Positions 1-64,000 of a stretch of 64,000 nt of DNA are shown piece after piece; within the stretch, counting starts at the first letter, position 1; each line of letters starts with the position of its first letter. The notes under the pieces are model-generated. The model was not told the origin of the DNA. It searched no databases and saw nothing but the letters and a program-made list of their open reading frames with translations. The stretch is from Eubacteriales bacterium. Lineage in GTDB: Bacteria > Bacillota > Clostridia > Oscillospirales > CAG-272. The DNA is taken from the NCBI GenBank assembly GCA_045128735.1, contig JBGVRT010000017.1, forward strand, positions 7,998 through 71,997. Reading direction: 5' to 3'. Made by a program: the position numbers and the translations under genes.

Positions 1-1
1 T

Positions 2-133
2 AATTACGCCGGTTCAAAGTATGCGGCTTTGAATCTTCAACACACACTTCCTGATAGAGTACCAACCGACGAAGAAATACAAAAAGCTGCGAAAATCATA
101 AAAGACATCACAAATTTTGTTGTCCTTTCTTGA
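2..133 (+). CDS. 3' end of an unidentified CDS entering from upstream of the window (43 codons + TGA)
   Basis: Frame 2 is open from the window edge to TGA at 131-133 (...PTDEEIQKAAKIIKDITNFVVLS*) and is followed by the hairpin at 176-201. It is too short for the ORF track and I recognise no family. Confidence 0.3.
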   Translation, partial: NYAGSKYAALNLQHTLPDRVPTDEEIQKAAKIIKDITNFVVLS

Positions 134-175
134 CACTAATGGATTTGACATCGTAATCAAAAAGGCAATATATAT

Positions 176-201
176 GGGCTGTCCTCGTTTGAGCACAGCC
201 C
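176..201. terminator. GC hairpin between convergent gene ends (possible bidirectional terminator)
   Basis: gggctgt-N12-acagccc, followed by ttggttt on the + strand and by a T-rich run on the - strand. Confidence 0.45.
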
Positions 202-206
202 TTGGT

Positions 207-1511
207 TTAATATTCAATAAGCAGGACGCTGTTGTTATTAAGTGTTTTTACCTCGGGTGACCAGGAAAGAAGTCTTTGGTCGTCAATAACGTGATAGCGG
301 GCATTTGAGAGATCTATGCCCTCAAAAATAAGCTCTTGCGGCTTACCGCTGATATTAGAGACAACTACAGCGTTTCTCTCACCGTTCGTTGCAGACACAG
401 CGTAAAGCCCCTTTTCGCCACACTCAAGGGCGGTCTGTTCTCCAAGCTTATAAAGCTCATTAAACGCCACAAGCGCGTAATATGCCTGCGTGGGGGTTAA
501 GGTCATAGGGTGAAAAAGTCCTGCGTAAACAGAGCCCTGAAGCCGCGCGTCGTAAAACATACACATATCAACGTCGGTATTCTGCATACCGAGCATCATT
601 GCCGCCACGTTTGCTCCGTGACTGCCTGTGCATCGGGTATCGGGGGCGGGATTCCACTCGTTGAGGTGTATCTCGATATCTCCGTATCCGCTTTCCTTAA
701 GCCTATCACTTATCCACTCGGCGCGCTGAATCATTTTTTGAGGTAATTGATAGCCGTGCCACGAAAAAAAGTCGATAGGCGGCTTTTTCGCTTTCAGATA
801 CTCGATAAATTTGTAAAAGAAATTGAGCCAATCCACCTGCAAGGGATACTGTTCCCTTTCGGCATTATTAAAGAAAGCTGCTTGAATACCGCAGGCGGCA
901 TATCCGCCTATTTTTATACTCGGGAATCTCGACTTAAGGTGGCGTGAGGTTATATCGTAAAGCTCAAAATACTGCTCCGCGCTTGCGTGCCACATCTGAG
1001 GATAGCCGCGGATTTCAGTATCTCCGTCGGGCTCGTTCCATATCTCCCAATATTTGATATCATAGAAAAAGCCGTCAGCCCAGCCCTCGTTGTAATGGGC
1101 GACAATATGCTCACAAATGCGCGCCCATTTGTGGAAATCCTTGGGCGGCTTAGTATTATAAGCTTTGATTGCGGCTTGATTTTCTATGGTTATGCCGAGT
1201 CGGTAATACGGCTCGACACCTGCCTCCTTAAGGGCGGCTATAAGTGCATCGGTAAATGTAAAATCATAGCTTGCTGGATCGTTTTCGTCCGCATCAAAAT
1301 TGCGGAAAATATTGGGAATGTCCACAAATCGGTTTGAGCCGTAGGGACCGCCAACATCGTGAAGTCTTGACACGGGAACACCTGCCTCGTTAAGGTAGTG
1401 AAAATGATGAAAAAAATTCTTACCGAGTCCGCCTATGGGAGCCTGCCCCACCGCGTGCATCGGCTTTATTTTTTCGACAGTTTTTGAATTATCTATTTTA
1501 ATAACTGCCAT
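207..1511 (-). CDS. clan GH-A glycoside hydrolase, GH39-like (family uncertain)
   Basis: 434-aa ORF with GGAGG SD. It has a WEIWNEPD acid/base-type motif and a TIM-barrel-like pattern. No signal peptide is evident. Confidence 0.6.
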   Translation of the reverse strand: MAVIKIDNSKTVEKIKPMHAVGQAPIGGLGKNFFHHFHYLNEAGVPVSRLHDVGGPYGSNRFVDIPNIFRNFDADENDPASYDFTFTDALIAALKEAGVEPYYRLGITIENQAAIKAYNTKPPKDFHKWARICEHIVAHYNEGWADGFFYDIKYWEIWNEPDGDTEIRGYPQMWHASAEQYFELYDITSRHLKSRFPSIKIGGYAACGIQAAFFNNAEREQYPLQVDWLNFFYKFIEYLKAKKPPIDFFSWHGYQLPQKMIQRAEWISDRLKESGYGDIEIHLNEWNPAPDTRCTGSHGANVAAMMLGMQNTDVDMCMFYDARLQGSVYAGLFHPMTLTPTQAYYALVAFNELYKLGEQTALECGEKGLYAVSATNGERNAVVVSNISGKPQELIFEGIDLSNARYHVIDDQRLLSWSPEVKTLNNNSVLLIEY

Positions 1512-1620
1512 AATCCCCCTCCAAAGTATTTTCTAAAAATATTTTAACACATAAAAAAAGTTTTGTCAAGTCATACGTAAGTGTTGCAAAAAGTTTGTGT
1601 TTGGAAGTGGTAGAACGGGG

Positions 1621-1957
1621 CGCTTTTTGGTAAAAAAGCTCCGCAAAAAACTTTTCGTGCAGGTTCTTCGTTAGATTTGAGCGACTCGCAGATACATTAT
1701 TGTTTGGCGCACTACGTTCGCACAAACCGTTGTAGGTACCGGCGTCCCTACAAGGTTGGGTGCTCCGCAGATACACACCTTCAAACACCAATTTGTCGCA
1801 AAAAACAATATTGATACACCGTATGGGCGGGCATTGCCCGTCCGTAAGTATAGGTTTAAGCCGAATATTCGGACGACGCGCATCGTTGATGCGTATGGTC
1901 GCCCCTACAAGGTTTGAGCGCAATCTCAAAACACACTTCCAAACACCAATTTACGGC
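1621..1957. repeat. mosaic intergenic repeat, locus A (modules shared with 50083-50338 and 53966-54061)
   Basis: Module 1 is cgctttttggtaaaaaagctccgcaaaaaacttttcg at 1621-1657. Module 2 is tttgagcgactcgcagatacattattgtttgg at 1676-1707. There are two direct ~55-nt units at 1746-1799 and 1903-1957 (ccctacaaggtt...caaacaccaattt). Confidence 0.8.
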
Positions 1958-2066
1958 ACAACAGAAAGACCGCGGCTGAAAGCCGAGGTCTTTTGAACTG
2001 CGTTAAATTATATTAGTATCAATTATACTGCGTGATGTTGAACCGTTTGCTCACGCCCACGGGGGC

Positions 2067-4007
2067 TTATTTTGCAAAGGTTGCGATCTCCTCTGCCGCC
2101 ATAGCGATAAACTCGTCCACAGTCATTACAGTGCTTTCGCCCGTCTTGCGCGAACGAACGGCAACCTTGCCCTCGCTCATTTCCTTTTCGCCGATTACGA
2201 GCATATAAGGCACCTTCTGAAGTTGTGCTTCGCGAATCTTATAGCCTATCTTCTCATTTCTCTCATCAAGCTCGGTTCTCATATTGAGAGCCTCAAGCTT
2301 TCTCTGAAGCTGCTCTGCGTATTCGTGCTGGTCTACGCCGATGGGAAGAATCTTTATCTGTGTGGGAGCTATCCACATAGGAAGTGCGCCTGCATACTTC
2401 TCAAGCATAAGCGCGAGAGTTCTTTCATAGCAACCGAGAGAGGTTCTGTGAATGATGTAAGGAGTTACTCTCTTGTCGTTGCTGTCGGTATACTCCATAC
2501 CGAACTTCTTTGCGAGAAGCATATCTATCTGAATTGTGATAAGCGTATCTTCCTTACCGTGAACGTTCTTTATCTGAATGTCAAGCTTAGGTCCGTAGAA
2601 CGCAGCCTCGTCGATACCGATAGAATAGTTATCCTTACCGAGAAGCTTGTCAAGCAGATTACCCATAACGCTCTGCGCCTCATCCCACTGCTCGGGTGTT
2701 CCCTCGTACTTATCTGTACGCGCGGGATCCCACTGCGAGAAGCGGAAGGAGCAGTCCTCCCTAAGTCCTACCGCATCAAGCATAAAGAGTGCCAACTCGA
2801 GACAACCCTTGAACTCCTCCTCAAGCTGCTCGGGCGCAAGTACAAGGTGACCCTCGGAGATGGTAAACTGTCTTACGCGGATAAGTCCGTGCATTTCGCC
2901 GCTATCCTCGTTTCTGAAAAGCGTAGAGGTCTCGCCAAGTCTCATGGGAAGATCTCTGTAGGAACGCTTTTTGTTAAGGAACACCTGATACTGGAAGGGG
3001 CATGTCATAGGACGGAGAGCAAAGCATTCCTTTGTCTCGTCGTGGGGGTCGCCGAGAATGAACATACCGTCAAGGTAGTGATCCCAGTGTCCCGAAATCT
3101 TATAAAGCTCACGCTTTGCCATAAGGGGAGTTTTTGTAAGAAGGTAGCCGCGGCGGCGCTCCTCGTCCTCAACAAAGCGCTGAAGAAGCTGAATGGTGCG
3201 TGCGCCCTTGGGAAGCATAATTGGGAGACCCTGACCTACAACGTCAACCGTAGTGAAGTACTCAAGGTCACGTCCTATCTTGTTATGGTCGCGCTTTTTT
3301 GCCTCCTCAACAGCGGCAAGATAAGCGTTCATTTCGTCCTTTGCGGGGAATGCAACGCCGTAAATTCTCTGAAGCATCTTATTGTTCTGGTCGCCCTTCC
3401 AATAAGCACCTGTGCACTGTGTAAGCTTGAACGCCTTTACAGCACCCGTGGAGTGAAGGTGAGGACCTGCGCAAAGGTCGGTAAATTCGCCCTGCTTATA
3501 GAAGCTGATTACCGCATCCTCGGGAAGCTCCTCAATAAGCTGAACCTTATAGGGCTCGTCCTTCTCACGCATAAGCTTGACAGCCTCCTCACGGGGAAGC
3601 TCGAAACGCTCGATAAGAAGATTCTCTTTAACGATCTTCTTCATCTCGTCCTCGATCTTTGCAAGAAGCTCGGGAGAGAAAGCAACCTCGCTGTCGATAT
3701 CATAGTAAAATCCGTTTTCGATAGCGGGACCTATAGTGAGCTTTGCCGCAGGGTAAAGACGCTTTACCGCCTGAGCAAGGACGTGAGAAGCGGTATGACG
3801 GAACACGTGCTTTCCGCCTTCGTCCGCAAATGTAAGAAGCTTTACGTCGGCATCGGCATTAAGCTCCTTGGAGAGTGCGCATATCTCACCGCCAATTTCG
3901 CAGGCAAGTGTTGCGCGGCTTACAAGCTCGCCTGCGCGAGCCGCTTCGTAAACTGTTATCGGTGCTTCGCACTCGACAATTTTTTCGCCAAAATTAACTT
4001 TTATCAT
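2067..4007 (-). CDS. thrS: threonine--tRNA ligase
   Basis: 646-aa ORF with TGS, editing and class II core patterns (FRHTASHVLAQA, GHWDHY, RVRQFT). A Thr-specific T-box lies upstream. Confidence 0.95.
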   Translation of the reverse strand: MIKVNFGEKIVECEAPITVYEAARAGELVSRATLACEIGGEICALSKELNADADVKLLTFADEGGKHVFRHTASHVLAQAVKRLYPAAKLTIGPAIENGFYYDIDSEVAFSPELLAKIEDEMKKIVKENLLIERFELPREEAVKLMREKDEPYKVQLIEELPEDAVISFYKQGEFTDLCAGPHLHSTGAVKAFKLTQCTGAYWKGDQNNKMLQRIYGVAFPAKDEMNAYLAAVEEAKKRDHNKIGRDLEYFTTVDVVGQGLPIMLPKGARTIQLLQRFVEDEERRRGYLLTKTPLMAKRELYKISGHWDHYLDGMFILGDPHDETKECFALRPMTCPFQYQVFLNKKRSYRDLPMRLGETSTLFRNEDSGEMHGLIRVRQFTISEGHLVLAPEQLEEEFKGCLELALFMLDAVGLREDCSFRFSQWDPARTDKYEGTPEQWDEAQSVMGNLLDKLLGKDNYSIGIDEAAFYGPKLDIQIKNVHGKEDTLITIQIDMLLAKKFGMEYTDSNDKRVTPYIIHRTSLGCYERTLALMLEKYAGALPMWIAPTQIKILPIGVDQHEYAEQLQRKLEALNMRTELDERNEKIGYKIREAQLQKVPYMLVIGEKEMSEGKVAVRSRKTGESTVMTVDEFIAMAAEEIATFAK

Positions 4008-4029
4008 TTCAAAACCTCCGTTTTAATTT

Positions 4030-4220
4030 TCAAAAAAATAACACACCCCGACAATTGTGTCGGGGTGTGGAAAAATCCGCACGGTTCCACCCGAGCTTTT
4101 AACTCATTAAGGTATGGAATTGTAAACATAAGGTGGTACAACTCCGAAGCTCTGCGAAGAACCTTTCACCAAACGGCCCTCTCTCTGTGCGCTTCCCTGT
4201 CGGGTGCGTATCCTTACGTA
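4030..4220 (-). promoter_or_regulatory. T-box leader (Thr specifier ACC) with intrinsic terminator
   Basis: On the minus strand I see an AGAGAG box, then GTTGTACCACC (ACC codons in the specifier region). The T-box core is GCTCGGGTGGAACCGTGCGG (plus coordinates 4077-4096). A terminator hairpin ccacaccccgacacaattgtcggggtgtg plus a U-run follows (4032-4069). Confidence 0.9.
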
Positions 4221-4224
4221 ATGT

Positions 4225-4253
4225 ATTTTACATCAACTTTTATTTTTTGTCAA
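4225..4253 (-). promoter_or_regulatory. sigma-A type promoter of the thrS leader
   Basis: Minus strand TTGACA (4253-4248), 17 nt spacer, TAAAAT (4230-4225). Confidence 0.75.
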
Positions 4254-4262
4254 GTCCCTTTT

Positions 4263-4697
4263 TCAAATAACCGTTCTTTTTTTGAGGTTATATTCCGAAC
4301 GGGGATTGTATATCTCGCGCCAGGAAAGATCGCCTCTGTCAAGAGCCGTTATTATTACCTCTGCCGTAGCGATATTGGTCGCAACGGGGATATTGTAAAG
4401 GTCGCACATGCGCATAAGCTCATGCTCGGTATCGCTGTACTCGGTGTCGGGTCTTGTATCTCTGAAATTAAGAAGAACGTCTATCTCGTTATACGCAAGT
4501 CGCGAAATAATCTGCTCCTCACCGCCGTGTTCTCCCGTAAGCAGTCTTTCTATCTCAAGTCCGGTCGCTTCGGATATATACTTAGCGGTAATGCTTGTAG
4601 CGCACAGATTATGTTTACTGAGAATACCGCAGTAGGCGATACAAAATTGTGTCATAAGTTCTTTTTTAGTGTCGTTCGCAATTATTGCTATTTCCAT
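4263..4697 (-). CDS. methylglyoxal synthase-like (MGS-like) domain protein, probably non-catalytic
   Basis: Start chosen at MEIAIIANDTKK with GAAAGGAA SD. It aligns by eye to MgsA (ALIAHD, ATGTTG, GGDQQ), but here those read IIAND, ATSITA and GGEEQ. Confidence 0.7.
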   Translation of the reverse strand: MEIAIIANDTKKELMTQFCIAYCGILSKHNLCATSITAKYISEATGLEIERLLTGEHGGEEQIISRLAYNEIDVLLNFRDTRPDTEYSDTEHELMRMCDLYNIPVATNIATAEVIITALDRGDLSWREIYNPRSEYNLKKRTVI

Positions 4698-4892
4698 ATA
4701 TGACCATTCCTTTCTCGGTTTTAATCTATACCGTAGCCACAAGTATAACCATGTGTTATGCAAATGTGATATTATATTATAACACACAAAGTACTGTTTT
4801 GTCAATATTTTTATGAATATTATAAGCCATTTTTTGCTAAATTAACAGTAATATTCAATATTTTTACATAATAATCCGCCAAAGATCCTTAT

Positions 4893-5210
4893 TTATGAAT
4901 TTTTATTGATAAAATATCCACTTTTTCTTTGGCTTTCGACAAGCTTTCTGCCGCCGAGACGCTCCGACTTCCTGTTTATCGAGCAAATATGAACCGCAAC
5001 ACTCTTTTCGCCAAGCGCCAACGATTCATCGGCAAGCGCGGCGATTTCCTTTTTATTCAAGCTCACGTCAGAGTTATAAAGCAGGCGAAAAATCTCAAAT
5101 TCGCAGGCTGTAAGCTCAATTTTATAGCCAAGATATCTCACCTCGCCGCTTCTGCCGTCAACACGTACATAGGGATAGCGCGGCGCAAGGTCATTATTTA
5201 ACTTTTCCAA
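4893..5210 (-). CDS. stand-alone OmpR/PhoB-type winged-helix DNA-binding protein (no receiver domain)
   Basis: 105 aa. The pattern LTACEFEIFRLL...SVAVHICSINRK...GYFI is typical of a Trans_reg_C domain. Confidence 0.6.
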   Translation of the reverse strand: MEKLNNDLAPRYPYVRVDGRSGEVRYLGYKIELTACEFEIFRLLYNSDVSLNKKEIAALADESLALGEKSVAVHICSINRKSERLGGRKLVESQRKSGYFINKNS

Positions 5211-5230
5211 AGCACTCTCTCATTTCAAAC

Positions 5231-5258
5231 GGGGCTGTCACACAAGGATAACAGCCCC
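5231..5258. terminator. hairpin between the BY-kinase gene and the winged-helix gene
   Basis: ggggctgt-N12-acagcccc. The T-run is good on + (ggattttt) and weak on -. Confidence 0.4.
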
Positions 5259-5428
5259 GGATTTTTAATGGTCACCTCTAAGAACTCAACGGCAGACGAA
5301 TCGGCGGTGCTTTTTCTGTCATGCGTCACAAAAATTCTTCGCATAGGGTAAACTATACGCGCGAATTTTTGTTTAGACTGACGAAAAAATCCCTCGCCGC
5401 TCGCCTCGCGTGAGTTTTTAGAGGTGAC

Positions 5429-6115
5429 CTAATATTTTCCGCCGTATGCGCCGCGGTATTTGTTATAATATCCGTAGCGCTTACCTTTTTTCTCCTGCTT
5501 GTTAAGCACCGCGCCGATAATATGCGCGCCACTCTTTTCAAGCTGATTTTTTACGTTTTTTGCAATCTCGCCCTTTATCTTGCCCTCGGGAATTACGAGT
5601 ATCGCGCTGTCGCAAACACTTGCGACAACCGCCGCGTCAACCACCACTCCGAGAGGGGGAGTGTCAACTATGATGTAATCGTAAATCGCCTTTTGCTCGT
5701 CAACGAAGCTCTTGAGCGCGGATGAGCTGAGAAGCTCTGCGGGATTTGCGGGATACTGACCCGAGAAAATCATATCAAGACCGCTTATCTGCGTTGAGAA
5801 CTTAACGTCGGCAAGCGTAGCCTGGCTGCTGAGATATTCGCTGAAGCCGACAACGCCTACTTCGTCGGAATAGGTTGTAAGCAAAACCGATTTTCTGAGA
5901 TCGGAGTCAACTACAAGCACCTTTTTGCCTGCCTGTGCAAGCGTTACGCCAAGCCCCAACGAAATAGTGGACTTGCCGTCGTTTGGCAAACAGCTTGTTA
6001 CAACTATAACCTTTACGTCGGGACCGCAGAACTGAACGTTTGCGCGGAGCGACTTAAACGCTTCACACGCACCCGAGAGTTCTTCTCTGTCTATTTTCAA
6101 GCTTATTTTTTTCAT
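5429..6115 (-). CDS. CpsD/CapB/PtkA-family protein tyrosine kinase (BY-kinase)
   Basis: Walker A NDGKST, Walker A' VLVVDSDLR and Walker B IIVDTPP. The C-terminal tail is Tyr-rich (YGYYNKYRGAYGGKY). Confidence 0.9.
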   Translation of the reverse strand: MKKISLKIDREELSGACEAFKSLRANVQFCGPDVKVIVVTSCLPNDGKSTISLGLGVTLAQAGKKVLVVDSDLRKSVLLTTYSDEVGVVGFSEYLSSQATLADVKFSTQISGLDMIFSGQYPANPAELLSSSALKSFVDEQKAIYDYIIVDTPPLGVVVDAAVVASVCDSAILVIPEGKIKGEIAKNVKNQLEKSGAHIIGAVLNKQEKKGKRYGYYNKYRGAYGGKY

Positions 6116-6130
6116 AATTCACTCTCCTGT

Positions 6131-6859
6131 TTACGCTCTGCGGGATTTTTTGTTCTTCTTGGGACTTGTATAAGGAATAACTCCGAGAACGCTCAAGCCA
6201 AGTATCTCCTCGATGTCCTCGGCAGTCTTGATCTTGTCGTCGTGTATCATTATAAGAATGAAGATTGCATAAATGATGATAGCCGCAACAAGGCCCGCGA
6301 TAACCGCGAACTCAACTCCAACCGAGTTGGAGGGGTTCTTACTGAGAGTACCCTCGTCAATAACCTTTGCGGTAGCAAACTCTATGTACTCCTCGATCTG
6401 CGCCGCGCCTATACGGCAAAGCGAGTTTACAATATCACGCGAAAGCACGGCGTCACCGCTTGTAACCGTAACCTCAAGCACGTGAGAATCGGGGTAATTT
6501 GAAACAGATATCATACTTTTGAGCTTGGAATAGTTAATTCCCTTTGACTCAAGATCAAGCTCATCGATTATACGGTAGAGCACCGAGCGGCTTGTCATAA
6601 GCTGTTCGCAGTCGTTCACCGCGGTAATGGTAAGCGAGTAGTAGTACGCACTGGAGGACGCCGAGAGATTCTCCTCGGGGTTCATGACCATTATCGTGGA
6701 CTTGGAGGTATACTGCTCGGTATAGTTGGTGGCAAGCACCGCAAAGGTAGCCCCACCCACAATAAGCGCCGCAAGAATCATTATCCAAAGGCGCTTGAGC
6801 AACACCGCAAGCATATCGGTAATTTTAATGCTGATATCGTTTGTACTGTTCATTTTCAT
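6131..6859 (-). CDS. Wzz/CpsC/TkmA-type chain-length determinant / kinase modulator
   Basis: 242 aa with two TM segments flanking a periplasmic-type domain. It sits directly upstream of the BY-kinase. The start could be Met3. Confidence 0.8.
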   Translation of the reverse strand: MKMNSTNDISIKITDMLAVLLKRLWIMILAALIVGGATFAVLATNYTEQYTSKSTIMVMNPEENLSASSSAYYYSLTITAVNDCEQLMTSRSVLYRIIDELDLESKGINYSKLKSMISVSNYPDSHVLEVTVTSGDAVLSRDIVNSLCRIGAAQIEEYIEFATAKVIDEGTLSKNPSNSVGVEFAVIAGLVAAIIIYAIFILIMIHDDKIKTAEDIEEILGLSVLGVIPYTSPKKNKKSRRA

Positions 6860-6885
6860 TGCTCCTGATTATTTTTTGATTTTGG

Positions 6886-7611
6886 TCACACTCTTTGATT
6901 TGAAAGAATTTTCTGCGGAACGGTACAAAATACCTCCTCCGCGTAGTTATAGCCGAATTTTGAGATTACAAGCTCCGCCGCTTTTTTCATATCGGGCGGA
7001 CGCTGTTGCAGGTCGTGGGCGTCTGACGCCACCAAATCCACCAAGCCCTCTGCAAACAGCTTCATGCATTGCCTTCTTGAAGCCGACATAAAACCTTTAA
7101 GCAACGATTTGGCGTTGATCTGTATAACCGCACCCAGATCCGATATTCTCCGCACGTCCTCAAGTCTGCCAAAAAGCTCGGCATAGCGTTCGATATGAGC
7201 GACAACGGGAATATATCCGCTGTTTACAAGCCGTTCGACACCCTTTACCACGCTTCTCGCATCCGGCGTCCCCATAAAGTCAAGCAAAATATAACGCGAA
7301 CCTGCAAGCGTAAGCACGCGCCCATCGGAAATCGCATCAACGCAATCGTAGTGATAAGACACCTCCGAGCCTGCGTAAAGCTTCATTTCGGGCAAATACT
7401 CCCTGCAATATTCCTCGGCGCACGCAAGGCGCTCTGCTATCTGCTGTGGAGTACAATTGTTCTTTGAGGTAAAGTAGTGCGGAGTGAAGCAAATACTTCT
7501 CACGCCGCTATCATATGACGCCCTTAACATTGCGAAGGTAGTTTCGCGGCTGTCTGCGCCGTCGTCAAGCTCAAAAAGCGAATGATTATGAAGGTCGGTA
7601 ATTTCAAACAT
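6886..7611 (-). CDS. CpsB/CapC-family PHP-domain tyrosine-protein phosphatase
   Basis: N-terminal DLHNHSLFELDDGA and C-terminal SDAH motif. It is the first gene of the three-gene module. Confidence 0.85.
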   Translation of the reverse strand: MFEITDLHNHSLFELDDGADSRETTFAMLRASYDSGVRSICFTPHYFTSKNNCTPQQIAERLACAEEYCREYLPEMKLYAGSEVSYHYDCVDAISDGRVLTLAGSRYILLDFMGTPDARSVVKGVERLVNSGYIPVVAHIERYAELFGRLEDVRRISDLGAVIQINAKSLLKGFMSASRRQCMKLFAEGLVDLVASDAHDLQQRPPDMKKAAELVISKFGYNYAEEVFCTVPQKILSNQRV

Positions 7612-7660
7612 AAATTCACTTCCCTATACAAATTCGGCAAAACCAATACTTACTCGCTTA

Positions 7661-7689
7661 ATTATATCATATAAATATTCGATTGTCAA
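7661..7689 (-). promoter_or_regulatory. sigma-A type promoter of the cpsB-like operon
   Basis: Minus strand TTGACA, 17 nt spacer, TGaTATAAT. Confidence 0.75.
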
Positions 7690-7731
7690 GCCAAACAAGA
7701 CCAAATCCGACACCGTTTTTGCAAAATTCGC

Positions 7732-8547
7732 TCAGTGCGACTTATTTATAACCGAAAGCATAGTGCCGCGCATTCCCTTCATTCTTCTATGGGAGTAATA
7801 TTTATCCTCGAGGCAGAAGCTGCATTCGTCGCAAAGGTCGATATTGGAGCTTGGAACTCCGCAAGAAACAAGCAAGCTATAATTCATTCCCTTTATATCG
7901 GCAAAAAGACTTTTTCCTCGGCGTTCAATAAACCTCTCGGCATATTCCGCACCAAGGAAATCGGCAACTGTATCGGGAAATTCCTCGCCCACCTCAAAGC
8001 AGCATTTCCCTATTGACGGGCCTATCGCCGCGCGTATGCGCCCTATATCCGCGCCTTTTTTTACAAGTGCCTTTACTCCCTCGCGCGCGATACCGCCCAC
8101 CGTTCCGCGCCAACCTGCGTGGAGCGCACACACGGCAATTATCTCACCGTTTTCGTCCTCAGCCTCAAGGAGTATGGGAACACAATCGGCACTTTTCACC
8201 CCAAGCGTGACAAGCTCCGAATCGGTCACATAGCCGTCTCCCTCACCCTCGGGCGGCTTGAAATATCCGCGTCCGCGGTCATTTTCGTCCACGTCAAGCA
8301 CCTTTGCCGAATGTATCTGCGGCAAGCTGATGACGCTTTCCTTATCAAATCCCACCGTCTTGGCAAAGCGCGAAAGATTTTCAAGCACAACGCCGTCGCT
8401 GTCACCTCGCCCGAAAGCAAGGTTAAGCGACGAGGTATGCTCAAGGTTACTTACACCGCCCATCCTCGTTGCAAATCCGTGGCGTGACTTGAGTATATCC
8501 GAGCGCAAATATACAACGCCGTTTTCGGCTCTCACCGTTTCAAACAT
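7732..8547 (-). CDS. pgeF: YfiH/PgeF (DUF152) family peptidoglycan editing factor / laccase-domain protein
   Basis: Start at MFETVRAENG with GGAGG SD. Motifs: HS..V, ADCVPI, HAGWRG, CCFEVG. Confidence 0.85.
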   Translation of the reverse strand: MFETVRAENGVVYLRSDILKSRHGFATRMGGVSNLEHTSSLNLAFGRGDSDGVVLENLSRFAKTVGFDKESVISLPQIHSAKVLDVDENDRGRGYFKPPEGEGDGYVTDSELVTLGVKSADCVPILLEAEDENGEIIAVCALHAGWRGTVGGIAREGVKALVKKGADIGRIRAAIGPSIGKCCFEVGEEFPDTVADFLGAEYAERFIERRGKSLFADIKGMNYSLLVSCGVPSSNIDLCDECSFCLEDKYYSHRRMKGMRGTMLSVINKSH

Positions 8548-8607
8548 ATCGTTCCTCCGTAAAAAACGTGCAGAACAAACGCCCTGCACGATATTTTATG
8601 CTTAAAA

Positions 8608-9768
8608 TTACTTAATGACTCTTACTCTGTAAATGTCCGCAACAGCCTCAAGCTTTGCAACCGCCTCGGCAGTTACGTCACCTGTGATGTCAAGGAGTGT
8701 ATAAGCGTTATCACCCTTGGACTTGTTGGTAAGGTTCTCGATGTTTGCGCCAACCTCGGAGAGAACGGCGGTAATCTGAGAAAGGATATTGGGAACGTTA
8801 GCGTGGAGCACGCAAACGCGAACACCCGTGCTCATGGGCATTTCAACGTTGGGGAAGTTTACGCTGTTCTTGATGTTACCGTATCTGAGGTAGTTATCAA
8901 GCTCAAGTGCCGCCATAACCGCACAGTTGTCCTCGGACTCCTCTGTGGAAGCGCCAAGGTGAGGAATTGCCACAACGCCCTTAACGCCGAGGATATCCTC
9001 TGTGGGGAAGTCGGTAACGTAAGATGAAACCTTGCCGCTCTCAAGAGCCGTCTTAAGGTCAGCCGCGTTAACGAGGTCAGCACGCGAAAGGTTGATGATC
9101 TTTACGCCGTCCTTCATCATTGCGATGGACTCTGCGTTTATCATATTCTTTGTTGTGGGAGTTGCGGGAACGTGAAGTGTGATGTAATCAGCAGTCTTAT
9201 AGATATCCTCATACGTAGCCGCCTGAGTTACGTGGTGGTTAAGGTGCCAAGCACCGTCAACGCTGATGTAGGGGTCGCATCCGACAACCTGCATCTTAAG
9301 GTGAGTTGCGATACCCGCAACCATACCGCCGATTGCGCCAAGACCGATAACACCGAGAGTCTTGCCTGCTATTTCACAGCCTGCGAACTGAGACTTTCCT
9401 GCCTCAACAGCCTTTGCAACGCCCTCTGTGCCCTGAAGCGACTCAGCCCACTTAACACCGCCTACGATGTTACGCGAAGCGAGAAGAAGCGCACAAATTG
9501 CGAGTTCCTTAACGCCGTTAGCGTTCGCACCGGGAGTATTGAAAACTACGATACCCTCCTTAGCGCATCTGTCTACGGGAATATTGTTTACGCCTGCACC
9601 TGCACGGGCAATAGCCTTAAGCTCCTTGCCAAACTCCATATCGTGCATAGCCGCCGAGCGCACCATTATTGCGTCGGGATTCTGTACGTCTGCGCCTACG
9701 GTATAAAGGCTCTTATCAAGCTTATCCGTGCCCACAGCCGCGATTTTATTGAGAAGTTGAATATTCAT
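8608..9768 (-). CDS. serA: D-3-phosphoglycerate dehydrogenase with C-terminal ACT domain
   Basis: 386 aa with NAD-binding GLGAIGG and 2-hydroxyacid dehydrogenase patterns. It is adjacent to serC. Confidence 0.85.
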   Translation of the reverse strand: MNIQLLNKIAAVGTDKLDKSLYTVGADVQNPDAIMVRSAAMHDMEFGKELKAIARAGAGVNNIPVDRCAKEGIVVFNTPGANANGVKELAICALLLASRNIVGGVKWAESLQGTEGVAKAVEAGKSQFAGCEIAGKTLGVIGLGAIGGMVAGIATHLKMQVVGCDPYISVDGAWHLNHHVTQAATYEDIYKTADYITLHVPATPTTKNMINAESIAMMKDGVKIINLSRADLVNAADLKTALESGKVSSYVTDFPTEDILGVKGVVAIPHLGASTEESEDNCAVMAALELDNYLRYGNIKNSVNFPNVEMPMSTGVRVCVLHANVPNILSQITAVLSEVGANIENLTNKSKGDNAYTLLDITGDVTAEAVAKLEAVADIYRVRVIK

Positions 9769-9784
9769 AATATGCCTCTTTCAA

Positions 9785-10873
9785 TTATTTCTTGGGATTG
9801 TTCTTTGCGAACTCCTTCATAAATTCAACGAGCTTCTCTACGCCCGCATAAGGCATAGCGTTGTAAATCGAAGCTCTCATACCGCCAACAGAGCGGTGAC
9901 CCTTAAGGTTCTTAAGTCCTGCCTTAGCCGCCTCGCTTGCAAACTTCTTGTCAAGGTCAGCGTCACCTGTTACGAAGGTAACGTTCATCATAGAACGGCT
10001 ATTCTTCTTAACGGGAGCGATATAGTAGTCCTGACTGTCAAGATAATCGTAAAGGAGGTTTGCCTTCTTCTCGTTCATCTCCTTCATCTTTTCAAGACCG
10101 CCGATAGACTCGATCCACTCGTAAACAAGACCTGCAACGTAAATAGCGTAGCAAGGAGGAGTGTTGTACATAGAGCCGTTATCAGCCATAAGCTGCCAGT
10201 TAAGCATATCGGGAGTGTAATCAAGCACGTCGCCGAGAAGATCCTCGCGAACGATAACGAGAGTTACGCCTGCGGGAGCCATATTCTTCTGCGCACCTGC
10301 GTAGATAACGCCGAACTTGGAAACGTCAACAGGCTCGGAGATAATGCAGGACGACATATCGGCAACAAGCGGGATATCGCCTGTGTCGGGAATATAGTCA
10401 AACTTTGTACCGTAGATTGTGTTGTTGAAGCACATATGTACGTAGGAAGCATCGGGACGGATCATATCCTTTGTAACAACGGGAACGTGATCGAAGTTAT
10501 CTTCCTTTGTGGTAGCAACGCAAACAACGTCGCCGTACTTCTGAGCTTCCTTGAAAGCCTTACCCGAGAACTGACCCGAAACGATGTAGTCAGCCTTACC
10601 CGTTTTCTTGATAAGGTTCATGGGAACGCACGCAAACTGTGTGGATGCGCCGCCCTGCATAAAGAGAACCTTGTAGTTGTCGGGAATCTGCATAAGCTTT
10701 CTGAGGTCAGCCTCTGCCTTTTCTATAATTGCTTCATAATCCGGAGATCGGTGGGACATCTCCATTACTGACATTCCGGATTCTCCGTAGCAAACCAGTT
10801 CGGATGCTGCTTTTTCGAGTACCGGTAAAGGAAGCATGGACGGGCCTGCCGAAAAGTTAAAAACTCTGTTCAT
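9785..10873 (-). CDS. serC: 3-phosphoserine aminotransferase
   Basis: Start at MNRVFNFSAGPSMLP with GGAGG SD at 10873. The track ORF is extended upstream across the promoter. Confidence 0.9.
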   Translation of the reverse strand: MNRVFNFSAGPSMLPLPVLEKAASELVCYGESGMSVMEMSHRSPDYEAIIEKAEADLRKLMQIPDNYKVLFMQGGASTQFACVPMNLIKKTGKADYIVSGQFSGKAFKEAQKYGDVVCVATTKEDNFDHVPVVTKDMIRPDASYVHMCFNNTIYGTKFDYIPDTGDIPLVADMSSCIISEPVDVSKFGVIYAGAQKNMAPAGVTLVIVREDLLGDVLDYTPDMLNWQLMADNGSMYNTPPCYAIYVAGLVYEWIESIGGLEKMKEMNEKKANLLYDYLDSQDYYIAPVKKNSRSMMNVTFVTGDADLDKKFASEAAKAGLKNLKGHRSVGGMRASIYNAMPYAGVEKLVEFMKEFAKNNPKK

Positions 10874-10921
10874 AATAATGAACCTCCTGAAAAATGAATC
10901 ATCGCAAAAAACGATTATCTT

Positions 10922-10950
10922 ATTATATAACAAAATAAAAAAATCGTCAA
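10922..10950 (-). promoter_or_regulatory. sigma-A type promoter of serC-serA
   Basis: Minus strand TTGACG, 17 nt spacer, TATAAT. Confidence 0.7.
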
Positions 10951-11044
10951 GGGATTTGACAAAAAAATAACGCTTGTCGAAAGACAATCGGCGAAAGCGC
11001 TATTTTTTTCATTATTCTGCTGGATTTTTTGTATATTTTGACAA

Positions 11045-11668
11045 TTATTCTTTGATAAGAATAAACTCCTTTGCATAAGGAAGCGACTCAATCCAATCGC
11101 AATAGGTATGCCACTCGGCAAGCTTGTGGCTCTTGCGGGCGTAGTACATATTTATGAGGTTCTCGTAGTTCATAGTAACCGTGCGCATCTGGTTGTAGCT
11201 TGAGGGAAGAAGCTGAATCATGTTGTGCCAGCTCTGTCTGTCAGTCTTATCGGCGTTGAACTTCTCGCGCTCGGCTTCAAGATATTCGATTATTCCGTCA
11301 AGCAGCTTGAGTCCGCCCTCGTCGAGTCTGTCACAACTGAAGTCGGCGCGTTCAAAGGGCTTGGAGTGTATTTTATGCATTGTCGAAGTGGAGTTTGCGA
11401 CCGTTCCAACCTTGTAGGTATCAAATTCCTTCCACCAATAAAGAGGCGCGGTGATATCCACGCTCACGAATATCTGTCTGATAAACTTGCGGTGGTCGCC
11501 GCCCGCGCGGCAAAGACGTCCGCCAAACTCAAGGTCAGCCTCTCCGTAGACGAAATTACCCTCGTCATCGTAATAGCTGTCGCTCTTAGCCCAGCTATTC
11601 ATTGGGTTTCTTGCGCCTCTGATGGCATTATCAAGGTTCATTACCGACGTTCTTTCTATTTTTATCAT
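11045..11668 (-). CDS. ThyX (flavin-dependent thymidylate synthase)-like protein lacking the RHR signature
   Basis: By-eye alignment to ThyX: H..F....F.V.I.AP.......F, then DTYKVGTVANSTSTMH where ThyX has RHR...S....S.RY. The C-terminal LLPSSY...N..NL.....R....AEW matches the ThyX LP....T...N.R.L pattern. Confidence 0.5.
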   Translation of the reverse strand: MIKIERTSVMNLDNAIRGARNPMNSWAKSDSYYDDEGNFVYGEADLEFGGRLCRAGGDHRKFIRQIFVSVDITAPLYWWKEFDTYKVGTVANSTSTMHKIHSKPFERADFSCDRLDEGGLKLLDGIIEYLEAEREKFNADKTDRQSWHNMIQLLPSSYNQMRTVTMNYENLINMYYARKSHKLAEWHTYCDWIESLPYAKEFILIKE

Positions 11669-11753
11669 ACCAAGACCTCCGCTCTGTTTTTCTTAATTGT
11701 ACCACAACTCAAAAAAATTTTCAATATGTTTTGGAAATTTTGCGGATATGTGA

Positions 11754-11782
11754 TTGACTTATTTTTACTAAAATGGTATAAT
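11754..11782 (+). promoter_or_regulatory. sigma-A type promoter of the deacetylase gene
   Basis: TTGACT, 17 nt spacer, TGgTATAAT. Confidence 0.7.
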
Positions 11783-11814
11783 AGGAAACACAATCCGCGA
11801 AAGGAAACATTCTT

Positions 11815-12627
11815 ATGAGAAAAATTTTCAGATACATAGCGTTTTTACTTGTTTTCGCTACGCTTTTTTCCTTTGCTTCATGCGGCAAAGATATTCCCGT
11901 AATGGGAGACACCGAGCCAACAAGCACGGACACAGAACCGACAGAAACAGAGCCTGCCGAAACTGAGCCTCCCACACCCAAAAAGCGCGTTGCGCTGACC
12001 TTTGACGATGGTCCCGCATTCGACAATGACGATTTTCAGAGACTTACATATAAGCTTGTGGACAAGCTTGCAGAGTATGGCGGAGCGGCAACCTTTTTTC
12101 TTGTGGGCGACAGAATAAACCGCACCACGGGTAACTCGATAACCTACGCCTCCGAGCACGGGTGCGAAATAGGTATTCACGCCTATACCCACAACTATAA
12201 TTTCTCGTCATGCGACTATTCTGTCTTTACCGACGAACTTAAGACCACTAAGGCGGCGATAGAAAAATACTCCGGCAAAGAAGTTACTCTTTTCAGACCG
12301 CCCTACGGTGCAATTACCGACTCACGCGCAACAGATTCGGGCTATCCGATAATACTTTGGAATCTTGACAGCGAGGATTGGCGTTACAAGTCGCGCGCCG
12401 ACGATGCCACAGCAAACGAAAACGTGCGGATAATTGCCGACAAGATACTTTCGCAGGTTGAGGACGGCGACGTCATACTTATGCACGAAATTTACCGCAA
12501 CTCCTACGAAGCGGCGTGTATCGTCATTGATACCCTATCGGCAGAGGGCTACGAATTTGTGACCGTGACCGAGCTTTTCGGAAAGGATAACCTCAAGGTT
12601 GGGGAGATTTATTATAGCGCAAATTAA
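11815..12627 (+). CDS. lipoprotein polysaccharide deacetylase (NodB homology domain)
   Basis: Lipobox FASCG, a TEP-rich linker, then VALTFDDGP, HAYTH and LMHE motifs. Confidence 0.85.
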   Translation: MRKIFRYIAFLLVFATLFSFASCGKDIPVMGDTEPTSTDTEPTETEPAETEPPTPKKRVALTFDDGPAFDNDDFQRLTYKLVDKLAEYGGAATFFLVGDRINRTTGNSITYASEHGCEIGIHAYTHNYNFSSCDYSVFTDELKTTKAAIEKYSGKEVTLFRPPYGAITDSRATDSGYPIILWNLDSEDWRYKSRADDATANENVRIIADKILSQVEDGDVILMHEIYRNSYEAACIVIDTLSAEGYEFVTVTELFGKDNLKVGEIYYSAN

Positions 12628-12657
12628 CAAAAGGGCTGACAATTCAGCCCTTTTCAT

Positions 12658-13743
12658 TTATTCAAGCTCGTTTGTATGATTCCATGTTTTGAAAAGCTCG
12701 CGCCAAACGTCGGTGTGGGCTTCGCAATCAAGGTAGTGCGCAAACATCTGATAGTCGCTTGACGTTGACTCAACCGTGAATCCCGCATGCTTTTTATAGT
12801 TCGACTCAACGGTAGCCACGAACTCGCGCCAACCGTCTATCCAAGTGCCGTCGCGGAGAGATTCACTTCTCGCCCAGAAGTCTCCCATCATCTGAGCCTT
12901 TTCTTCGGCATTGGCAAGGCGGATTCCCTCGTCCATTGCCTTTACGGGAACAAGCTCAATATCAATTCCCTCTCGCGTAATATCAAGCTCTGTAATAAGT
13001 CCCTCACACCAAAAATCCTTATCGATATACTTAACGAAATGGAAGTTACCCTGACCGTACAAAATATGCGCGCCCTCGAACTTCTCATAAACTCCGATAA
13101 TGTGGCTGTGCTGGCAAAGCACGACGTCCGCGCCGCATCTTACCATCTCGTGGCAGGCCTTGTAGAGTCTCGGAGAGGGATATCTGCAATACTCCTTGCC
13201 TCCGTGATAGATAACTATAACGTAGTCTGCGCTCGCCTTTGCCTTTCTGATGTCGTCCATAGTCTCGAACTCATCAAAGGGGCGCGCACCCTCGCGTATA
13301 TCGGTGGCGTAGGTGTACTCGTGCTCGCAAACGTTGACGATAGTAACCGTTATACCGTCAATAACTATGGTGTGATTCTTGCGCGAATCCTCATAGTTCT
13401 TGCCGATTCCCGTATATTTAAGACCCACGCGGTCAAGCTGTTCGAGGGTATCCTTGAGGCCCTCTCTGCCGAAATCGTATATGTGGTTGTTGCTGAGTGC
13501 GCAATCGGTAACGCCTGCCGCCTTGAGGGTGTCGGCTGAACGCTTGGGACCCTTAAGGTTAGGTCCTTTTTTGGGAATTTTATTTTCACTTTCGGTAAGC
13601 GCACATTCAAGATTTACAATAACGCGGTCGCCCTTGGCAAACTCGTCAAGCACATCGTTAAAGGCGGTCTTTGTGTCCACCTCGTCAAAGCACTTGTAGG
13701 AGCCGCCTGTTATAGACATATCTCCGCAAATAACAAGCTTCAT
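12658..13743 (-). CDS. CapA/PGA_cap family metallophosphatase-like protein
   Basis: 361 aa with MKLVICGD, NNH, HGG and QHSH motifs typical of CapA-family proteins. Confidence 0.75.
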   Translation of the reverse strand: MKLVICGDMSITGGSYKCFDEVDTKTAFNDVLDEFAKGDRVIVNLECALTESENKIPKKGPNLKGPKRSADTLKAAGVTDCALSNNHIYDFGREGLKDTLEQLDRVGLKYTGIGKNYEDSRKNHTIVIDGITVTIVNVCEHEYTYATDIREGARPFDEFETMDDIRKAKASADYVIVIYHGGKEYCRYPSPRLYKACHEMVRCGADVVLCQHSHIIGVYEKFEGAHILYGQGNFHFVKYIDKDFWCEGLITELDITREGIDIELVPVKAMDEGIRLANAEEKAQMMGDFWARSESLRDGTWIDGWREFVATVESNYKKHAGFTVESTSSDYQMFAHYLDCEAHTDVWRELFKTWNHTNELE

Positions 13744-13774
13744 AATATACCTCCGTAATTATATTGACAAGGAC

Positions 13775-13803
13775 ATTTTAACACAATTACATAGTGTTGT
13801 CAA
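13775..13803 (-). promoter_or_regulatory. sigma-A type promoter of the capA-like gene
   Basis: Minus strand TTGACA, 17 nt spacer, TGtTAAAAT. Confidence 0.7.
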
Positions 13804-13812
13804 TAGAAATGC

Positions 13813-13840
13813 TCAAAAAAGCCCCGCCGAAGCGGGGCTG
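13813..13840 (-). terminator. intrinsic terminator after the DHHW/AlgJ-like gene
   Basis: Minus strand agccccgcttcggcggggct followed by TTTTTT. Confidence 0.85.
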
Positions 13841-13938
13841 AAAGCTAGATTAAATCAATATACGTCTACGCCATCGACAGCCGCATTGAGCTTGTGTGCC
13901 CCCATTGTTCTGCTGTCACACCAATGATGAAGCGCACC

Positions 13939-15150
13939 TCAATTTTTCATAAACTCGGAGCTATCGTTTACAACCATTGAGCTTGCAAGGAAAAGCACGT
14001 CCTTTCCCTCAAATCCGCCCACAACTGCGGGGCTATTGATAAGTCCTGCCATAGTTACGCGGATATCCACCACGTACACCGTGCTGTAGCCCTCAACCAT
14101 AAGGGGTGCAAAGCTTGAGCCGAAGGAGTCGCGGAAGATAACAAGGGTTTTGCCGTTATCCTGCGAGGGATTGTCTATTCTCATAGGACCCTTTTTCGCT
14201 CCCGAAAGGAAGAAATCGTAGGGGTCAAGACCCTCTGCCTTTGCCTTATCGTAGATATCAACGTAACCGCCGACCTCGTAGTCGTAAAGCTTACAGTTAT
14301 CAAGCACGTCACTTGTGAGGTACTTGATAATCTCACTGTCAACCCCGAGACCAAGCTGTCCCGCATAGACTCCGTAGAAAGGAACATCAAGCTCGTTGGT
14401 CTTGAAATCCCACGAATACTCGTCGCCCACACCAAGCGCGTCGGCAAGCTTCTTTGCCACGTCAACTATCTGCTCCTGTCTCCAATGCGTGTCGGTCTTA
14501 TAGTAGTCCTCTATGGAGAGCTCGCCGAAAATATCAACGTAATCAAAGTCGGGGCAAGCCGCTGTGAGCATTGCTATAAGCTCCTCGTAGTCATATGCGA
14601 GGTATCCGTTTTCCTCGGCGATAAAGTAGTTTTTATCGGGGATAACCGAAAGGATGACCTTATTCGCCTTATCTTTAAGGTACTTATTATAGATATTATT
14701 CCAAATATCCGCCGCGTTCTCTACCGAGGGGTTATTTATGGAAGGCTGCATCTCGCTGATATAGCCGTCGGCAATATACTTATCGTTATTATCCTTTTTG
14801 CCGAATATCTTAAGCTCGACGAACGCCTTTATCTCGCGCATTTTATCGCGGAGCGGGAACTGGTCGAGGCTGTAATCCTCGAAGCTTGAGATATAATTCT
14901 TTATACTCGAATTGAGTATGCCGAAATTAAAATCTGTCTTAAGCTCAAAGCCGCTTATGGGGCTGAACTCTGTCTGACCGCTTTGGGTGGTCACGTAGTC
15001 GCCCCAAACGAACTCGGGAAACTGCTCAAGCGGTCTGCGCTCGCTTTCGGACGTTTCTATGGGTGCGTGGAGTATGCACGCAAGGGCAACGCCGAGAATA
15101 AAAATGACAAACACCGCGGAGGTCACAATATTTTTTACGTTTGTTTTCAT
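13939..15150 (-). CDS. AlgJ/AlgX/DHHW-like SGNH-fold O-acyltransferase partner protein
   Basis: N-terminal TM anchor, a KTDTHW motif, and a position directly downstream of the MBOAT gene. Confidence 0.7.
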   Translation of the reverse strand: MKTNVKNIVTSAVFVIFILGVALACILHAPIETSESERRPLEQFPEFVWGDYVTTQSGQTEFSPISGFELKTDFNFGILNSSIKNYISSFEDYSLDQFPLRDKMREIKAFVELKIFGKKDNNDKYIADGYISEMQPSINNPSVENAADIWNNIYNKYLKDKANKVILSVIPDKNYFIAEENGYLAYDYEELIAMLTAACPDFDYVDIFGELSIEDYYKTDTHWRQEQIVDVAKKLADALGVGDEYSWDFKTNELDVPFYGVYAGQLGLGVDSEIIKYLTSDVLDNCKLYDYEVGGYVDIYDKAKAEGLDPYDFFLSGAKKGPMRIDNPSQDNGKTLVIFRDSFGSSFAPLMVEGYSTVYVVDIRVTMAGLINSPAVVGGFEGKDVLFLASSMVVNDSSEFMKN

Positions 15151-15162
15151 ATCAATACCTCC

Positions 15163-16575
15163 TTAGAATCTGAAGTAGAGGAAGAAGCTTGCCGAGCTAT
15201 CCACGAGGTAAGCCGTAACCACGGTAAGGAGAACCACCATAACCACGGGCTCAAGGATATTGACAATCTTACCGAATCTCTTGCTGTCGCGGAGCTTTAT
15301 CGCAACGCTTTTGACAAGAGGTGTAGAGCCTATAGCGGCAACTATTATCATAGGCGCAAAGCTTCTGATATAATACCAAGTTGTCTCGTTGACGAAGGGT
15401 ATATCAAGTGCGCCGAACATACCGCCAAGGTCTTGAAGCGAGCCCGCAACGCCGTTACCGTTGAAGATTACGAAGCTGATTATCATCACGAAGAAAACGT
15501 ATATATGCGAGACGAACTTAGGCATTTTTTCAAGCCATTTAGCAAGGAAAAGCTTTTCAAGAAGCAGGAAAAGAGCAAAGTACAGACCCCAAATGATGAA
15601 CGTCCAGTCCGCGCCGTGCCAGAAGCCCGTAAGGAACCACACCACAAGGACGTTGAAGAACCATCTGAGCTTTTTGACTCGGTTTCCGCCAAGCGGAATA
15701 TAAACGTAGTCTCTGAACCACGTACCAAGCGACATATGCCATCTGCGCCAGAACTCGGAAACGCTCTTTGAAATAAAGGGATAGTTGAAGTTCTCAAGGA
15801 ATCGGAAGCCGAATATTCTTCCAAGACCTATCGCCATATCCGAGTAACCCGAGAAATCGTAGTATATCTGCAAGCAATACGCTATGGCGTAGAGCCAATA
15901 AAAGAGCACCGATTTTTCGCCGCTTTCGCGGAATATCTGTCCCGCACCGCAAAGGTAGCCAAGCGAGTCGGCGATAAGCACCTTTTTCGCAAGTCCCACC
16001 GCAAAGCGGAACGCGCCCGACGAAAACTGCTCAATACTGTGCTTTCTTGTGCTCAGGTCCTCCTCAACCGTGGTATATCTTACGATAGGTCCCGCGATAA
16101 GCTGAGGGAACAGCGCAACGTAAGTAGCAAGGTGAATAAAATTCTTCTGCACCTTTGCATCCTCTCGGTATACGTCTATAGTATAGCTGATGGTCTGGAA
16201 GGTATAGAAGCTGATACCGATAGGAAGAGCTATCTTAAGCAGTCCTATTTCGGTTCCCGCCACGCCGTTTACTATTCCGATAAAGAAATCAGTATATTTG
16301 AAGAACAGAAGCGCCGAAAGTCCTATGACAACCGAAGATATCATAAATACCTTACACCATTTCGTGCCTCTGAACTTATCTATCAAAAGTCCGTGGATAT
16401 ACGCCGACAGCGAGGACGTTATCATAAGAAGTACGTATATCGGTTCTCCGTAAAAATAGAAAAACAGGCTTGCCGCAAGCAGTACAAAGTTCTTGAACTT
16501 AAAGGGTACTGCAAAGTAGATTATAAGTACAGCGGCAAAGAAATAATACAAAAAGCTGACACTTGAGAAAAGCAT
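15163..16575 (-). CDS. MBOAT-family membrane O-acyltransferase (AlgI/DltB/PatA-like)
   Basis: Start at MLFSSVSFLYYF with GGAGG SD. It is polytopic with the conserved FWRRWHMSL and F..GFWHG motifs. Confidence 0.9.
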   Translation of the reverse strand: MLFSSVSFLYYFFAAVLIIYFAVPFKFKNFVLLAASLFFYFYGEPIYVLLMITSSLSAYIHGLLIDKFRGTKWCKVFMISSVVIGLSALLFFKYTDFFIGIVNGVAGTEIGLLKIALPIGISFYTFQTISYTIDVYREDAKVQKNFIHLATYVALFPQLIAGPIVRYTTVEEDLSTRKHSIEQFSSGAFRFAVGLAKKVLIADSLGYLCGAGQIFRESGEKSVLFYWLYAIAYCLQIYYDFSGYSDMAIGLGRIFGFRFLENFNYPFISKSVSEFWRRWHMSLGTWFRDYVYIPLGGNRVKKLRWFFNVLVVWFLTGFWHGADWTFIIWGLYFALFLLLEKLFLAKWLEKMPKFVSHIYVFFVMIISFVIFNGNGVAGSLQDLGGMFGALDIPFVNETTWYYIRSFAPMIIVAAIGSTPLVKSVAIKLRDSKRFGKIVNILEPVVMVVLLTVVTAYLVDSSASFFLYFRF

Positions 16576-16602
16576 TTTTACCTCCGTAAAGATTATTTTC
16601 AA

Positions 16603-16644
16603 GTAAAAACGACGCGGATACCGACAACTCGGAGTCCGCATCGT
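16603..16644 (-). terminator. hairpin + U-run between the anti-sigma gene and the MBOAT gene (terminator/attenuator)
   Basis: Minus strand acgatgcgga-N16-tccgcgtcgt followed by TTTTT. Only ~27 nt remain before the MBOAT start, and I see no promoter there. Confidence 0.6.
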
Positions 16645-16662
16645 TTGGCTAAAGGCGGTGAA

Positions 16663-17271
16663 TTACTCCGCCAAAACAAGATTTGCTTTGTATTCCTCGG
16701 CGGTGCGCTCAAGTATAAGCGACATTTCGCCCGAACGGTTCTTTATAGTCATCACGCTATCCCCTGCCGTCTCTCCTTCGGGCATTGCCCAAAGCAGGGT
16801 CACGTTACCTTCCATTCTCGCTTTATTACCGATGTCTTCGTAGCTACCGTACGCGTTTTTCATATAAACGCTTCCGTACTCGGTCTTGATTTCTGTCTTT
16901 CCATCAAATTCAAAGGTGAATTCTGCTCCCAAGCGTCCGTCGGGCAACTTAGAATACTCGTAGTAATCATAGTCGAATTCGGCTATGCTGAGCACTCTGC
17001 TTTCCAAAGACGCAGGAGTGATGGTCTCACCTGTCTGCGCGTAAGCAACAGATATATTTCCGTCCTCAAGCATATTAAACGGCAAAACGCTGAGGCAGCA
17101 AACCAAAAGCACGCACGCAAGAGCGCCCGAAAGCACGGGTCTCATACGCAGGTACAGCGGTTTTCTTGCACTGCGCTCGGTCTCGGCGGCGATTCTGTAC
17201 GCCAGCCTGTCCTTAAAGCCGTCCGATGGCTTGATTTTTTTATATTCGTTTACAAGCTCTCTGTCAAGCAT
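16663..17271 (-). CDS. putative single-pass anti-sigma factor
   Basis: 202 aa with one TM (LSGALACVLLVCCLSVL) after a short cytoplasmic N-terminus. The call is positional: it sits immediately downstream of the ECF sigma gene. Confidence 0.5.
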   Translation of the reverse strand: MLDRELVNEYKKIKPSDGFKDRLAYRIAAETERSARKPLYLRMRPVLSGALACVLLVCCLSVLPFNMLEDGNISVAYAQTGETITPASLESRVLSIAEFDYDYYEYSKLPDGRLGAEFTFEFDGKTEIKTEYGSVYMKNAYGSYEDIGNKARMEGNVTLLWAMPEGETAGDSVMTIKNRSGEMSLILERTAEEYKANLVLAE

Positions 17272-17334
17272 AGCACCTTCTCCTTTCTGAAGACTCTCGG
17301 TTTTGACACGTTATACAACAAATAGCTTTCCCAC

Positions 17335-17844
17335 CTATGAAATCGGGTCAAGCTTTTCCTTTAAGAGCTCCCTGCCCCTCGCAAGCCGCATTTTTACGGC
17401 TGACTGAGAAAGCCCCAAGCCCTTTGCCACGTCGGCAACGCTCAGCTCCTCAAGGTAATGAAGCACGAAAACGCTTCTGTATTTTTCGGGCAGAGCGAAG
17501 ATTGAATTAAGAACTTCGCCGTCCGAGCCCTCTACCCCATAATCCTCAAGCTCGTTTATCTCGTCAAGCGCCACCGAGCTTCTCACGGTGCGCTTTCGCA
17601 TAACGTCCTTACAATGGTTGGACGTAACACGCAAGAACCAAGCCTTTTCGTGTTCTTTGTCGTTAAAGACCTTGGGGTCGGTAAAATACTTTAAGAAAAC
17701 GTCTTGTACCGCATCTTCCGCGTCCTCCCTGCTTCTTAGCATTGAATAACAAACGCGGAACAGCATTTCCCCATACCTATTATATAAAGTTTCAAAATCC
17801 GTCGGCTCGCCTTTCGGCTTTCCGAGAAATGGCAGATCGTGCAT
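17335..17844 (-). CDS. ECF-type RNA polymerase sigma-70 family factor
   Basis: Region 2 (EDAEDAVQDVFLKYF) and region 4 HTH (LSVADVAKGLGLSQSAVKMRLARGR). Confidence 0.9.
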   Translation of the reverse strand: MHDLPFLGKPKGEPTDFETLYNRYGEMLFRVCYSMLRSREDAEDAVQDVFLKYFTDPKVFNDKEHEKAWFLRVTSNHCKDVMRKRTVRSSVALDEINELEDYGVEGSDGEVLNSIFALPEKYRSVFVLHYLEELSVADVAKGLGLSQSAVKMRLARGRELLKEKLDPIS

Positions 17845-17959
17845 TTGTCCGTTCCTTTCCGAAGCATTTTTTGAAGGTGCTTCGATGAGGAAGAATCACA
17901 CATCTTACACCCTTAACACGCACCAAGTCATCAAAAGGTCACAAAATTTGAAAAATTTT

Positions 17960-18775
17960 TTACAGAGAGTATACAAGGTCGGCTATGACCCCCTCGTTAT
18001 TTGTGCAAAGGCACTTGCTGCATATTGCCTTTACCTCGTCTATGGCGTTTGAAGGGCAGACCGCCACGTCAGCCGCCCTAAGCATTGCAATATCGTTTTC
18101 GTTGTCGCCGCAAGCGTAAACAGTCAGCTCCCTGCCCTGCTTGGCATAAAGCTCCTTGAACGGGTCAATAAGCTTTGCTTTATTGACTCCGACTGTCTGC
18201 AGTTCAAGCTGGATGGCGCTTGAACGGTTATATTCGTAGCGTCCCGCAAACTCTCTTTTCAGTATCTCCTCAAGCTCCACAAGCGTTTGCGCTTCATCTA
18301 CGAACGACAATTTATAAATATTTTCGGAATCCCACTTTTCATAAGGAACACATACAACCGCGTTTATACCGTGGTCACGCAACGATTCTGCCGCTTTTCC
18401 GTCGGGGTCTTCAACCAGGTATCCGTTTCTCGCGCTTCCGCGTATAATTCTCACCATATTTAGATTATGTACAAATTGAACCGTTTTAATTACAAGCTCA
18501 GCGTCTATAAAAGTTTCGCATGACACCTCACGCTTTGAAAAATCGTAAAAATACGTTCCGTTACACATAAGCGCGGGGGCGTTAAGCAGTTTTTCCACGC
18601 CAATAACCGTGTTTTCCAAGCCGTGGTGCATTCTTCCTGTGGAAATAGTAAAAATTCCACCCTCGCTCTTGAAATATTCGATTGCATCAACGTTTCTTTG
18701 CACCATTTTCGAGCCATCCGCAAGAAAGGTTTTATCAAGGTCGGTGAGAATGGCTATATTATCAAATTTTCCCAT
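17960..18775 (-). CDS. Cof-type HAD-IIB family hydrolase
   Basis: DLDKTFL motif I and GDNENDIAML motif IV, with a cap domain between them. Confidence 0.85.
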   Translation of the reverse strand: MGKFDNIAILTDLDKTFLADGSKMVQRNVDAIEYFKSEGGIFTISTGRMHHGLENTVIGVEKLLNAPALMCNGTYFYDFSKREVSCETFIDAELVIKTVQFVHNLNMVRIIRGSARNGYLVEDPDGKAAESLRDHGINAVVCVPYEKWDSENIYKLSFVDEAQTLVELEEILKREFAGRYEYNRSSAIQLELQTVGVNKAKLIDPFKELYAKQGRELTVYACGDNENDIAMLRAADVAVCPSNAIDEVKAICSKCLCTNNEGVIADLVYSL

Positions 18776-18787
18776 TTTTCCTCAAAA

Positions 18788-19753
18788 TTACAAAATCGTT
18801 TTTTCAAGCTTTTCAATAAGCTTTTTCATATCCTCGGGCAGCTCGCACTCAAAGTGCATAAGCTTTCCCGTTTTCGGGTGGGTCAAGCTAAGCTCCTTTG
18901 CGTGGAGACACTGACCGTTTATAAGGTGCTTGTTAGCCGCCTCGAATTGGGTTCTTCCGCCGCCGTAGATGACGTCGCCCACAAGAGGATGACCCTTGTA
19001 CGCCATATGAACGCGTATCTGATGGGTTCTTCCAGTCTCAAGCTCGCATCTGACAAGCGAAAATCCCTTGTAACGTGCAATTACCGTGTAGTGGGTGACG
19101 GCGTTTCTCGCCGTTCCTTGCCCCTCTTTAAGCACAGCCATTTTTTTGCGGTCGGTGGGGTGTCTGCCGATAGGCGCGTCCACCGTTCCCGAGTCCTCCG
19201 CAAAGCTTCCTATTATTATAGCGTAATAAACGCGGCTTACCGCGTGCACCTTAAGCTGTTCGGCAAGCGAATTATGAGCCTCGTCGTTCTTAGCCGCCAC
19301 CAGAAGTCCGCTTGTGTCTTTATCAATTCTATGGACAATTCCGGGGCGCACAACCCCTCCAATGCCCGATAATGACCCCTTACACCTGTACAAAAGTGCG
19401 TTCACAAGTGTTCCGCGCGGATTGCCTGCCGCAGGGTGAACCACCATACCGCAGGGCTTATTTACAACTATTATGTCATCGTCCTCATACACAACGTCAA
19501 GCGGAATATCCTCGGGCTCTGCTCGGTCGGGCTCGGGCTCGGGGAGCTCGATTTCCACCTCGTCGCCTGCGCGAAGCTTATAGTTTTTGGCAATCTCCTT
19601 GCCGTTTACTGTTATGTCTCCGCTTTCCACAAGCTTTGCCGCCGCAGAGCGAGTAAGCTCGCTGTTCTCGGCAACGTAGGCGTCTATCCGCTTTCCAATG
19701 TCTGAAGGCGCAGAATTCAAAATAACACTATCTTCCATATTACTCGTCAGCAT
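18788..19753 (-). CDS. rluD: RluA-family 23S rRNA pseudouridine synthase with S4 domain
   Basis: S4 N-terminus, HRIDKDTSGLL catalytic motif and the lspA-rluD gene order. The start is ambiguous (Met1 at 19753 or Met6 at 19738). Confidence 0.85.
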   Translation of the reverse strand: MLTSNMEDSVILNSAPSDIGKRIDAYVAENSELTRSAAAKLVESGDITVNGKEIAKNYKLRAGDEVEIELPEPEPDRAEPEDIPLDVVYEDDDIIVVNKPCGMVVHPAAGNPRGTLVNALLYRCKGSLSGIGGVVRPGIVHRIDKDTSGLLVAAKNDEAHNSLAEQLKVHAVSRVYYAIIIGSFAEDSGTVDAPIGRHPTDRKKMAVLKEGQGTARNAVTHYTVIARYKGFSLVRCELETGRTHQIRVHMAYKGHPLVGDVIYGGGRTQFEAANKHLINGQCLHAKELSLTHPKTGKLMHFECELPEDMKKLIEKLEKTIL

Positions 19754-20258
19754 TTGGCTTTTCTTGCTTCTTGGCTTTTTCCTCTTTTATAATGTCAATA
19801 AACAAGTAAACAAAGAGGATTGCGGCACCTACGCACACAAAAGCGTCGGCGACGTTAAATATCCAATACCACAAATCGGGAAAAGCACAAAAGTCCAAAA
19901 AGTCAACCACAGTACCGTTGCCAAAGCCCTCACCGTAAAAGAGGCGGTCTATCATATTTCCGATACCTCCGCCCGCTATCATAGCGGCAGGAATATAAAT
20001 AAGCTTTTGCTGTGGTCGGTACTTTACAAGATAGAAGATTATACCCGCTATCATCACCGTAGACACCACCATAAACACCCAACGGTTATTGCTGAAGCTG
20101 CCGAAGGAGGCACCGGGGTTTCTGATATAGGTAAAATTAAAAACATTTTTTATAAAGGGTATCGACTCGCCAAGCTCCATATTAAGCATAACTATCCACT
20201 TAGTAAGCTGGTCGAGGGCGACAACCCCGAAAATTATCAAAAAACTGATTAAAAGCAT
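19740..20258 (-). CDS. lspA: lipoprotein signal peptidase II
   Basis: DQLTKW, NPGASFG, IGNMIDR and VVDFLDF motifs with four TM segments. Confidence 0.9.
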   Translation of the reverse strand: MLLISFLIIFGVVALDQLTKWIVMLNMELGESIPFIKNVFNFTYIRNPGASFGSFSNNRWVFMVVSTVMIAGIIFYLVKYRPQQKLIYIPAAMIAGGGIGNMIDRLFYGEGFGNGTVVDFLDFCAFPDLWYWIFNVADAFVCVGAAILFVYLFIDIIKEEKAKKQEKPNADE

Positions 20259-20269
20259 AAAAACCTCTT

Positions 20270-20345
20270 AAAAAATGGGACTGTTTTGCGCCGTGGCAAA
20301 CCAAGATACAAAATCTGATTTTTACCTATATACAAAACAGTCCCG
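20270..20345 (-). terminator. long-loop hairpin + U-run between ileS and lspA (terminator/attenuator)
   Basis: Perfect 12-bp stem gggactgttttg / caaaacagtccc (20278-20289 with 20334-20345) and a 44-nt loop. On the minus strand it is followed by ATTTTTT, then the lspA SD. Confidence 0.4.
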
Positions 20346-20385
20346 TTGTCGGGCAAACGCCCTATAATGCGGCAACGCCGCGGTT

Positions 20386-23181
20386 TTAGCCTTCGATTAC
20401 CGCCTTACACTTAGCGCAAATGAAGCCGCCATCCTCGGTTGCCTCACCCTCGGTGGAGTAAGCCCAGCATCTGTCACACTTGTGACCGTCAGCCTGCTCA
20501 ACAAGCACAGCGATACCCGAATCGGTCTCGCTGAACGCCTTTTCATCAGCCTTACCGTTAACAAGCTTTACGCCCGAAGTGATGTAAACCGTAGCAAGCT
20601 CGTCCTCGAACTCCTTGAGAAGCGCATAGATCTCGGCATTTTCCGCGTAAATGGTAAGCTTTGCGTCAAGCGACTTACCGATAAGCTTGTCTGCACGCGC
20701 AAGCTCAAGCGCCTTCATAACGTCGTCGCGGAGCTCAAACTGCTTATCCCACTTCTCAACAAGCTCGCTGAAGCAATATGCCTCGTTATACTCGGGCATA
20801 TCGTTGAGGAACACGCTTTCCTTCTTATCAGCAGATGCGTGGGGCATTGCCTGCCAGATCTCTTCACCCGTGAAGGCGATGAGAGGAGCAACAAGCTTTG
20901 TAAGTCCGTTAAGAACAAGGTACATTGCGCTCTGCGCCGAACGGCGTGCAAATCCGTCCTGCTTGCCTGTGTAAACTCTGTCTTTGGTAATATCGATATA
21001 AAGCTTAGAAAGATTGATAGTACAGAAATTATTGATTTCGTGGTAAACGATGTGGAATTCGAAATCGTCGTAAGCCTTTCTCGAAATTCTTGTAAGCTCA
21101 TTAAACTTGGCAAGGATCCACTTGTCAATATCGTACATCTCCTCAACCTTAACCATATCGGTATCCGGGTTGAAGTCGTTAAGGTTAGCCATAATGATTC
21201 TGGCTGTGTTTCTTATCTTTCTGTACGCCTCGGAAAGCTGCTTGAATATATTGTCCGAAGCGCGGACGTCAACTCTGTAATCGCTGGATGCAACCCAAAG
21301 TCTTACAAGGTCAGCGCCGTACTTAGCAATCATATCGGAGGGGTAAACCGAGTTACCGAGAGACTTGTGCATTGCCTTACCCTCGCCGTCAACAACCCAA
21401 CCGTGGGTGAGAACGGTCTTATAGGGTGCGCCCTTGCCTTTTGCGCCTACCGCGGTAAGGAGCGATGACTGGAACCAGCCTCTGTACTGGTCAGCACCCT
21501 CAAGGTAGAGGTCTGCGGGCCAGGTCTTATCCTCGTCGCTGAGTGACACGAAATGGCTGGAGCCCGAGTCGAACCAACCGTCAAGGGTATTGGACTCCTT
21601 ATTGAACTTATCAGCTCCGCAATGGGGGCACTTGAAGCCTGCGGGAAGAAGCTCGGAGGTCTCGAGATCGTACCAGCAGTTAGAGCCCTTTTCGCCAAAG
21701 AGCTTAGCAATATTTTCTATAGTTTCGTCGTTACAAATAGGCTTTCCGCACTCCTCGCAGTAAACAACAGGAATAGGAAGCCCCCAATGACGCTGACGGG
21801 AAATACACCAGTCCGCACGGTCACGCACCATCTGCTTGATGCGGTCTCCGCCCCACTCGGGAAGCCACTGAACGTTCTCGCAAGCCTCAGCAGCCGCGTC
21901 CTTAAACGCCTCTACCGAGCAGAACCACTGAGGTGTTGCGCGGAAGATAATGGGATTCTTACATCTCCAGCAGTGAGGATATTCGTGCTCGATCTCCTTG
22001 CTTGCGAAGAGCGCGCCGCTTTCCTTCATATCAGCGAGAATCGCCTCGTTAGAGTCAGCATAGTACATTCCCGCAAACTTACCTGCGTCGCTTGTCTGAT
22101 ATCCCTTATCATCAACGGGAACGATTACGTCGATATTATATCTGCGGCAGGTGATATAGTCGTCAGCACCGAAGCCGGGAGCTGTATGAACGCAGCCCGT
22201 ACCGCTGTCCATAGTTACGTAATCGGCATTTACGATGATGCTTTCACGGTCAATGAAGGGGTGAATTGCCTTCATAAACTCGAAGTCAGCACCGGGTCTT
22301 GTAGCGAGAACCTCATAGTTCTCAATTCCGCCCTCCTCCATAGTCTTAGGAAGAAGCGCCTCTGCCACGATATAGCACTCGCCGTTATCAGCCTTAACCA
22401 CAACGTAGTTCTCGGTGGGGTTAAGAGCTATGGCAAGGTTGCCGGGAAGAGTCCACGTAGTAGTGGTCCATATAATAAAGTAGGTATTTTCAAGGTCGCA
22501 AACAGAGGAAAGAAGTCCCTTATCGTCCTTAACTCTGAATTTAACGTAGATAGAGGTACACTTATCGGTCTTATACTCGATTTCAGCCTCTGCAAGAGCC
22601 GTTTCATCCTTGGGGCACCAATAAACAGGCTTAAGACCCTTATAGATATAGCCCTTCTTGTACATCTCGCCGAACACCTTTACCTCGGTAGCCTCGAACT
22701 TAGGTGCCATTGTGAGGTAAGGATGCTCCCAATCAGCAACGAGACCAAGTCTCTTGAACTGGTCTGCCTGCTTGTCCACAAAGCCCTGAGCGAACGCCTC
22801 GCATGCAGAGCGGAACTCGGAGATAGACATCTTCTTGCGGTCAAGCTTATTCTTCTTTATAATGGCCGACTCGATGGGCATTCCGTGGTTATCCCAACCG
22901 GGAATGTAGGAAATCTTGTATCCCGACATCGACTTATATTTATTGATGAAATCCTTAAGGACCTTGTTAAGGGCGTGACCCATATGGATATCGCCGTTTG
23001 AGAAGGGAGGTCCGTCGTGAAGGATGTAGAGGGGCTTGCCCTCATTGTTTTCGAGCATCTTATTGTACAGGTCAATCGATTCCCAATACTTGAGCATCTC
23101 AGGCTCGCGCTGAGGAAGATTTGCTCTCATTGCAAATTCGGTACGGGGGAGATTAAGTGTACTCGTGTAATCCTTTGGCAT
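20386..23181 (-). CDS. ileS: isoleucine--tRNA ligase
   Basis: 931 aa with HMGH, KMSKS-type (KMHKSLGN), the CP1 editing domain and a C-terminal zinc-binding CxxC pair. Confidence 0.95.
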   Translation of the reverse strand: MPKDYTSTLNLPRTEFAMRANLPQREPEMLKYWESIDLYNKMLENNEGKPLYILHDGPPFSNGDIHMGHALNKVLKDFINKYKSMSGYKISYIPGWDNHGMPIESAIIKKNKLDRKKMSISEFRSACEAFAQGFVDKQADQFKRLGLVADWEHPYLTMAPKFEATEVKVFGEMYKKGYIYKGLKPVYWCPKDETALAEAEIEYKTDKCTSIYVKFRVKDDKGLLSSVCDLENTYFIIWTTTTWTLPGNLAIALNPTENYVVVKADNGECYIVAEALLPKTMEEGGIENYEVLATRPGADFEFMKAIHPFIDRESIIVNADYVTMDSGTGCVHTAPGFGADDYITCRRYNIDVIVPVDDKGYQTSDAGKFAGMYYADSNEAILADMKESGALFASKEIEHEYPHCWRCKNPIIFRATPQWFCSVEAFKDAAAEACENVQWLPEWGGDRIKQMVRDRADWCISRQRHWGLPIPVVYCEECGKPICNDETIENIAKLFGEKGSNCWYDLETSELLPAGFKCPHCGADKFNKESNTLDGWFDSGSSHFVSLSDEDKTWPADLYLEGADQYRGWFQSSLLTAVGAKGKGAPYKTVLTHGWVVDGEGKAMHKSLGNSVYPSDMIAKYGADLVRLWVASSDYRVDVRASDNIFKQLSEAYRKIRNTARIIMANLNDFNPDTDMVKVEEMYDIDKWILAKFNELTRISRKAYDDFEFHIVYHEINNFCTINLSKLYIDITKDRVYTGKQDGFARRSAQSAMYLVLNGLTKLVAPLIAFTGEEIWQAMPHASADKKESVFLNDMPEYNEAYCFSELVEKWDKQFELRDDVMKALELARADKLIGKSLDAKLTIYAENAEIYALLKEFEDELATVYITSGVKLVNGKADEKAFSETDSGIAVLVEQADGHKCDRCWAYSTEGEATEDGGFICAKCKAVIEG

Positions 23182-23230
23182 AATTCTGCTGTCTCCTTTA
23201 TACTATACGCCATGCGTAATTTTACTTAAT

Positions 23231-24034
23231 TTATATATATTTACTCGCCACAAGGCGAAGTCTGCCTTTTTTAGTCTGCTCGGAAAGTCCCGTGACTATA
23301 AATTTTCCATAGCCGCGAACGCTTATAATCGAGCCCTCGGAAACACCTCTGTCGGGGCGCTCCTCAACGAAATAGTCAAGCTCGGCAAGTCCTGCGCGGA
23401 TAGCCGTCTGTGCCTTTTCGCGCGAAAGTCCCGTAAGCGCCGACACCACGCAATCAAAACGCGCCGATGCAACCGTATCGCTTATGGGCTGAAGCTTGGG
23501 CGCGTTGGAAAAACCGTCGGGCACGTCAAAATGCTCAACCTTTACGCTGTCGCTTCCTATCCTTTTTAACTCAAGCAGTATAAATTCCGCGATTTTGGGG
23601 TCGCAGAAAACCACCGCCGAAAAATCGTCAAGCACCGCAATATCCCCAACCACATCGCGCTCGACCCCAAGCCCAAGAAGTGAGCCCAGGTAATCGCGGT
23701 GGCTAAGCTTGCGGTACCCGCTTCCTTTTATTTTCACAGCGCTCACCGACTCGTAGGCAAGCTCCGCGAAATTTTCCTTTACGCTGTGTGCGCCGTATCC
23801 GCCCTCCACAGCCATATAATCGGGCAGGGTGTAAAGCCGATTTCTCTCGCTGCCGTCATAGCCGCCGAAAAAGAAGCTTACGCACCGAACCTTTTTTTGC
23901 GCAAGAATATTCCTTGCAATTATCTGCTCCTTTGGAGTCAAAAATGCGCTGAAGCCCGCAACGTACCTTTCGGCACGCTCGGCAAGCTCGGAGATTTTTG
24001 CCTCAAAGAGCGCATCTGCCGCGTCGTTTCTCAT
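23231..24034 (-). CDS. ylmH: YlmH-like S4-domain RNA-binding protein
   Basis: 267 aa with a C-terminal S4 domain, in the ylm gene order yggS-sepF-yggT-ylmH. Confidence 0.7.
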   Translation of the reverse strand: MRNDAADALFEAKISELAERAERYVAGFSAFLTPKEQIIARNILAQKKVRCVSFFFGGYDGSERNRLYTLPDYMAVEGGYGAHSVKENFAELAYESVSAVKIKGSGYRKLSHRDYLGSLLGLGVERDVVGDIAVLDDFSAVVFCDPKIAEFILLELKRIGSDSVKVEHFDVPDGFSNAPKLQPISDTVASARFDCVVSALTGLSREKAQTAIRAGLAELDYFVEERPDRGVSEGSIISVRGYGKFIVTGLSEQTKKGRLRLVASKYI

Positions 24035-24321
24035 CGCAACACCATTGCGCCAAAGCCCGAAAGCAGCTCCTGAACTATATTAAGGAGCATAAACGCTATC
24101 AGAAACGAAAAATCGACGGGCGAATTTCTGAAAACGGGAAAAAGCTCAAAAAACGCTCTTACGGGAGCTATTACGGGCTCGGTTATCATATAGACCACGT
24201 CAAGCCACGCGCCGTCAAGCTCGGGAATCCATGAAGTGATAGCGCGAATAAGCATTGCAATATTCACAGCCCCGAGAATCAGCATAGCGATCCGCGCAAG
24301 CAAATACAAAATATTTTCCAC
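24031..24321 (-). CDS. yggT: YggT (YlmG) family membrane protein
   Basis: 96 aa, two TM segments, GTG start with GAGGAGG SD, in the division-cluster context. Confidence 0.8.
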   Translation of the reverse strand: MENILYLLARIAMLILGAVNIAMLIRAITSWIPELDGAWLDVVYMITEPVIAPVRAFFELFPVFRNSPVDFSFLIAFMLLNIVQELLSGFGAMVLR

Positions 24322-24386
24322 GCCAATCCTCCTCGTAAAACGCGTGCGAAACGCCCGACAGTAACTGTCAAAAGCGTTTATTCAAA

Positions 24387-24821
24387 TTACTCCTCGGAAG
24401 CTCCCTCGTCCTCAGCCACGTCACTCTCAATTCCAACGTTGTTGGGAGTAGCAACGAAGGTGGTCTTGGAAACCTGCTTCATATTGCCCTCGATGATGTA
24501 GAGAACGCCCTGAAGATAGTCCATAAATCTGATGATATCAGACTCCTCAAGCTCCTCGATGTTAAGAACCACAGAGCTGCCTGCCTTAAGATAGTCGGCA
24601 ACCTTTACAACCTCTCCAAGGCTCTTGGGTGTGATAAGCTTAAGAGTAACAGCCGACTCGTTGATACCCGAGAAGGTACCGTTGTCGTTCTCTTCCTCTA
24701 CCTCGGGCTCCTCGTCGATTACAGACGTGCCGCCCCACGGAATAGTCTCGTCACCGCCGATGGTTATGATATCGTCGATGTCTTCCTGATCTTTTTTCTT
24801 GAAATTGAAATTAATAGCCAT
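24387..24821 (-). CDS. sepF: cell division protein SepF
   Basis: 144 aa with an acidic linker and a conserved C-terminal domain (VVLNIEELE...RFMDYLQG..Y...G). Confidence 0.85.
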   Translation of the reverse strand: MAINFNFKKKDQEDIDDIITIGGDETIPWGGTSVIDEEPEVEEENDNGTFSGINESAVTLKLITPKSLGEVVKVADYLKAGSSVVLNIEELEESDIIRFMDYLQGVLYIIEGNMKQVSKTTFVATPNNVGIESDVAEDEGASEE

Positions 24822-24858
24822 TTCAAACCTCCAAAATTTTTGTTTATATATTCATTAT

Positions 24859-25257
24859 TTATCTTTCAAATTCAGCGATAACCTCAGAGTTACCGTAGAC
24901 AACAATATTACCGAGTCTCACACACCTGCCGTTTTCGGTATTATCCATAAACTCAGCGCGGTTTTCGGCAAAAGCCACCGCGTCGGCTTCAAGCTCAAAT
25001 TCGTAAACGTACGTCCAAACAAGCGTGGGCGGAGCGGTTTCCTTTTTCATAATATGCACAATTTCGAGAATGTCGCCTTCAAGCGTCAGCTTCCTTTTTA
25101 TCTCGGTAATTTCCAAATCACCGTAAACGTCGGCATAATAAAGCTCTTCGTCAAAGCTCATTACCACGTCAAGCACGGACACCTCTGCTTCTTTTCCGCA
25201 GGAAGCAAGAGTAAGAACCATTACAAGCGCCGACAAAAAACAAAGCAATCGTTTCAT
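24859..25257 (-). CDS. small lipoprotein of unknown function
   Basis: Signal peptide plus lipobox LASCG and a good SD. It is inserted between sepF and yggS. Confidence 0.6.
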   Translation of the reverse strand: MKRLLCFLSALVMVLTLASCGKEAEVSVLDVVMSFDEELYYADVYGDLEITEIKRKLTLEGDILEIVHIMKKETAPPTLVWTYVYEFELEADAVAFAENRAEFMDNTENGRCVRLGNIVVYGNSEVIAEFER

Positions 25258-25272
25258 AACGTTCTCCTTTCT

Positions 25273-25965
25273 CTATTTCACAAAAAGTCTGCTTCCTACC
25301 CTCACAAGAGTTGAGCCGCAGGCAATAGCCTGCTCAAAGCTTCCGCTCATACCCATTGAAAGTATGGGCTTTTCGGTTCTTCCGAGCTTATTGTGCCATA
25401 TGTCGAGGGCAAGCTCGCGCATTTCGGTGAAATATCCGATATACTCGCTTTTGTCCTCGCACTTGGGCGCCATTGTCATAAATCCGCAAAGCTCTATATT
25501 TTCAAACTGGGAAAGCTCTTTGCAAAGTGCCGCCGCGTCCTCGGGCATTACGCCGTCCTTGTTTTCCTCGCGTCCGCTGTTTATCTCTACAAGCACCTTC
25601 ATTTTAATGCCGTGCTTTTTTGCCTGCGAGTCAATTTCTCGGGCAAGCTTCAAGGAGTCAAGAGAGTGAATCATAGAAACCTTGTCGATGATGTATTTTA
25701 CCTTGTTGGTCTGCAGGTGACCGATAAAGTGGATATTAAGTCCGTCTCTGTCAAGTGCATCGTAGCGCGAAAGAAGCTGTTGAACTCGGTTTTCGCCCAC
25801 ATCGTTCACGCCTAATTGGCGGTGGATGTAGTTTACCTCACCAACCTCCGCGCTCTTTATCGCCGCAAGCATAAGCACGTCGCAGTCACGTTCCGACTTG
25901 GCGCAAGCCGCCTCGATAGCCGCCCTGACCTCGCCTATATTTTTATCAAGATATGAGTAATCCAT
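25273..25965 (-). CDS. yggS: YggS/YlmE family pyridoxal-phosphate homeostasis protein
   Basis: 230 aa with AIKSA..., HFIGHLQTNK and SMGMSGSF motifs. Confidence 0.9.
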   Translation of the reverse strand: MDYSYLDKNIGEVRAAIEAACAKSERDCDVLMLAAIKSAEVGEVNYIHRQLGVNDVGENRVQQLLSRYDALDRDGLNIHFIGHLQTNKVKYIIDKVSMIHSLDSLKLAREIDSQAKKHGIKMKVLVEINSGREENKDGVMPEDAAALCKELSQFENIELCGFMTMAPKCEDKSEYIGYFTEMRELALDIWHNKLGRTEKPILSMGMSGSFEQAIACGSTLVRVGSRLFVK

Positions 25966-26018
25966 AGTCCGACTTATACCTCAAGCAATAGTTATCAGTT
26001 TATTATATCACACTTTTA

Positions 26019-26969
26019 TCAAAATTGAAAGACCTTTTTTGCATTTTTTACACTTTTTTCAAATGTTTTTTCATCAAACGGCGCTTCAATCTCAATTTTT
26101 TGCACGTAATCCTTGGCAAAAAACCAAGTGCACTGTCTTTTGGCGTATCTTCGGGTCGCCATTTTCAAATCTTCAATCGCCGCCTCAAGGCTCATTTCGC
26201 CGCGAAGATAGCCGAGAAATTCCTTGTAACCGATTGCCCCCGATGTGGTTTTGGATCGTTCGAAAACTCCCTCGCTCTCAAGGGCGCGCACCTCGTCAAG
26301 CAGACCTTCCTCCACCATCATATCCACGCGCTTGTTTATTCTATCGTAAAGCACCTGCCTATCGGGATAGAAAAGCCCCACGGCAAGCGGCTCGTATTTG
26401 CCGTCAAGAGAGCTGTTTTCCCTGTCAAGCTCGCTCTTTTTCCGTCCGCTTGTGCGGTATATTTCAAGGGCGCGGATAACGCGCTTGGTGTTGTTCATAT
26501 GGATAGCCGCCGCGCTTTCGGGGTCAACCTGCGCAAGCATAGAATGGAGCTTTTCCGCACCATCTCTCTCAAGCAAGGCGCAAAGCTCGGCGCGGTAGTC
26601 CTCGTCGCTGTCGGCAATTTCGGGCAGACCGCCGCGAAGAAGTGCATCAAGGTAAAGTCCCGTGCCTCCGCAGATTATGGGCGTTTTGTCCCGCGAAATT
26701 ATGTCATCTATAGATTTTTCCGCAAGCCGCGCGTAGTCGGCACAGGAGAAATTCTCCCACGGCTCAACAACATCTATCATATGATGACGGACTCGGCTCA
26801 TTTCTTCCTCGGTGGGCTTTGCCGTGCCGATATTCATACGCCTGTATATCTGCATCGAATCGCAGGAAACTATCTCGCCGCCGACTTCTTCGGCAATTGC
26901 AAGCGCAAGCGCAGACTTGCCGCTTGCCGTAGGACCTACGACTATGGGCAGTTTTATTCTGTTTGGCAA
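26019..26969 (-). CDS. miaA: tRNA dimethylallyltransferase
   Basis: TTG start with AGGAGG SD, P-loop GPTASGKS, and DSMQIYR and GGTGLY motifs. Confidence 0.9.
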   Translation of the reverse strand: MPNRIKLPIVVGPTASGKSALALAIAEEVGGEIVSCDSMQIYRRMNIGTAKPTEEEMSRVRHHMIDVVEPWENFSCADYARLAEKSIDDIISRDKTPIICGGTGLYLDALLRGGLPEIADSDEDYRAELCALLERDGAEKLHSMLAQVDPESAAAIHMNNTKRVIRALEIYRTSGRKKSELDRENSSLDGKYEPLAVGLFYPDRQVLYDRINKRVDMMVEEGLLDEVRALESEGVFERSKTTSGAIGYKEFLGYLRGEMSLEAAIEDLKMATRRYAKRQCTWFFAKDYVQKIEIEAPFDEKTFEKSVKNAKKVFQF

Positions 26970-27029
26970 GATATCACCTCCTGTTTGTTTGCTGTATAAA
27001 TTGTATCACGATATTATATTTTTGTCAAT

Positions 27030-27055
27030 AAAAACCCCCGAGAAAATCTCGGGGG
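27030..27055 (-). terminator. intrinsic terminator after the 27064 gene
   Basis: Minus strand cccccgagattttctcggggg followed by TTTT. Confidence 0.7.
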
Positions 27056-27063
27056 AAAAATCA

Positions 27064-27684
27064 TTAACCAAGAAACACGTTTTTCCAAATTTTATCAAAA
27101 TCAGGAAGAAGCCCCGGCGTATGAGCCTGTGCGGCACCTGCGGTTGCCACAGTAGTATCCTGTACAAACTTCAAAAACTCTTTTCTGCGTTTTAATTCTT
27201 CTTCACTTTCGGGGCGTGCCTTTCTTTGTTCCTGCTTTTGTTCTTTCTTTTCCTTCTGAATATCATCGTACATTTTCCGATAAGTATCCAGCATTTGATT
27301 CAGCGTTTCCTCGCGTTGAGCGAACACTTTACAAATTTCAGAAACTTGGTCATCGCTAAGCTGTGCTTCGGCATCTTCTCCGCGTGCGTCGTAAAGGGCT
27401 TCGCCAAGTCGATGAAGCGACGTAGTTGAAACCATTTCCGTCAACTGCTTCTGAAGCAAAACAATTTGGTTAAATACTTCTTTTTCGCTTATTGTATCTT
27501 TTGTATTTGTATTTTCTGACATTTCTTTATCCTCCAAATATTCATTCGGCGGACACGCAAGGCATATTTTGTTTTCGTCTACGAAGCGTGCCCTGCCGTT
27601 TTTAACAAGCCCCTTCGCCCTTTTGGGGTAGGTCGCTCCATATTCATTTCCCTGCTCGTCAACTACAATAACGTTTTTTTCCAT
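27064..27684 (-). CDS. hypothetical protein (charged coiled-coil-like, no recognised domain)
   Basis: Start at MEKNVIVVDEQ with AGGGGGAG SD. It has its own promoter and terminator and a KE-rich central region. Confidence 0.6.
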   Translation of the reverse strand: MEKNVIVVDEQGNEYGATYPKRAKGLVKNGRARFVDENKICLACPPNEYLEDKEMSENTNTKDTISEKEVFNQIVLLQKQLTEMVSTTSLHRLGEALYDARGEDAEAQLSDDQVSEICKVFAQREETLNQMLDTYRKMYDDIQKEKKEQKQEQRKARPESEEELKRRKEFLKFVQDTTVATAGAAQAHTPGLLPDFDKIWKNVFLG

Positions 27685-27762
27685 GGGTGTCTCCCCCTTT
27701 GTATCAAGCAAATTTGTGAATTGCGTTTTTTGTTATGGGTGCCGTCCCCGATTCACAGCTTT

Positions 27763-27791
27763 ATTTTAGCATAAAAGGATTGATTTGTCAA
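27763..27791 (-). promoter_or_regulatory. sigma-A type promoter of the 27064 gene
   Basis: Minus strand TTGACA, 17 nt spacer, TAAAAT. Confidence 0.7.
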
Positions 27792-27852
27792 CAATAACTT
27801 CTATATAATTTCTATTTCACCAATTGGCATTGTTGCACAATATAATCGGTAA

Positions 27853-28293
27853 TCATACCCTTTCAGGACCGTTTCCGTATTCCCTCTTCATTGCTTCAAC
27901 AGAAACGACCCATTGTTTACCGAATTTACAAACGTCAACACCGTTTACAAGTTTCCCATAGGCAATTGCTTTGCGAAGTGTGCTTTCATTCAAGCCCCAA
28001 AGCTCCGTTGCGTCGCTGAAAGCCATAAGTCCGTCAAAGGGTGTATCCACCTGAACGCCATTTTCCCAAAGCTCATCGCAGGAAAGGTCAAGATCATCGT
28101 TCCAAATGATACCATAGCCACCGACATCCACCGAAACACAAACAAACTCTGCTTGATTATCCTTTAATTCAGCAAACAAAGGTATTTTTTCAAACAAGGG
28201 CTTTACATCATAAATCTTGGTAACCCCTTCCGAAAACTGAACACTCAATTTGTATTCGGGCAGAGCCGAAACATTTTTAATCTTGTGAAACAC
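27853..28293 (-). CDS. DUF2442-domain protein with C-terminal HTH-like extension
   Basis: The N-terminal half matches the DUF2442 pattern (V..L..Y.L.V.F..G....D..PL; G..I.W..D.D...ELW). The C-terminal ~55 aa look HTH-like (LNESTLRKAIAYGKL). Confidence 0.6.
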   Translation of the reverse strand: MFHKIKNVSALPEYKLSVQFSEGVTKIYDVKPLFEKIPLFAELKDNQAEFVCVSVDVGGYGIIWNDDLDLSCDELWENGVQVDTPFDGLMAFSDATELWGLNESTLRKAIAYGKLVNGVDVCKFGKQWVVSVEAMKREYGNGPERV

Positions 28294-28305
28294 TATACTG
28301 CCTCC

Positions 28306-28560
28306 TTATTCAAGCGGTGGAATCTTCTTAAACTCCTGCGTTTTCCATATTTCCAATAACGTTTCTTTGTGCATAGAAATCCACTCCTGCACCATACTCA
28401 TTGCTTTGTTTGGTAAATGCCCCTCAAGAACCTCGCCCGTCATAAAATCAATTGCCGCAACATCTTCATTATAAATGGCGTGAATATGCGGCGGATTGTG
28501 CTCGCTTTGTAAAAAATACATTCGAATAATGATTCCGTAAAATCTCGACAATACAGGCAT
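28306..28560 (-). CDS. DUF4160-domain protein
   Basis: Start at MPVLSRFYGIIIRMYF..EHNPPHIHA, the typical DUF4160 N-terminus. The GTG-extended track ORF begins inside the promoter. Confidence 0.65.
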   Translation of the reverse strand: MPVLSRFYGIIIRMYFLQSEHNPPHIHAIYNEDVAAIDFMTGEVLEGHLPNKAMSMVQEWISMHKETLLEIWKTQEFKKIPPLE

Positions 28561-28593
28561 TGTTATTCTTCTTTTGATTCTATCTCCAAACAC

Positions 28594-28622
28594 ATTATAT
28601 CACGATACCGTGACTTTGTCAA
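28594..28622 (-). promoter_or_regulatory. sigma-A type promoter of the DUF4160-DUF2442 pair
   Basis: Minus strand TTGACA, 17 nt spacer, TGaTATAAT. Confidence 0.7.
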
Positions 28623-28641
28623 TGCTTTTCAAAAATTATTT

Positions 28642-29715
28642 TCACTCAATAAACATCGCGTCCCCGAAGCTGAAAAAGCGGTAACGCTCATCGACGGCGG
28701 TTTTATAGACTTCAAGCACCTTTTCGCGGTTATAGAACGCCGAAACCAGCATAAGCAAGGTGCTTTCGGGTAAGTGGAAATTGGTTATTATTGCGTCAAC
28801 TGCCTTGAATTTATAGCCCGGGTAAATAAATATTCCCGTCTCTCCGCTCATCTCGCGAAGCCTTCCGTTTTCGTCGGCAACGCTTTCTACCGTTCGGCAT
28901 GAGGTTGTTCCCACGCAGATAAGTCTGCCGCCTGCCGCCTTACGCTCGTTGATTGTTTTCGCGCTCTCCTCGGATATTGAGAAATATTCGGTGTGCATAA
29001 CGTGGTCGCTTATACTGTCCGCCTTTACGGGACGGAAAGTGCCGAGCCCCACGTGGAGCATTACGGGCACGATTTTTACGCCCTTTGCCTCGATTTTAGC
29101 CATAAGCTCCTTTGTAAAGTGAAGCCCTGCTGTGGGGGCGGCGGCTGAGCCGTTTTTATCGGCGTAAACCGTCTGGTAGCGGTCTTTGTCCTCAAGCCTC
29201 TCGGTTATATAAGGGGGTAGCGGCATAAGACCTATTTCGTGGAGAATGTTATAGATATTCTCATATTTTTCGCGGTCATACTCGAATTTTATTAAGCGGT
29301 TGCCCTCCTCGATTATGTCGGTTATCTCGCCCTTGAGCATACCGTCACCGAAAACAAGACGGCTGCCTATTTTAGCGCGCTTTCCCGGCTTAACGAGAGT
29401 TTCCCAAACGTCAAGCGAATGCGAACGTAAAAGCAAGAGTTCGATTTTGGCGTCCTCTCTGCCCTCAACGTGACCGTAAAGCCTTGCGGGGATAACCTTT
29501 GAGTTGTTGACCACAAGGGTATCGCCCTCGCGGAGCATATCGAGTATATCGTAAAAATGCTTATGCTCAATATTTCCCGTAGCGCGGTTAACGCACAAAA
29601 GGCGCGAGTGGTCGCGCGGCTCTATGGGTGTCTGGGCAATAAGCTCCTCGGGCAGGTCATAAAAGAAGTCCGAGGTCATAAGGTTTGTCTCGGGCTTTTG
29701 ATTAACTATCGGCAT
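28642..29715 (-). CDS. queA: S-adenosylmethionine:tRNA ribosyltransferase-isomerase
   Basis: 357 aa with [35 protein letters not shown] and VGTTS motifs. Confidence 0.92.
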
Positions 29716-29849
29716 AAAAACTCCTTAATTTCCTTTCGGGTTGCCGTCCTTCGGCATATAATAACAATAGGTTTACTTAACCATTATATATCAAATCGAG
29801 CTTTTTTTCAAGTCTTTTAGCAAATTTATTGACATTTGAGGTGATTTTT

Positions 29850-30731
29850 ATGAGCAAAAACAAAAAAGAGCTGTTTTCGGGGGCGGCTACGGCGATAATC
29901 ACACCCTTTTCGGCTGACGGAATAGATTACAAGGCGCTTGAGGGGCTTATTGAATTTCAGCTTGACGGCGGAATTCGCGCCATTGTGGTGGCAGGAACGA
30001 CAGGCGAAGCGCCTACGTTGTCCTACCGCGAGCTTGACGAGCTTTTCGACTTTTCGGTTAAAACGGCAAATGGGCGTGCAAAAATAATTGCCGGTTGCGG
30101 AGGAAACGACACCTCCCGTGCCGTTAAAATGGCAAAAATGGCACAGAAACGCGGTTGTGACGGCGTTTTATCGGTGACTCCGTACTACAACAAGCCAACC
30201 GAACGCGGCACAGCCGAACATTTTTTGAAGATAGCCGAGGTGGGGCTGCCCACAATTCTCTACAACGTGCCCTCGCGCACAGGGTCAAGCATCAGCCTTG
30301 GCGCCTACGGTGAGCTTGCAAAACATGAAAACATAGTGGGAGTAAAGGAGGCATCGGGAAATATTGGAACAGTTGCCGATATTCTCTGCGAATTTGCCGA
30401 CGACCTTGACGTGTACGCGGGCAACGACGATATGACTGTTCCCACTATGGCGCTTGGCGGCAAGGGCTGTATTTCGGTGCTTTCCAATCTTTTGCCCCTT
30501 GAGGTAAGTGAGCTTTGCAGGCTTTGCCTTGAAGGAAATTTTGCCGCGGCAGGTGAGCTTCAACTAAATCTTATTCCCATTATCCGCGCGCTTTTCAAGG
30601 AGACCAACCCCATACCGATAAAATACGCCCTTTCGCGCTTGGGATTTTGCGAGGAGCGTTACCGCCTTCCGCTTTGTCCTCCCACAGACAGCACCGCAAC
30701 ACTTATTGATATGATACTCGGTACGCTGTAA
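29850..30731 (+). CDS. dapA: 4-hydroxy-tetrahydrodipicolinate synthase
   Basis: Start at MSKNKKELFSG with GAGGTG SD. Motifs: GTTGE, YNVPSRTG, and the KEASG Schiff-base lysine. Confidence 0.9.
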   Translation: MSKNKKELFSGAATAIITPFSADGIDYKALEGLIEFQLDGGIRAIVVAGTTGEAPTLSYRELDELFDFSVKTANGRAKIIAGCGGNDTSRAVKMAKMAQKRGCDGVLSVTPYYNKPTERGTAEHFLKIAEVGLPTILYNVPSRTGSSISLGAYGELAKHENIVGVKEASGNIGTVADILCEFADDLDVYAGNDDMTVPTMALGGKGCISVLSNLLPLEVSELCRLCLEGNFAAAGELQLNLIPIIRALFKETNPIPIKYALSRLGFCEERYRLPLCPPTDSTATLIDMILGTL

Positions 30732-30815
30732 AGTGGAGGGGGGATGAGAAACAGGTGGCTTTTGTAAAAAGGCAGGACCGCATCTGCGACATCTGCGACA
30801 GTCGCCATTTTTTAC

Positions 30816-30844
30816 TTGACAGGGCTGAAAATTTGTGGTATGAT
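30816..30844 (+). promoter_or_regulatory. sigma-A type promoter of the MFS gene
   Basis: TTGACA, 17 nt spacer, TGgTATGAT. It lies inside the N-terminally extended track ORF, which supports the 30881 start. Confidence 0.7.
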
Positions 30845-30880
30845 TATCTCAACGTTTTATTTTCAGCAAAGGACTCTGTT

Positions 30881-32164
30881 ATGACTAAAAATTACAAGCG
30901 CGTTAAGCTTGCCTGCTACGCAAGCAACGTCACTATGTCTATCGTGGGCAATCTCTCGCCCCTGCTCTTTCTCACCTTCCACACCATGTACGGCATATCC
31001 TACACCGCACTTGGTGCGTTGGTGCTTATCAACTTTGTAACACAGCTCGGAATTGACCTTGTGTTCTCGTTTTTCTCGCACAAATTCAACATTCCTCTGG
31101 CGGTCAAAAGTGCGCCTGTTCTCGGCATTGTAGGTCTTGTGCTCTTTGCCGTCTGCCCTATGCTCTTTCCGCAATGCGCCTATCTCGGAATCGTGATAGG
31201 AACTGTGATTTTCTCGGCGGCAAGCGGTTTTAACGAGGTGCTTATCAGCCCCGTTATTGCGGCTATTCCCTGTGAAAATCCCGACCACGAAATGAGCAAG
31301 CTCCACTCGATATACGCTTGGGGCGTTGTGTTTGTGGTTGCCGTCAGCACAGCATTTTTACTTGTTTTCGAAAACGATAATTGGCAATGGCTTGCCCTTT
31401 TGTTCGCGCTTGTTCCGCTTTTGGCGTCGGTACTCTTTTTCGGTGCGGAGCTTCCCCCTCTCAAAACTGAGGAAAAAACCTCGGGAGCCTTGGAATTTCT
31501 CAAAAGCAGAGGCTTATGGATTTGCGTTTTCGGCATATTCCTCGGCGGTGCGGCAGAATGCACAATGGCTCAATGGTGCTCGGGCTATCTTGAAAACGCC
31601 CTGCAGATTCCCAAGGTATGGGGCGACATTTTCGGAGTTGCTCTTTTTGCGGTAATGCTCGGACTTGGGCGCACGCTTTACGCCAAATACGGAAAGAATA
31701 TAAGCAAGGTGCTTTTCTTCAGCGCTATAGGCTCAACCATCTGCTACTTCACGGCGGCAGTTTCAAATATTGCGGTAATCGGTCTTTTCGCCTGCGCGTT
31801 TACGGGATTCTGCACGGCGATGATGTGGCCGGGAAGTCTTATTGCGGTTGCCGAGAGATTCCCTCGCGGCGGCGTGATTATGTATGCGCTTATGGCGGCG
31901 GGCGGCGACCTTGGCGCATCTGTCGGTCCTCAGCTTGTGGGCGTTATAACCGACGTTATACGCGAAAACGAAGCAACCGCAAAGCTTGCTTTTGATATGG
32001 GCTTAACACCCGACCGCCTTGGAATGAAGGTGGGGATACTTATAGGAATGCTCTTCTCTCTTATCGCGATCTTCGTCTTTTTCTCGGTAATGAGAAACCA
32101 GAGAAAATTCACCGAAAAGGCTTTAAGCTACGCGCTTTGCCATAAAATTCCGCAAAGTTGTTGA
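30881..32164 (+). CDS. MFS transporter (substrate unknown)
   Basis: About 427 aa and about 12 predicted TM segments, read by eye. Confidence 0.75.
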   Translation: MTKNYKRVKLACYASNVTMSIVGNLSPLLFLTFHTMYGISYTALGALVLINFVTQLGIDLVFSFFSHKFNIPLAVKSAPVLGIVGLVLFAVCPMLFPQCAYLGIVIGTVIFSAASGFNEVLISPVIAAIPCENPDHEMSKLHSIYAWGVVFVVAVSTAFLLVFENDNWQWLALLFALVPLLASVLFFGAELPPLKTEEKTSGALEFLKSRGLWICVFGIFLGGAAECTMAQWCSGYLENALQIPKVWGDIFGVALFAVMLGLGRTLYAKYGKNISKVLFFSAIGSTICYFTAAVSNIAVIGLFACAFTGFCTAMMWPGSLIAVAERFPRGGVIMYALMAAGGDLGASVGPQLVGVITDVIRENEATAKLAFDMGLTPDRLGMKVGILIGMLFSLIAIFVFFSVMRNQRKFTEKALSYALCHKIPQSC

Positions 32165-32189
32165 CTTTTCAACAACTTTGTGATATAAT
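32161..32189 (+). promoter_or_regulatory. sigma-A type promoter of the acyl-CoA ligase gene
   Basis: TTGACT, 17 nt spacer, TGaTATAAT, overlapping the MFS stop codon. Confidence 0.7.
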
Positions 32190-32272
32190 GATTGCATATT
32201 GAAAAAATCCTAACACGAAAAGCGGCGCGGCATTTTCTCCGAGCCGATACAGAAATATGAAAGGATATCACG

Positions 32273-33961
32273 ATGAAAAAACAAGTACTTCACGAAAAAA
32301 ATGAATTTGAAAATGTACGTTCGCTTATAGAATTTGCAGGCGAACACTACGGTGACAGAAACGCGTATTCCTATAGAATAAAGGCTTCCGATAAGGACGT
32401 CATAAAAGTAAGCTTTGCAAAGCTTCGTGATGACGTGCGTGCACTTACCGCAGAGCTTATTTCAATGGGTGTCGCAGGCAAGCATTGTGTTGTTATCGGA
32501 AAGATGTCCTACGATTGGGCACTTACCTACTTCTCTGTTCTCTGTGCGGGCGGCGTTATAGTTCCCCTTGACAGAGATTGGGCTGCCGAGGATCTTGCCG
32601 ATACCGCAACAAAAGCTAATGTCGCGTTCCTTTTCTGCGAAGAAGCCCTTAAGGAAAAGGCTGACGTTGTAGCCGAAACATCAAAGCTTGCAACCTCTGT
32701 AATCTACCTTAACTCTTCTGCCGAAGAAAACACGCTTGGTAAACTTATCGCTTCGGGTAAGGAGAAATTCGCAACCAACCCCGAAATATACTTCAATCAG
32801 CCCATCGACAATATGGGACTTTCACTCCTCGTGTTCACATCGGGCACAACGGGCAAGGGCAAGGGCGTTATGCTCAGCCAGAACGCTATTCTCCGCGATA
32901 TGTCGGAAATCACGCCTTATATGGACTTCGCCCCAAAGACGGTTGGCGTGCTTCCCCCTCACCACACCTACGGCTCTACCGTTATGCTTATCGGTCACGC
33001 TCAGATAGGAAGTGAAATCTACCTTTCCTCGGGTATCCGCTACGTTCAGCGCGAGCTTAAGGAGCAGTGTCCCGGTCATATGGTTCTCGTTCCCCTTTAT
33101 CTTGAGACATTCTACCGCAAGATATGGGCCAACATCAAGGAAAAGGGCAAGGAAAAGCTTGTTTCCAATATGATAAAGCTCTGCAACACCCTTAAGATTG
33201 GCAGAGGAATCCGCAAAAAGCTGTTCAAGGATATCCACGCGGCGTTTGGCGGCGAGGTGAAGATGATAATCACAGGCGGTGCACCCGTAAATCCCGACAT
33301 TCTTCATTTCTTCCAGTCTATCGGCATTTCAGTGCTTAACGGCTACGGCATTACAGAGTGCGCTCCCCTTATTGCGGTAAACCGCAGTAACAACGTGGTT
33401 GAGGGCAGCGTTGGTAACGTAATCGATATGGACGAGGTTAAGATCGACGATCCCAACGAGGACGGTGAGGGCGAAATCCTTGTAAAGGGTCCCAACGTTA
33501 TGATAGGATACTACAACGACGAAGCGGCTACAGAGGCGGCATTCAAGGACGGCTTCTTCAGAACGGGTGACTACGGTAAGATTGAGAACGGCGTTCTCTT
33601 TATCACGGGACGAAAGAAGAATCTTATCATTCTTTCCAACGGCAAGAACGTTTACCCCGAGGAAATTGAAAACGAGCTTGTAGCAACTCCCGGTATTCTT
33701 GATATTATCGTGTACGAGGGACAGAGCAAGCGCGGTATGACCTACAACGCAATAGTTGCCGAGGTTTATCCCGATAAGGAATATTGCGAAAAGAACGGAA
33801 TTACCGACGTATACGCACATCTCAAGCCCTACATCGACGAGTACAACAAGAACGCTGTTGCTTACAAGAAGATAGGCATTCTCAAGGTGCGTGAGGAAGA
33901 GTTCCCCAAGAACACCCTCCGCAAGATAATGAGATTCAAGCTTGATATGACTATTGATTAA
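32273..33961 (+). CDS. AMP-dependent synthetase/ligase (long-chain-fatty-acid--CoA ligase-like)
   Basis: AMP-binding motif LVFTSGTTGKGKGVML, plus GYGITE and TGD...G.L.I.GRKK. Confidence 0.85.
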   Translation: MKKQVLHEKNEFENVRSLIEFAGEHYGDRNAYSYRIKASDKDVIKVSFAKLRDDVRALTAELISMGVAGKHCVVIGKMSYDWALTYFSVLCAGGVIVPLDRDWAAEDLADTATKANVAFLFCEEALKEKADVVAETSKLATSVIYLNSSAEENTLGKLIASGKEKFATNPEIYFNQPIDNMGLSLLVFTSGTTGKGKGVMLSQNAILRDMSEITPYMDFAPKTVGVLPPHHTYGSTVMLIGHAQIGSEIYLSSGIRYVQRELKEQCPGHMVLVPLYLETFYRKIWANIKEKGKEKLVSNMIKLCNTLKIGRGIRKKLFKDIHAAFGGEVKMIITGGAPVNPDILHFFQSIGISVLNGYGITECAPLIAVNRSNNVVEGSVGNVIDMDEVKIDDPNEDGEGEILVKGPNVMIGYYNDEAATEAAFKDGFFRTGDYGKIENGVLFITGRKKNLIILSNGKNVYPEEIENELVATPGILDIIVYEGQSKRGMTYNAIVAEVYPDKEYCEKNGITDVYAHLKPYIDEYNKNAVAYKKIGILKVREEEFPKNTLRKIMRFKLDMTID

Positions 33962-33971
33962 AAAATAAAAT

Positions 33972-34113
33972 GGGGCTGTCTCAAATTGATTTTTTTTTGA
34001 AATTCTATTGTGATAATTAAACAAAAAACACTTGCGAACCCCCATCGGTAAGCAAGTGTTTTTGTATAGGTTGTCAATTAAATGGAAATCATTCCCAAAC
34101 TTGAGACAGCCCC
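33972..34113. terminator. nested hairpins between convergent genes
   Basis: Outer 13-bp arms ggggctgtctcaa (33972-33984) / ttgagacagcccc (34101-34113). The inner hairpin aacacttgc-N15-gcaagtgtt carries a T-run. Confidence 0.5.
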
Positions 34114-34118
34114 TTTAT

Positions 34119-34955
34119 TCATTCCTTCGGCTCAAATCCTTCAAAGATTGAGTGGTCTCCGTTTTCTCTGTTTATATCAAAATGTTCCTTTTTTCGTACC
34201 GTCCAGACAAGCAGGGGCGTGCCGAAAAGCGAACTGCAAAGGCGTATCGGAATATCCCTCAGATAACACTCGTCAGCGGCTATGAAATCGGGGCGCGAAA
34301 GGAAATTCGCAAGAAGTCCCGAAAGCATAAAATTTCTGAAAAAATTTCCGTTTGATTTAGATTTTATAAGATTTGTCACAAGCTGACCGCGCACGACATC
34401 GGGGCAATTCTTCTTGAACCAACGCAAAAGCAATGGATTAAAGGACTCCACCGAATAAACGCCGTCGTAGCTTTCGAGCATTTTAGCGGCAACGGGGCAA
34501 AGCGAGGTATCTCCGCTTTCGCCTTTTAGCTCAACCAAAAGCGGAACTCTGCCGTCCACAAGCGAAAGCACCTCATAAAAGGTGGGTATTGAAAGGTCAG
34601 TGCCCGCAAGACGGTATTTTTTCAGTTCTTCAAGAGTCAGCGACGAAAGCTTTACGTCCTCGCCGCACATTCTTTTAAGCGAGTAGTCGTGAAAGACCAC
34701 AACCTCACCGTCGGCGGTAAGCTGAATATCAAGCTCAATGCCGTAACCGCGCTCGGCGGCGTACTTAAAGGCAAGAAGCGAGTTCTCGGGCACGCCCGCC
34801 TCATTGTCGAAAAGCCCTCTGTGAGCGTAATCAACAAGCACGCGCCGCATATCGGGGCGCATAGTTACGCGTGGCATAACGAGAAGTGCGTACGCCATAG
34901 CAAATATTACAAGTATCAGAAAAACTACGCCCATTTTAATCCTCCGCGCCGCCAA
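34119..34955 (-). CDS. membrane-anchored glycerophosphodiester phosphodiesterase family protein
   Basis: N-terminal TM segment, then HRGL..... .PENSL.AF, E.D...T.DG..VV.HD. Confidence 0.85.
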   Translation of the reverse strand: MAARRIKMGVVFLILVIFAMAYALLVMPRVTMRPDMRRVLVDYAHRGLFDNEAGVPENSLLAFKYAAERGYGIELDIQLTADGEVVVFHDYSLKRMCGEDVKLSSLTLEELKKYRLAGTDLSIPTFYEVLSLVDGRVPLLVELKGESGDTSLCPVAAKMLESYDGVYSVESFNPLLLRWFKKNCPDVVRGQLVTNLIKSKSNGNFFRNFMLSGLLANFLSRPDFIAADECYLRDIPIRLCSSLFGTPLLVWTVRKKEHFDINRENGDHSIFEGFEPKE

Positions 34956-36459
34956 GTGCCTCGATAGACACCTTGGATATGGGCTTGCTGTCGCCGTGCT
35001 TTACGAAAAGCATTGTCAAAAACGAGCCGAAAACGAATATTGCCGCGTATGGGAACAGAGTTGTAAAGTTGATGTCAAGGAAAACACCGCTGAGAACGGG
35101 GGTTATCATCTGCGCCGACATTGAGGCTGTGTAATAAAGACCCGTATATTTTCCCACGTTTGAGCCCTTTGAAAGCTCGACGACCATAGGATAGCTGTTT
35201 ACGCCGATAGTTGCCCATCCCACACCCGCAAGGGCAAAGAGTATATTCATCACTACAAGCGAGCTGCCTGCGCGCAAAAATCCCGCAATGGCAAATACGC
35301 TTCCGAGTATGAGAACACCGGCAAGTATAGACTTTCTCCTGCCCACCTTGGAGGCAATGATGCCGATGGGAATATAGGAGATTATCGCCGCCGCCTGAGC
35401 TATGGTGAGAGTCATATTATAGTCAAGCGCAAGCACTCGACCCGCGTAAACCGAATATTTGCTTGTTACGGCGTTGTAGCCCATAAACCAAAGCACCACC
35501 GACGCAAGGATAAGCACAAGCGATATTTTTTCGCCGCGCGTAAGCTCTCTTTCCCCCGATGCGTCGCTGTCGCCGCCGTCCTCAAGCTTCCGGCTTTCCT
35601 CAAGCATTTCGGCAGACCACTCGGGTTCTTTGACGAATATCATAAACACCGCGAGGGCGGATATCATAATTATCGCGACCACCGAGAAGAACGCGGTATA
35701 ATTCATAAGCAGATTTTCGCTCTTTCCCGTTCCGAAAATCATACCGAGAATAAGCACGAGAATGCCGCCCACCGCGCCCATAAGATTTATTATGGAGTTA
35801 GCCTTTGAGCGCAAAGGCTTTGGTGTAACGTCGGGCATAAGCGCCACGGCAGGCGAACGGAAGGTGCCCATTGCCACAAGAAGAATCAGCAATATTCCCG
35901 CAAAGCAAACCAAGGGCGCGGGGTTATCTGCCGTCACTCTCGCCGCGTAAGCCTGACGGGCGGGCACGATGTAATTTGTGTAGTCAGCCTTATCTCCGCT
36001 ATCAAGAAGCGAGACGAACTCTTCCCTGCTCATCACTTCGGTCAAGGTCTGCTTACCTGCGGTGTCGGGAACAGAGATTTCAAGTGCAGGCTCGGCATCG
36101 TAAAGAACCTCAAGCGACGCGGGGCTGTCCGCGCTGACAGCCGAGAGATTCGCAAGCTGCATATTATCTGCAAAGGAAAGGCATATGAGCGCAACGCAGG
36201 CAATAACAGTGCCTATAAGCACGAAGGGCTTTCTCTTTCCGAAGCGCGTATTCGTGCGGTCGGAGATAGAGCCAAACCAAGGAAGCAAAAAAAGTGCCAA
36301 GAGGTTATCTATCGCCATGATCACGCCCGAAACGCTCTGCGAAAGTCCGAATTTATCGGTAAGAATCTTGGGAATTATCGTGTCGTACGCCTGCCAGAAA
36401 GTACAGATAAGGAAAAACGCAAAACCTACTAACAGGGTTCTTTTATAGTTAAGTCTCAT
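34936..36459 (-). CDS. MFS transporter with a large soluble insertion
   Basis: 507 aa with the MFS signature SDRT.TRFGKRKPF. An ~80-aa hydrophilic insert follows TM segments 3-4. Confidence 0.75.
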   Translation of the reverse strand: MRLNYKRTLLVGFAFFLICTFWQAYDTIIPKILTDKFGLSQSVSGVIMAIDNLLALFLLPWFGSISDRTNTRFGKRKPFVLIGTVIACVALICLSFADNMQLANLSAVSADSPASLEVLYDAEPALEISVPDTAGKQTLTEVMSREEFVSLLDSGDKADYTNYIVPARQAYAARVTADNPAPLVCFAGILLILLVAMGTFRSPAVALMPDVTPKPLRSKANSIINLMGAVGGILVLILGMIFGTGKSENLLMNYTAFFSVVAIIMISALAVFMIFVKEPEWSAEMLEESRKLEDGGDSDASGERELTRGEKISLVLILASVVLWFMGYNAVTSKYSVYAGRVLALDYNMTLTIAQAAAIISYIPIGIIASKVGRRKSILAGVLILGSVFAIAGFLRAGSSLVVMNILFALAGVGWATIGVNSYPMVVELSKGSNVGKYTGLYYTASMSAQMITPVLSGVFLDINFTTLFPYAAIFVFGSFLTMLFVKHGDSKPISKVSIEALGGAED

Positions 36460-37019
36460 TTAAGCTTACCTTCCTTTTGCAAAATATAGTAGGTCTTGAG
36501 AACGGCGGTCTGTGTCTTTGAGTCGCGTATCTCGCCCCTCATCACCATTTCAAGCGCCTTTTCTATGGGAAGCTTGACCGTTTCGATAAACTCATCGTCA
36601 TCGGGGTCGGTGTCGCCAAACTCAAGTCCGCGCGCAAGATACATATGAATGACCTCGGTAAGGAGCGCGGGAGATGTGACGAAATCGCCCATAGATTCCA
36701 TGCTTTTCGGTATTGCGCCCGTCTCCTCGCGAAGCTCGCGCAACGCCGCCTCGATAAAATCCTCGGTATCGGAATCAAGCTTGCCCGCAGGAATTTCAAG
36801 CATTACACGGCTTTGAGCATAGCGGTACTGACGGACGAAAATTATCTCGTTTTCATCAGTAAGCGGCACCACGCACACAGCCCCGATATGGCGGCAGTAT
36901 TCGCGTGTGGATGTTTTTCCGTCGGGGAGAGTTACGCTGTCCTTGCGGACGTCAAGCACCTTTCCCTCAAATATTCTTTCGGAGCTTATACAGCCCTCAA
37001 AAAATTTTTCGTTGTTCAT
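36456..37019 (-). CDS. NUDIX hydrolase (ADP-ribose pyrophosphatase-like)
   Basis: Nudix box GKLD...E....AALRELREETG. There is a 4-nt overlap with the downstream MFS gene. Confidence 0.85.
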   Translation of the reverse strand: MNNEKFFEGCISSERIFEGKVLDVRKDSVTLPDGKTSTREYCRHIGAVCVVPLTDENEIIFVRQYRYAQSRVMLEIPAGKLDSDTEDFIEAALRELREETGAIPKSMESMGDFVTSPALLTEVIHMYLARGLEFGDTDPDDDEFIETVKLPIEKALEMVMRGEIRDSKTQTAVLKTYYILQKEGKLK

Positions 37020-37099
37020 ATTCTTTTCCTTTGCCGTTTTTATTCATACCTATTATAATGTAAAATTCTTTTTTTGTCAAGATTTTTTGTGCCATTCTA

Positions 37100-37128
37100 T
37101 TGACTTTCAATACTTAATGTGATATAAT
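37100..37128 (+). promoter_or_regulatory. sigma-A type promoter of the liaF-like operon
   Basis: TTGACT, 17 nt spacer, TGaTATAAT. Confidence 0.7.
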
Positions 37129-37161
37129 CAAGTTGCAAAATAAACCTGCGGAGGTAGCATA

Positions 37162-37839
37162 ATGAAAAATTTAAGAAACATTGTGCTTGGCGTTTTGCTT
37201 ATCGGTCTTGGCATTGTTTTTGCCCTCAATTCACTCGGTATTGCCGAAATTGACGTTTTCTTTGACGGTTGGTGGACGCTGTTTATAATTATTCCCTCTA
37301 TTTGCGGAGTTATTTCGGACAGAGACAAAACAGGCGCGATTATCGGGCTTGTTATAGGCGCGGCGCTTTTGCTTTCGGCGCAAGGAATTATTGATTTTTC
37401 GATGATTCTCAAGCTCGTATTCCCCATAATTCTCGTGACTGCAGGTGTTTCGATAATCTTCAAGGGCTTTTTCAAAAAGGCTAAGCAAAACAGCGAGCTT
37501 CCCCCCTCGGTCAAGCCCGTAAGAGAATACGCCGCAACCTTTTCGGGTCAGGACATCAAGTTTGACGGCGAGGTGTTCGAGGGTGCGGAGCTTACCGCGG
37601 CATTCGGCGGCATAAAATGCGACCTGCGCGGTGCGGTAATTGCCGAGGACGTGGTTATAAACGCAACGGCAACCTTTGGAGGCATTGATATACTTGTGCC
37701 CGACGGCGTTAACGTAAAGATAAGATCCTCTGCACTTTTCGGCGGTGTAAGCGACAAGAAAAAGCGAGTAAACATCGATGGCGCAAAAACGCTCTACATC
37801 AACGCCGACGCGGTGTTCGGAGGTGTTGACGTAAAATGA
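37162..37839 (+). CDS. LiaF-like (DUF2154) cell-envelope stress membrane protein
   Basis: Four N-terminal TM segments, then a C-terminal beta-rich FGG-repeat domain (AAFGGIK, ATFGGID, ALFGGVS, AVFGGVD). Confidence 0.7.
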   Translation: MKNLRNIVLGVLLIGLGIVFALNSLGIAEIDVFFDGWWTLFIIIPSICGVISDRDKTGAIIGLVIGAALLLSAQGIIDFSMILKLVFPIILVTAGVSIIFKGFFKKAKQNSELPPSVKPVREYAATFSGQDIKFDGEVFEGAELTAAFGGIKCDLRGAVIAEDVVINATATFGGIDILVPDGVNVKIRSSALFGGVSDKKKRVNIDGAKTLYINADAVFGGVDVK

Positions 37840-38663
37840 CACAGCTTAACAAGGTAATACATGCCTGCGCAAAACTGCTTGCAATTCTTATGATTGCGGG
37901 AATATTTTTTTCCGCGGTGTCGTTTTTGGGTGACGTGTCCTTCTTTTTCTCAAGTGAAAAGGAGTATGTGACAGAAAAAAGCCTGACAGTCGAGGGCATC
38001 ATGTCACTTGACGTTGACCTTGAGGTGGCGGAGCTTATAATAGAGAACGGTGATATTCTTCACGCCGAAACCAACGGCAAGGAAATAAGCCTTTCTAAAG
38101 ACGGAAGCACGCTTAAGATAAAAGAGCGAAGCTCTATGAAAAAGCAAAAAGGAACAAAAGTCATTCTGACTGTTCCCTCTCTCGCAATATTTCAAGATGT
38201 AGATATCAGCATAGGCGCGGGCAAGCTCAGTGCCGACGAGCTTAGCGCCGTCAGCTTTTCACTTGACTTAGGCGCGGGAGACGTTGAGATAAACAAGCTT
38301 AACGCATCGTCACGCGCCGATATTGACTGCGGTGCGGGAAATCTTGACGTGGAATACGGCAGTATAAGCAACCTCGACCTTGAGGTTGGCGTGGGTGACG
38401 TTGACCTGCGTGCCGCTATATTTGGTGAATCCGAAATAGAATGCGGCTTAGGCGACCTTACGCTCACCCTCATAAACGGAAAAAAGCTTAACCGCATAGC
38501 CTGCGACGTGGGAATCGGCAATTTCAAGATTGACGGCGAAAAAATAAAGGGCAACACGGTTATAAACCACGGCGCAAACTCAATTGACATAAACGGCGGA
38601 GTCGGAAACGTAACGGTAATTTTTGCCGACCAAAACGGCGAAACCACAAAAGAATCCGAATAA
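37836..38663 (+). CDS. DUF4097-type putative adhesin/beta-helix protein with N-terminal TM anchor
   Basis: Repeated G(A/V)G(D/N)(L/V)(D/E) beta-strand motifs and an ATGA overlap with the upstream gene. Confidence 0.6.
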   Translation: MTQLNKVIHACAKLLAILMIAGIFFSAVSFLGDVSFFFSSEKEYVTEKSLTVEGIMSLDVDLEVAELIIENGDILHAETNGKEISLSKDGSTLKIKERSSMKKQKGTKVILTVPSLAIFQDVDISIGAGKLSADELSAVSFSLDLGAGDVEINKLNASSRADIDCGAGNLDVEYGSISNLDLEVGVGDVDLRAAIFGESEIECGLGDLTLTLINGKKLNRIACDVGIGNFKIDGEKIKGNTVINHGANSIDINGGVGNVTVIFADQNGETTKESE

Positions 38664-38674
38664 GGAGACATGAT

Positions 38675-39955
38675 ATGCAAAGCACTACACTTACAAAAAA
38701 AATTGAGATGAAAAAGAAATACGACGTCATCGTCTGCGGCGGCGGAGTTGCAGGCGTAGCGGCGGCGGTTACTGCGGCAAACGAGGGCTACTCCACGCTT
38801 CTTATCGAGAAATCCAACATTCTCGGCGGTCTCGGAACTCTTGGACTTATCAACCTTTTCGTGCCTATGTGCAACGGACGCGGAAAGCAGATAATATTCG
38901 GACTTTGCGAAAAGTGGACAAGACTTTCGGCAAAGCTCGGTTACGACTCTATTCCCGAGGAATGGAAGAACGGCGAGCCCAAAGAATACACCGAGGTAAG
39001 ATACACACAGAGATTTTCGCCTTACATCTTCGCGCTTCAGCTTATGGACGAGGTAACCTCGTCGGGCGTTGACCTGCTTTACGACTGCATTGCCTGCGAC
39101 CCTGTTATGGAGGGCAATATCTGCAAGGGTGTTCTCACCGAAAGCAAATCGGGCACCGAATATTACGGATGCAAGATGCTTATTGACACAACGGGAGACT
39201 GCGACGTGCTTCGCCGCGGCGGTGTTCCCACGGTTGCGGGTGAGAACTTCTTTACATACGCAGGAAAAATGATTTCGCTTGCAAGCTGTCAGAAGGCTAT
39301 CGACACAGGTGATATAAGAATGGCATTTACGGGAATTTCGGGCGGAAACATCAATCTTTGGGGCTACAAACAGCCTGAGGATATTCCCAAATGGTCGGGA
39401 CTTACGGTTGAGGAGGTCACAGACTATCTTATCACCAATCAGAAGGTTATGCTCGGCAAGCTCAAGGAAGAGGACAGAAAGACGCGCGAGATAACCCACC
39501 TGCCTATGATGCCCCAGTTCAGAACCACCTGCCACATCGCAGGCGATTACTCGCTTAAAATTGCCGATGCATACAAGCATTTTGACGACTCGGTCTGCGC
39601 GATAAACGACTTTGAACACCGCGACCACCTTTGGGAAGTACCGCTCCGCACACTTACACGCCGCGACTACCCCAATATGCTGACCGCAGGAAGAAGCGCT
39701 GACGGAACAGGTCACGCGTGGGATATGCTCCGCGTTATTCCCCCCGCAATACTCACGGGTCAGGCGGCGGCGCACGCGGCTTGTCTCGCCATAAAGGAAC
39801 AGACTGCTGCGGCAGGCGTTGACATTCGCACCCTTCAGAACAATCTCGAGAGAGACAACGTGATGATTCACTTCCCCGACGAGTATATCCCCGAGGACAG
39901 AACCGTCATTCTTCACGGCAAAAACGTCTCTGAGATTGAGGGCGGGCATTTATAA
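38675..39955 (+). CDS. FAD-dependent oxidoreductase (PF12831-like)
   Basis: Dinucleotide-binding motif YDVIVCGGGVAGVAAAV..A..G..TLLIEK. Confidence 0.8.
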   Translation: MQSTTLTKKIEMKKKYDVIVCGGGVAGVAAAVTAANEGYSTLLIEKSNILGGLGTLGLINLFVPMCNGRGKQIIFGLCEKWTRLSAKLGYDSIPEEWKNGEPKEYTEVRYTQRFSPYIFALQLMDEVTSSGVDLLYDCIACDPVMEGNICKGVLTESKSGTEYYGCKMLIDTTGDCDVLRRGGVPTVAGENFFTYAGKMISLASCQKAIDTGDIRMAFTGISGGNINLWGYKQPEDIPKWSGLTVEEVTDYLITNQKVMLGKLKEEDRKTREITHLPMMPQFRTTCHIAGDYSLKIADAYKHFDDSVCAINDFEHRDHLWEVPLRTLTRRDYPNMLTAGRSADGTGHAWDMLRVIPPAILTGQAAAHAACLAIKEQTAAAGVDIRTLQNNLERDNVMIHFPDEYIPEDRTVILHGKNVSEIEGGHL

Positions 39956-39958
39956 GGT

Positions 39959-40495
39959 ATGAAAGAATACACAAAAGCCAAAAAGCTTGTCCTCGCCGCA
40001 CTTTTTCTGGCGTTGGCTTATACTCTGCCCTTTATCACGGGGCAAATACGCGAAATCGGCGCAATGCTCTGCCCTATGCACCTGCCCGTGCTGCTGTGCG
40101 GATTTATCTGCGGTTGGCAATGGGGCTTGGCAGTGGGATTTACGGCTCCGCTTTTCCGCTCACTGACCTTGGGAATGCCTCGGCTTTTCCCCTCGGCGGT
40201 ATGCATGGCTGTTGAGCTTGCGGTCTACGGTGCGGTTGCGGGCATAATGCACCGTCTTATGCCGCAAAAAAAGCAATACATATACTGCTCGCTTCTGTGT
40301 GCAATGACTGCAGGCAGACTCGTGTGGGGCGCGGCTATGTTCGTGTGTATGGGCTTAAATGGCGGCAGTTTCGGGCTTTCGGCGTTCATTGCGGGCGCGT
40401 TTACAAACGCACTCCCCGGCATAATAGCGCAGATAATCCTCGTTCCCGCAATAGTTATGCTGGTTGAAAGTAAAAAGCTTGTAGGAAAAAAATAA
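39959..40495 (+). CDS. ECF-transporter S (substrate-capture) component-like membrane protein
   Basis: 178 aa with about 5-6 TM segments and the pattern typical of ECF S components. The substrate is unknown. Confidence 0.55.
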   Translation: MKEYTKAKKLVLAALFLALAYTLPFITGQIREIGAMLCPMHLPVLLCGFICGWQWGLAVGFTAPLFRSLTLGMPRLFPSAVCMAVELAVYGAVAGIMHRLMPQKKQYIYCSLLCAMTAGRLVWGAAMFVCMGLNGGSFGLSAFIAGAFTNALPGIIAQIILVPAIVMLVESKKLVGKK

Positions 40496-40505
40496 CAGTT
40501 TTCTA

Positions 40506-40534
40506 TTGACAAATCCCACTCGGTATGCTATACT
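40506..40534 (+). promoter_or_regulatory. sigma-A type promoter of a small-ORF transcript
   Basis: TTGACA, 17 nt spacer, TATACT. It is overlapped by the 7-bp inverted repeat CCCACTC-N13-GAGTGGG (40515-40541). Confidence 0.7.
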
Positions 40535-40575
40535 GAGTGGGCAATAATAAATTTCACGAAAAGGAGGCGAATATT

Positions 40576-40647
40576 ATGATGACCAATTTGTTTAAGAATT
40601 TGCATATTTCGGATGTCGTATCTTTCGCCTGCGTTTGTGTTTCATAG
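40576..40647 (+). CDS. 23-codon small ORF (MMTNLFKNLHISDVVSFACVCVS), candidate leader peptide or small peptide
   Basis: AAGGAGG SD 6-7 nt upstream, its own consensus promoter, and hairpin terminators directly downstream. It is below the ORF-track size cut-off. Confidence 0.45.
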   Translation: MMTNLFKNLHISDVVSFACVCVS

Positions 40648-40665
40648 GTCAGGCTGACTCTTTTT

Positions 40666-40692
40666 ACACATCCGTCCTCGGGTGTGTTTTTT
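40666..40692 (+). terminator. imperfect hairpin + T-run after the small ORF
   Basis: acacatccg-tcct-cgggtgtgt followed by TTTTT. Confidence 0.5.
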
Positions 40693-40699
40693 ATTGTTG

Positions 40700-40725
40700 C
40701 GGCGCACCCGTGGGTGCGCCTTTTG
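40700..40725 (+). terminator. intrinsic terminator
   Basis: ggcgcaccc-gt-gggtgcgcc followed by TTTT. Confidence 0.75.
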
Positions 40726-40800
40726 TTATTCCGCAAAAGCGCACTGACTAACACACGGAAAATATACAGAAAGTAGGTACAAGATCTTCCAATATACCGA

Positions 40801-40829
40801 TTGACAAAATAAAAAAATTATGATAGAAT
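40801..40829 (+). promoter_or_regulatory. sigma-A type promoter upstream of the ABC exporter leader
   Basis: TTGACA, 17 nt spacer, TGaTAGAAT. Confidence 0.65.
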
Positions 40830-40835
40830 AAAAGG

Positions 40836-40996
40836 GCTACACAAAGTTAATATTCGATTCATACGGGTATCTGTTTTTATTTCGGTAAAAGCGCATACTC
40901 CTTGTTTTCGTACCCTTATGGATCGTGAAAACTTTGTGTAGCAACAAACGGAGTCGCGTTTTTCGGTGCGTCTCTGTTTGAGACGCACTTTTTTGT
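40836..40996 (+). promoter_or_regulatory. structured 5' leader with terminator (unclassified attenuator/riboswitch candidate)
   Basis: A perfect 13-bp closing stem gctacacaaagtt / aactttgtgtagc (40836-40848 with 40930-40942) encloses a second imperfect 15-bp helix. The terminator gtgcgtctc-tgtttg-agacgcac + TTTTTT then follows, immediately before the SD of the ABC gene. Confidence 0.5.
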
Positions 40997-41007
40997 TGGA
41001 GGTCTAT

Positions 41008-42852
41008 ATGAGTAAAGAAAAGAAAGAAAAAAAGAAGAAATTACCTTTTAAGAGAACTGTCTCAAACAATTTGTTCGCTCTGCGTTCAATATGGGAGGCG
41101 TCGCCGATATACCTTGCAGTATACCTCGGCTCGTCCTTCATATACGGCACGTTAGACTTTTTGAGCTCGGGCTATTTGCTCAGACGTGTAGTAAACGGAA
41201 TTGACGCAGGCGAAAGCTTGAAAAGCATAGTTATGTACGTGGCAATACTAGGGCTTACCTGTCTTACCGCATACACCCTGCTCAACTGGTTTTGGAACGT
41301 TATCTCGCCCATAAAGGAGAGAAGGGTGGGCGCGCACGTTGAAAAGATGCTCTTTCGCAAGGCGGCGCAGGTTGAGCTTGCATGCTACGAAAATCCCGCA
41401 TTCTACGACAAATACGTCAAGGCTATGGACGAGGCGTACAACCGCATAATAAGCGTAATGAGAACGCTTGACAATCTCATTGCTCGCGTTATCGCGCTGT
41501 CGGCTAACTCGCTGTTGCTTTTTATCATTGACCCTTGGCTTATTGTCTTCGGGCTCTTCCCTCTCCTGCTTGGAATTTTCAAGCGTCTTGAAAACGTGGC
41601 AAACCACGACCTTGAGGTAGCCAAAAAGCCGATAATGAGACGCGCGGGCTACGTCAAGCGAACCTTTTACTTAGGCGAATACGCCAAGGAAATGAGAATA
41701 GGCGGAATGTATGAAAATATGCTCCGCGATCTCAGAGAAAGCTACAAGGATTATAAGGCTGTGACAGTAAAATACGGTCTTAAAAAGGCAATATACGGCT
41801 ATATCAGACAGGTTGGACTTGAGGTTGTCACGGTGCTTGGGGCGATGCTCTACTCTGTATGGAGTGCAATGGTCATAGGCGCGGAAAACGGCGGTATGAG
41901 CATAGGTGACTGCATTGTGGTGCTCAGCTCCATAGGCACTATCTCCTACTGTCTTAGCAGTCTTGTGCAGAATTTTGCCGAATTTGGCGAGCACGCGCTG
42001 TTCCTTGACGACGTGCGTTTCTTCCTTGACTACGAGCCAACGGTAAAAGGCGGCGAGCTGACCGCCCCCGATGACGGCGGTGATATTGAAGTAAAAAATA
42101 TTTGCTTCCGATACGAGGGCAGTGACAAGGACACCCTAAAGGACGTAAGCTTTCTGTGGCGTAAGGGCGAACGAATTGCGCTTGTAGGCAGCAACGGCTC
42201 GGGAAAAACCACTTTAATAAAGCTTCTCTTAAGGCTTTACGACCCCACAAAAGGCGAAATATCGGTGAACGGCGAGAACATAAAAAGCTTTTCGCTTAGT
42301 TCCTACCGCGAAAGCTTTGGAACGGTCTTTCAAGACTTCAAAATGTTCTCGATGAGCGTTAAGGACAACGTGCTTCTACGCCCCGCAAAGGACGGTGACG
42401 ACGAGCTTGTGACCCACGCGCTTAAGGAAAGCGGCGCGTACGATAAGATAAGCAGGCTCGACAAGGGTCTTGACACAATTCTCACCCGCGAATTTGACAA
42501 CAAGGGCGAAAATCTTTCGGTTGGCGAACAGCAAAAGCTGTCGCTTGCAAGGGTATTTGCCGACAAAACGCCCTTCGTGCTTTTGGACGAGCCTTCAAGC
42601 GCTCTCGACCCCATTGCGGAGTACACTATGTTTGAAAATATGATGCGCGCCACTGAAGGCAGAAGCGTTATATTTATTTCCCACAGGCTTTCGTCCGCGG
42701 TGCTTGCCGACAAGGTAATACTTATGGACGGCGGCAGTATAGCCGAGCAAGGCTCGCACAGGGAGCTTATGGCTAAAAACGGCAAATACGCGGCTATGTT
42801 TAAGAGACAAGCCGAAAACTATCTCGGAAGCGAGGTGGCTTCAAATGAGTAA
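41008..42852 (+). CDS. ABC exporter, fused permease/ATPase (heterodimer subunit 1)
   Basis: Start at MSKEKKEKKKK with GGAGG SD. Walker A GSNGSGKTT, signature LSVGEQQK and Walker B VLLDEP. Confidence 0.9.
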   Translation: MSKEKKEKKKKLPFKRTVSNNLFALRSIWEASPIYLAVYLGSSFIYGTLDFLSSGYLLRRVVNGIDAGESLKSIVMYVAILGLTCLTAYTLLNWFWNVISPIKERRVGAHVEKMLFRKAAQVELACYENPAFYDKYVKAMDEAYNRIISVMRTLDNLIARVIALSANSLLLFIIDPWLIVFGLFPLLLGIFKRLENVANHDLEVAKKPIMRRAGYVKRTFYLGEYAKEMRIGGMYENMLRDLRESYKDYKAVTVKYGLKKAIYGYIRQVGLEVVTVLGAMLYSVWSAMVIGAENGGMSIGDCIVVLSSIGTISYCLSSLVQNFAEFGEHALFLDDVRFFLDYEPTVKGGELTAPDDGGDIEVKNICFRYEGSDKDTLKDVSFLWRKGERIALVGSNGSGKTTLIKLLLRLYDPTKGEISVNGENIKSFSLSSYRESFGTVFQDFKMFSMSVKDNVLLRPAKDGDDELVTHALKESGAYDKISRLDKGLDTILTREFDNKGENLSVGEQQKLSLARVFADKTPFVLLDEPSSALDPIAEYTMFENMMRATEGRSVIFISHRLSSAVLADKVILMDGGSIAEQGSHRELMAKNGKYAAMFKRQAENYLGSEVASNE

Positions 42853-44698
42853 AAAAATAAAACAGAAGTTTTCTTCGATTGTAAAAAACAATGTCACAAT
42901 GCTTGCAAAGATTGCAAGATACACACCCATATACTTCTTCCTTATGCTGAGTGAGGGAATTTTATGGGGCTTTATTCACTCGGCAGAGTCGATTTTCAAT
43001 TACAATCTGCTTAACACCGTGGACGGTGGAGATTTTGCGTACGCCGCAAAAATAATCGCCGTAATGGCAAGCTTTTGGATTCTTGCTTACGTGTTTGACA
43101 AGTGGTACTGGTGCATTATGAATCCGCTTATAAAGCGAAAGCTTCACCTCCGTATGCACGAGGAAATGTTCGTAAAGGCGCTGTCGCTTGACCTTTCCTG
43201 CTTTGACGACCCCGAGTTCTACAACGATTTCGTATGGGCGATGAACGAGTCCGACCAAAGGGCGGTTCAGGTTATTGAGGACACAGGAAAGCTTATTAAC
43301 CGCATTGTGGCTTCGGCAACCCTTTTCGGTCTGCTGTTTACGGTAGACCCGATTATTGCGGTAATACTTTTCCTTTCGTCGATTGTAACGGTAGTCTGCA
43401 ATCTTCTTGGCAACAAGGTCAGCTTCAAGCACAGCAAAGAGACAAATCCGCTTTGGAGAAAGAAAAATTACATAAACCGAGTTTACCACCTTGCCGACTA
43501 CGCAAAGGAGCTTCGCATACGCCGTGCCAACGAGCTTTTAATGGCTGAATACGACGAAAACACCGAAAAAATTATTGCCGCAGAAAAGAAATACGGTAAA
43601 AAATATTTCCTGCTCTACGGCTTGGGATGGAACGCGATTGGAACTCTGACTACCTTTGCGGTAACGCTTTACATGATATTTATGCTTGCACGCGGCGAGC
43701 TTGAGGTAGGCGGCTTTGCGGCAAGCGTTGGCGTGGTCTGGCGCATAAGATGGCTGCTTGTGGATATGATTGACCGCTTGACAAAATACGCCAAGCACTC
43801 GCTTTATATCGAAAAATATCTTGAATTTATGCGCTTTACCCCCGAAATAAAGGACGGAATCACAGACATTCCCGAATTTGAAAATCTTGAATTTTGCGAC
43901 GTAAGCTTTTCCTACGAGTTCTCGGCTCACCCCAAATACCGATTCCACGAGGAGGATTATGAGCCTCCCAAAAAGGAGGACGGCAAAAACGTGCTCTCTC
44001 ACGTTGACCTCAAGCTTTCTAAGGGCGACAAGATAGCCATTGTAGGCTACAACGGCGCAGGCAAGACCACACTTATCAAGCTTATTATGCGTCTGTATGA
44101 CCCCACCGAGGGTGAGATACTTTACAATGGCATAAACATAAAGGATTTCGAACCCACAGCATACAGAAAAAAGATTGGAACAGTATTTCAGGACTTCAAG
44201 ATATTCGCCACCTCGATTGCCGAAAACGTTATGAACGGCGGATATGATGAGCGCGACAGGCAAACCGTTATTTCGGCACTGAACACAGCCGACTTTGGCG
44301 ATAAGCTTGCAACGCTTGACGAGGGCATACACACCCACCTTACTCGCGAATTTAACGAAAAAGGAACAAACCTTTCGGGCGGTGAGTCGCAAAAGATTGC
44401 CATTTCGCGTGTTTTCGCCAAGAACTATCCCATAGTGATTATGGACGAGCCTTCCAGTGCACTTGACCCAATGGCTGAATACAACCTTAACCAATCAATC
44501 CTGCACAACACGGACGACAAAACGGTGATTTTCATTTCACACCGTCTTTCCACGACACGCATTGCGGACAAAATATATATGTTCGACCGCGGTGCGCTTG
44601 TGGAGGAAGGCAGCCACGCAGAGCTGCTTGAAAGAAAGGGCAAATATGCAGAAATGTTCCGCGTTCAGTCTGAAAAGTATCAAGATGACGAGGGATAA
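42845..44698 (+). CDS. ABC exporter, fused permease/ATPase (heterodimer subunit 2)
   Basis: 8-nt overlap with subunit 1. Walker A GYNGAGKTT, signature LSGGESQK and Walker B VIMDEP. Confidence 0.9.
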   Translation: MSKKIKQKFSSIVKNNVTMLAKIARYTPIYFFLMLSEGILWGFIHSAESIFNYNLLNTVDGGDFAYAAKIIAVMASFWILAYVFDKWYWCIMNPLIKRKLHLRMHEEMFVKALSLDLSCFDDPEFYNDFVWAMNESDQRAVQVIEDTGKLINRIVASATLFGLLFTVDPIIAVILFLSSIVTVVCNLLGNKVSFKHSKETNPLWRKKNYINRVYHLADYAKELRIRRANELLMAEYDENTEKIIAAEKKYGKKYFLLYGLGWNAIGTLTTFAVTLYMIFMLARGELEVGGFAASVGVVWRIRWLLVDMIDRLTKYAKHSLYIEKYLEFMRFTPEIKDGITDIPEFENLEFCDVSFSYEFSAHPKYRFHEEDYEPPKKEDGKNVLSHVDLKLSKGDKIAIVGYNGAGKTTLIKLIMRLYDPTEGEILYNGINIKDFEPTAYRKKIGTVFQDFKIFATSIAENVMNGGYDERDRQTVISALNTADFGDKLATLDEGIHTHLTREFNEKGTNLSGGESQKIAISRVFAKNYPIVIMDEPSSALDPMAEYNLNQSILHNTDDKTVIFISHRLSTTRIADKIYMFDRGALVEEGSHAELLERKGKYAEMFRVQSEKYQDDEG

Positions 44699-44700
44699 AA

Positions 44701-44732
44701 AACGGGGCTGTCTCGCAGAGACAGCCCCGTTA
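44701..44732. terminator. bidirectional intrinsic terminator
   Basis: Perfect 14-bp hairpin aacggggctgtctc-gcag-gagacagccccgtt between convergent genes. Confidence 0.8.
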
Positions 44733-44748
44733 ACTATTGGTTACCTAT

Positions 44749-47034
44749 TTAATTCTTGGGCTTGCGGATGCGGTTGAGCTGCTTATTCATCTTAAGAAGC
44801 TCCTCCTTGGTGAAGTTCACGTTCATCATTCCCATCATACTTGAGAGACGAAGAACCGTAAATCCACCCATCATTTCCATAAGTCCGCCGTCTGCCTTAA
44901 GGTCAACCTCAAAGCCGCCCGACTTCTTTTCGCCTGCGTCCTTGCCCTTCTTACTTGCGTTCATCTTTTTCTTGATCTTAAGACCCATAGAAATGAACCA
45001 AAGCTTTCCGCGCTTGGACTTCATAATGTCGGATATCTTGTCGTTGAGCGAATATCTGCCCTCGATCTCAACTACGTCAAACCAGTTAAGCACCGCTCCG
45101 ACTTCCTTGAGAACGTAGTCCATATTCATTTCGTCAACCTTGCGGATCTTGCCCTCGTCGCTGAGGTCGCCCGCCTTTGCCACGATAGTGGTTTCGCCCT
45201 CATTCTTTACGTCAAAGTAGAAGAAGTGGTCGGGCGCGGTCTTTTTGCCGATGCTCTCGCCGTTAACGAAGAGCTCTACCTCGGGCTGATTGGAGTAAAC
45301 GGTCACCTTTGTAACGTCCTCAACGCGGTCGATATATCTCTTACCGCAAAGGTGAACAAAGGGATCGTCGGACAGCCAAGCCTTATATGCGTAGAAGGCG
45401 TCCTTCTTATACTTTCTGTCCATAGTGATAAGACCCTTATGGTTCTGTCCGTTCTCGCCGCCCTCTGCTCTCGCGTCTGCGCCGAAGTCAAACATATTCC
45501 ATACGTGTGTCGCCCAGATATACTTACGACTGAAGAGCTGTTTGATAAGCTCCTCGTGGTAGAACGCCTGATACTCCTCGGAGTAGTCGCCCTGCTTGGG
45601 GTCGCTTGTATGCCAGTTGAGCGCCTCGCATCCGTACTCGCTGATACCTATCGGGATATTGGGGTGGATCTCGTGGAATTTATCGAACCAAGGTCCGTTC
45701 ATCGAGGTATCTCCGCCGTACCAACCGAAATAGTGGTTATAAGAAACAAGGTCGGGAATCTGGAGATATGGGTCGTCCATCTTGCACATAGAAACCGCCG
45801 CGATGGTGGTAAGACGCGTCTTATCCATTTCGTGAACAAGGTCGTTGAGTATGCGGTGATTCTCAAGAAGATCGTCATCGGAGCCGCCGATGGAGATTTC
45901 GTTGGAAAGTCCCCAAACGCAGATAGACGCGTGGTTATAATTCTGAGTGATAAGCTCCTTCATCTGCGAGATCGTGTTCTCGCGTCCGCCGGGCATATGC
46001 TTGGAGATATAGGGAATCTCCGCCCAGATAACCAGACCCTTTTCGTCGCAAAGGTCGTAGAAATACTGATCGTGCTGATAGTGAGCAAGGCGGATAGTAG
46101 TTGCGCCAACCTCCATAATAAGGTCGATATCCTCCTCGTGGTGCTCGGGAAGAAGCGCGTTTCCTATGCCGAGTCTGTCCTGGTGGCGCGATACGCCGCG
46201 AAGGGGGTATTCCTCACCGTTAAGGATAAATCCGTTATTGGGGTCAACCTTGAAGCTGCGGCAACCGAAGCGATTGCAAACGTTGTCAAGCACCTCACCG
46301 TTTTCAACGATCTCAACCTCACAGCAGTAGAGGTAGGGATCGCGGCGTCCGTGCCAAAGGTGAACGTCCTTAATCTCAAAAGTGACCTTCTTATCTGTGG
46401 ACTCAATCTTCTGAAGCTCGTTTTCGTCCTTATCGTAGATTGTATAAACGATAGTCTGACCCTCTGAGAGGTCGGTGGTATAAACCTCAACCTCAACGCT
46501 TGCGTCCTTGCCTTCGATTGCGGGGGTTATTTTAAGTCCGCTTCCGCCATAGTAATCAAGGTCAAAGTGAGCCTTATTCACAGCGATAAGATTTACGTTT
46601 CTGTAAAGACCGCCGTAGAAGGTAAAGTCAGCCATCTGGGGATAAACAGTATCATTGGGCGAGTTGTCAACGACAACCGCGATCTCGGTGTTTTCCGAAA
46701 GCTTTTCGGTGATATTTACGCGCCAGGTGGAGTAACCGCCGTCGTGGTGAGCAAGCTTTTCGCCGCCCACGTAAACGTCGGCAGAGGAGTTTGCTCCGCG
46801 GAACTCGAGGTAGTAAAGGTCAGCCTCGGGAAGCTCGGACTTTACGAGAGTTTTTACGTAAAGGCAAGAGCCTCTGAAGTAGTCGTTGCCGCCGTCCTGT
46901 CCGTCTGTTGCGTTCCAGGAATGAGGAAGAGTAACCTTCTCGCCCTCGCGTACAGCTATGTCAGCTGTGTTCTTGGCAAAAAGCCAGTTTTCATTTAAAT
47001 TAAGAATATTTCTCACGTTTTTTCTCCGTTTCAA
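44749..47034 (-). CDS. glycoside hydrolase family 2 (beta-galactosidase/beta-glucuronidase-like)
   Basis: 761 aa with a sugar-binding N-terminus (NENWLF), acid/base NHASICVWGLSNE, nucleophile region ISEYGCEA, and a C-terminal extra domain. Confidence 0.85.
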   Translation of the reverse strand: MKRRKNVRNILNLNENWLFAKNTADIAVREGEKVTLPHSWNATDGQDGGNDYFRGSCLYVKTLVKSELPEADLYYLEFRGANSSADVYVGGEKLAHHDGGYSTWRVNITEKLSENTEIAVVVDNSPNDTVYPQMADFTFYGGLYRNVNLIAVNKAHFDLDYYGGSGLKITPAIEGKDASVEVEVYTTDLSEGQTIVYTIYDKDENELQKIESTDKKVTFEIKDVHLWHGRRDPYLYCCEVEIVENGEVLDNVCNRFGCRSFKVDPNNGFILNGEEYPLRGVSRHQDRLGIGNALLPEHHEEDIDLIMEVGATTIRLAHYQHDQYFYDLCDEKGLVIWAEIPYISKHMPGGRENTISQMKELITQNYNHASICVWGLSNEISIGGSDDDLLENHRILNDLVHEMDKTRLTTIAAVSMCKMDDPYLQIPDLVSYNHYFGWYGGDTSMNGPWFDKFHEIHPNIPIGISEYGCEALNWHTSDPKQGDYSEEYQAFYHEELIKQLFSRKYIWATHVWNMFDFGADARAEGGENGQNHKGLITMDRKYKKDAFYAYKAWLSDDPFVHLCGKRYIDRVEDVTKVTVYSNQPEVELFVNGESIGKKTAPDHFFYFDVKNEGETTIVAKAGDLSDEGKIRKVDEMNMDYVLKEVGAVLNWFDVVEIEGRYSLNDKISDIMKSKRGKLWFISMGLKIKKKMNASKKGKDAGEKKSGGFEVDLKADGGLMEMMGGFTVLRLSSMMGMMNVNFTKEELLKMNKQLNRIRKPKN

Positions 47035-47095
47035 TAAAGGTTTTAAGTTTATTTTACCGCTAAAATGTTAATAGGATATTACGGTGAAGTATATT

Positions 47096-47129
47096 TTCAA
47101 AAGTCGGCGTCCGCAGAGCGGACACCGAC
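47096..47129 (-). terminator. intrinsic terminator after the GPH symporter gene
   Basis: Minus strand gtcggtgtccgc-tctg-cggacgccgac followed by TTTTG. Confidence 0.7.
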
Positions 47130-47136
47130 GGGGTTA

Positions 47137-48624
47137 TCAAACGAGATTGTCGGCGTCCTCAGCCGTAGTGTATGTAAGTACGTCATCAGCCTCAACGTCG
47201 CGTCCGAGCTCCTTATTCATCTTTGCAAGGGTCTTCTTGTCAAGGTTGTAAATAAGAGCAAGTCCTACAAACTGCATAATCGCCGCAACAAGGAAGAGTG
47301 CCGCAACGAGAACACGAAGGTTAACCGCTACGTCCCAAGAAAGGAGAGTAACGTCTATCTTAGCGTTTCCGAATTCGTCAACAGCGTTGTTAACGTAGCC
47401 AAGGCTGTTCATAATAACGAGAGCAACCGCAGGACCTACGCCCTGAGCGAGCTTACGGAAGAAGGAGTGAAGCGAATAAACAACGCCCTCCTCGCGCTTG
47501 CCCGTTTTCCACTCGTTGTAGTCGATTGCATCGCCCATCATTGCCCATGAAACTGTGGAGTAGATGCCGAGACCAAGGCTGTAGACAAGCTGGCAAAGGA
47601 TGTAGATTACAAGGTCGAGACCTGTGTTATCGGGTGTGATTATGAAAAGTCCGAGACCGCCGATAATAGAGCAGATAGCACCCACAACCGAAAGCTCCTT
47701 CTTGCCGTACTTTGTAACCATCTTACGCGCAAGAGGGGTGAACACTACGATAGGAATCATAGCGAAGAGCTGGACGATACCCGATATCTTGGTATTCTTG
47801 AAGTAAATCTGGAAAACTACCGAAACTGCTGTAGCCGCACCCTGCATACCGATAAACATACCCATAGCCGCGATGGTTGCGCCAACTGCGGGGCGGTTAA
47901 GACAGAAGTTCTTGAGTGCCGCAAAAACGTTGAACTTGGGCTGTTCCTCGTTAAGCTTTACGTCGGTATCAACACGAAGCTCGGTGTTCTTTATCATAAA
48001 CTGGAAGCAGATAAAGCCGAGCACGCCCATAATAAGTGCCGCGATAAACACCTTTACGCCGTTAAGCGATTCGTCGGGGTTGTAGATAATAAAGGGGAGA
48101 ATAACCATAGGAAGCATATTTCCTACCATAGAGCCGATAGAACGCCAAGCCGAAAGCGAAGCGCGGTCCGCGGGGTCGTTGGAAATAAGCGAGAGAAGCG
48201 AGCCGTAAGGCACGTTTGCGATAGTGTAAAAGGCATCCCAGATTACGTAACCCGCAATAAAGATGATAAACTTAGCCCAAACGGGTGCCTGCGGGAAAGG
48301 CAGGAAGCAGCACGCGCCGCCCACGATAAGTCCTATAGAGCCTGCCCAGATGTAGGCAAGGAACTTATTTTTCTTATACTTGCGTCTGTCGGCGTCGATG
48401 ATAGAGCCGATAAGTGGGTCGTTGATAGCGTCCCAGAACTGAACGATAACGAGAAGGAGCGAGTACCAAAGACCCATACCCATTACCTGAGTCCAGAAAA
48501 GTGCCATCGTTCCCTTGAGCGCGAAGCTCATGTTACATCCAAGATCGCCTGCGGCATACGCCACGCTGTCTCTTATGCCGAAAGCGCGCTTGCCGTTTGC
48601 ATCAAGCTTTGGTGCTTTTTTCAT
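47137..48624 (-). CDS. glycoside-pentoside-hexuronide (GPH):cation symporter family transporter
   Basis: 495 aa with about 12 TM segments and a GPH-type N-terminal pattern (D...YAAGD.G.N..F). Confidence 0.8.
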   Translation of the reverse strand: MKKAPKLDANGKRAFGIRDSVAYAAGDLGCNMSFALKGTMALFWTQVMGMGLWYSLLLVIVQFWDAINDPLIGSIIDADRRKYKKNKFLAYIWAGSIGLIVGGACCFLPFPQAPVWAKFIIFIAGYVIWDAFYTIANVPYGSLLSLISNDPADRASLSAWRSIGSMVGNMLPMVILPFIIYNPDESLNGVKVFIAALIMGVLGFICFQFMIKNTELRVDTDVKLNEEQPKFNVFAALKNFCLNRPAVGATIAAMGMFIGMQGAATAVSVVFQIYFKNTKISGIVQLFAMIPIVVFTPLARKMVTKYGKKELSVVGAICSIIGGLGLFIITPDNTGLDLVIYILCQLVYSLGLGIYSTVSWAMMGDAIDYNEWKTGKREEGVVYSLHSFFRKLAQGVGPAVALVIMNSLGYVNNAVDEFGNAKIDVTLLSWDVAVNLRVLVAALFLVAAIMQFVGLALIYNLDKKTLAKMNKELGRDVEADDVLTYTTAEDADNLV

Positions 48625-48760
48625 AGCTTTTTCCTCTTTTCATTTTTACTCGGAACACCGAGTTTTATTCTTTCTTATAGTATAAAAGATAATAGCTTTT
48701 CAACGTGAGTAATTTTTTAATGTGTTTTTGTATTTTTTTCATTTTTGCGATAAAACTATG

Positions 48761-48789
48761 TTGATTTTTCACAAAAGAAGTGTTATAAT
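48761..48789 (+). promoter_or_regulatory. sigma-A type promoter of the AraC-family gene
   Basis: TTGATT, 17 nt spacer, TGtTATAAT. The track ORF start at 48792 would sit 3 nt after the -10 box, so 48831 is preferred. Confidence 0.65.
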
Positions 48790-48830
48790 AAATGCGTAAG
48801 TTAAAAAATTTCACAATAAAAGGAGTATGT

Positions 48831-50042
48831 ATGTTTTACCAAAACGAGCTTTCCTTTCTTTGCGATATTCTAAAAAAAAGCCGAATAAACGTACACACGG
48901 TAGCACTTGCCGATCTTGACAAATCCATATCCGACGGCTATCTTGACGAGCTGTTCGCGGACGGCGACCGCTTCCGCGGTAAGCTTCCCGACTTTGCACC
49001 GCAAACGCTGTACCGATTCAGAGATAAATTTGAGCGGAACTATCTTTTTATGCAGCTTGTTGACAGCGACGAGCCGACGGTTTTGTGCGTTGGTCCTTAC
49101 CTCGCCTCTGCCCTGTCGGAGCAGAGGATACTTGAGATAGGTGAGCTTAACGGAATCTCACCGCAAAAGCAACGCTACGTATCCGAATACTACATGGCAC
49201 TTCCCATAGTCGAGGACAGCAGCCCAATATCCACGGTGATAACCACGTTTTGCGAAAGGGTTTGGGGCACACCGTCCTTTGCCGTAATCGACGTCACCAA
49301 CCAACCTTCCGCGCCCTACGCGCCCATGAGCCGTTCTATGGTAAACGACGGTACAGCCGACTCGCTGATAAATCTCAAGGCAATGGAAATGCGTTATTCG
49401 TTTGAAAACGAGCTGATGCGGGCGGTCTCTCTCGGTCAGCCCCATATGGAGGACAGGTTAAAGGAGGCTTTTTCGCCCGAAATGTTCGAAAAGCGAGCCG
49501 CCGACCCACTTCGCAACGCCAAAAATTACGGTGTGATAATGAACACTCTGCTCAGAAAAGCGGCGGAAAACGGCGGTGTGCATCCCTTATATCTTGATAG
49601 AATGTCATCGGAATTTGCCCACAAAATAGAGGCTCTTCCCTCGCTTTCCGAGAGCGCGAAGCTGATGTGCGAAATGTTCCGAGGATACTGCCGACTCGTG
49701 CGCAAGCACTCGCTGGGAAGCCTTGCGCCGCTTGTGCAAAAGACAATAATGATAATAGATGCCGACCTCTCCGCCGACATTTCGCCAAGCTCGCTTGCTA
49801 AGGCGCAGGGCATATCGCTCGGCTACCTTTCCACGCTGTTTAAGAAAGAGACGGGGAAAACTCTTTCCGAGTACATCTGCGAAAGACGAATGGAATACGC
49901 GGCGTATCTTTTGCGAACCACCTCGCTGCAAATTCAGACCATTGCTCTGCACTGCGGTATTCTTGATGTTCAGTATTTTTCAAAGATATTCAAAAAATAT
50001 CTCAACCTCACCCCAAGCCAATACCGCACGGAGAACAAATAG
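48831..50042 (+). CDS. AraC-family transcriptional regulator
   Basis: AGGAG SD and a C-terminal double HTH (LAKAQGISLGYLSTLFKKETG ... IALHCGILDVQYFSKIFKK). Confidence 0.85.
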   Translation: MFYQNELSFLCDILKKSRINVHTVALADLDKSISDGYLDELFADGDRFRGKLPDFAPQTLYRFRDKFERNYLFMQLVDSDEPTVLCVGPYLASALSEQRILEIGELNGISPQKQRYVSEYYMALPIVEDSSPISTVITTFCERVWGTPSFAVIDVTNQPSAPYAPMSRSMVNDGTADSLINLKAMEMRYSFENELMRAVSLGQPHMEDRLKEAFSPEMFEKRAADPLRNAKNYGVIMNTLLRKAAENGGVHPLYLDRMSSEFAHKIEALPSLSESAKLMCEMFRGYCRLVRKHSLGSLAPLVQKTIMIIDADLSADISPSSLAKAQGISLGYLSTLFKKETGKTLSEYICERRMEYAAYLLRTTSLQIQTIALHCGILDVQYFSKIFKKYLNLTPSQYRTENK

Positions 50043-50082
50043 CGGCAAAGGCGGTGGGGAGACGGGAGAACAGGGAGGCGGT

Positions 50083-50338
50083 CGCTTTTTGTAAAAAGCT
50101 CCGCAAAAACTTTTCGGAAGTTTCTTTGTTATGGTTGGGTGACTCGACGGTAAATTGGTGTTTAGCGGCGAAGACCCGCTTCGCTCACAAGGTCGCAAGC
50201 GACCTGCCCGCAGCCCTATAGGTCAGCGCACCGTTGTTTGTGCGAACATAGTGCCACGCGTCCCACTCGGTGTCTAAACAACACCTCGTTAGCTTTGGAC
50301 GACCGATAAATTGGTGTTTGAAGGTGTGTTCGCACCGC
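50083..50338. repeat. mosaic intergenic repeat, locus B
   Basis: Module 1 at 50083-50116, module 2 at 50135-50165, and a second module-2 copy cgaccgataaattggtgtttgaaggtgtgttcgcaccgc at 50300-50338. Confidence 0.8.
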
Positions 50339-50372
50339 TAAACAATAATTTTTACCTCCATCAAATATTTTA

Positions 50373-50402
50373 AGGGGATGTCCGTTTAACGAGACATCCC
50401 CT
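50373..50402. terminator. hairpin at the 3' end of the large hydrolase gene
   Basis: aggggatgtc-N10-gacatcccct. The T-runs are weak on both strands. Confidence 0.45.
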
Positions 50403-50417
50403 TTTAGTAATGCATGA

Positions 50418-53400
50418 TTATTTATGAATTGAATCAAAGTAATCGATAAGGCTGAAAATGTTATCAGTTATAAGCTTCATCGAGTCTGTAAGCTCCTTAT
50501 ACATATTCATCTTATTATCGTAAATACCCTTATTCGAGCCAAGGTTTGAGGTGTCGCCCTCACCCTTGTAGTGAACCTTAAGAGACGGAGCAAAGGCAGG
50601 TCCGTTCTCAACAACGTCACCCGTAAGTACGTTTGTATACGCGCTTATCTCGCCGTTCTGATAGTCGTACGCGCGGTAAAGATTTCCGCCCTCGTCAACA
50701 AATATTGTCTGGTCGTTATCTCTGAAGCGGTACCATGTCCAACCTACGCAAGTCTGCGACTCGAGAAGCACAAGCGTATAGTTCTCGTAATAAGCCGCTC
50801 TGTCTGCCTGTGTCTTAACTATAGAGCCCGCATTGGTCTGATTTCCAAAGCCATAGCCGTTCATATCCACGGCGTCGTCTGCCTTTGTGAAGAACTCTGT
50901 TACGATAAAGGGCTTGCCCGTATACTTGTACATATACTGAATAGTCTCTATCGAGGGAGTAAGACCGCCGTAAAGGTTTACTGTAAGCACGTCAACGTAC
51001 TTGGACGCCGCGCGGAGGTAGCCCTCGCTGGTCTTGTTCTCGGAGTGGATTCTGTTGCCGAGATACATATAGTGACCAAGTCCGCCGTTGTCAATAGCTT
51101 CGGTGATAACCTTATAGTATCTGTTATATACGAACGCCTTAAACTCCTCGGACATCTCGTCGGTAACGTCGGTTACAGACGGGTTGGGGTTGCCCGTATG
51201 CTTGATAAGCCAAGTCCAAGCCGTAGCGTAGGAGAAGGCGTTAACGGGCTCGGTGGGGTCAATGGTAAGATAGCAGTAAAGCATATCTGTCTGCGAGGGT
51301 ATCTCGTTATCCGAGTAAAGACCGAGAACGAAGGGGCTGTTTCTGTACTGCTCACCTACAGCGGCAACCTTGCCTTCGCAATAGGTAATGAAGTCGGGGT
51401 CAAACACGTTCATGGTGTTGTTGTGAAGAAACTTAGCCGAACCGCCTGTAGAAATGCCAAGCGCAAGACTTCCGCTGCCCATATAACCCGAAATACATCC
51501 AAGGCTTACGGCTCTTGAAAGCTTGTTCTGATCAAAGAGTCCTGCCGCACCGCCCCAATAGGTATTGATACCGATTGATCTCAGCTCGGTTGCAACCTCA
51601 CGGCAGAAGTTTTCTTCGCTACCGTACTTTGCAAGCGAAGCCTCTATCTGATTTGTTGTTGCGCCAACCTCGGCGGTGTTGATACCCGTCGCAAAGAAGG
51701 GATTTCCAAGCGGGTCAATAATGTACGTGCGGACACCGTGCTTTTCGGTATGGAAATAGCCCGTAGCCTCGCCCTTTATACCCGAATTGGTAATTCCGCC
51801 GTACTCGTCGTACTCGGAAATCTCACCGGGATTGAAGCCCGTAAGGCTATCAAGCGAACGAGCGTAAACCTTTGCGTTCCACTTCTGTGCGGGCGAGTTT
51901 GACTTCCAATCAACCTTTACGGTGTAGTCGCCCACAGGTTGTGTATTCGCCACGTCCTTAAGTCCTACAGTCTCATAAGGCTCGTGACCGTAAAGCGCAT
52001 CGTAATCATGCTTGAACCATTCGTTTACTATCTGCTCGGCGTAGCCCCAAGGCTCATAGCCTATATTCTTAAGCTTACCGAGGTTGATTTCGTGGTTGTA
52101 CATAATGGGATAAACCACAAGCTTGGGAGCGCCGGTTTCAGATTCTGAAGACGCAATACTGCCCTCTCCGCCCGTCTCCACCTCAACGTTGGAGATCTTG
52201 AAGGCTACCTGACCGTCCTTGGCGTGCTTGATAACGTAATCGGTAACGTCAACCTGAGTGTATTCCTTAGAAACGTAACGAACGTCGCCGATGTACTCAA
52301 TTTCGCCTGCAAGGTCATTGCAGTTTCTTCCGTTAAGCTCGGTCTCTGTCCAATTTGTGTCAACTCCGCAAATATCGGCAAGAATACCGCCCTCTGCCTT
52401 TTCCTCATCGGAAAGCGCGCGGTGGCTCTTGGAGTAGAACTCAAGATATATACGGCTTGAAGAGGTAAGTCTTTTAATAGCTATATCAGAGAAGGCAAAC
52501 TTGATGTAAACGTGACGCGTGTACTGATTGTTCTGACCCGACTCCTTGATAACAAGGTTTACGTTATTACCGAAATTCTCCTCTGTGCCAAGTCTTACAA
52601 AGGTGTCGTCGGTAGGAGTAGCGGTGTACTCAACCGAGCTTCCGCCAATGGTAAAGGTGGGATATCCGTCCGCGGATTCTCCCGAATAGATAAGTATAGC
52701 CGCGTCGCCGAAGTAGCGCATTCCGTCCTTTTTGATGTAGGGGCGTACAATTACCTCGGTGTGGATCGAGTTTGCGTCAAGTCCCTCAACAGGGATAGGC
52801 ACGATATATTTTGAGCCAAGCTCTGCAGCGGTGACGGTCTTGCCGTCTGCCACAAGTGACTCGTAAACAGTTGTGATGTTAACGTCCTGCTCCTTTGCCA
52901 CAAGCTCACCGTTTTCGGGGGCAAGAGTGGTAACAAGGAAGCCTGCTCTGCTGTACTCGCTTACGTTTTCGATATTAGTTCCCGCCACAACGCGAAGGTC
53001 GAACTTGCCGCCCTCGGGCTTGGTGGTCTGGTAAGCGACGTAATCTGCCGCCGCCTCCTCAACAAGTCCTATACGGTAGGAGCTGTTGGAGTACACCGAA
53101 ATATTGCTGAAGTATGCGGTATAGGAGTAACGCGCGTCAAAGAAACGCACCTGAGACTTTGCGAGCGTTGTGGGCTTACCTATTTTGTAGCTGAGAAGAT
53201 TCTGTCCGTTGATATAGACCTCACAGAAGCCTGTAAGAGAGCTGATAAGGAAACGGATGTTGAACCATTCGCCAAGCGGAAGCTTTGCCGCGCTCTTCTG
53301 TTCGGGCTTCTCAACAGGTGTTGTGCCCGTGCAGAGATAGCCTTCGTCATCAACGCGTATCGAACGGTAGGTAAGAGCGCCCGACTCACCGCCCGTTATC

Positions 53401-53804
53401 CATGTAACGAAGGACATAGGATATTGGTGCGAGGTCTTTCCTCCCGCCTCACCGGCAGGGTAGGACTCGAAGAACATATCTGCCTCAATCGAGAAAGTAT
53501 CGTAATCGTTAAGAATAGGGGCAAGGTCGTTTATGATGTAGTGACCGCTTCCGTTTACGATACCGAGAGATTTTTTGCCGTGAGCTTCAACAAGCTTTAC
53601 GTTTTTGCCCTCGATAGAGTATTCGGTGCTGCCCATGTTGTCGGTAATATCCGACATTTTGTTGAAGTCAAGCTCCCAAAGGAAATCGGGGAGCGGTTCT
53701 TCGTCAATGTCCACTGCCGCAACAGGCAGAGCGACAAACGCCGAAGCAATCATCATAAGCGCAAGCATAACAGCAAGCGCGCGTGCCGTAAGTTTTCTGT
53801 TCAT
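50418..53804 (-). CDS. large secreted multidomain glycan-active protein with an N-terminal ConA/LamG-like region and a C-terminal clan GH-A-like TIM barrel (family unassigned)
   Basis: 1128 aa with a signal peptide (AVMLALMMIASAFVALPVAA). The C-terminal ~500 aa are paralogous to 54156-56975 (YDEYGGITNSGIKGEATGYF, SDNEIPS, IVTEF, WYRFRDND). Confidence 0.65.
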   Translation of the reverse strand: MNRKLTARALAVMLALMMIASAFVALPVAAVDIDEEPLPDFLWELDFNKMSDITDNMGSTEYSIEGKNVKLVEAHGKKSLGIVNGSGHYIINDLAPILNDYDTFSIEADMFFESYPAGEAGGKTSHQYPMSFVTWITGGESGALTYRSIRVDDEGYLCTGTTPVEKPEQKSAAKLPLGEWFNIRFLISSLTGFCEVYINGQNLLSYKIGKPTTLAKSQVRFFDARYSYTAYFSNISVYSNSSYRIGLVEEAAADYVAYQTTKPEGGKFDLRVVAGTNIENVSEYSRAGFLVTTLAPENGELVAKEQDVNITTVYESLVADGKTVTAAELGSKYIVPIPVEGLDANSIHTEVIVRPYIKKDGMRYFGDAAILIYSGESADGYPTFTIGGSSVEYTATPTDDTFVRLGTEENFGNNVNLVIKESGQNNQYTRHVYIKFAFSDIAIKRLTSSSRIYLEFYSKSHRALSDEEKAEGGILADICGVDTNWTETELNGRNCNDLAGEIEYIGDVRYVSKEYTQVDVTDYVIKHAKDGQVAFKISNVEVETGGEGSIASSESETGAPKLVVYPIMYNHEINLGKLKNIGYEPWGYAEQIVNEWFKHDYDALYGHEPYETVGLKDVANTQPVGDYTVKVDWKSNSPAQKWNAKVYARSLDSLTGFNPGEISEYDEYGGITNSGIKGEATGYFHTEKHGVRTYIIDPLGNPFFATGINTAEVGATTNQIEASLAKYGSEENFCREVATELRSIGINTYWGGAAGLFDQNKLSRAVSLGCISGYMGSGSLALGISTGGSAKFLHNNTMNVFDPDFITYCEGKVAAVGEQYRNSPFVLGLYSDNEIPSQTDMLYCYLTIDPTEPVNAFSYATAWTWLIKHTGNPNPSVTDVTDEMSEEFKAFVYNRYYKVITEAIDNGGLGHYMYLGNRIHSENKTSEGYLRAASKYVDVLTVNLYGGLTPSIETIQYMYKYTGKPFIVTEFFTKADDAVDMNGYGFGNQTNAGSIVKTQADRAAYYENYTLVLLESQTCVGWTWYRFRDNDQTIFVDEGGNLYRAYDYQNGEISAYTNVLTGDVVENGPAFAPSLKVHYKGEGDTSNLGSNKGIYDNKMNMYKELTDSMKLITDNIFSLIDYFDSIHK

Positions 53805-53965
53805 AAAGTTCTCCTTTCAAATGAGGAAGCTAAAAAGTCCCTCAACATACATGAATATTTTATCATATTTTGCCCTTTTCGTCAAGATAAAACCGCACGC
53901 CAATCTGCACAAAACAAGCCCTCTGTTTTTGGGCACTTTGACAACTTGATTCAATACCTCTTGGT

Positions 53966-54061
53966 TTTGGGCGACTCGCAGATAAATTAGTGTTTGAAGG
54001 TGTGTTAGCACTGCACCACGCGAGATTGTCGCTTTTTGAAAAAAGCTCCGCAAAAACTTTC
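53966..54061. repeat. mosaic intergenic repeat, locus C
   Basis: Module 2 at 53966-54011 (tttgggcgactcgcagataaattagtgtttgaaggtgtgttagcac) and module 1 at 54030-54061. The module order is reversed relative to loci A and B. Confidence 0.8.
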
Positions 54062-54109
54062 TTGGCGTGGCTGCAGTGCGAACACACCGCCAAACGCCAA
54101 CTTGTTTAA

Positions 54110-54149
54110 CAAAAAAGCGAGAGGCTATCTCGCGGTGAGACAGCCTCTT
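54110..54149 (-). terminator. intrinsic terminator after the 54156 gene
   Basis: Minus strand gagaggctgtctc-accgc-gagatagcctctc followed by TTTTTT. Confidence 0.65.
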
Positions 54150-54155
54150 CAATAT

Positions 54156-56975
54156 TCATCTCTCGTCAAAAAATTTGATAAGCGAATATTTTTGATTATT
54201 CAACTCTGCCATTTGCCCGGTGAGGGCGGTATACTCCTCACCCTTATTACTGTAAATTCCCTTATTTGCGTCTTTGTTTGAGGGGTCAGCCGAGGGGTCA
54301 CCGGGGTCGTTATCCCAATATTTGAACCAGTCAAATCCCAGACAGTTTTTCCACTCCATAAGCCCAAGCGCAAAGTTGTGATAGTACTTGCCACGCTCGG
54401 TCTGATTTCTTACCGTCCAGCCTGCGCCCGACTTGTTTATCAAGCGGTTATCAGCCTCCCACGCATCCATTCCCTTTGCGTACCACTCGGTTACGATAAA
54501 GGGCACGTCAGACCACTTATCAAGGTTGCAAAGCAAATCCTTTTCGGGTGTCCAATGACCGTAGTAGTTAAAGGATATAGCATCGCACCAATAGCTTGAC
54601 ACGCGGACGATGCTTTCAACTCTGTAGGCTATGCCCGCAATTCGGCTACCGATAAACATATGGTTTGGAACGTATTTGTCAAGCACTTTTCGGCAAATTT
54701 CGTAATACTTATCGTAGACCATTGCTCTGAACTCATCGCGGAGCTCGTCGGTAACGTCTGCGGTGGAAACGTCTGCCTTCCCGGTCTTGAGGTACATAAA
54801 TGTCCATGCGGTGGCGTAAGAATAGTAGGTTCTGTGGTCGGTAGTGTCAAGAGTAAGCGAATTATCAAGCATTTCCCAACCGCTTGGAAGCTCGTTGTCA
54901 CTCATCCAACCGTAGATATATCGGGAATTTTCATATCCCGCAGTCTGCACCCTTACTCTCTCGTCGGCAAAGGTCTCAAATTCGGGGTCAAAGGTCGGGA
55001 ACACGCCCCAGAGGAAGTCTGTTCCCTCTCCCGAATGTGCGTTAAGTCCCTTGGTGGAGGCATAGCCCGCAAGAATAGAGAGAATCTTGGTCTGTGCCAA
55101 AGGCTCGTCTACCTTTATAAGGCTTTCAATATCTGACCAACCGCCGCAGGAGTTGTAGCCAAGCTCACGCATTTTCTCAGTTGCCGACACAGCCCAGGTT
55201 GCAACGTCGCCGTATTTGGCAAGTGAAATCTTTTGCTGATTGGGCGAAGAACCGTGCGCTATCTGCACGCAGGCAACGCGGTAAAAGGGATAGCCCAACG
55301 GGTCGATAGTCCACCATCTGCCGTCAACCTTTTTGGCGTAGAAATAGCCCGTAGCCTCACCATACTTCCCGTTGCCCGTGTAGCCTCCGTATTCGTCGTA
55401 AAGGTCAAGGTCGTCAACCGTGCTCTTGTAGCCCTTAAGTGTATCAACAAGTCTTGTATTAAACTGGGAATAAACCGTGTTTGCACCGTTTGTTTTACTT
55501 GGCAGGCAAGCATCAACCACCACCGTGTACTCGCCCTCGTCGGTCTTTATCTCGGTGGCATCAGGATTGCCGCAATTCTTGATAGTTTCCCATCTTTCAA
55601 GCCAGGTCTTGACATCGGTCATAGCCTTTTCCCAAGGATTGACATCGGTGTATGCAAGATAAGTGTTAAACGATGTCTTTCCGCAAACCACGTCCATGAC
55701 CGGCGCAACTCCGCCTGTCTTTTCTGCCGAGTCAAAGCTCATACGCAAAGGACTGTCGGCAGAGCCTTCAAGGCAGAACGCAACTTCGCTATCGCCGCTT
55801 TCAATAGCCCGCTTTACGTAATCGGTAACGTTAAGCCTTACAACACCTACCGCACCTGCTCTGACGGTGGTAATAAGCGTCTCCTTTTTGGGAAGCGTGT
55901 TCATGGTTACCGTCATTTCCTCCCACTCATATGGGTCACAGCCGTAGACGTTTATATCACGCTGTGAATTGGGGCTCTGCGACGAATAACAGTTAAGAGC
56001 GATCTCCGCCTTTGTCAGGTCATCGCCCTCAAGACTTGAAACGTCGAACTTAAGCAAAATAATTCTGTAAAGATTTGTCACTCCCGCACCCGTATGCTTG
56101 AAGTCAAGCATATCCGATGCACCGAAGTTTACACCGACGTCCTTGCCGCCCTGGACAAAGGTATCCTCAAGCACGGGAATACTCTCGTTTTTAACCGTGG
56201 CAAGACCGAGAATAGAGTCGAGTCCGCTCTTTGACTCCTCGGGCTTGGGCACGCTGATAAGACCGTCATACTTGGCGCTGTCGGTCTTGGTGCCGTAATA
56301 AACCGAGAGTCTCGGTCCCTTTTCGCCCGCCTCGCTTGAGGCGAAATTCATATGCAGACCTGCTTCGGGAGTCTCGTCGCAAATTACAAATGCGACCTCG
56401 GTCATTCCCGCCGCAAGTGCCTGCCTGATATAGTCGGTTACGGGATAGGAGCGCGTTATTTTTTCATTTGTTACGTCGGGAAGCGACGTGATTTTCGAAA
56501 AGAGCACGGGCTGAGTGGCAAAGGTCAGCTTATCGGCATCCCAGGAAGAATCACATCCGTATATGGCGACAGTGGCGTATTTGGGGTCGCCCGAACCGTA
56601 CTGTCTAAGTGCCATAGTAAGGTCTATTTCTACAGACGTAAAATCATTGTCTCCCACAAGACTTGAAATATCAAATTTGAGATATCCGTTTCTTTGAAGC
56701 TTGTTGCTCGCATTTTTTACCTCAATTTTTGCGGACGTGCTGAAATTATCATTGGGAAATCCCGCCTGAACAAAAGTGTCTCCGAACACAGGGATAGTGT
56801 GGTCAAAACGCTCCACTGGCGCGAGGGGCTCGGTTTCAGGCGCATCGGTAACAGTAGGCTCGTCGGTTACAACGGGCTCGTCAGTTATGTCATCGCCCGC
56901 CGTTGTGTCTGCGGGCGCTCCGCAAGCGGTGAGCAACGCAAGTACTGCCAACAAAAGAGCTATTGTTCTTTTCAT
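54156..56975 (-). CDS. lipoprotein with two DNRLRE/CBM-like domains and a C-terminal clan GH-A-like TIM barrel (paralog of 50418-53804)
   Basis: Start at MKRTIALLLAVLALLTACG (lipobox). There are two copies of the D/E-DTFVQ.G....N......... YLKFD.SSL pattern. The C-terminal region has YDEYGGYTGNGKYGEATGYF, SDNELPS, IVTEW and WFKYWDND. Confidence 0.65.
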   Translation of the reverse strand: MKRTIALLLAVLALLTACGAPADTTAGDDITDEPVVTDEPTVTDAPETEPLAPVERFDHTIPVFGDTFVQAGFPNDNFSTSAKIEVKNASNKLQRNGYLKFDISSLVGDNDFTSVEIDLTMALRQYGSGDPKYATVAIYGCDSSWDADKLTFATQPVLFSKITSLPDVTNEKITRSYPVTDYIRQALAAGMTEVAFVICDETPEAGLHMNFASSEAGEKGPRLSVYYGTKTDSAKYDGLISVPKPEESKSGLDSILGLATVKNESIPVLEDTFVQGGKDVGVNFGASDMLDFKHTGAGVTNLYRIILLKFDVSSLEGDDLTKAEIALNCYSSQSPNSQRDINVYGCDPYEWEEMTVTMNTLPKKETLITTVRAGAVGVVRLNVTDYVKRAIESGDSEVAFCLEGSADSPLRMSFDSAEKTGGVAPVMDVVCGKTSFNTYLAYTDVNPWEKAMTDVKTWLERWETIKNCGNPDATEIKTDEGEYTVVVDACLPSKTNGANTVYSQFNTRLVDTLKGYKSTVDDLDLYDEYGGYTGNGKYGEATGYFYAKKVDGRWWTIDPLGYPFYRVACVQIAHGSSPNQQKISLAKYGDVATWAVSATEKMRELGYNSCGGWSDIESLIKVDEPLAQTKILSILAGYASTKGLNAHSGEGTDFLWGVFPTFDPEFETFADERVRVQTAGYENSRYIYGWMSDNELPSGWEMLDNSLTLDTTDHRTYYSYATAWTFMYLKTGKADVSTADVTDELRDEFRAMVYDKYYEICRKVLDKYVPNHMFIGSRIAGIAYRVESIVRVSSYWCDAISFNYYGHWTPEKDLLCNLDKWSDVPFIVTEWYAKGMDAWEADNRLINKSGAGWTVRNQTERGKYYHNFALGLMEWKNCLGFDWFKYWDNDPGDPSADPSNKDANKGIYSNKGEEYTALTGQMAELNNQKYSLIKFFDER

Positions 56976-57150
56976 AAAATTCCCTTTCCTTCCGCATTTT
57001 TTGTTGTTTTTAGGTTCTGTATATTCGATTGTATCACATTTGCCTTCGGCTGTCAATGTGAAAAGCGCATATAAAATTGTGTTTTTTGTACTTTCACAGA
57101 AAACTGTATTATAGGTCACCTCTAAAAAATCACGCAAGCCCCTCGGCTTC

Positions 57151-57293
57151 GCCGACGGTTCAATATGTAATCTCGTGTCAAAAAGCAGGCGACAGGACTT
57201 GGGAACCTGACTTGCGGGTAGTTCAGCGGTTACGGAGCTACCGGTTTACGCAAGTCTTTCGTCTCCTGCGGAGCCGACGGTTCAATATATAAT
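57151..57293. repeat. 21-nt direct repeats flanking a 101-nt stem-loop-forming segment
   Basis: gccgacggttcaatatGtaat (57151-57171) and gccgacggttcaatatAtaat (57273-57293). Between them gacttgcg...cgcaagtc and ggtag...ctacc can pair. Confidence 0.7.
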
Positions 57294-57451
57294 TACCATA
57301 GCAATAAGAAGCGGAGGCCCTTTGTGCCTCCGCGTCTTATTGGTACGAGTGTTCATAACGAAACTACTCAAAATACTGTGCTTTACGGCATTCAAAACAT
57401 ATTCTAATCGTGCCTTGCCTATATAAAAGAGATAATGAAAGGAATATGATT

Positions 57452-57823
57452 ATGGAAAAGTACATCACTAAAAACGGCATCAAATACGAGCTTCGCGGCG
57501 AACAATACTATCCGATGCTTGAAATCTCCGAGAAAACTAACTACGAAATCGGCAAACACGGATGCCTACATCTTGACTTCATCAAGAAGCACCGTAGAGG
57601 CACGTATACCACTTTACTGACCGAAGGACGATTGAACGAACACCTACACAATATCGACGAGCAGGCACACGAACAGATCGACTTGCATATCGCACAGATG
57701 GCAAAGCGAATGGGTGTAACAGAAACCCTCAAAGCTTCTGATCCAATGCGTTGGGTACAGATGATGAATAGCATCAAGGTGAGCGCAGAAGAAATCGTTT
57801 TGCGGGAGGTGATCTACGTATGA
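57452..57823 (+). CDS. TnpV-like transposon-associated protein
   Basis: MEKYITKNGIKYELRGEQYYP...GKHG..HLDFIKKHRRGTYTTLLTEGRLNEHL resembles TnpV of clostridial mobilisable transposons, recalled from memory. The start could instead be 57446. Confidence 0.55.
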   Translation: MEKYITKNGIKYELRGEQYYPMLEISEKTNYEIGKHGCLHLDFIKKHRRGTYTTLLTEGRLNEHLHNIDEQAHEQIDLHIAQMAKRMGVTETLKASDPMRWVQMMNSIKVSAEEIVLREVIYV

Positions 57824-58101
57824 GGTCAATCCTACAAGAACTATGGCACGGAAACATATGCCCTCAAACCGATAGTCGTAGCAACTCTCCCGAAATGAAG
57901 CAGCTTATGGAATATATGGCGCGACATCACGATGACCTACTCAAAACAATGACCGACGAACAAAAGGAAATCTTTGAGAAGTTCGACGATTGTTGGAGCG
58001 AATACGCGAGCTGTGCCGAGGAAGCCATCTTTACATACGCTTTCAAATTAGGCGCACAACTGATGCTTGAAACGCAGTTACAACTCAACAAAGAGGGGTA
58101 A
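57820..58101 (+). CDS. small conserved hypothetical protein of clostridial mobile elements
   Basis: 93 aa, ATGA overlap with the upstream gene, LWHGNICPQ N-terminus. Confidence 0.5.
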   Translation: MRSILQELWHGNICPQTDSRSNSPEMKQLMEYMARHHDDLLKTMTDEQKEIFEKFDDCWSEYASCAEEAIFTYAFKLGAQLMLETQLQLNKEG

Positions 58102-58106
58102 CTGCA

Positions 58107-58460
58107 ATGCAAAAATCAACTTTTCTTATATCAGTTGGTCGGCGTATTGCGAAAGCTCGCAGGGATAGAGGATATAGCCAAGCGGTGTTAGCTGAAAAAG
58201 CCAATATTTCAATCAGTCATTTAAGCAATATCGAACGTGGGTGTAAAAGCTTAAGCGCAGAAGTGTTGCTAAAAATTGCCGAAGCTTTGCAAGTATCCGC
58301 GGATATCATATTGTTCACCGATATTCCGGGAGTGCATAAAGAAGTGGGACGAGAAATAGGCATCAACCTCAATAATTGTACTGTAAGGGAGAAAGAATTT
58401 ATTCTAAAACTCATCAAGAATATAGGTGCATTTATTACTGAGATCAAGACGGAATTTTAA
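58107..58460 (+). CDS. XRE-family helix-turn-helix transcriptional regulator
   Basis: HTH_3 pattern RRDRGYSQAVLAEKANISISHLSNIERG. Confidence 0.85.
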   Translation: MQKSTFLISVGRRIAKARRDRGYSQAVLAEKANISISHLSNIERGCKSLSAEVLLKIAEALQVSADIILFTDIPGVHKEVGREIGINLNNCTVREKEFILKLIKNIGAFITEIKTEF

Positions 58461-58470
58461 TACCTCAAAG

Positions 58471-58510
58471 GAGATACGAGTCAAGCTTTGATTCGTATCT
58501 CTGTTTTTTT
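58471..58510 (+). terminator. intrinsic terminator after the XRE gene
   Basis: gagatacga-N13-tcgtatctc followed by TGTTTTTTT. Confidence 0.8.
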
Positions 58511-58520
58511 GTAGTTAACA

Positions 58521-58553
58521 TAATCCATAGGCTATATTATAGTCTACGGATTA
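58521..58553. promoter_or_regulatory. 33-bp imperfect palindrome (candidate operator) upstream of the recombinase gene
   Basis: In taatccataggctatattatagtctacggatta, 14 of 16 positions are symmetric. It overlaps a possible TTAACA-17-TATAGT promoter. Confidence 0.4.
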
Positions 58554-58649
58554 TTTTCATCTTGGCTGATATTTGTTACAATAATAGCAACCATAAATAT
58601 ATTCATCTGTTCGTGATAAAATATTAGATAGCAAGGAGGATGATATACT

Positions 58650-59489
58650 ATGAGAAAAATAACAACTGAAATAATGAAATCATTCAATGACTATCTGATT
58701 AACGAGGAAAAAGCGGCAGCAACCGTCAACAAGTATCTTCACGACGTAGGTGAGTTTCAAATTTGGCTTGGCGATCAAGAACTATGCAAAACGGTGGTTC
58801 TTGCTTATAAGTCATACCTTTGTGAGCGTTACGCCCCTGCCAGTGTGAATGCTGCGCTCTCATCGCTCAATAGCTTTTTCAATTTTGTGGAATGGTATGA
58901 CTTGAGGGTAAAGAATCTCAAAATTCAAAAGCAGATCTTTGCATCCACTGACAAGGAGTTGATAAAGGCTGAATATGACCGCCTTTTGCAAGCTGCGAAG
59001 CAGAAGAAAAACGAGCGTCTTTATCTCTTGATGCAGACAATCTGCTCCACGGGTATTCGTGTGTCCGAGGTACGCTATGTTACCGTAGAGGCAGTATCGC
59101 GCGGCGTTGCGGAGATCAACTGCAAGGGCAAGCGCAGACAGGTATTCTTGCCCAAGCAGCTTTGTCAAATTTTGAAGCAGTATATCAAAGAGCAGAAAAT
59201 AAAAAGCGGAGCCGTGTTCATAACGAAAAATGGCAATCCGCTCGATAGATCAAATATTTGGAGTGATATGAAGAAGCTATGTAAGGCGGCGAACGTGTCG
59301 GAGAAGAAGGTCTTTCCGCACAACCTCCGTCATCTTTTTGCACGCACTTATTACAGTTTGCAAAAGGACATTGTGCGCTTGGCTGACATCCTCGGACACA
59401 GTAGCGTGAACACGACGAGAATTTACACGATGGAAACAGGCGAGATACACCGCAGACAGATTCAAAAATTAGGGCTTTTGCGATGCTAA
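58650..59489 (+). CDS. tyrosine-type site-specific recombinase (XerC/D-size, 279 aa)
   Basis: SAM-like N-domain and catalytic R (TGIRVSE), H-x-x-R (HNLRHLF), H (GHSSV) and Y (RIYT). AGGAGG SD. Confidence 0.9.
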   Translation: MRKITTEIMKSFNDYLINEEKAAATVNKYLHDVGEFQIWLGDQELCKTVVLAYKSYLCERYAPASVNAALSSLNSFFNFVEWYDLRVKNLKIQKQIFASTDKELIKAEYDRLLQAAKQKKNERLYLLMQTICSTGIRVSEVRYVTVEAVSRGVAEINCKGKRRQVFLPKQLCQILKQYIKEQKIKSGAVFITKNGNPLDRSNIWSDMKKLCKAANVSEKKVFPHNLRHLFARTYYSLQKDIVRLADILGHSSVNTTRIYTMETGEIHRRQIQKLGLLRC

Positions 59490-59506
59490 AACGAACAAAA
59501 AGAAAG

Positions 59507-59532
59507 CACCACATAATTCTTATTATGTGGTG
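59507..59532. repeat. left lox/dif-like recombination-site candidate (IR-L)
   Basis: caccacataattcttattatgtggtg has 10-11-bp palindromic arms around an asymmetric centre ttctta. It is the exact reverse complement of 59727-59752. Confidence 0.75.
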
Positions 59533-59556
59533 GATTTTTGGTTATTACATAAAAAC

Positions 59557-59612
59557 AAGGCGTCCACAAAAGAACGCCTTTTAGACCAATGAAAAAACTC
59601 ATTTCATTGGTC
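59557..59612. terminator. two hairpin terminators inside the IR-bounded segment
   Basis: aaggcgt-N10-acgcctt has T-runs on both strands. gaccaatgaaa-N7-tttcattggtc is followed by ACTTTTG. Confidence 0.6.
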
Positions 59613-59664
59613 ACTTTTGCTATGCCTAATTTTGTAAATTTTCATCGCCTTAATGATGAAAATA

Positions 59665-59693
59665 CTATGCATAATTGACATATGGTTTTATTT
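59665..59693 (+). promoter_or_regulatory. near-consensus sigma-A promoter inside the IR-bounded segment, facing the vWA operon
   Basis: TTGACA (59665-59670), 17 nt spacer, TGaTATAAT (59685-59693). Confidence 0.8.
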
Positions 59694-59726
59694 ATGATAT
59701 AATTTAATGTGGTAAGTTTTATCTTA

Positions 59727-59752
59727 CACCACATAATAAGAATTATGTGGTG
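59727..59752. repeat. right lox/dif-like recombination-site candidate (IR-R)
   Basis: caccacataataagaattatgtggtg has the same arms as IR-L, with centre taagaa = the reverse complement of ttctta. Confidence 0.75.
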
Positions 59753-59784
59753 TGAATACATCAACAAAAAAGGAGATAACAGTG

Positions 59785-60495
59785 ATGTCGCAAATGGATT
59801 TCAACAACAATTTCTTCAACGATGATATTCCCCCTATCGTAAATGCCAGTGAGCCTCACATGGCTTGTTTGTTTTTGCTCGACACATCCGGCTCAATGGG
59901 CTTTAAAGCAACCGATGGTGTTGTTCCAATTGATGCACTAAACGATGCGATGAACAGATTTAAGGCGCAGGTGTGCCAAGACGACAAAACATCCGATATC
60001 TTGGATGTTGCTATCGTAGAGTTCAACAACAGCATTAACGTTATTCAAGACTTCTCGCCCGTTGAATATATGCAGCAGGTAAATCTTGCCGCACGCGGAG
60101 GTACGTATATGGCTCCCGCCATCGAGAAGGCAATTGAAATGGTTGATGAGCGCTCTCGTTTCTACAGAAGAATGGGAACAGAACCCTACAAGCCCTGGAT
60201 CGTTATGATTAGTGACGGCGCACCGTTGGATAATATCAGTGATGTTTCAGCAAAGCTCACTTTGCTTTCTCAGTCGAATAAGCTTGCATTTTGGTCTTTG
60301 AGCCTTCCCGGTGCTGATAATAAGGTTTTGCACGAATTGTCCGGTGCAAGAGTTTTGAATCTTATCGAATATAATTTTGCAGGCTTCTTTGATTGGGTAA
60401 ATAAGAGTATGAGAGCAGTATCCGAGAGTTCTCCTGGAGAAAAGGTTATGCTTCCTCCCGCAAATGAAGCAATTACTCTCGACCAGTTAGGATAA
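59785..60495 (+). CDS. von Willebrand factor A (vWA) domain protein, TerY-like
   Basis: Start at MSQMDF with AGGAG SD 9 nt upstream. MIDAS motif LFLLDTSGSMG, later T and D residues (GGTYMAPA, MISDG). Confidence 0.85.
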   Translation: MSQMDFNNNFFNDDIPPIVNASEPHMACLFLLDTSGSMGFKATDGVVPIDALNDAMNRFKAQVCQDDKTSDILDVAIVEFNNSINVIQDFSPVEYMQQVNLAARGGTYMAPAIEKAIEMVDERSRFYRRMGTEPYKPWIVMISDGAPLDNISDVSAKLTLLSQSNKLAFWSLSLPGADNKVLHELSGARVLNLIEYNFAGFFDWVNKSMRAVSESSPGEKVMLPPANEAITLDQLG

Positions 60496-60502
60496 TAGAA
60501 CC

Positions 60503-61636
60503 ATGATGTATTCATACGGAACAACACAGCAAGGTCCATATCACGTTCAAAAGAATATTGTCTGTCAAGATTTTCATTACATAAGAAAGGTATCCGAGGA
60601 TTGCGTGATTGCCGCCGTTGCCGATGGTTTGGGAAGTGAATCTCATTCCGACGTGGCTTCGAAAATTGCGGCAACCGAATCCGTTGAATATTGCGTTGCC
60701 AATCTTTCGCCTGAATTGACCGAAGAAAATGTTTTGCAAGTGATTTCGGATTCCTTTATGCACGCATTGCAAAAGATTACGGACGAAGTTGCAAAAGAAA
60801 ATGGCGATATCAATCAATATGATACCACTTTGTGTCTTGCTATTTATAAAGGAAGCACTGTATATTTTGGTCAATCGGGTGACAGCGGCGCTATCATTTT
60901 GTGTAAAGACGGACATTACGAGGGCATAACCAAACAGCAACGCGACGAAAACGGTTGCGTTTTTCCGCTTGCTTTTGGCAAAGAAAAATGGGAGTTTGGA
61001 TCAAAATCCGATGTGGCGAGTTTATTGCTTGCGACCGACGGAATGCTTGAAATTTTCTTTCCCGTACTCTTGCACTCGGAAAAAGTAAATATTTACGTTG
61101 CATTGGCTCAATTCTTTATGGATAATCTCTCCTTAAAGTTTGACGAAACCGGAGAGCAAGCCGTTGGGGAGAAAATGACCGCTTTTGTTCAAAATATCCC
61201 CGAAAAGCAGGTCAATGATGACAAAACGGTACTTGTTATTGTAAACGGTTCGATCAAACCAGAGCGTTTGGAGGATTCCTATTATCAAGTTCCAAATTGG
61301 TTAGAGCTTCAAAAGAAACGCCAAGAGGAATTTAATCGCCTTGCATATCCACATTTGTATGCGAAAGAAAAGGTAGAGGAAGCTAAAACAACTGAAACTG
61401 CTACATCTGAAGTAACCGAACAATCAGACGAAGCAAACAACACTTCTGAGGAAATCGCAAAATCCGAAGAAGCCAAAAACGAGAAAAAGGATGACGGTGT
61501 GGATACAGTCACTTCTTCCGATACCGAAACAATCGAAAAAAAGGTAGAGGAGAAAAAAGAACCCTCGGGAGAAAAATCACCAAAGATCCTTCAGCAGATC
61601 ACCTCTATTTTCAAACCTAAAGCAAAGAAGGAATAA
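60503..61636 (+). CDS. PP2C-family Ser/Thr protein phosphatase with acidic low-complexity C-terminal tail
   Basis: QD.... ... AVADGLGS and LLLATDGM motifs. The last ~110 aa are E/K/T/S-rich. Confidence 0.8.
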   Translation: MMYSYGTTQQGPYHVQKNIVCQDFHYIRKVSEDCVIAAVADGLGSESHSDVASKIAATESVEYCVANLSPELTEENVLQVISDSFMHALQKITDEVAKENGDINQYDTTLCLAIYKGSTVYFGQSGDSGAIILCKDGHYEGITKQQRDENGCVFPLAFGKEKWEFGSKSDVASLLLATDGMLEIFFPVLLHSEKVNIYVALAQFFMDNLSLKFDETGEQAVGEKMTAFVQNIPEKQVNDDKTVLVIVNGSIKPERLEDSYYQVPNWLELQKKRQEEFNRLAYPHLYAKEKVEEAKTTETATSEVTEQSDEANNTSEEIAKSEEAKNEKKDDGVDTVTSSDTETIEKKVEEKKEPSGEKSPKILQQITSIFKPKAKKE

Positions 61637-61641
61637 TTGCT

Positions 61642-64000
61642 ATGACCTACTATGGTGCTAACAGAAAAACGTACATATTAGACGACATACCGATAAAAAA
61701 AGGTGGAGAGGGTGCAATTCACACGGTGTCGGGCAAGTCAAATCTGCTTGCTAAAATTTATCTTGCGCCCGCAAAATCTCCCGAACTGAAAGAAAAGATT
61801 TCTTTGATGGTGAAGAACCCTCCCCGTCAAGATATTCTCGACCAGATTGCGTGGCCGATTGATATCCTTTCCGACGCGGGCGGAAACTTCGTCGGTTTCG
61901 TTATGCCCAAGCTGTCGATTGATGTGGAGCTTGGTGACGTATATAAATACCCTGCCAAGAAGAAGGTTACACTTACCGGCGAGCAGAAAGTTATCATAGC
62001 AATCAATATCTGTCGCGTTATTTCCGCAATTCACGATTTGGATTATGTATTCGGTGATTTTAACCCTTGTAATATCGGTGTTAATTTGACTAACGGACAC
62101 GTTGCGTTCCTCGATACCGACTCTTATCATATTACTGACAAAGCAAAAGGTAAAACCTATCGTTGCAACGTGTGCTTGAACGGATATGTTGCGCCTGAGC
62201 TTATTAAGAAGTGTAAGAACGCGGGATATGCGCAAGCTCCGCTTCCGACGTTCACCAAGGAAACCGACTTGTTCTCGCTTGCCATTCATATTTTCAAGCT
62301 TTTGATGAATGGTTTCACACCATACAATGGTATTCCCGAGGGAGAACGTTCTTCGACTGCATCTCCCGGTGTTGGTAATGCCGCAATTGAAATGGATCAC
62401 TATTGCTTCAAATCGGGCAATAGACCTTTGAGCGTTGCCGTTTTGCCATTGCAGTCGTTCCCGAGTGATATTCAGACGCTATTTACAAGGGCTTTTGATG
62501 AAGGACATAAGAATCCAAGCAAACGTCCGAGTGCTAAGGAATGGGATGCAGCATTGACTAAATATCATTCTTATTTGAAGCAATGCAACGCAAATCCTAA
62601 ACATCACTATTATTGTGAATTGTCGAGTTGCCCTTACTGCGAAGCCGATCAGCGATATACCTTCACAATGAGCATGAATTCGGTATATGGTACGTCCTCT
62701 GGCTCACCCTCTTCGAGTCAGATGAGTTTTTCGCAACCGATGACACCTCCGCCCCCCGCTTCTTCCTCTAAAAGCAATATACCTTCCTCGTATTCGGGAA
62801 GCGGACAATATTCGGGTTCTGTTTTGTCGGGTGGAAATTCGTCTGCCAATGTTTCGCAAAGAAACACGAATGGCTTTTCTAAAAAGATGAAGAAAGGAAT
62901 AATCGGGGCAATTATCGCTGCGATTCTTTTCAGTCTTCTGTTTGCTTTCGTCATTTGGCCTAATGCGATATATCCTAACTTAACAACCGATGACCTGTAT
63001 ACGCCTCAAATTGTTCGAGTTTATAGTGGAACATACTCGGCCGATTCGATGAGCGGACAAGCGACTATAACTATTTCTTCATGTGATAAATACGGAAACA
63101 TATCAGGATTTTTTGAATTTGTTTCCAATAATCAATATGGTAAATATGCAATAGAAGGTAAAATCATTCAAAAGAAGAACAACGGTGACGTAGTTCTTTC
63201 TGTTGAAGCGGGTGATTGGATCACACATCCTGAAGATTTTATACCATTGAGTACAATGAATATAGAGATTTACGATCAATATCAATCATTTGAATGTAGT
63301 CAGTATAAAATTGATTGGAGTGATGATAAATATGGGATGCCCGTGCTGTTATCTGCCGCAGAAGATCTGAAGCAATTGGAAGGATCTTCCGACACGTTTA
63401 TTTTAACAAACGATATAGTTCTTTCAAGTCAAGATAATTGGGAGACGATAAAGTCCTTCTCAGGAAAACTTTATGGTAATGGTCATTCCATAAAAAACTT
63501 AACTGTAAAAAAGCACTTGACATCAGACAATAATACTTGCGCCTTTATTAGCACGCTGAAAACAGGTGCGCTGATTAGTGATCTTGATTTTGAAGATATC
63601 AATATTTCTGTTACCGGCGGAGATGGATTTTTACTTGGAGGAATCGTAGAAACCTCTTACGGCACAATTGTGAATTGTACTATAAAAAGTGGTTCTATAT
63701 CGGTTGAGAATTCCTATGTCGGTTCAATTTGTGGATCTTTGGGCGGGACGGAAGAAGGGGTTGCTACGATCCGAAATTGCGCAAATTATGCTGAAATCAA
63801 AAGCAAAACACTCAACGGTACTGCTTCCACTGGTGGCCTTGTAGGTTATTTGAATTTGGGAACCATTATTGACAGCAAAAACTACGGAATCATCAGTGGA
63901 ATTGATAACGTAGGGGGAATTGTAGGTGCTGGTCAGTATAGAAATTCAAGTATTGTAAATTCGGAAAATCACGGCATTGTTCTTGGCACCACTAATATCG
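61642..64000 (+). CDS. Ser/Thr protein kinase - zinc ribbon - TM - extracellular GLUG-repeat protein (5' part; continues beyond the window)
   Basis: I translated 786 codons by hand with no stop. Kinase motifs are G-loop KKGGEGAIH, LAKIY, catalytic IHDLDYVFGDFNPCNI, FLDTDS and YVAPE. It then has CNANPKHHYYCELSSCPYC, an S/P-rich linker, the TM segment IIGAIIAAILFSLLFAFVIW, and GGIVE...NC / TGGLVGY / VGGIVGAG repeats. It is not in the ORF track because no stop lies within the window. Confidence 0.85.
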   Translation, partial: MTYYGANRKTYILDDIPIKKGGEGAIHTVSGKSNLLAKIYLAPAKSPELKEKISLMVKNPPRQDILDQIAWPIDILSDAGGNFVGFVMPKLSIDVELGDVYKYPAKKKVTLTGEQKVIIAINICRVISAIHDLDYVFGDFNPCNIGVNLTNGHVAFLDTDSYHITDKAKGKTYRCNVCLNGYVAPELIKKCKNAGYAQAPLPTFTKETDLFSLAIHIFKLLMNGFTPYNGIPEGERSSTASPGVGNAAIEMDHYCFKSGNRPLSVAVLPLQSFPSDIQTLFTRAFDEGHKNPSKRPSAKEWDAALTKYHSYLKQCNANPKHHYYCELSSCPYCEADQRYTFTMSMNSVYGTSSGSPSSSQMSFSQPMTPPPPASSSKSNIPSSYSGSGQYSGSVLSGGNSSANVSQRNTNGFSKKMKKGIIGAIIAAILFSLLFAFVIWPNAIYPNLTTDDLYTPQIVRVYSGTYSADSMSGQATITISSCDKYGNISGFFEFVSNNQYGKYAIEGKIIQKKNNGDVVLSVEAGDWITHPEDFIPLSTMNIEIYDQYQSFECSQYKIDWSDDKYGMPVLLSAAEDLKQLEGSSDTFILTNDIVLSSQDNWETIKSFSGKLYGNGHSIKNLTVKKHLTSDNNTCAFISTLKTGALISDLDFEDINISVTGGDGFLLGGIVETSYGTIVNCTIKSGSISVENSYVGSICGSLGGTEEGVATIRNCANYAEIKSKTLNGTASTGGLVGYLNLGTIIDSKNYGIISGIDNVGGIVGAGQYRNSSIVNSENHGIVLGTTNI

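Follow-up and report, generated by a model that had tools for sequence, protein, structure and literature searches.

Two identical 26-nt sites face each other across a short segment next to a gene for a tyrosine recombinase in an Eubacteriales genome, which raises the question of whether the segment between them is an invertible promoter switch (inverton), as a first-pass annotation of the same DNA had proposed. The window, the whole stretch of 64,000 nt that we analysed, holds the recombinase gene upstream of the sites and, downstream, an operon for a von Willebrand factor A (vWA) protein, a PP2C phosphatase and a Ser/Thr-kinase-like protein, referred to below as the cargo. We consider it highly probable, at roughly 0.87, that the locus is such a switch, one of a large family in gut Clostridia with a dedicated Xer-like tyrosine recombinase immediately upstream. 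Support for this reading comes mainly from comparison of related loci.

Anatomy of the locus

An inverted-repeat search returned the two sites as 26-nt sequences that are 100% reverse-complementary, with 194 nt between them, confirming the perfect pair of the first-pass annotation. Each site consists of 11-bp palindromic arms around an asymmetric 4-nt centre (TCTT in site 1, AAGA in site 2), or can be described alternatively as 10-bp arms around the 6-bp centre TTCTTA/TAAGAA. The copies differ in the centre alone, and whether they count as inverted rather than direct therefore hangs on those 4 nt. The pattern CACCACATAATNNNNATTATGTGGTG, searched with up to three mismatches, is found at only two places in the window, sites 1 and 2, and has no occurrences in 100 dinucleotide-preserving shuffles, so the pair is not explained by chance. 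The proposed likeness to dif is upheld at the sequence level, as the core CACCACATAA-TTCTTA-TTATGTGGTG lines up with GGTGCGCATAA-TGTATA-TTATGTTAAAT of E. coli, where the dif core is CATAAT-N4-ATTATGT (PMC2731167).

Table. Features of the probable switch and its surroundings, in window coordinates
Feature	Position	Strand	Sequence, evidence or remark
TnpV	57410-57823	+	Pfam; upstream context
DUF6809	57820-58101	+	Pfam; upstream context
XRE-type HTH protein	58107-58460	+	Pfam; upstream context
Terminator-like hairpin after XRE gene	58470-58502	+	consensus scan
Promoter-like sites ahead of recombinase gene	58515-58543, 58554-58582	+	consensus scans
Xer-like tyrosine recombinase, presumed invertase, 279 aa	58650-59489	+	Pfam Phage_integrase E=4.7e-30; SAM-like N-terminal domain
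A-rich outer flank	59490-59506	+	AACGAACAAAAAGAAAG; supplies U-run on - strand behind site 1
Site 1 (proximal inverted repeat)	59507-59532	.	CACCACATAATTCTTATTATGTGGTG = CACCACATAAT-TCTT-ATTATGTGGTG; dif-like core site
Interior segment that would invert, 194 bp	59533-59726	.	crossover within site centres
Terminator-like hairpin, leftward as sequenced	59557-59580 (59580->59557)	-	consensus scan, fold
Terminator-like hairpin	59584-59612	+	GACCAATGAAA...TTTCATTGGTC; consensus scan; kept in closest relatives
Promoter	59675-59703	+	TTGACA-17-(TG)ATATAAT; 12/12 consensus match plus TG (consensus scan)
Site 2 (distal inverted repeat)	59727-59752	.	CACCACATAATAAGAATTATGTGGTG = CACCACATAAT-AAGA-ATTATGTGGTG
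Ribosome-binding site AAGGAG	59770-59775	+	first cargo gene, start codon ATG 59785
vWA protein	59785-60495	+	Pfam
PP2C phosphatase	60503-61636	+	Pfam
Ser/Thr-kinase-like protein, transmembrane segment, long C-terminal region	61642 to beyond window end (64000)	+	Pfam

The recombinase gene adjoins site 1 and lies outside the segment, as had been claimed, with its stop codon 17 nt ahead of the site and its 3' end facing the switch. The reading frame is intact and the Arg, His-x-x-Arg, His and Tyr motifs are all present in the alignment. The best solved relatives are XerA/XerC-like proteins, XerD and XerH, and the scores fall below the NCBIfam equivalog cut-offs for XerA (134 bits against 220), XerD (127 against 330), XerC (116 against 335) and XerS (70 against 267), as well as those of the 'tyrosine-type DNA invertase' (Fim-type) models (29.3 bits against 221 and 20.6 against 222). 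The best NCBIfam match is named 'site-specific tyrosine recombinase/integron integrase'. Given the hairpin and the promoter-like sites upstream, the recombinase gene probably has its own promoter.

The interior encloses no gene. The near-consensus promoter sequence toward the operon exists, matching 12/12 positions plus TG; it had been placed at 59665-59693, which is 10 nt off. The promoter points at the cargo, an orientation which we call ON, and 23 nt separate the end of its -10 element from site 2. Two hairpins to the left of the promoter are also present, and they face opposite ways, 59584-59612 being terminator-like on the + strand and the other on the - strand (59580->59557). Once inverted, the latter would point rightward, where it would stop read-through from the recombinase gene short of the cargo.

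Site 1 is itself terminator-like on both strands in the terminator scan, reading from 59532 to 59507 on the - strand with the tail CTTTCTTTTT, and the A-rich flank (59490-59506) would make it terminator-like for transcription leaving the switch toward the recombinase. The first-pass annotation had the promoter in the OFF state firing antisense into the 3' end of the recombinase gene. Such transcription would probably not go far, since on that strand site 1 and the A-rich flank form a hairpin and U-run terminator in the scan and in an in-silico fold of the OFF state. As sequenced, in the ON state, site 2 appears in the scan and in-silico fold as a 5' UTR hairpin without a trailing U-run.

The cargo operon is also present in L064 and L065, two further copies of the locus. 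By Pfam it has the domain triad of a TerY-P system (vWA, PP2C and kinase). PADLOC gave a weak TerY match for the vWA protein (E=6.6e-4, 17 bits), matches to mad6 and PD-T4-6 at about 1e-5 for the kinase and nothing for the phosphatase, and its models do not establish the cargo as a TerY-P system.

A family of related loci in gut Clostridia

The site occurs in 62 GTDB stretches, and readable sequence gave us 47 loci from gut Clostridia. All 47 share one order: a recombinase homologue (45-95% identity), a spacer of about 10-30 nt, site A, an interior of 130-390 bp (longer in three loci) and site A', whose centre is reverse-complementary to that of site A. Loss of one site in homologous loci had been named as a possible objection to a switch; both are kept in 47/47. 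The arms conform to ACATAAT-N4-ATTATGT, and in the family logo ACATAAT is invariant in 184 half-sites. The centres vary, with 33 different ones among 46 loci and none palindromic, and they are reverse-complementary within every locus. From this strict co-occurrence it would appear that the adjacent recombinase is the invertase of the switch.

The interiors share a layout. About 50 of them hold a match to TTGACA-16/18-TATAAT with at most two mismatches, always near one end, the end of the -10 element lying a median of 24 nt from the site, and they carry terminators as well. The A-rich flank recurs, with a family mean of 6.9 A in the 10 nt preceding the proximal site. In nearly all loci a co-oriented reading frame begins some 10-350 nt beyond the distal site, and the types of cargo are diverse. 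The promoter faces the recombinase in most loci and the cargo in some; for the GTDB assemblies the counts are 31 and 4. This strong bias toward one orientation suggests that switching in the family may be rare or conditional.

Could the sites act as RNA or DNA hairpins only, with no recombination, site 1 serving as the recombinase terminator and site 2 as a 5'-UTR stem-loop, or both forming a long-range 26-bp helix in a read-through transcript? Site 1 is terminator-like on both strands, an in-silico fold pairs it with site 2 from end to end, and RNA pairing between them would also predict reverse-complementary centres. The arms, however, are invariant in sequence, beyond what mere pairing needs, across recombinases down to 45% identity, and in this they resemble protein binding sites. 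The site core equals the dif core, the interior promoter occurs both ways round, and near-identical loci show clean natural inversions with arm exchange, described below. We regard the hairpin-only explanation as extremely unlikely.

Palindromes are also typical operators, and an XRE gene lies two genes upstream of the recombinase gene, so that the sites might bracket the promoter as operators for this XRE-type repressor or for another regulator. The genes TnpV, DUF6809 and XRE are conserved as a context only in L038 and relatives of the L066-L091 type and are absent from the wider family, which places the upstream genes at 57410-58460 outside the conserved switch module on sequence comparison. 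The XRE gene thus accompanies the module in the closest clade only, whereas the sites track the recombinase in 47/47 loci; locus-specific reverse-complementary centres would be needless for operators, and inversion is observed in homologues. The XRE-operator idea, which the first-pass annotation had itself raised, was rejected because the gene is not conserved with the sites, and operator function of any kind seems to us scarcely credible.

Recombinase homologues at E<1e-20 number more than 8000, and some genomes hold several modules (for example L003 with L008, or L024 with L028). A mobile origin for the sites was weighed on other grounds. Identical or near-identical recombinases and switches lie beside different cargo and upstream genes. 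This pattern would suit attachment or cassette sites of an integron- or island-like mobile element, with inversion as a side reaction, as would the nearby TnpV, the third site in direct orientation in a few loci (e.g. L056, L012 and L036) and the integron integrase in the name of the best NCBIfam match. Set against this, the sites stand in inverted orientation with about 200 bp between them and flank neither the recombinase gene nor the cargo; 8-kb stretches contain no site past the cargo, the conserved arrangement of promoter and terminators is a switch arrangement, and inversion is the only rearrangement observed. We rejected an integron-like or att-site reading as the main function on the absence of a site beyond the cargo and the wrong site orientation, and judge a mobile-element explanation very unlikely overall. 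A scan of viral contigs for the generic site gave no matches and so no sign of a phage-borne module, and literature searches for the site sequence returned nothing relevant.

Orientation and natural inversion

The inverton reading predicts that both orientations occur, and comparison of orientation in related assemblies and metagenomes, as the first-pass annotation had advised, found both across the family. L066 and L067, metagenome contigs from two samples, encode the same recombinase (P0001), 97% identical to that of the window. They match over 247 nt at 100% on the minus strand with plus-strand matches on either side, and inverting one in silico at the centre leaves no mismatches in the switch, with the inner arms swapped. 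The two loci differ solely by a clean inversion between the sites. Contig L080 links the promoter end of the interior with the outer arm and flank of the recombinase side in reverse complement, and in it junctions of both states come from a single sample. Both orientations are thus seen for homologues with recombinases 94-97% identical (L066/L067 and L080). Elsewhere among the relatives L069 and L071 are OFF and L068 is ON. The interior at 59533-59726 aligns in the same orientation with those of L067, L073 and L068, and only flipped with L038, whose recombinase is 95% identical. Of the refutation tests put forward with the earlier proposal, every one that was feasible here favoured a switch.

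For the exact locus of the window all readable copies (the window, L064 and L065) are ON, and an inverted copy was not found among them. Exact-protein look-ups with the window's recombinase, vWA, PP2C and XRE proteins reached three Logan samples only, as short contigs that are ON where readable. Of the earlier claim that the switch is ON as sequenced and invertible, the first part stands with the cargo-ward promoter, and the homologues do invert; the window's own copy has been seen ON only, and we infer its flipping from those homologues. Inverted-state junctions, obtained by reversing 59520-59739, would read GAAAG+site+TAAGAT, or CCAAAAATC+site+TGAAT. Scanned for AAGCACCACATAATTCTTATTATGTGGTGTAAG, the junction inverted in silico, and for the TCTT site itself, the JGI metagenome contigs gave no match to either; the lineage is therefore absent there and the junction null is uninformative on inversion. 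A number of contigs break off within site 1 or at its edge. L001 ends 4 nt past it and L065 begins inside it, which may reflect a branch in the assembly graph or low coverage, and the ends of these two were not counted as evidence.

It is possible that the window copy is a locked relic which no longer switches and leaves the operon under a constitutive promoter. Three of three readable copies of the lineage are ON, as are L090 and L091, its closest relatives with vWA cargo. Yet the sites form a perfect, identical pair, the recombinase frame is intact with its active-site motifs, and a run of ON copies has a parallel in the P0093 group, where the switch is ON in 8/8 contigs and L080 nevertheless has OFF junctions in one of those samples. 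A relic is unlikely in our view, and we retain the inverton as the reading of the window copy.

A proposed model of the switch and its relation to known systems

In the mechanism we propose, the recombinase would bind four conserved half-sites, (C/T)AC(C)ACATAAT, and strand exchange inside the asymmetric centres of the opposed dif-like sites would flip the 194-bp segment. In the ON state the promoter (59675-59703) would start transcripts about 15 nt inside the segment, near 59710, which would pass site 2, with no U-run behind it, into the vWA-PP2C-kinase operon, while transcripts from the recombinase gene would be halted by site 1 and its T-run and by the hairpin at 59584-59612. In the OFF state the promoter would face the recombinase gene and its transcript would meet the site 1 hairpin and the conserved U-rich flank, where it would probably be terminated; the 59557-59580 hairpin, now turned rightward, would stop read-through from the recombinase gene and the cargo would be silent. 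The locus-specific centre would set the polarity of the sites and so yield inversion and not deletion, and probably also limits recombination to the two partner sites.

A more speculative extension, which we put forward tentatively, is that the family descends from Xer/dif and forms a phase-switch cassette that is self-contained and moves horizontally, with the centre as a locus-specific address. On this view the 4-nt address would prevent cassettes that share a genome from recombining with one another, the palindromic site would act in addition as a one-sided terminator and keep the parked promoter silent, and the TerY-P-like triad of vWA, PP2C and kinase, a candidate system for anti-phage defence or envelope signalling, would be placed under stochastic on/off control.

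Phase variation in gut Firmicutes has been mapped far less than in Bacteroides, and the module, very abundant if judged by its recombinase homologues, is recognisable from sequence alone by an Xer-like recombinase gene, by a pair of ACATAAT-N4-ATTATGT sites whose centres are reverse complements, and by a consensus promoter that lies about 24 nt from one of them. These three features give a simple rule for ON/OFF annotation in genomes and metagenomes, and the module points to phase variation of the vWA-PP2C-kinase triad in gut Clostridia, and of many further accessory genes there. The recombinase and its sites make a compact pair, and the variable centre could be tried as an orthogonality code for synthetic switches.

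The closest enzymes are those of Xer/dif dimer resolution (XerC/XerD, XerS/difSL, XerH/difH and XerA), to which the recombinase of the window is most similar. The sites share with dif the core CATAAT-N4-ATTATGT and the 10/11-bp arms around a 6-bp centre. Xer/dif systems have one site per replicon, whereas the window has two inverted sites 220 nt apart beside the recombinase gene; the identical arms mean that a single recombinase would suffice, the outcome would be promoter inversion and not dimer resolution, and some genomes carry several copies. In fimS of E. coli, with FimB and FimE, a tyrosine recombinase gene likewise adjoins a short invertible promoter segment, through which a downstream operon is turned on and off. 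There the repeats are 9 bp and the segment 314 bp, two recombinases act, and IHF and Lrp are required. The window recombinase reaches 29 bits on the Fim-type invertase model, with a cut-off of 221.

RecV of Clostridioides difficile, an organism also of the class Clostridia, is a tyrosine recombinase that inverts short promoter or regulatory segments at flgB, cwpV, cmrRST and pdcB (PMC7446863, PMC8844915, PMC9286219). It is a single enzyme encoded away from its many switches and acts on imperfect repeats of other sequence, in contrast to the window family, whose switches each come with a neighbouring recombinase gene of their own and with dif-like sites. Invertons of the Mpi/Tsr type in Bacteroides place phase-variable promoters before surface and other accessory genes in gut bacteria (PMC11892184, PMC8748976); they belong to another phylum and have other repeat motifs and another promoter type, that of the window being sigma-70 TTGACA/TATAAT. 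The att sites of integrative elements are direct repeats flanking the element and its integrase, whereas the sites here are inverted and both fall to the same side of the recombinase gene.

The nearest counterpart is inverton group 139 with invertase group 35 in the 2025 PhaseFinderDC survey of the hCom2 community, which in the parts of the survey used here has 26-nt repeats and an interior of about 205 bp, as in Clostridium sp. D5 (coordinates 3525576-3525601-3525807-3525832), and members that are almost all Clostridia (PMC11892184). The same parts report a nearby PGAP 'tyrosine-type recombinase/integrase' in an orientation that precludes its being driven by the inverton promoter, and read-level flipping over culture passages (PMC11892184). 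The repeats are 26 nt in both, the interiors 205 nt (Clostridium sp. D5) and 194 nt, the hosts Clostridia in both, and the recombinase has the same orientation, with its 3' end toward the inverton. A dif-like core, covariation of the centres, the terminator layout and a vWA-PP2C-kinase cargo do not feature in those parts of the group 139 description (PMC11892184). The window family is probably group 139, a match made on repeat length, interior size, host class and recombinase orientation and not on repeat sequence, and given this probable identity we rate the locus as a further example of a kind of switch already described.

Sites and signals of the switch

The switch region lies between a tyrosine recombinase gene and an operon encoding a vWA protein, a PP2C phosphatase and a kinase-like membrane protein. 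The first-pass annotation had described two 26-nt sites here, and a sequence check places them exactly where it had put them, as perfect reverse complements 194 nt apart. In each site, 11-bp palindromic arms flank a 4-nt centre, TCTT in site 1, next to the recombinase gene, and AAGA in site 2, next to the cargo operon. The copies differ only in the centre, so their relative orientation is encoded wholly by those four bases. The site can also be read as 10-bp arms around a 6-bp centre, CACCACATAA-TTCTTA-TTATGTGGTG. No further copy of the pattern occurs in the 64-kb window with up to three mismatches tolerated, and it appeared in none of 100 shuffled sequences.

Features of the switch locus and its surroundings (window coordinates)
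Feature	Position	Strand	Remarks
ORF, 993 aa	54156-57137	-	two CBM96 carbohydrate-binding modules, E=3e-52
TnpV	57410-57823		
DUF6809	57820-58101		
XRE HTH protein	58107-58460		
Tyrosine recombinase	58650-59489		279 aa
Switch region	59490-59784		
Site 1	59507-59532		CACCACATAATTCTTATTATGTGGTG
Terminator-like hairpin	59580->59557	-	consensus scan
Terminator-like hairpin	59584-59612	+	consensus scan
Promoter	59675-59703	+	TTGACA-17-TATAAT, 12/12, TG-extended; consensus scan
Site 2	59727-59752		CACCACATAATAAGAATTATGTGGTG
vWA protein	59785-60495		
PP2C phosphatase	60503-61636		
Kinase-like membrane protein	61642 to past window end		

Among solved structures the recombinase is closest to XerA/XerC-like, XerD and XerH proteins, with which its Arg, His-x-x-Arg, His and Tyr motifs align. 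It scores far under the NCBIfam cut-offs of all Xer equivalogs and of the Fim-type invertases. It is the only recombinase of its kind in the window, and a single recombinase fits because both arms of the site are alike. The site has the dif core CATAAT-N4-ATTATGT in common with E. coli dif, GGTGCGCATAATGTATATTATGTTAAAT (PMC2731167). The consensus scan bore out the presence of the proposed promoter but set it 10 nt further right than first annotated, and found site 1 to be terminator-like on both strands.

The kinase-like protein (61642-64000) carries a low-complexity Ser/Pro-rich linker, a predicted transmembrane segment (MKKGIIGAIIAAILFSLLFAFVIW) and a long C-terminal region with repeated GG(I/L)VG-type motifs that leaves the window; its Pfam kinase score, 27 bits, is below the gathering threshold of 31.7. 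The CBM96 ORF adjoins the TnpV gene on its upstream side and is encoded on the other strand.

A mobile module with a locus-specific centre

Searching one genome per GTDB species with CACCACATAATNNNNATTATGTGGTG matched 62 stretches from many Clostridia (Oscillospiraceae, Lachnospiraceae and others), Erysipelotrichaceae and Gastranaerophilales, with two sites at nearly all loci once mismatches were tolerated. When oriented by the recombinase homologue (45-95% identity), all 47 readable loci followed one order, from the recombinase stop codon through a flank of ~10-30 nt to site A, the interior and site A'. Interiors span 130-390 bp and are longer in three loci. The half-site core ACATAAT is invariant (184/184 half-sites). 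The 4-nt centre takes 33 values across 46 loci and is palindromic in none, and the paired centres are reverse-complementary within every locus. Because the search put no constraint on the centre, the pattern itself cannot have produced this covariation. In tyrosine recombination two monomers occupy the arms of each core site, with strand exchange at either edge of a 6-8-bp centre. The reaction requires matching centres, which by being asymmetric dictate how the sites align, so that opposed sites give inversion.

About 50 interiors contain a TTGACA-16/18-TATAAT match with at most two mismatches, mostly with the TG extension, whose -10 element ends a median of 24 nt (range 19-67) from the nearer site. 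Strong hairpins fold at the opposite end. At nearly all loci a co-oriented ORF begins shortly past the distal site, and this cargo is diverse, including TetR regulators, ResIII/helicase with HA-domain, collagen-repeat, BspA-LRR, SLH, Wzz, Band_7/zinc-ribbon and vWA proteins. The XRE, DUF6809 and TnpV genes accompany the module only in the closest clade, so the conserved unit is the recombinase plus the switch. A role for the sites as operators of the XRE protein is contradicted, since they are not co-conserved with its gene. In the clade of 94-98% identity (window 57410-58460; contigs L066-L091), TnpV and XRE, in some cases with DUF6809, lie ahead of the recombinase. Genes further upstream vary (response regulator, AraC, sigma-70 factor, GNAT or HAD hydrolase), as does the cargo (Band_7/zinc-ribbon, DUF2971 or vWA), and the TnpV/XRE/recombinase region looks like a mobile island.

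The sites might instead serve as att or cassette sites. The module is clearly mobile and a few loci have a third site in direct orientation, so some excision or exchange activity is possible, but the geometry of the sites does not support this as their role.

Some loci carry a third, often degenerate site 32-35 nt from one pair member in the same orientation (L012:3726/3760, L036:2041/2074, L007:6450/6482, L027:1002/1035, L043:4759/4794, L052:3636/3669), and L056 (2046/2444/3304) has one opposed copy and two in the same orientation, separated by 860 nt. These extra sites might enable alternative inversions or deletions, or may be remnants. Two modules in MAG RGIG5376 (L003, L008) have the common centre TCGC/GCGA; in Anaerofilum hominis BX8 (L024, L028) and other genomes the centres differ. 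Recombination between modules with the same centre is possible in principle and could cause large rearrangements. Three Gastranaerophilales MAGs have one site each, CACCACATAATGATTATTATGTGGTG, in a shared AT-rich intergenic setting (L009:7588-7613, L010:267-292, L035:302-327), and the retrieved stretches showed no partner site or recombinase homologue near it. Such a site may be either a dif-type site of the chromosome or a relic.

Both orientations in near-identical loci

Comparison among related assemblies and metagenomes revealed near-identical loci in both states, with the promoter facing the cargo (ON) or the recombinase gene (OFF). Contigs L066 and L067 (ENA samples ERZ27316157 and ERZ27316224) have a common recombinase, P0001, 97% identical to that of the window, and the same neighbours. 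They match on the plus strand at 100% until the centre of site 1, on the minus strand at 100% for 247 nt across the switch, and on the plus strand again at 98.9% past it. With L067 inverted in silico at the centres, the switch shows no mismatches to L066, and 7 differences are left, all in the cargo gene. The inner-arm marker bases are swapped, exactly as predicted by crossover within the centre. Other copies of this group are OFF (L069, L071) and ON (L068).

Contig L080 (JGI sample 3300024268), whose recombinase shows 94% identity to that of the window, leads from the recombinase across site 1, an ON-oriented interior, the inner arm and the centre into the reverse complement of the distinctive outer arm of site 1, TACTACATATT, and of the recombinase-side flank. 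This final stretch is the OFF-state junction, and both states are thus present in one sample. Contigs from different samples end within or at site 1 (L077, L086, L088, L089, L001). Misassembly through the repeat is unlikely, because 26 nt is shorter than the assembly k-mers and reads. The observed inversions and the invariance of the arm sequence contradict the suggestion that the sites act only as hairpins or form a long-range RNA helix.

We located the window lineage in three Logan samples only. L064 is 100% identical to the window locus and ON, L065 is ON and begins within site 1, and L001 stops 4 nt beyond site 1. The nearest vWA-cargo relatives, L090 and L091 (recombinase 98% identical; DNA 80% identical and collinear), have centres TTCT/AGAA and are both ON. 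Scanning JGI metagenome contigs for the window's inverted junction and TCTT site gave 0 matches, as that collection lacks the lineage. From homology, the two perfect sites and the intact recombinase gene, we infer that the window copy inverts; that it is a locked-ON relic is possible but unlikely. The observation holds up, and the proposal of an invertible switch was essentially right.

Orientation is strongly skewed in public assemblies, where the promoter faces the recombinase in 31 GTDB loci (L003-L063) and the cargo in 4. It faces the cargo in the window, in all copies of its lineage and in 8/8 contigs of the P0093 group. This skew in the assemblies may stem from a default OFF state, from gut selection or from control of the recombinase that depends on orientation. 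The window interior aligns at full length with that of L038 (recombinase 95% identical) only when flipped, both carrying the promoter and a hairpin, GACCAATGAAA...TTTCATTGGTC; with L067, L073 and L068 it aligns unflipped.

Proposed operation and relation to known invertons

As sequenced (ON), the promoter transcript would start near 59710, pass the hairpin of site 2, which lacks a U-run, and reach an AAGGAG ribosome-binding site and the ATG at 59785, leading to cargo expression. Read-through from the recombinase gene would be halted by site 1 with GATTTTT and by the plus-strand interior hairpin. After in-silico inversion (OFF), the promoter would yield a ~17-nt leader followed by the site hairpin and CUUUCUUUUUGUUCGUUUU, and recombinase read-through would encounter GGCGUUCUUUUGUGGACGCC and UUGUUUUUAUG ahead of site 2, leaving the cargo silent. 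Across the family the flank next to the recombinase is rich in A (6.9 A in 10 nt), with no matching T-richness beside the cargo (3.3 T in 10 nt), a difference that would make the palindrome terminator-like on one side only.

The locus is very likely a tyrosine-recombinase inverton. A limited literature search found no description of the site sequence, or of the dif-like core, covarying centre, one-sided terminator and vWA-PP2C-kinase cargo. At family level, the features of note are sites derived from dif, a centre specific to each locus, a putative second role of the site as terminator, and a module portable between cargoes and taxa; the locus is solid, useful and moderately surprising in detail, and makes no new category. 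It probably belongs to an already catalogued Clostridia inverton group. A survey of a defined gut community, published in 2025, describes group 139, which comprises 33 invertons in 17 strains, with Clostridia the source of 32, and has a repeat motif presented as previously unpublished (PMC11892184). By its account this group has, of all groups, the strongest link to a recombinase group lying nearby ('tyrosine-type recombinase/integrase'), oriented such that the inverton promoter could not drive its gene, and shows read-level orientation shifts across culture passages; the example from Clostridium sp. D5 has 26-nt repeats and a 205-bp interior (PMC11892184). Compared by architecture, as the motif is published as a figure, group 139 and the window family are closely alike, and it is probable that they are identical.

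Follow-up and report, generated by a model that had tools for sequence, protein, structure and literature searches.

A putative phase-variable operon encoding a TerY-P/YegL-PphC-YegI-type phospho-signalling triad in an island of gut Clostridia type

The 64,000-nucleotide stretch of DNA analyzed here (the window) ends in an island of gut Clostridia type, with a G+C content of 0.40–0.43 across 58–64 kb versus 0.44–0.51 in the rest of the window; the drop begins past about 58 kb. The island carries a short set of mobile-element and regulatory genes, a tyrosine recombinase, a pair of inverted repeats flanking a promoter, and three genes for a von Willebrand factor A (vWA) protein, a PP2C phosphatase, and a Ser/Thr kinase (Table 1). 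In the closest relatives, the DUF6809 gene accompanies the HTH gene and the recombinase, and the order DUF6809-HTH-recombinase is found at the related loci L005 and L006. The HTH gene is kept at 85% identity in both, is also found in L004, and could encode an accessory factor or regulator of the switch described below.

Table 1. Features of the island, with coordinates in the window
Feature	Coordinates	Strand	Description
TnpV-family gene	57410..57823	+	Pfam TnpV E 5e-38; mobile-element marker at the left boundary of the low-GC stretch
DUF6809 gene	57820..58101	+	Pfam DUF6809 E 1e-25
Xre-type HTH regulator	58107..58460	+	Pfam HTH_3 E 7e-15; recombinase downstream
Xer-like tyrosine recombinase	58650..59489	+	Phage_integrase E 5e-30
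Left inverted repeat	59507..59532		CACCACATAAT-TCTT-ATTATGTGGTG; 26 nt, 100% complementary to right repeat
Predicted invertible segment	59533..59726		194 bp; holds promoter and two terminator-like hairpins
Sigma-70 promoter	59675..59703	+	TTGACA-17 nt-TATAAT, TG extended -10; 12/12 consensus matches
Right inverted repeat	59727..59752		CACCACATAAT-AAGA-ATTATGTGGTG; 26 nt
TerY/YegL-like vWA protein	59785..60495	+	ATG at 59785, 236 aa; VWA_2 E 3e-8
PP2C_2-family Ser/Thr phosphatase	60503..61636	+	377 aa; PP2C_2 E 6e-21
YegI-type Ser/Thr kinase domain and zinc ribbon	61642..62640	+	Kinase residues 1 to ~313; ribbon 315-333
Cytoplasmic linker	62641..62895	+	Ser/Pro/Gly-rich, low-complexity, KKMKK at end (translation)
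Single transmembrane helix	62896..62964	+	Residues 419-441, mean Kyte-Doolittle 3.0
Extracellular domain, incomplete at window end	62965..64000	+	Predicted beta-barrel or beta-sandwich, then GLUG-type beta-helix

Each repeat consists of an 11-nt arm, an asymmetric 4-nt core, and a second 11-nt arm, and the motif occurs just twice in the window against a chance expectation of 0.01. The two hairpins of the intervening segment lie back-to-back (59557–59580 and 59584–59612), and the interval from the recombinase gene to the vWA gene contains no second site with at least 10 of 12 promoter matches. The switch would be ON in the window because the promoter faces the vWA gene. The repeat pair is kept in five triad loci, with compensating changes in the core, and an identical perfect promoter points toward the vWA gene in L005 and L013 and away from it in L006. 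The L005 and L006 segments are 92.9% identical once one of them is reverse-complemented, against 55.7% in the forward reading, and lie between flanks that are collinear at 78–94% identity; the L006 segment is the reverse complement relative to both L005 and the window. In this close relative, the orthologous segment is thus flipped, which on sequence grounds corresponds to the OFF state. The opposite orientations are found between two related MAGs rather than inside one strain or sample. The first-pass annotation had placed the triad directly behind an invertible promoter, and the two orientations of the orthologous segment bear this out: a switch upstream of the triad looks real.

The Xer-like recombinase is the presumed invertase. 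Its NCBIfam matches are of XerA/XerD type (E 1e-37 to 1e-39), all under the equivalog cut-offs. The recombinase and repeat motif are found at 120 or more metagenomic loci, with recombinase homologues adjoining the motif at most of 120, and the recombinase with its dif-like 11-4-11 core sites appears to constitute a family of its own. The cargo, looked at for six of these loci, comprises pilin/adhesin-like proteins, DNA methylases (Eco57I-type), a TetR regulator, and a transglutaminase-core protein; the pilin/adhesin-like proteins and methylases are typical of phase-variable genes. At L089, L090, L095, and L137, perfect promoters are oriented back toward the recombinase. Near-identical metagenomic copies of the sister switches display one orientation throughout, with no opposite one seen.

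The three genes behind the switch are co-directional and separated by gaps of 7 nt (60496–60502) and 5 nt (61637–61641), so that the ORF coordinates agree with the tight spacing noted earlier. The vWA gene is preceded, at a distance of 9 nt, by an AAGGAG ribosome-binding site. The vWA protein shares 36% identity with E. coli YegL (E 2e-33) and is predicted to be cytoplasmic, membrane and signal segments being absent. Its MIDAS site (D33-x-S35-x-S37, T107, and D144) is intact, as first reported, and its residues are invariant in 41 of 41 orthologues. A Ser-rich motif at the C-terminus is also conserved (S208, S213, S215, P217, and G218). The phosphatase has neither a membrane nor a signal segment and retains the metal-binding aspartates D23, D41, D179, and D239/D240, invariant in 42–43 of 43 orthologues. 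Direct similarity to E. coli PphC is weak (E 4e-4), with the PP2C_2 family common to both. An acidic, Ser/Thr-rich, low-complexity tail of ~90 aa extends its C-terminus; orthologues at other loci are ~290 aa long and lack this tail.

The kinase ORF begins with an ATG at 61642 and is still open at 64000, giving 786 aa inside the window. The kinase domain and zinc ribbon (C-x5-H-x8-C-x2-C) are 32% identical to E. coli YegI across 333 aa (E 5e-37). The Pfam Pkinase match (E 3.5e-6, 27 bits) falls under the gathering score of 31.7, and the kinase is therefore atypical. YegI is likewise under the Pkinase cut-off, yet this membrane kinase is active, autophosphorylates, shows second-order kinetics (10.1101/819920), and is dephosphorylated by PphC (10.1101/303594). 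Across 22 kinase homologues, G21-G22-E23-G24, K38, D139, D158, P185-E186, and R295 are invariant, as are the ribbon residues C315, H321, C330, and C333, and N144 is nearly so. All three triad proteins therefore retain catalytic or metal-binding residues. The kinase family counts 1,582 cluster representatives at E ≤ 1e-30.

The kinase is predicted to be a single-pass protein with its N-terminus and kinase domain in the cytoplasm and an outward-facing ectodomain. An AlphaFold2 model of the ectodomain (mean pLDDT 79.8) has IgA1 proteases as its top PDB matches (E 9.5e-7); in the full-length L052 kinase, a Glug match is subthreshold (E 0.0076) and Laminin_G_2 matches are significant. The window and L005 kinases share 87% identity over residues 1–431 and no homology beyond, the similarity ending at the transmembrane helix, and the ectodomains of relatives carry BspA-type LRR, SH3_3, NPCBM, or Big domains. 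As judged from these alignments, the kinase and zinc-ribbon module is conserved among relatives and the ectodomain is swapped wholesale from the membrane helix on. The first-pass annotation regarded a membrane kinase with a large ectodomain as possibly new for such triads. The feature itself stands, with helix 419–441 followed by at least 345 aa before the window end, but its novelty does not: YegI is membrane-bound, and a single-pass kinase with an extracellular domain is described for the T7SSc system in passages of Garrett et al. 2024 (PMC11217815). YegI differs in being two-pass, with both ends cytosolic, no extracytoplasmic domain, and a cytosolic C-terminal region, which the JGI name of a family member ([quoted passage not shown]) suggests to be an HhH domain.

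About 40 of 47 loci from other genomes have the genes in the same order, vWA-PP2C-(0 to 6.3 kb)-kinase, as does E. coli with YegL-PphC-YegI; owing to this recurrence, the triad is no chance arrangement. By homology, the trio is a counterpart of the E. coli proteins and a TerY-P triad as Anantharaman defined it, with a vWA protein, a PP2C, and a kinase-zinc-ribbon fusion (PMC11090510, PMC4978471), and the earlier assignment to this type holds on the identities to YegL and YegI and the PP2C_2 family shared with PphC. A probable inverton precedes the window triad; none is described for the E. coli locus. To our knowledge, no substrate, ligand, or phenotype has been reported for any member of the triad family, those of E. 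coli included.

The triad had been read as the cargo of the switch; it does lie behind the promoter, but the cargo is probably longer. In contigs that reach further, an FtsK/HerA-superfamily ATPase is encoded 3′ of the kinase (L005, L052, L009, and L013), and such an ATPase is present in every one of the closest relatives whose contigs are of sufficient length (these four and L006). In L005, L052, and L027, it is an EssC/FtsK-like ATPase followed by small helical genes; L006 matches this cassette in part, L008 has the ATPase alone, and in L009 and L013 the ATPase is instead of HerA/DUF87 type, with a Big_2 protein encoded after it. The cassette further holds a transglutaminase-core protein (L052) or a 318-aa protein without assignment (L005), plus a small partner protein. 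When the L005 ATPase was used as a tblastn query, no FtsK-like gene came up at many triad loci; this negative is not firm, since the search also failed to pick up the HerA-type ATPases of L009 and L013, which are divergent.

Such cassettes are known beside TerY-like vWA genes and TerY-P triads (PMC11090510; PMC4978471). The TerY-P and WXG100/FtsK-like cassette of Anantharaman, Iyer and Aravind 2012 has the same triad composition, including the kinase-zinc-ribbon fusion, and the relatives match it in an EssC-like ATPase with a long coiled-coil N-terminus and neither a clear membrane helix nor an FHA domain, two small helical proteins, a larger effector candidate, and a small partner. The effector candidates differ, being D-ExK nucleases in the 2012 cassette; its McrBC/CoCoNuT context is absent here, whereas the kinase here has a membrane helix and ectodomain and expression would be controlled by an inverton. 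The triad type, a membrane kinase within it, and the accompanying ATPase cassette are therefore already known.

With moderate confidence, we read the switch and the genes behind it as the 5′ portion of a phase-variable operon for a TerY-P/YegL-PphC-YegI-type phospho-signalling triad that is triggered through the ectodomain and has effector deployment as its output. The ectodomain would bind an external ligand or surface and thereby activate the kinase, probably via oligomerization and autophosphorylation by analogy with YegI. The kinase would then phosphorylate a cytoplasmic partner, for which the vWA protein, via its conserved Ser motif at the C-terminus, and the ATPase that relatives encode 3′ of the kinase are the leading candidates. 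Assembly at the MIDAS site may depend on this phosphorylation, and the PP2C may reset the kinase as PphC does YegI. The output would consist of the EssC/FtsK-like ATPase, the small helical proteins, the effector candidate, and the small partner, deploying effectors in interbacterial conflict or defense. This step is drawn from relatives, because the window ends within the kinase; the ATPase/small-helical-protein part lies beyond the window and is present in some relatives only. Inversion would confine a surface-exposed, costly apparatus to part of the population.

A stand-alone anti-phage system like the one that Gao et al. 2020 reported is unlikely, though it ranks first among the alternatives. 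On this reading, the cell would detect infection, possibly at its surface by means of the ectodomain, the kinase would impose growth arrest or abortive infection, and phase variation would limit the cost. The three domain types are those of Gao TerY-P (PMC7699616; PMC11090510), restriction-modification methylases lie under sister switches, the island is low-GC and mobile, and the kinase weakly matches the PADLOC kinase-based defense proteins PD-T4-6 and mad6 (E about 2e-5). However, in the defense version the kinase is fused to an OB fold (PMC11090510), the place of which is taken in the window kinase by the zinc ribbon, the membrane helix, and the ectodomain. Membership of the Gao/PADLOC-defined system, raised at first pass, finds no support in the profile search: PADLOC returned only a partial 17-bit TerY match, with nothing for the phosphatase or from any TerY-P kinase model. 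This negative says little, because the E. coli triad likewise matches no TerY-P model. Relatives of the triad were absent from 2.9 million viral contigs, and the genes that recur beside the triad in relatives encode FtsK/HerA-superfamily ATPases and small helical proteins rather than nucleases or other known defense proteins. We know of no phage phenotype for the lineage of the window triad.

It is improbable that the triad represents the TscE, TscF, and TscD components of type VII secretion of the T7SSc kind, in which case the three proteins would belong to the core or the regulation of an EssC machine that is embedded in the membrane and exports WXG100 proteins and LXG-like toxins. Passages of Garrett et al. 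2024 (PMC11217815) define T7SSc (TscA-G, Bacillota) by a vWA protein located in the cytoplasm, a PPM phosphatase, and a kinase that spans the membrane once and has its kinase domain in the cytoplasm, encoded alongside an FtsK-family ATPase and WXG100-like genes; compared by this description, the relatives are alike, and EssC/EccC are the top NCBIfam matches of their ATPases (E 1e-18 to 4e-24). These scores are nevertheless 66–84 bits against an equivalog cut-off of 778, and WXG100/ESAT-6 models match the small helical proteins only below threshold (E 0.004–0.02). The ATPases are EssC-like with a long coiled-coil N-terminus and lack a clear membrane helix or FHA domain: no helix is predicted in L005, L013, and L027, and only borderline hydrophobic segments in L052 and L009, versus two helices described for TscC. 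Passage across the membrane is therefore hard to account for. A protein like YukD, the counterpart of TscB, was not detected in the relatives' loci, and the passages of PMC11217815 mention no phase variation.

Similarly doubtful is a self-contained envelope or adhesion signaling pair resembling PrkC/StkP receptor kinases and their PP2C, with the ectodomain as adhesin or sensor, the vWA protein as scaffold, and no effector cassette. The ectodomains are indeed adhesin-like, from the GLUG beta-helix resembling IgA1 protease to the domains of the relatives, adhesins and pilins are most of the sampled sister-switch cargo, and many triad loci appear to lack an FtsK-like gene in the tblastn search noted above. 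Against this stand the strict coupling to a MIDAS vWA and a zinc ribbon, a trait of the TerY-P family and not of PASTA-type kinases, and the downstream ATPase in all five closest long-contig relatives. A constitutive operon beside island integration or resolution machinery, as the Xer-like recombinase, the resemblance of each repeat to a dif-type core site, and the nearby TnpV might imply, is very improbable given inverted sites 194 bp apart around a perfect promoter, a segment flipped between collinear flanks, and unrelated cargo behind the same module at many loci.

The phase-variable operon that we favor has a precedent in C. difficile cmrRST, a phase-variable signal-transduction system (PMC8844915). 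It shares with cmrRST and the Bacteroides promoter invertons the short inverted repeats around a promoter and a site-specific recombinase; in contrast to those invertons of gut bacteria, the cargo here combines a Ser/Thr kinase of eukaryotic-like type with a PP2C and a vWA protein.

The vWA, PP2C, and kinase genes are co-directional and tightly spaced, with intergenic gaps of 7 and 5 nt, as the first-pass annotation had stated. Pfam assigns the first product to VWA_2 (E 3e-8) and the second to PP2C_2 (E 6e-21); the third matches Pkinase with E 3.5e-6 and 27 bits, below the gathering score of 31.7. A search of NCBIfam returned only generic matches, all under cut-off, and Rfam and tRNA scans across the window gave no matches.

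Coordinates of the triad and of the switch that precedes it (window numbering)
Feature	Position	Strand	Remarks
Tyrosine recombinase gene	58650-59489	+	279 aa; Phage_integrase E 5e-30; Xer-type NCBIfam matches below equivalog cut-offs
Inverted repeats	59507-59532 and 59727-59752		26 nt each, perfectly complementary
Terminator-like hairpins, back-to-back	59557-59580 and 59584-59612		within the 194-bp segment
Promoter, TTGACA-17-TATAAT with TG extension	59675-59703		directed toward the vWA gene; 12/12 consensus
vWA gene	59785-60495	+	236 aa; AAGGAG 9 nt upstream of ATG
PP2C gene	60503-61636	+	377 aa
Kinase gene	61642, still open at 64000	+	786 aa within the window

A characterized counterpart is the E. 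coli K-12 triad YegL-PphC-YegI. The vWA protein shares 36% identity with YegL across 201 aa (E 2e-33), the kinase shares 32% with YegI across 333 aa (E 5e-37) in an alignment that includes the C-terminal Cys/His motif, and the phosphatase matches PphC weakly (25% across 124 aa, E 4e-4), both being members of the PP2C_2 family. YegI, which spans the inner membrane twice, is active as a kinase and autophosphorylates with second-order kinetics (10.1101/819920), and it is dephosphorylated by PphC (10.1101/303594); neither study gives a substrate or phenotype (10.1101/819920; 10.1101/303594).

By alignment, the predicted catalytic and metal-binding residues of the three proteins are all intact. The MIDAS residues D33, S35, S37, T107, and D144 (DxSxS, T, D) are invariant in 41 of 41 vWA orthologues, which also conserve a C-terminal motif made up of S208, S213, S215, P217, and G218. 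In the phosphatase, the metal-binding aspartates D23, D41, D179, D239, and D240 are invariant in 42-43 of 43 aligned sequences. The kinase retains the glycine loop G21-G22-E23-G24 together with K38, D139, D158, P185-E186, and R295, all invariant in 22 homologues including YegI, as well as a nearly invariant N144. The zinc ligands C315, H321, C330, and C333 (C-x5-H-x8-C-x2-C) do not vary among the same 22 kinases.

The TerY-P triad, as quoted from Anantharaman et al. 2012 in PMC11090510, is defined by (i) a TerY-like vWA protein, (ii) a PP2C, and (iii) a Ser/Thr kinase with a C-terminal zinc ribbon. All three are present here: a vWA protein whose TerY-like character rests on VWA_2, similarity to YegL, and the invariant MIDAS, with a weak PADLOC TerY match; a PP2C_2 phosphatase with invariant aspartates in the same operon, 7 nt from the vWA gene; and a kinase aligned with YegI over both the kinase domain and the zinc ribbon. 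The trio thus fits the TerY-P definition, as first proposed, and very probably belongs to the YegL-PphC-YegI/TerY-P family. A kinase scan of genomes returned 47 loci, about 40 of which are collinear for vWA, PP2C, and kinase, and a search of 1.84 billion representative proteins places 1,582 cluster representatives in the kinase clade at E <= 1e-30.

Several peculiarities accompany individual members of this family. The phosphatase carries a low-complexity tail of about 90 aa (residues ~290-377, window 61370-61636), acidic and rich in Lys and Ser/Thr, the last part of which is basic and amphipathic (ILQQITSIFKPKAKKE). The relatives' loci L005, L006, and L052 also have this tail; most orthologues lack it and measure about 290 aa. 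Tandem YegI-type receptor kinases, i.e., at least two paralogues in one vWA-PP2C operon, occur in L020, L023, L030, L036, and L048. Triads of vWA, PP2C, and kinase (L032, L048) and tandem YegI-type kinases (L049) lie on contigs that binning assigns to gut or termite archaea (Methanobacteriota, Thermoplasmata, and Methanomethylophilaceae), which reflects either horizontal transfer from Clostridia or mis-binning.

The G+C content is 0.40-0.43 across 58-64 kb vs 0.44-0.51 in the remaining window, and genes for TnpV, DUF6809, and an Xre-type HTH protein (Pfam) open the low-GC region. Together, the drop in G+C and these genes make the original placement of the triad on an island reasonable. In the closest relative, L005, a large serine recombinase (Resolvase, Recombinase, Zn_ribbon_recom; 4170-5810, minus strand) lies just upstream of the DUF6809-HTH-recombinase block, which supports the view that an integrative mobile element carries the whole unit. 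A direct repeat of 21 nt, GCCGACGGTTCAATAT(G/A)TAAT, occurs at 57151-57171 and 57273-57293, where the island has its left edge, between TnpV and a 993-aa gene on the minus strand. Its copies are 20/21 identical and 122 nt apart and may represent an insertion junction or a regulatory repeat.

The first-pass annotation had further suggested that the triad might be the anti-phage TerY-P system. The three proteins do not all match the Gao 2020/PADLOC TerY-P profile HMMs. PADLOC reports TerY for the vWA protein at 17.3 bits over a partial stretch, no matches for the phosphatase, and only weak matches of the kinase to mad6, PD-T4-6, and MkoA, which are other kinase-based systems. As a control, E. 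coli YegL, PphC, and YegI likewise fail the PADLOC TerY-P models, so these models are narrow and a negative result is not decisive for membership. A structural difference exists as well: as described in PMC11090510, the Gao-type defense version has its kinase fused to a C-terminal OB fold, whereas the kinase here has no such fold and continues from the zinc ribbon into a linker, a membrane helix, and a beta-helix ectodomain. The triad is not demonstrably a TerY-P defense system. Carriage by phage was rejected, as no relatives of the kinase were found in IMG/VR viral contigs.

The kinase is predicted to be anchored by a single membrane helix, with its kinase domain in the cytoplasm. Downstream of the zinc ribbon, a Ser/Pro/Gly-rich linker with KKMKK at its end leads to a single strongly hydrophobic helix (residues 419-441), and at least 345 residues lie beyond this helix. 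The first-pass annotation had noted the large ectodomain; membrane kinases as such are already known in triads of this kind. An AlphaFold2 model (mean pLDDT 79.8, input alignment of 9 sequences) predicts a beta-barrel or beta-sandwich in the ectodomain, with a beta-helix after it. Significant matches to PDB structures are limited to streptococcal and Gemella IgA1 proteases, with E 9.5e-7 to 7e-4 and low TM-scores, and PDB sequence searches found no solved relative of the kinase or its ectodomain. A full-length relative in L052 gives a subthreshold Glug match (E 0.0076) and a significant Laminin_G_2 match.

Comparison with homologues shows a modular receptor kinase whose ectodomain is exchangeable. 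The window and L005 kinases are 87% identical over residues 1-431, with the first 240 almost identical; the similarity ends inside the membrane helix, beyond which the ectodomains are unrelated, a GLUG beta-helix in the window vs a BspA-type LRR in L005. A membrane-like segment follows the zinc ribbon in 118 of the best 120 homologues, with a median of 350 aa beyond it, and the Pfam domains found besides the kinase are highly varied, among them BspA-type LRR, LRR_8, NPCBM-associated, SH3_3, RCC1, DUF6273, and FGE-sulfatase.

Upstream of the vWA gene, inverted repeats flank a short promoter segment beside a site-specific recombinase, which is the arrangement of a promoter inverton. The recombinase stop codon lies 17 nt ahead of the left repeat. 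Each repeat is built from two arms of 11 nt, CACCACATAAT and ATTATGTGGTG, separated by an asymmetric core of 4 nt that reads TCTT in the left repeat and AAGA in the right one; judged from its layout, this 11-4-11 pattern is that of a putative tyrosine-recombinase core site, present as two inverted sites. The motif occurs nowhere else in the window, in which 0.01 occurrences are expected by chance. The right repeat and the vWA start codon are only 32 nt apart, and the ribosome-binding site lies in between. The switch is ON in the window, because the promoter faces the vWA gene and no promoter-like site was found in this 32-nt stretch. The left junction reads ATTATGTGGTG followed by GATTTTTGG in the ON form and would read ATTATGTGGTG followed by TAAGATAAAAC in the OFF form.

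The second of the two hairpins, with the form GACCAATG(A/C), loop, CATTGGTC, recurs in the loci L005, L006, L009, L013, L095, and L137. It is kept where the recombinase is at least 67% identical to that of the window, even if the remaining segment has diverged, and it is missing from 33 of 35 more distant sister switches. This conserved hairpin may terminate transcription in both directions or bind an accessory factor.

Evidence for inversion comes from related metagenome-assembled genomes (MAGs). A homologous recombinase (61-95% identity) lies directly upstream of the vWA gene in five triad loci (L005, L006, L009, L013, and L017), all of which carry a repeat pair of 24-26 nt enclosing 198-258 bp. 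The arms are of the ACCACATAAT type in four of the five and divergent in L017; in those four, the cores differ between loci and are complementary within each locus. The flanks of L005 and L006 are collinear and 78-94% identical, whereas their internal segments reach 92.9% identity only when one is reverse-complemented, compared with 55.7% when read forward. The perfect promoter points toward the vWA gene in the window, L005, and L013, and away from it in L006. The reversal of the L006 segment relative to L005 and the window, between collinear flanks, is direct evidence for inversion in nature, albeit evidence from comparing related MAGs. The same L005/L006 comparison led to the rejection of the recombinase and repeats as integration machinery.

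Exact-protein look-ups for the strain itself yielded three to four short Logan contigs, which are either ON or end at the repeat, and no OFF form. No inversion was seen inside a single strain or sample, the sole hint being the breaks in two Logan contigs that carry the same element: L002 (1-30) starts inside the left repeat, and L004 (1600-1646) ends 4 nt after it. The Logan assembler uses a k-mer of 31. Because the 26-nt repeat is shorter than this, a single orientation should not break a contig at the repeat, and the breaks, though only suggestive, may stem from the presence of both ON and OFF cells in those samples. The proposal that the triad sits directly behind an invertible promoter is borne out by the perfect repeats, the consensus promoter, and the two orientations between related MAGs, and the triad is very probably under phase-variable control.

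As the window ends inside the kinase gene, the genes that probably follow were taken from relatives with longer contigs. L005 encodes a 1198-aa FtsK/EssC-like ATPase (FtsK_SpoIIIE E 3e-21; EssC model E 1e-18, far below its cut-off), followed by overlapping ORFs of 93 and 108 aa and by proteins of 318 and 161 aa, in the latter two of which Pfam found no domain. In L052, whose kinase has the ectodomain type of the window, an FtsK-like ATPase of 1224 aa is accompanied by proteins of 87 and 95 aa, by a protein of 216 aa that matches WXG100 below threshold (E 0.013), and by a transglutaminase-core protein. L027 has a similar ATPase of 1186 aa, placed between phosphatase and kinase, and a small ORF after this ATPase weakly resembles the 93-aa protein of L005. 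In L006, the match to the L005 ATPase is confined to the N-terminal 327 aa, and L008 has an ATPase alone. In the switch-bearing L009 and L013, the ATPase is of the HerA/DUF87 type and measures about 1030 aa; the Big_2 protein encoded with it has a membrane helix at its C-terminus. EssC-model scores of the relatives' ATPases are 66-84 bits vs a cut-off of 778, and WXG100/ESAT-6 matches are subthreshold throughout (E 0.004-0.018).

These downstream genes resemble a cassette described beside TerY-like vWA genes, which comprises two WXG100 proteins, a small partner protein, a coiled-coil effector fusion, and an EssC-like ATPase in which a long coiled coil at the N-terminus takes the place of FHA domains and membrane helices (PMC11090510). 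The association of the triad with WXG and FtsK proteins is credited to Anantharaman et al. 2012 in PMC4978471 and PMC11090510. A second likeness is to the T7SSc of Garrett et al. 2024, which, as described in PMC11217815, includes a cytoplasmic vWA protein (TscE), a PPM phosphatase (TscF), and a single-pass kinase with a cytoplasmic N-terminal kinase domain (TscD), along with the WXG100 protein TscA, the YukD-like TscB, the FtsK-type TscC with two membrane helices, and the EspG-like TscG. By this description of protein types, the present triad resembles TscD, TscE, and TscF in architecture. In contrast to TscC as described there, no membrane helix is predicted in the ATPases of L005, L013, and L027, those of L052 and L009 have only borderline hydrophobic segments, and the window ends before any such gene. 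Moreover, none of the relatives gave a match to a YukD-like protein such as TscB. A vWA-PP2C pair on a Lysinibacillus plasmid was set aside as a T7SSc reference on account of its different arrangement.

A tentative sensing-to-effector model, with slightly less than an even chance of being correct, can be assembled from these parts. Binding of a ligand or surface by the ectodomain would activate the kinase, which would phosphorylate the vWA protein and/or the ATPase. The vWA MIDAS site would mediate assembly, the ATPase would deploy the small helical proteins and the effector candidate, and the PP2C would reset the system, with promoter inversion limiting expression to a subpopulation. A more elaborate version, unlikely as a whole, is an inverton-gated receptor kinase in which a hypervariable adhesin-like ectodomain (GLUG beta-helix, BspA-type LRR, NPCBM, SH3, RCC1, and others) would recognize an external target, e.g., a competitor cell, host glycan, or adsorbing phage, and a YegI-type kinase/PP2C/MIDAS-vWA phospho-switch would license the deployment of WXG100-like helical effectors by an EssC-like ATPase that lacks clear membrane helices. 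If true, gut Clostridia would possess a contact-sensing conflict system of a new kind, and the long-orphan YegL-PphC-YegI/TerY-P family would gain its first physiological role.

The triad, its link to FtsK/WXG cassettes, membrane kinases in such triads, and promoter invertons are individually known already. Within the literature searched, three aspects appear new: (i) inverton control of such a triad, (ii) a large clade of clostridial receptor kinases of the YegI type whose ectodomains have been swapped, and (iii) the relatives' effector candidates, which are unlike the nuclease fusions of the CoCoNuT context. Of the two features that the first-pass annotation considered unusual for TerY-P, the apparent novelty is accordingly retained by inverton control and lost by the membrane kinase. 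TerY-P/YegLKI triads are widespread, and their biochemistry has been done in E. coli. The present lineage is valued mainly as an entry point to this family, to which it offers three handles: a natural ON/OFF switch that provides isogenic expressing and silent populations, a modular extracellular domain pointing to an external ligand, and, in relatives, a downstream cassette of ATPase and effector candidates as the likely output.

The triad is one cargo of a general switch module. A scan of metagenome contigs for ACCACATAAYNNNNRTTATGTGGT gave at least 120 loci (L054-L173), and the motif ACCACATAAY-N4-RTTATGTGGT with an adjacent Xer-like recombinase marks a large promoter-inverton family in gut and other metagenomes. 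Among the matches listed, a recombinase homologue (42-80% identity) lies beside the site at most loci, two sites are 180-290 bp apart at many, and no triad is present. Cargo was sampled at six of these loci and includes proteins that combine DUF7601, FctA, or SpaA pilin/isopeptide domains with sortase-type sorting motifs near the C-terminus, the latter as read from the sequences. Further cargo comprises a TetR regulator, Eco57I/MmeI-type DNA methylases, and a transglutaminase-core protein whose signal sequence is lipoprotein-like. These functions are typical of phase variation, and the recombinase and repeats constitute a general switch family of gut Firmicutes. No inverted pair was found among near-identical metagenomic copies of the sister switches; at four loci (L089, L090, L095, and L137), perfect promoters are aimed back at the recombinase, an orientation that is hard to explain unless the segment flips. 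In the metagenome locus L130 (100-450), nested repeats of two types, CTACATAATCGAAATTATGTTGCAGGC with CTGCATAATTTCGATTATGTTGCAGGC plus a CACCACATAATTTCGATTATGTGGT site, surround one promoter segment, an arrangement that hints at a multi-state switch.
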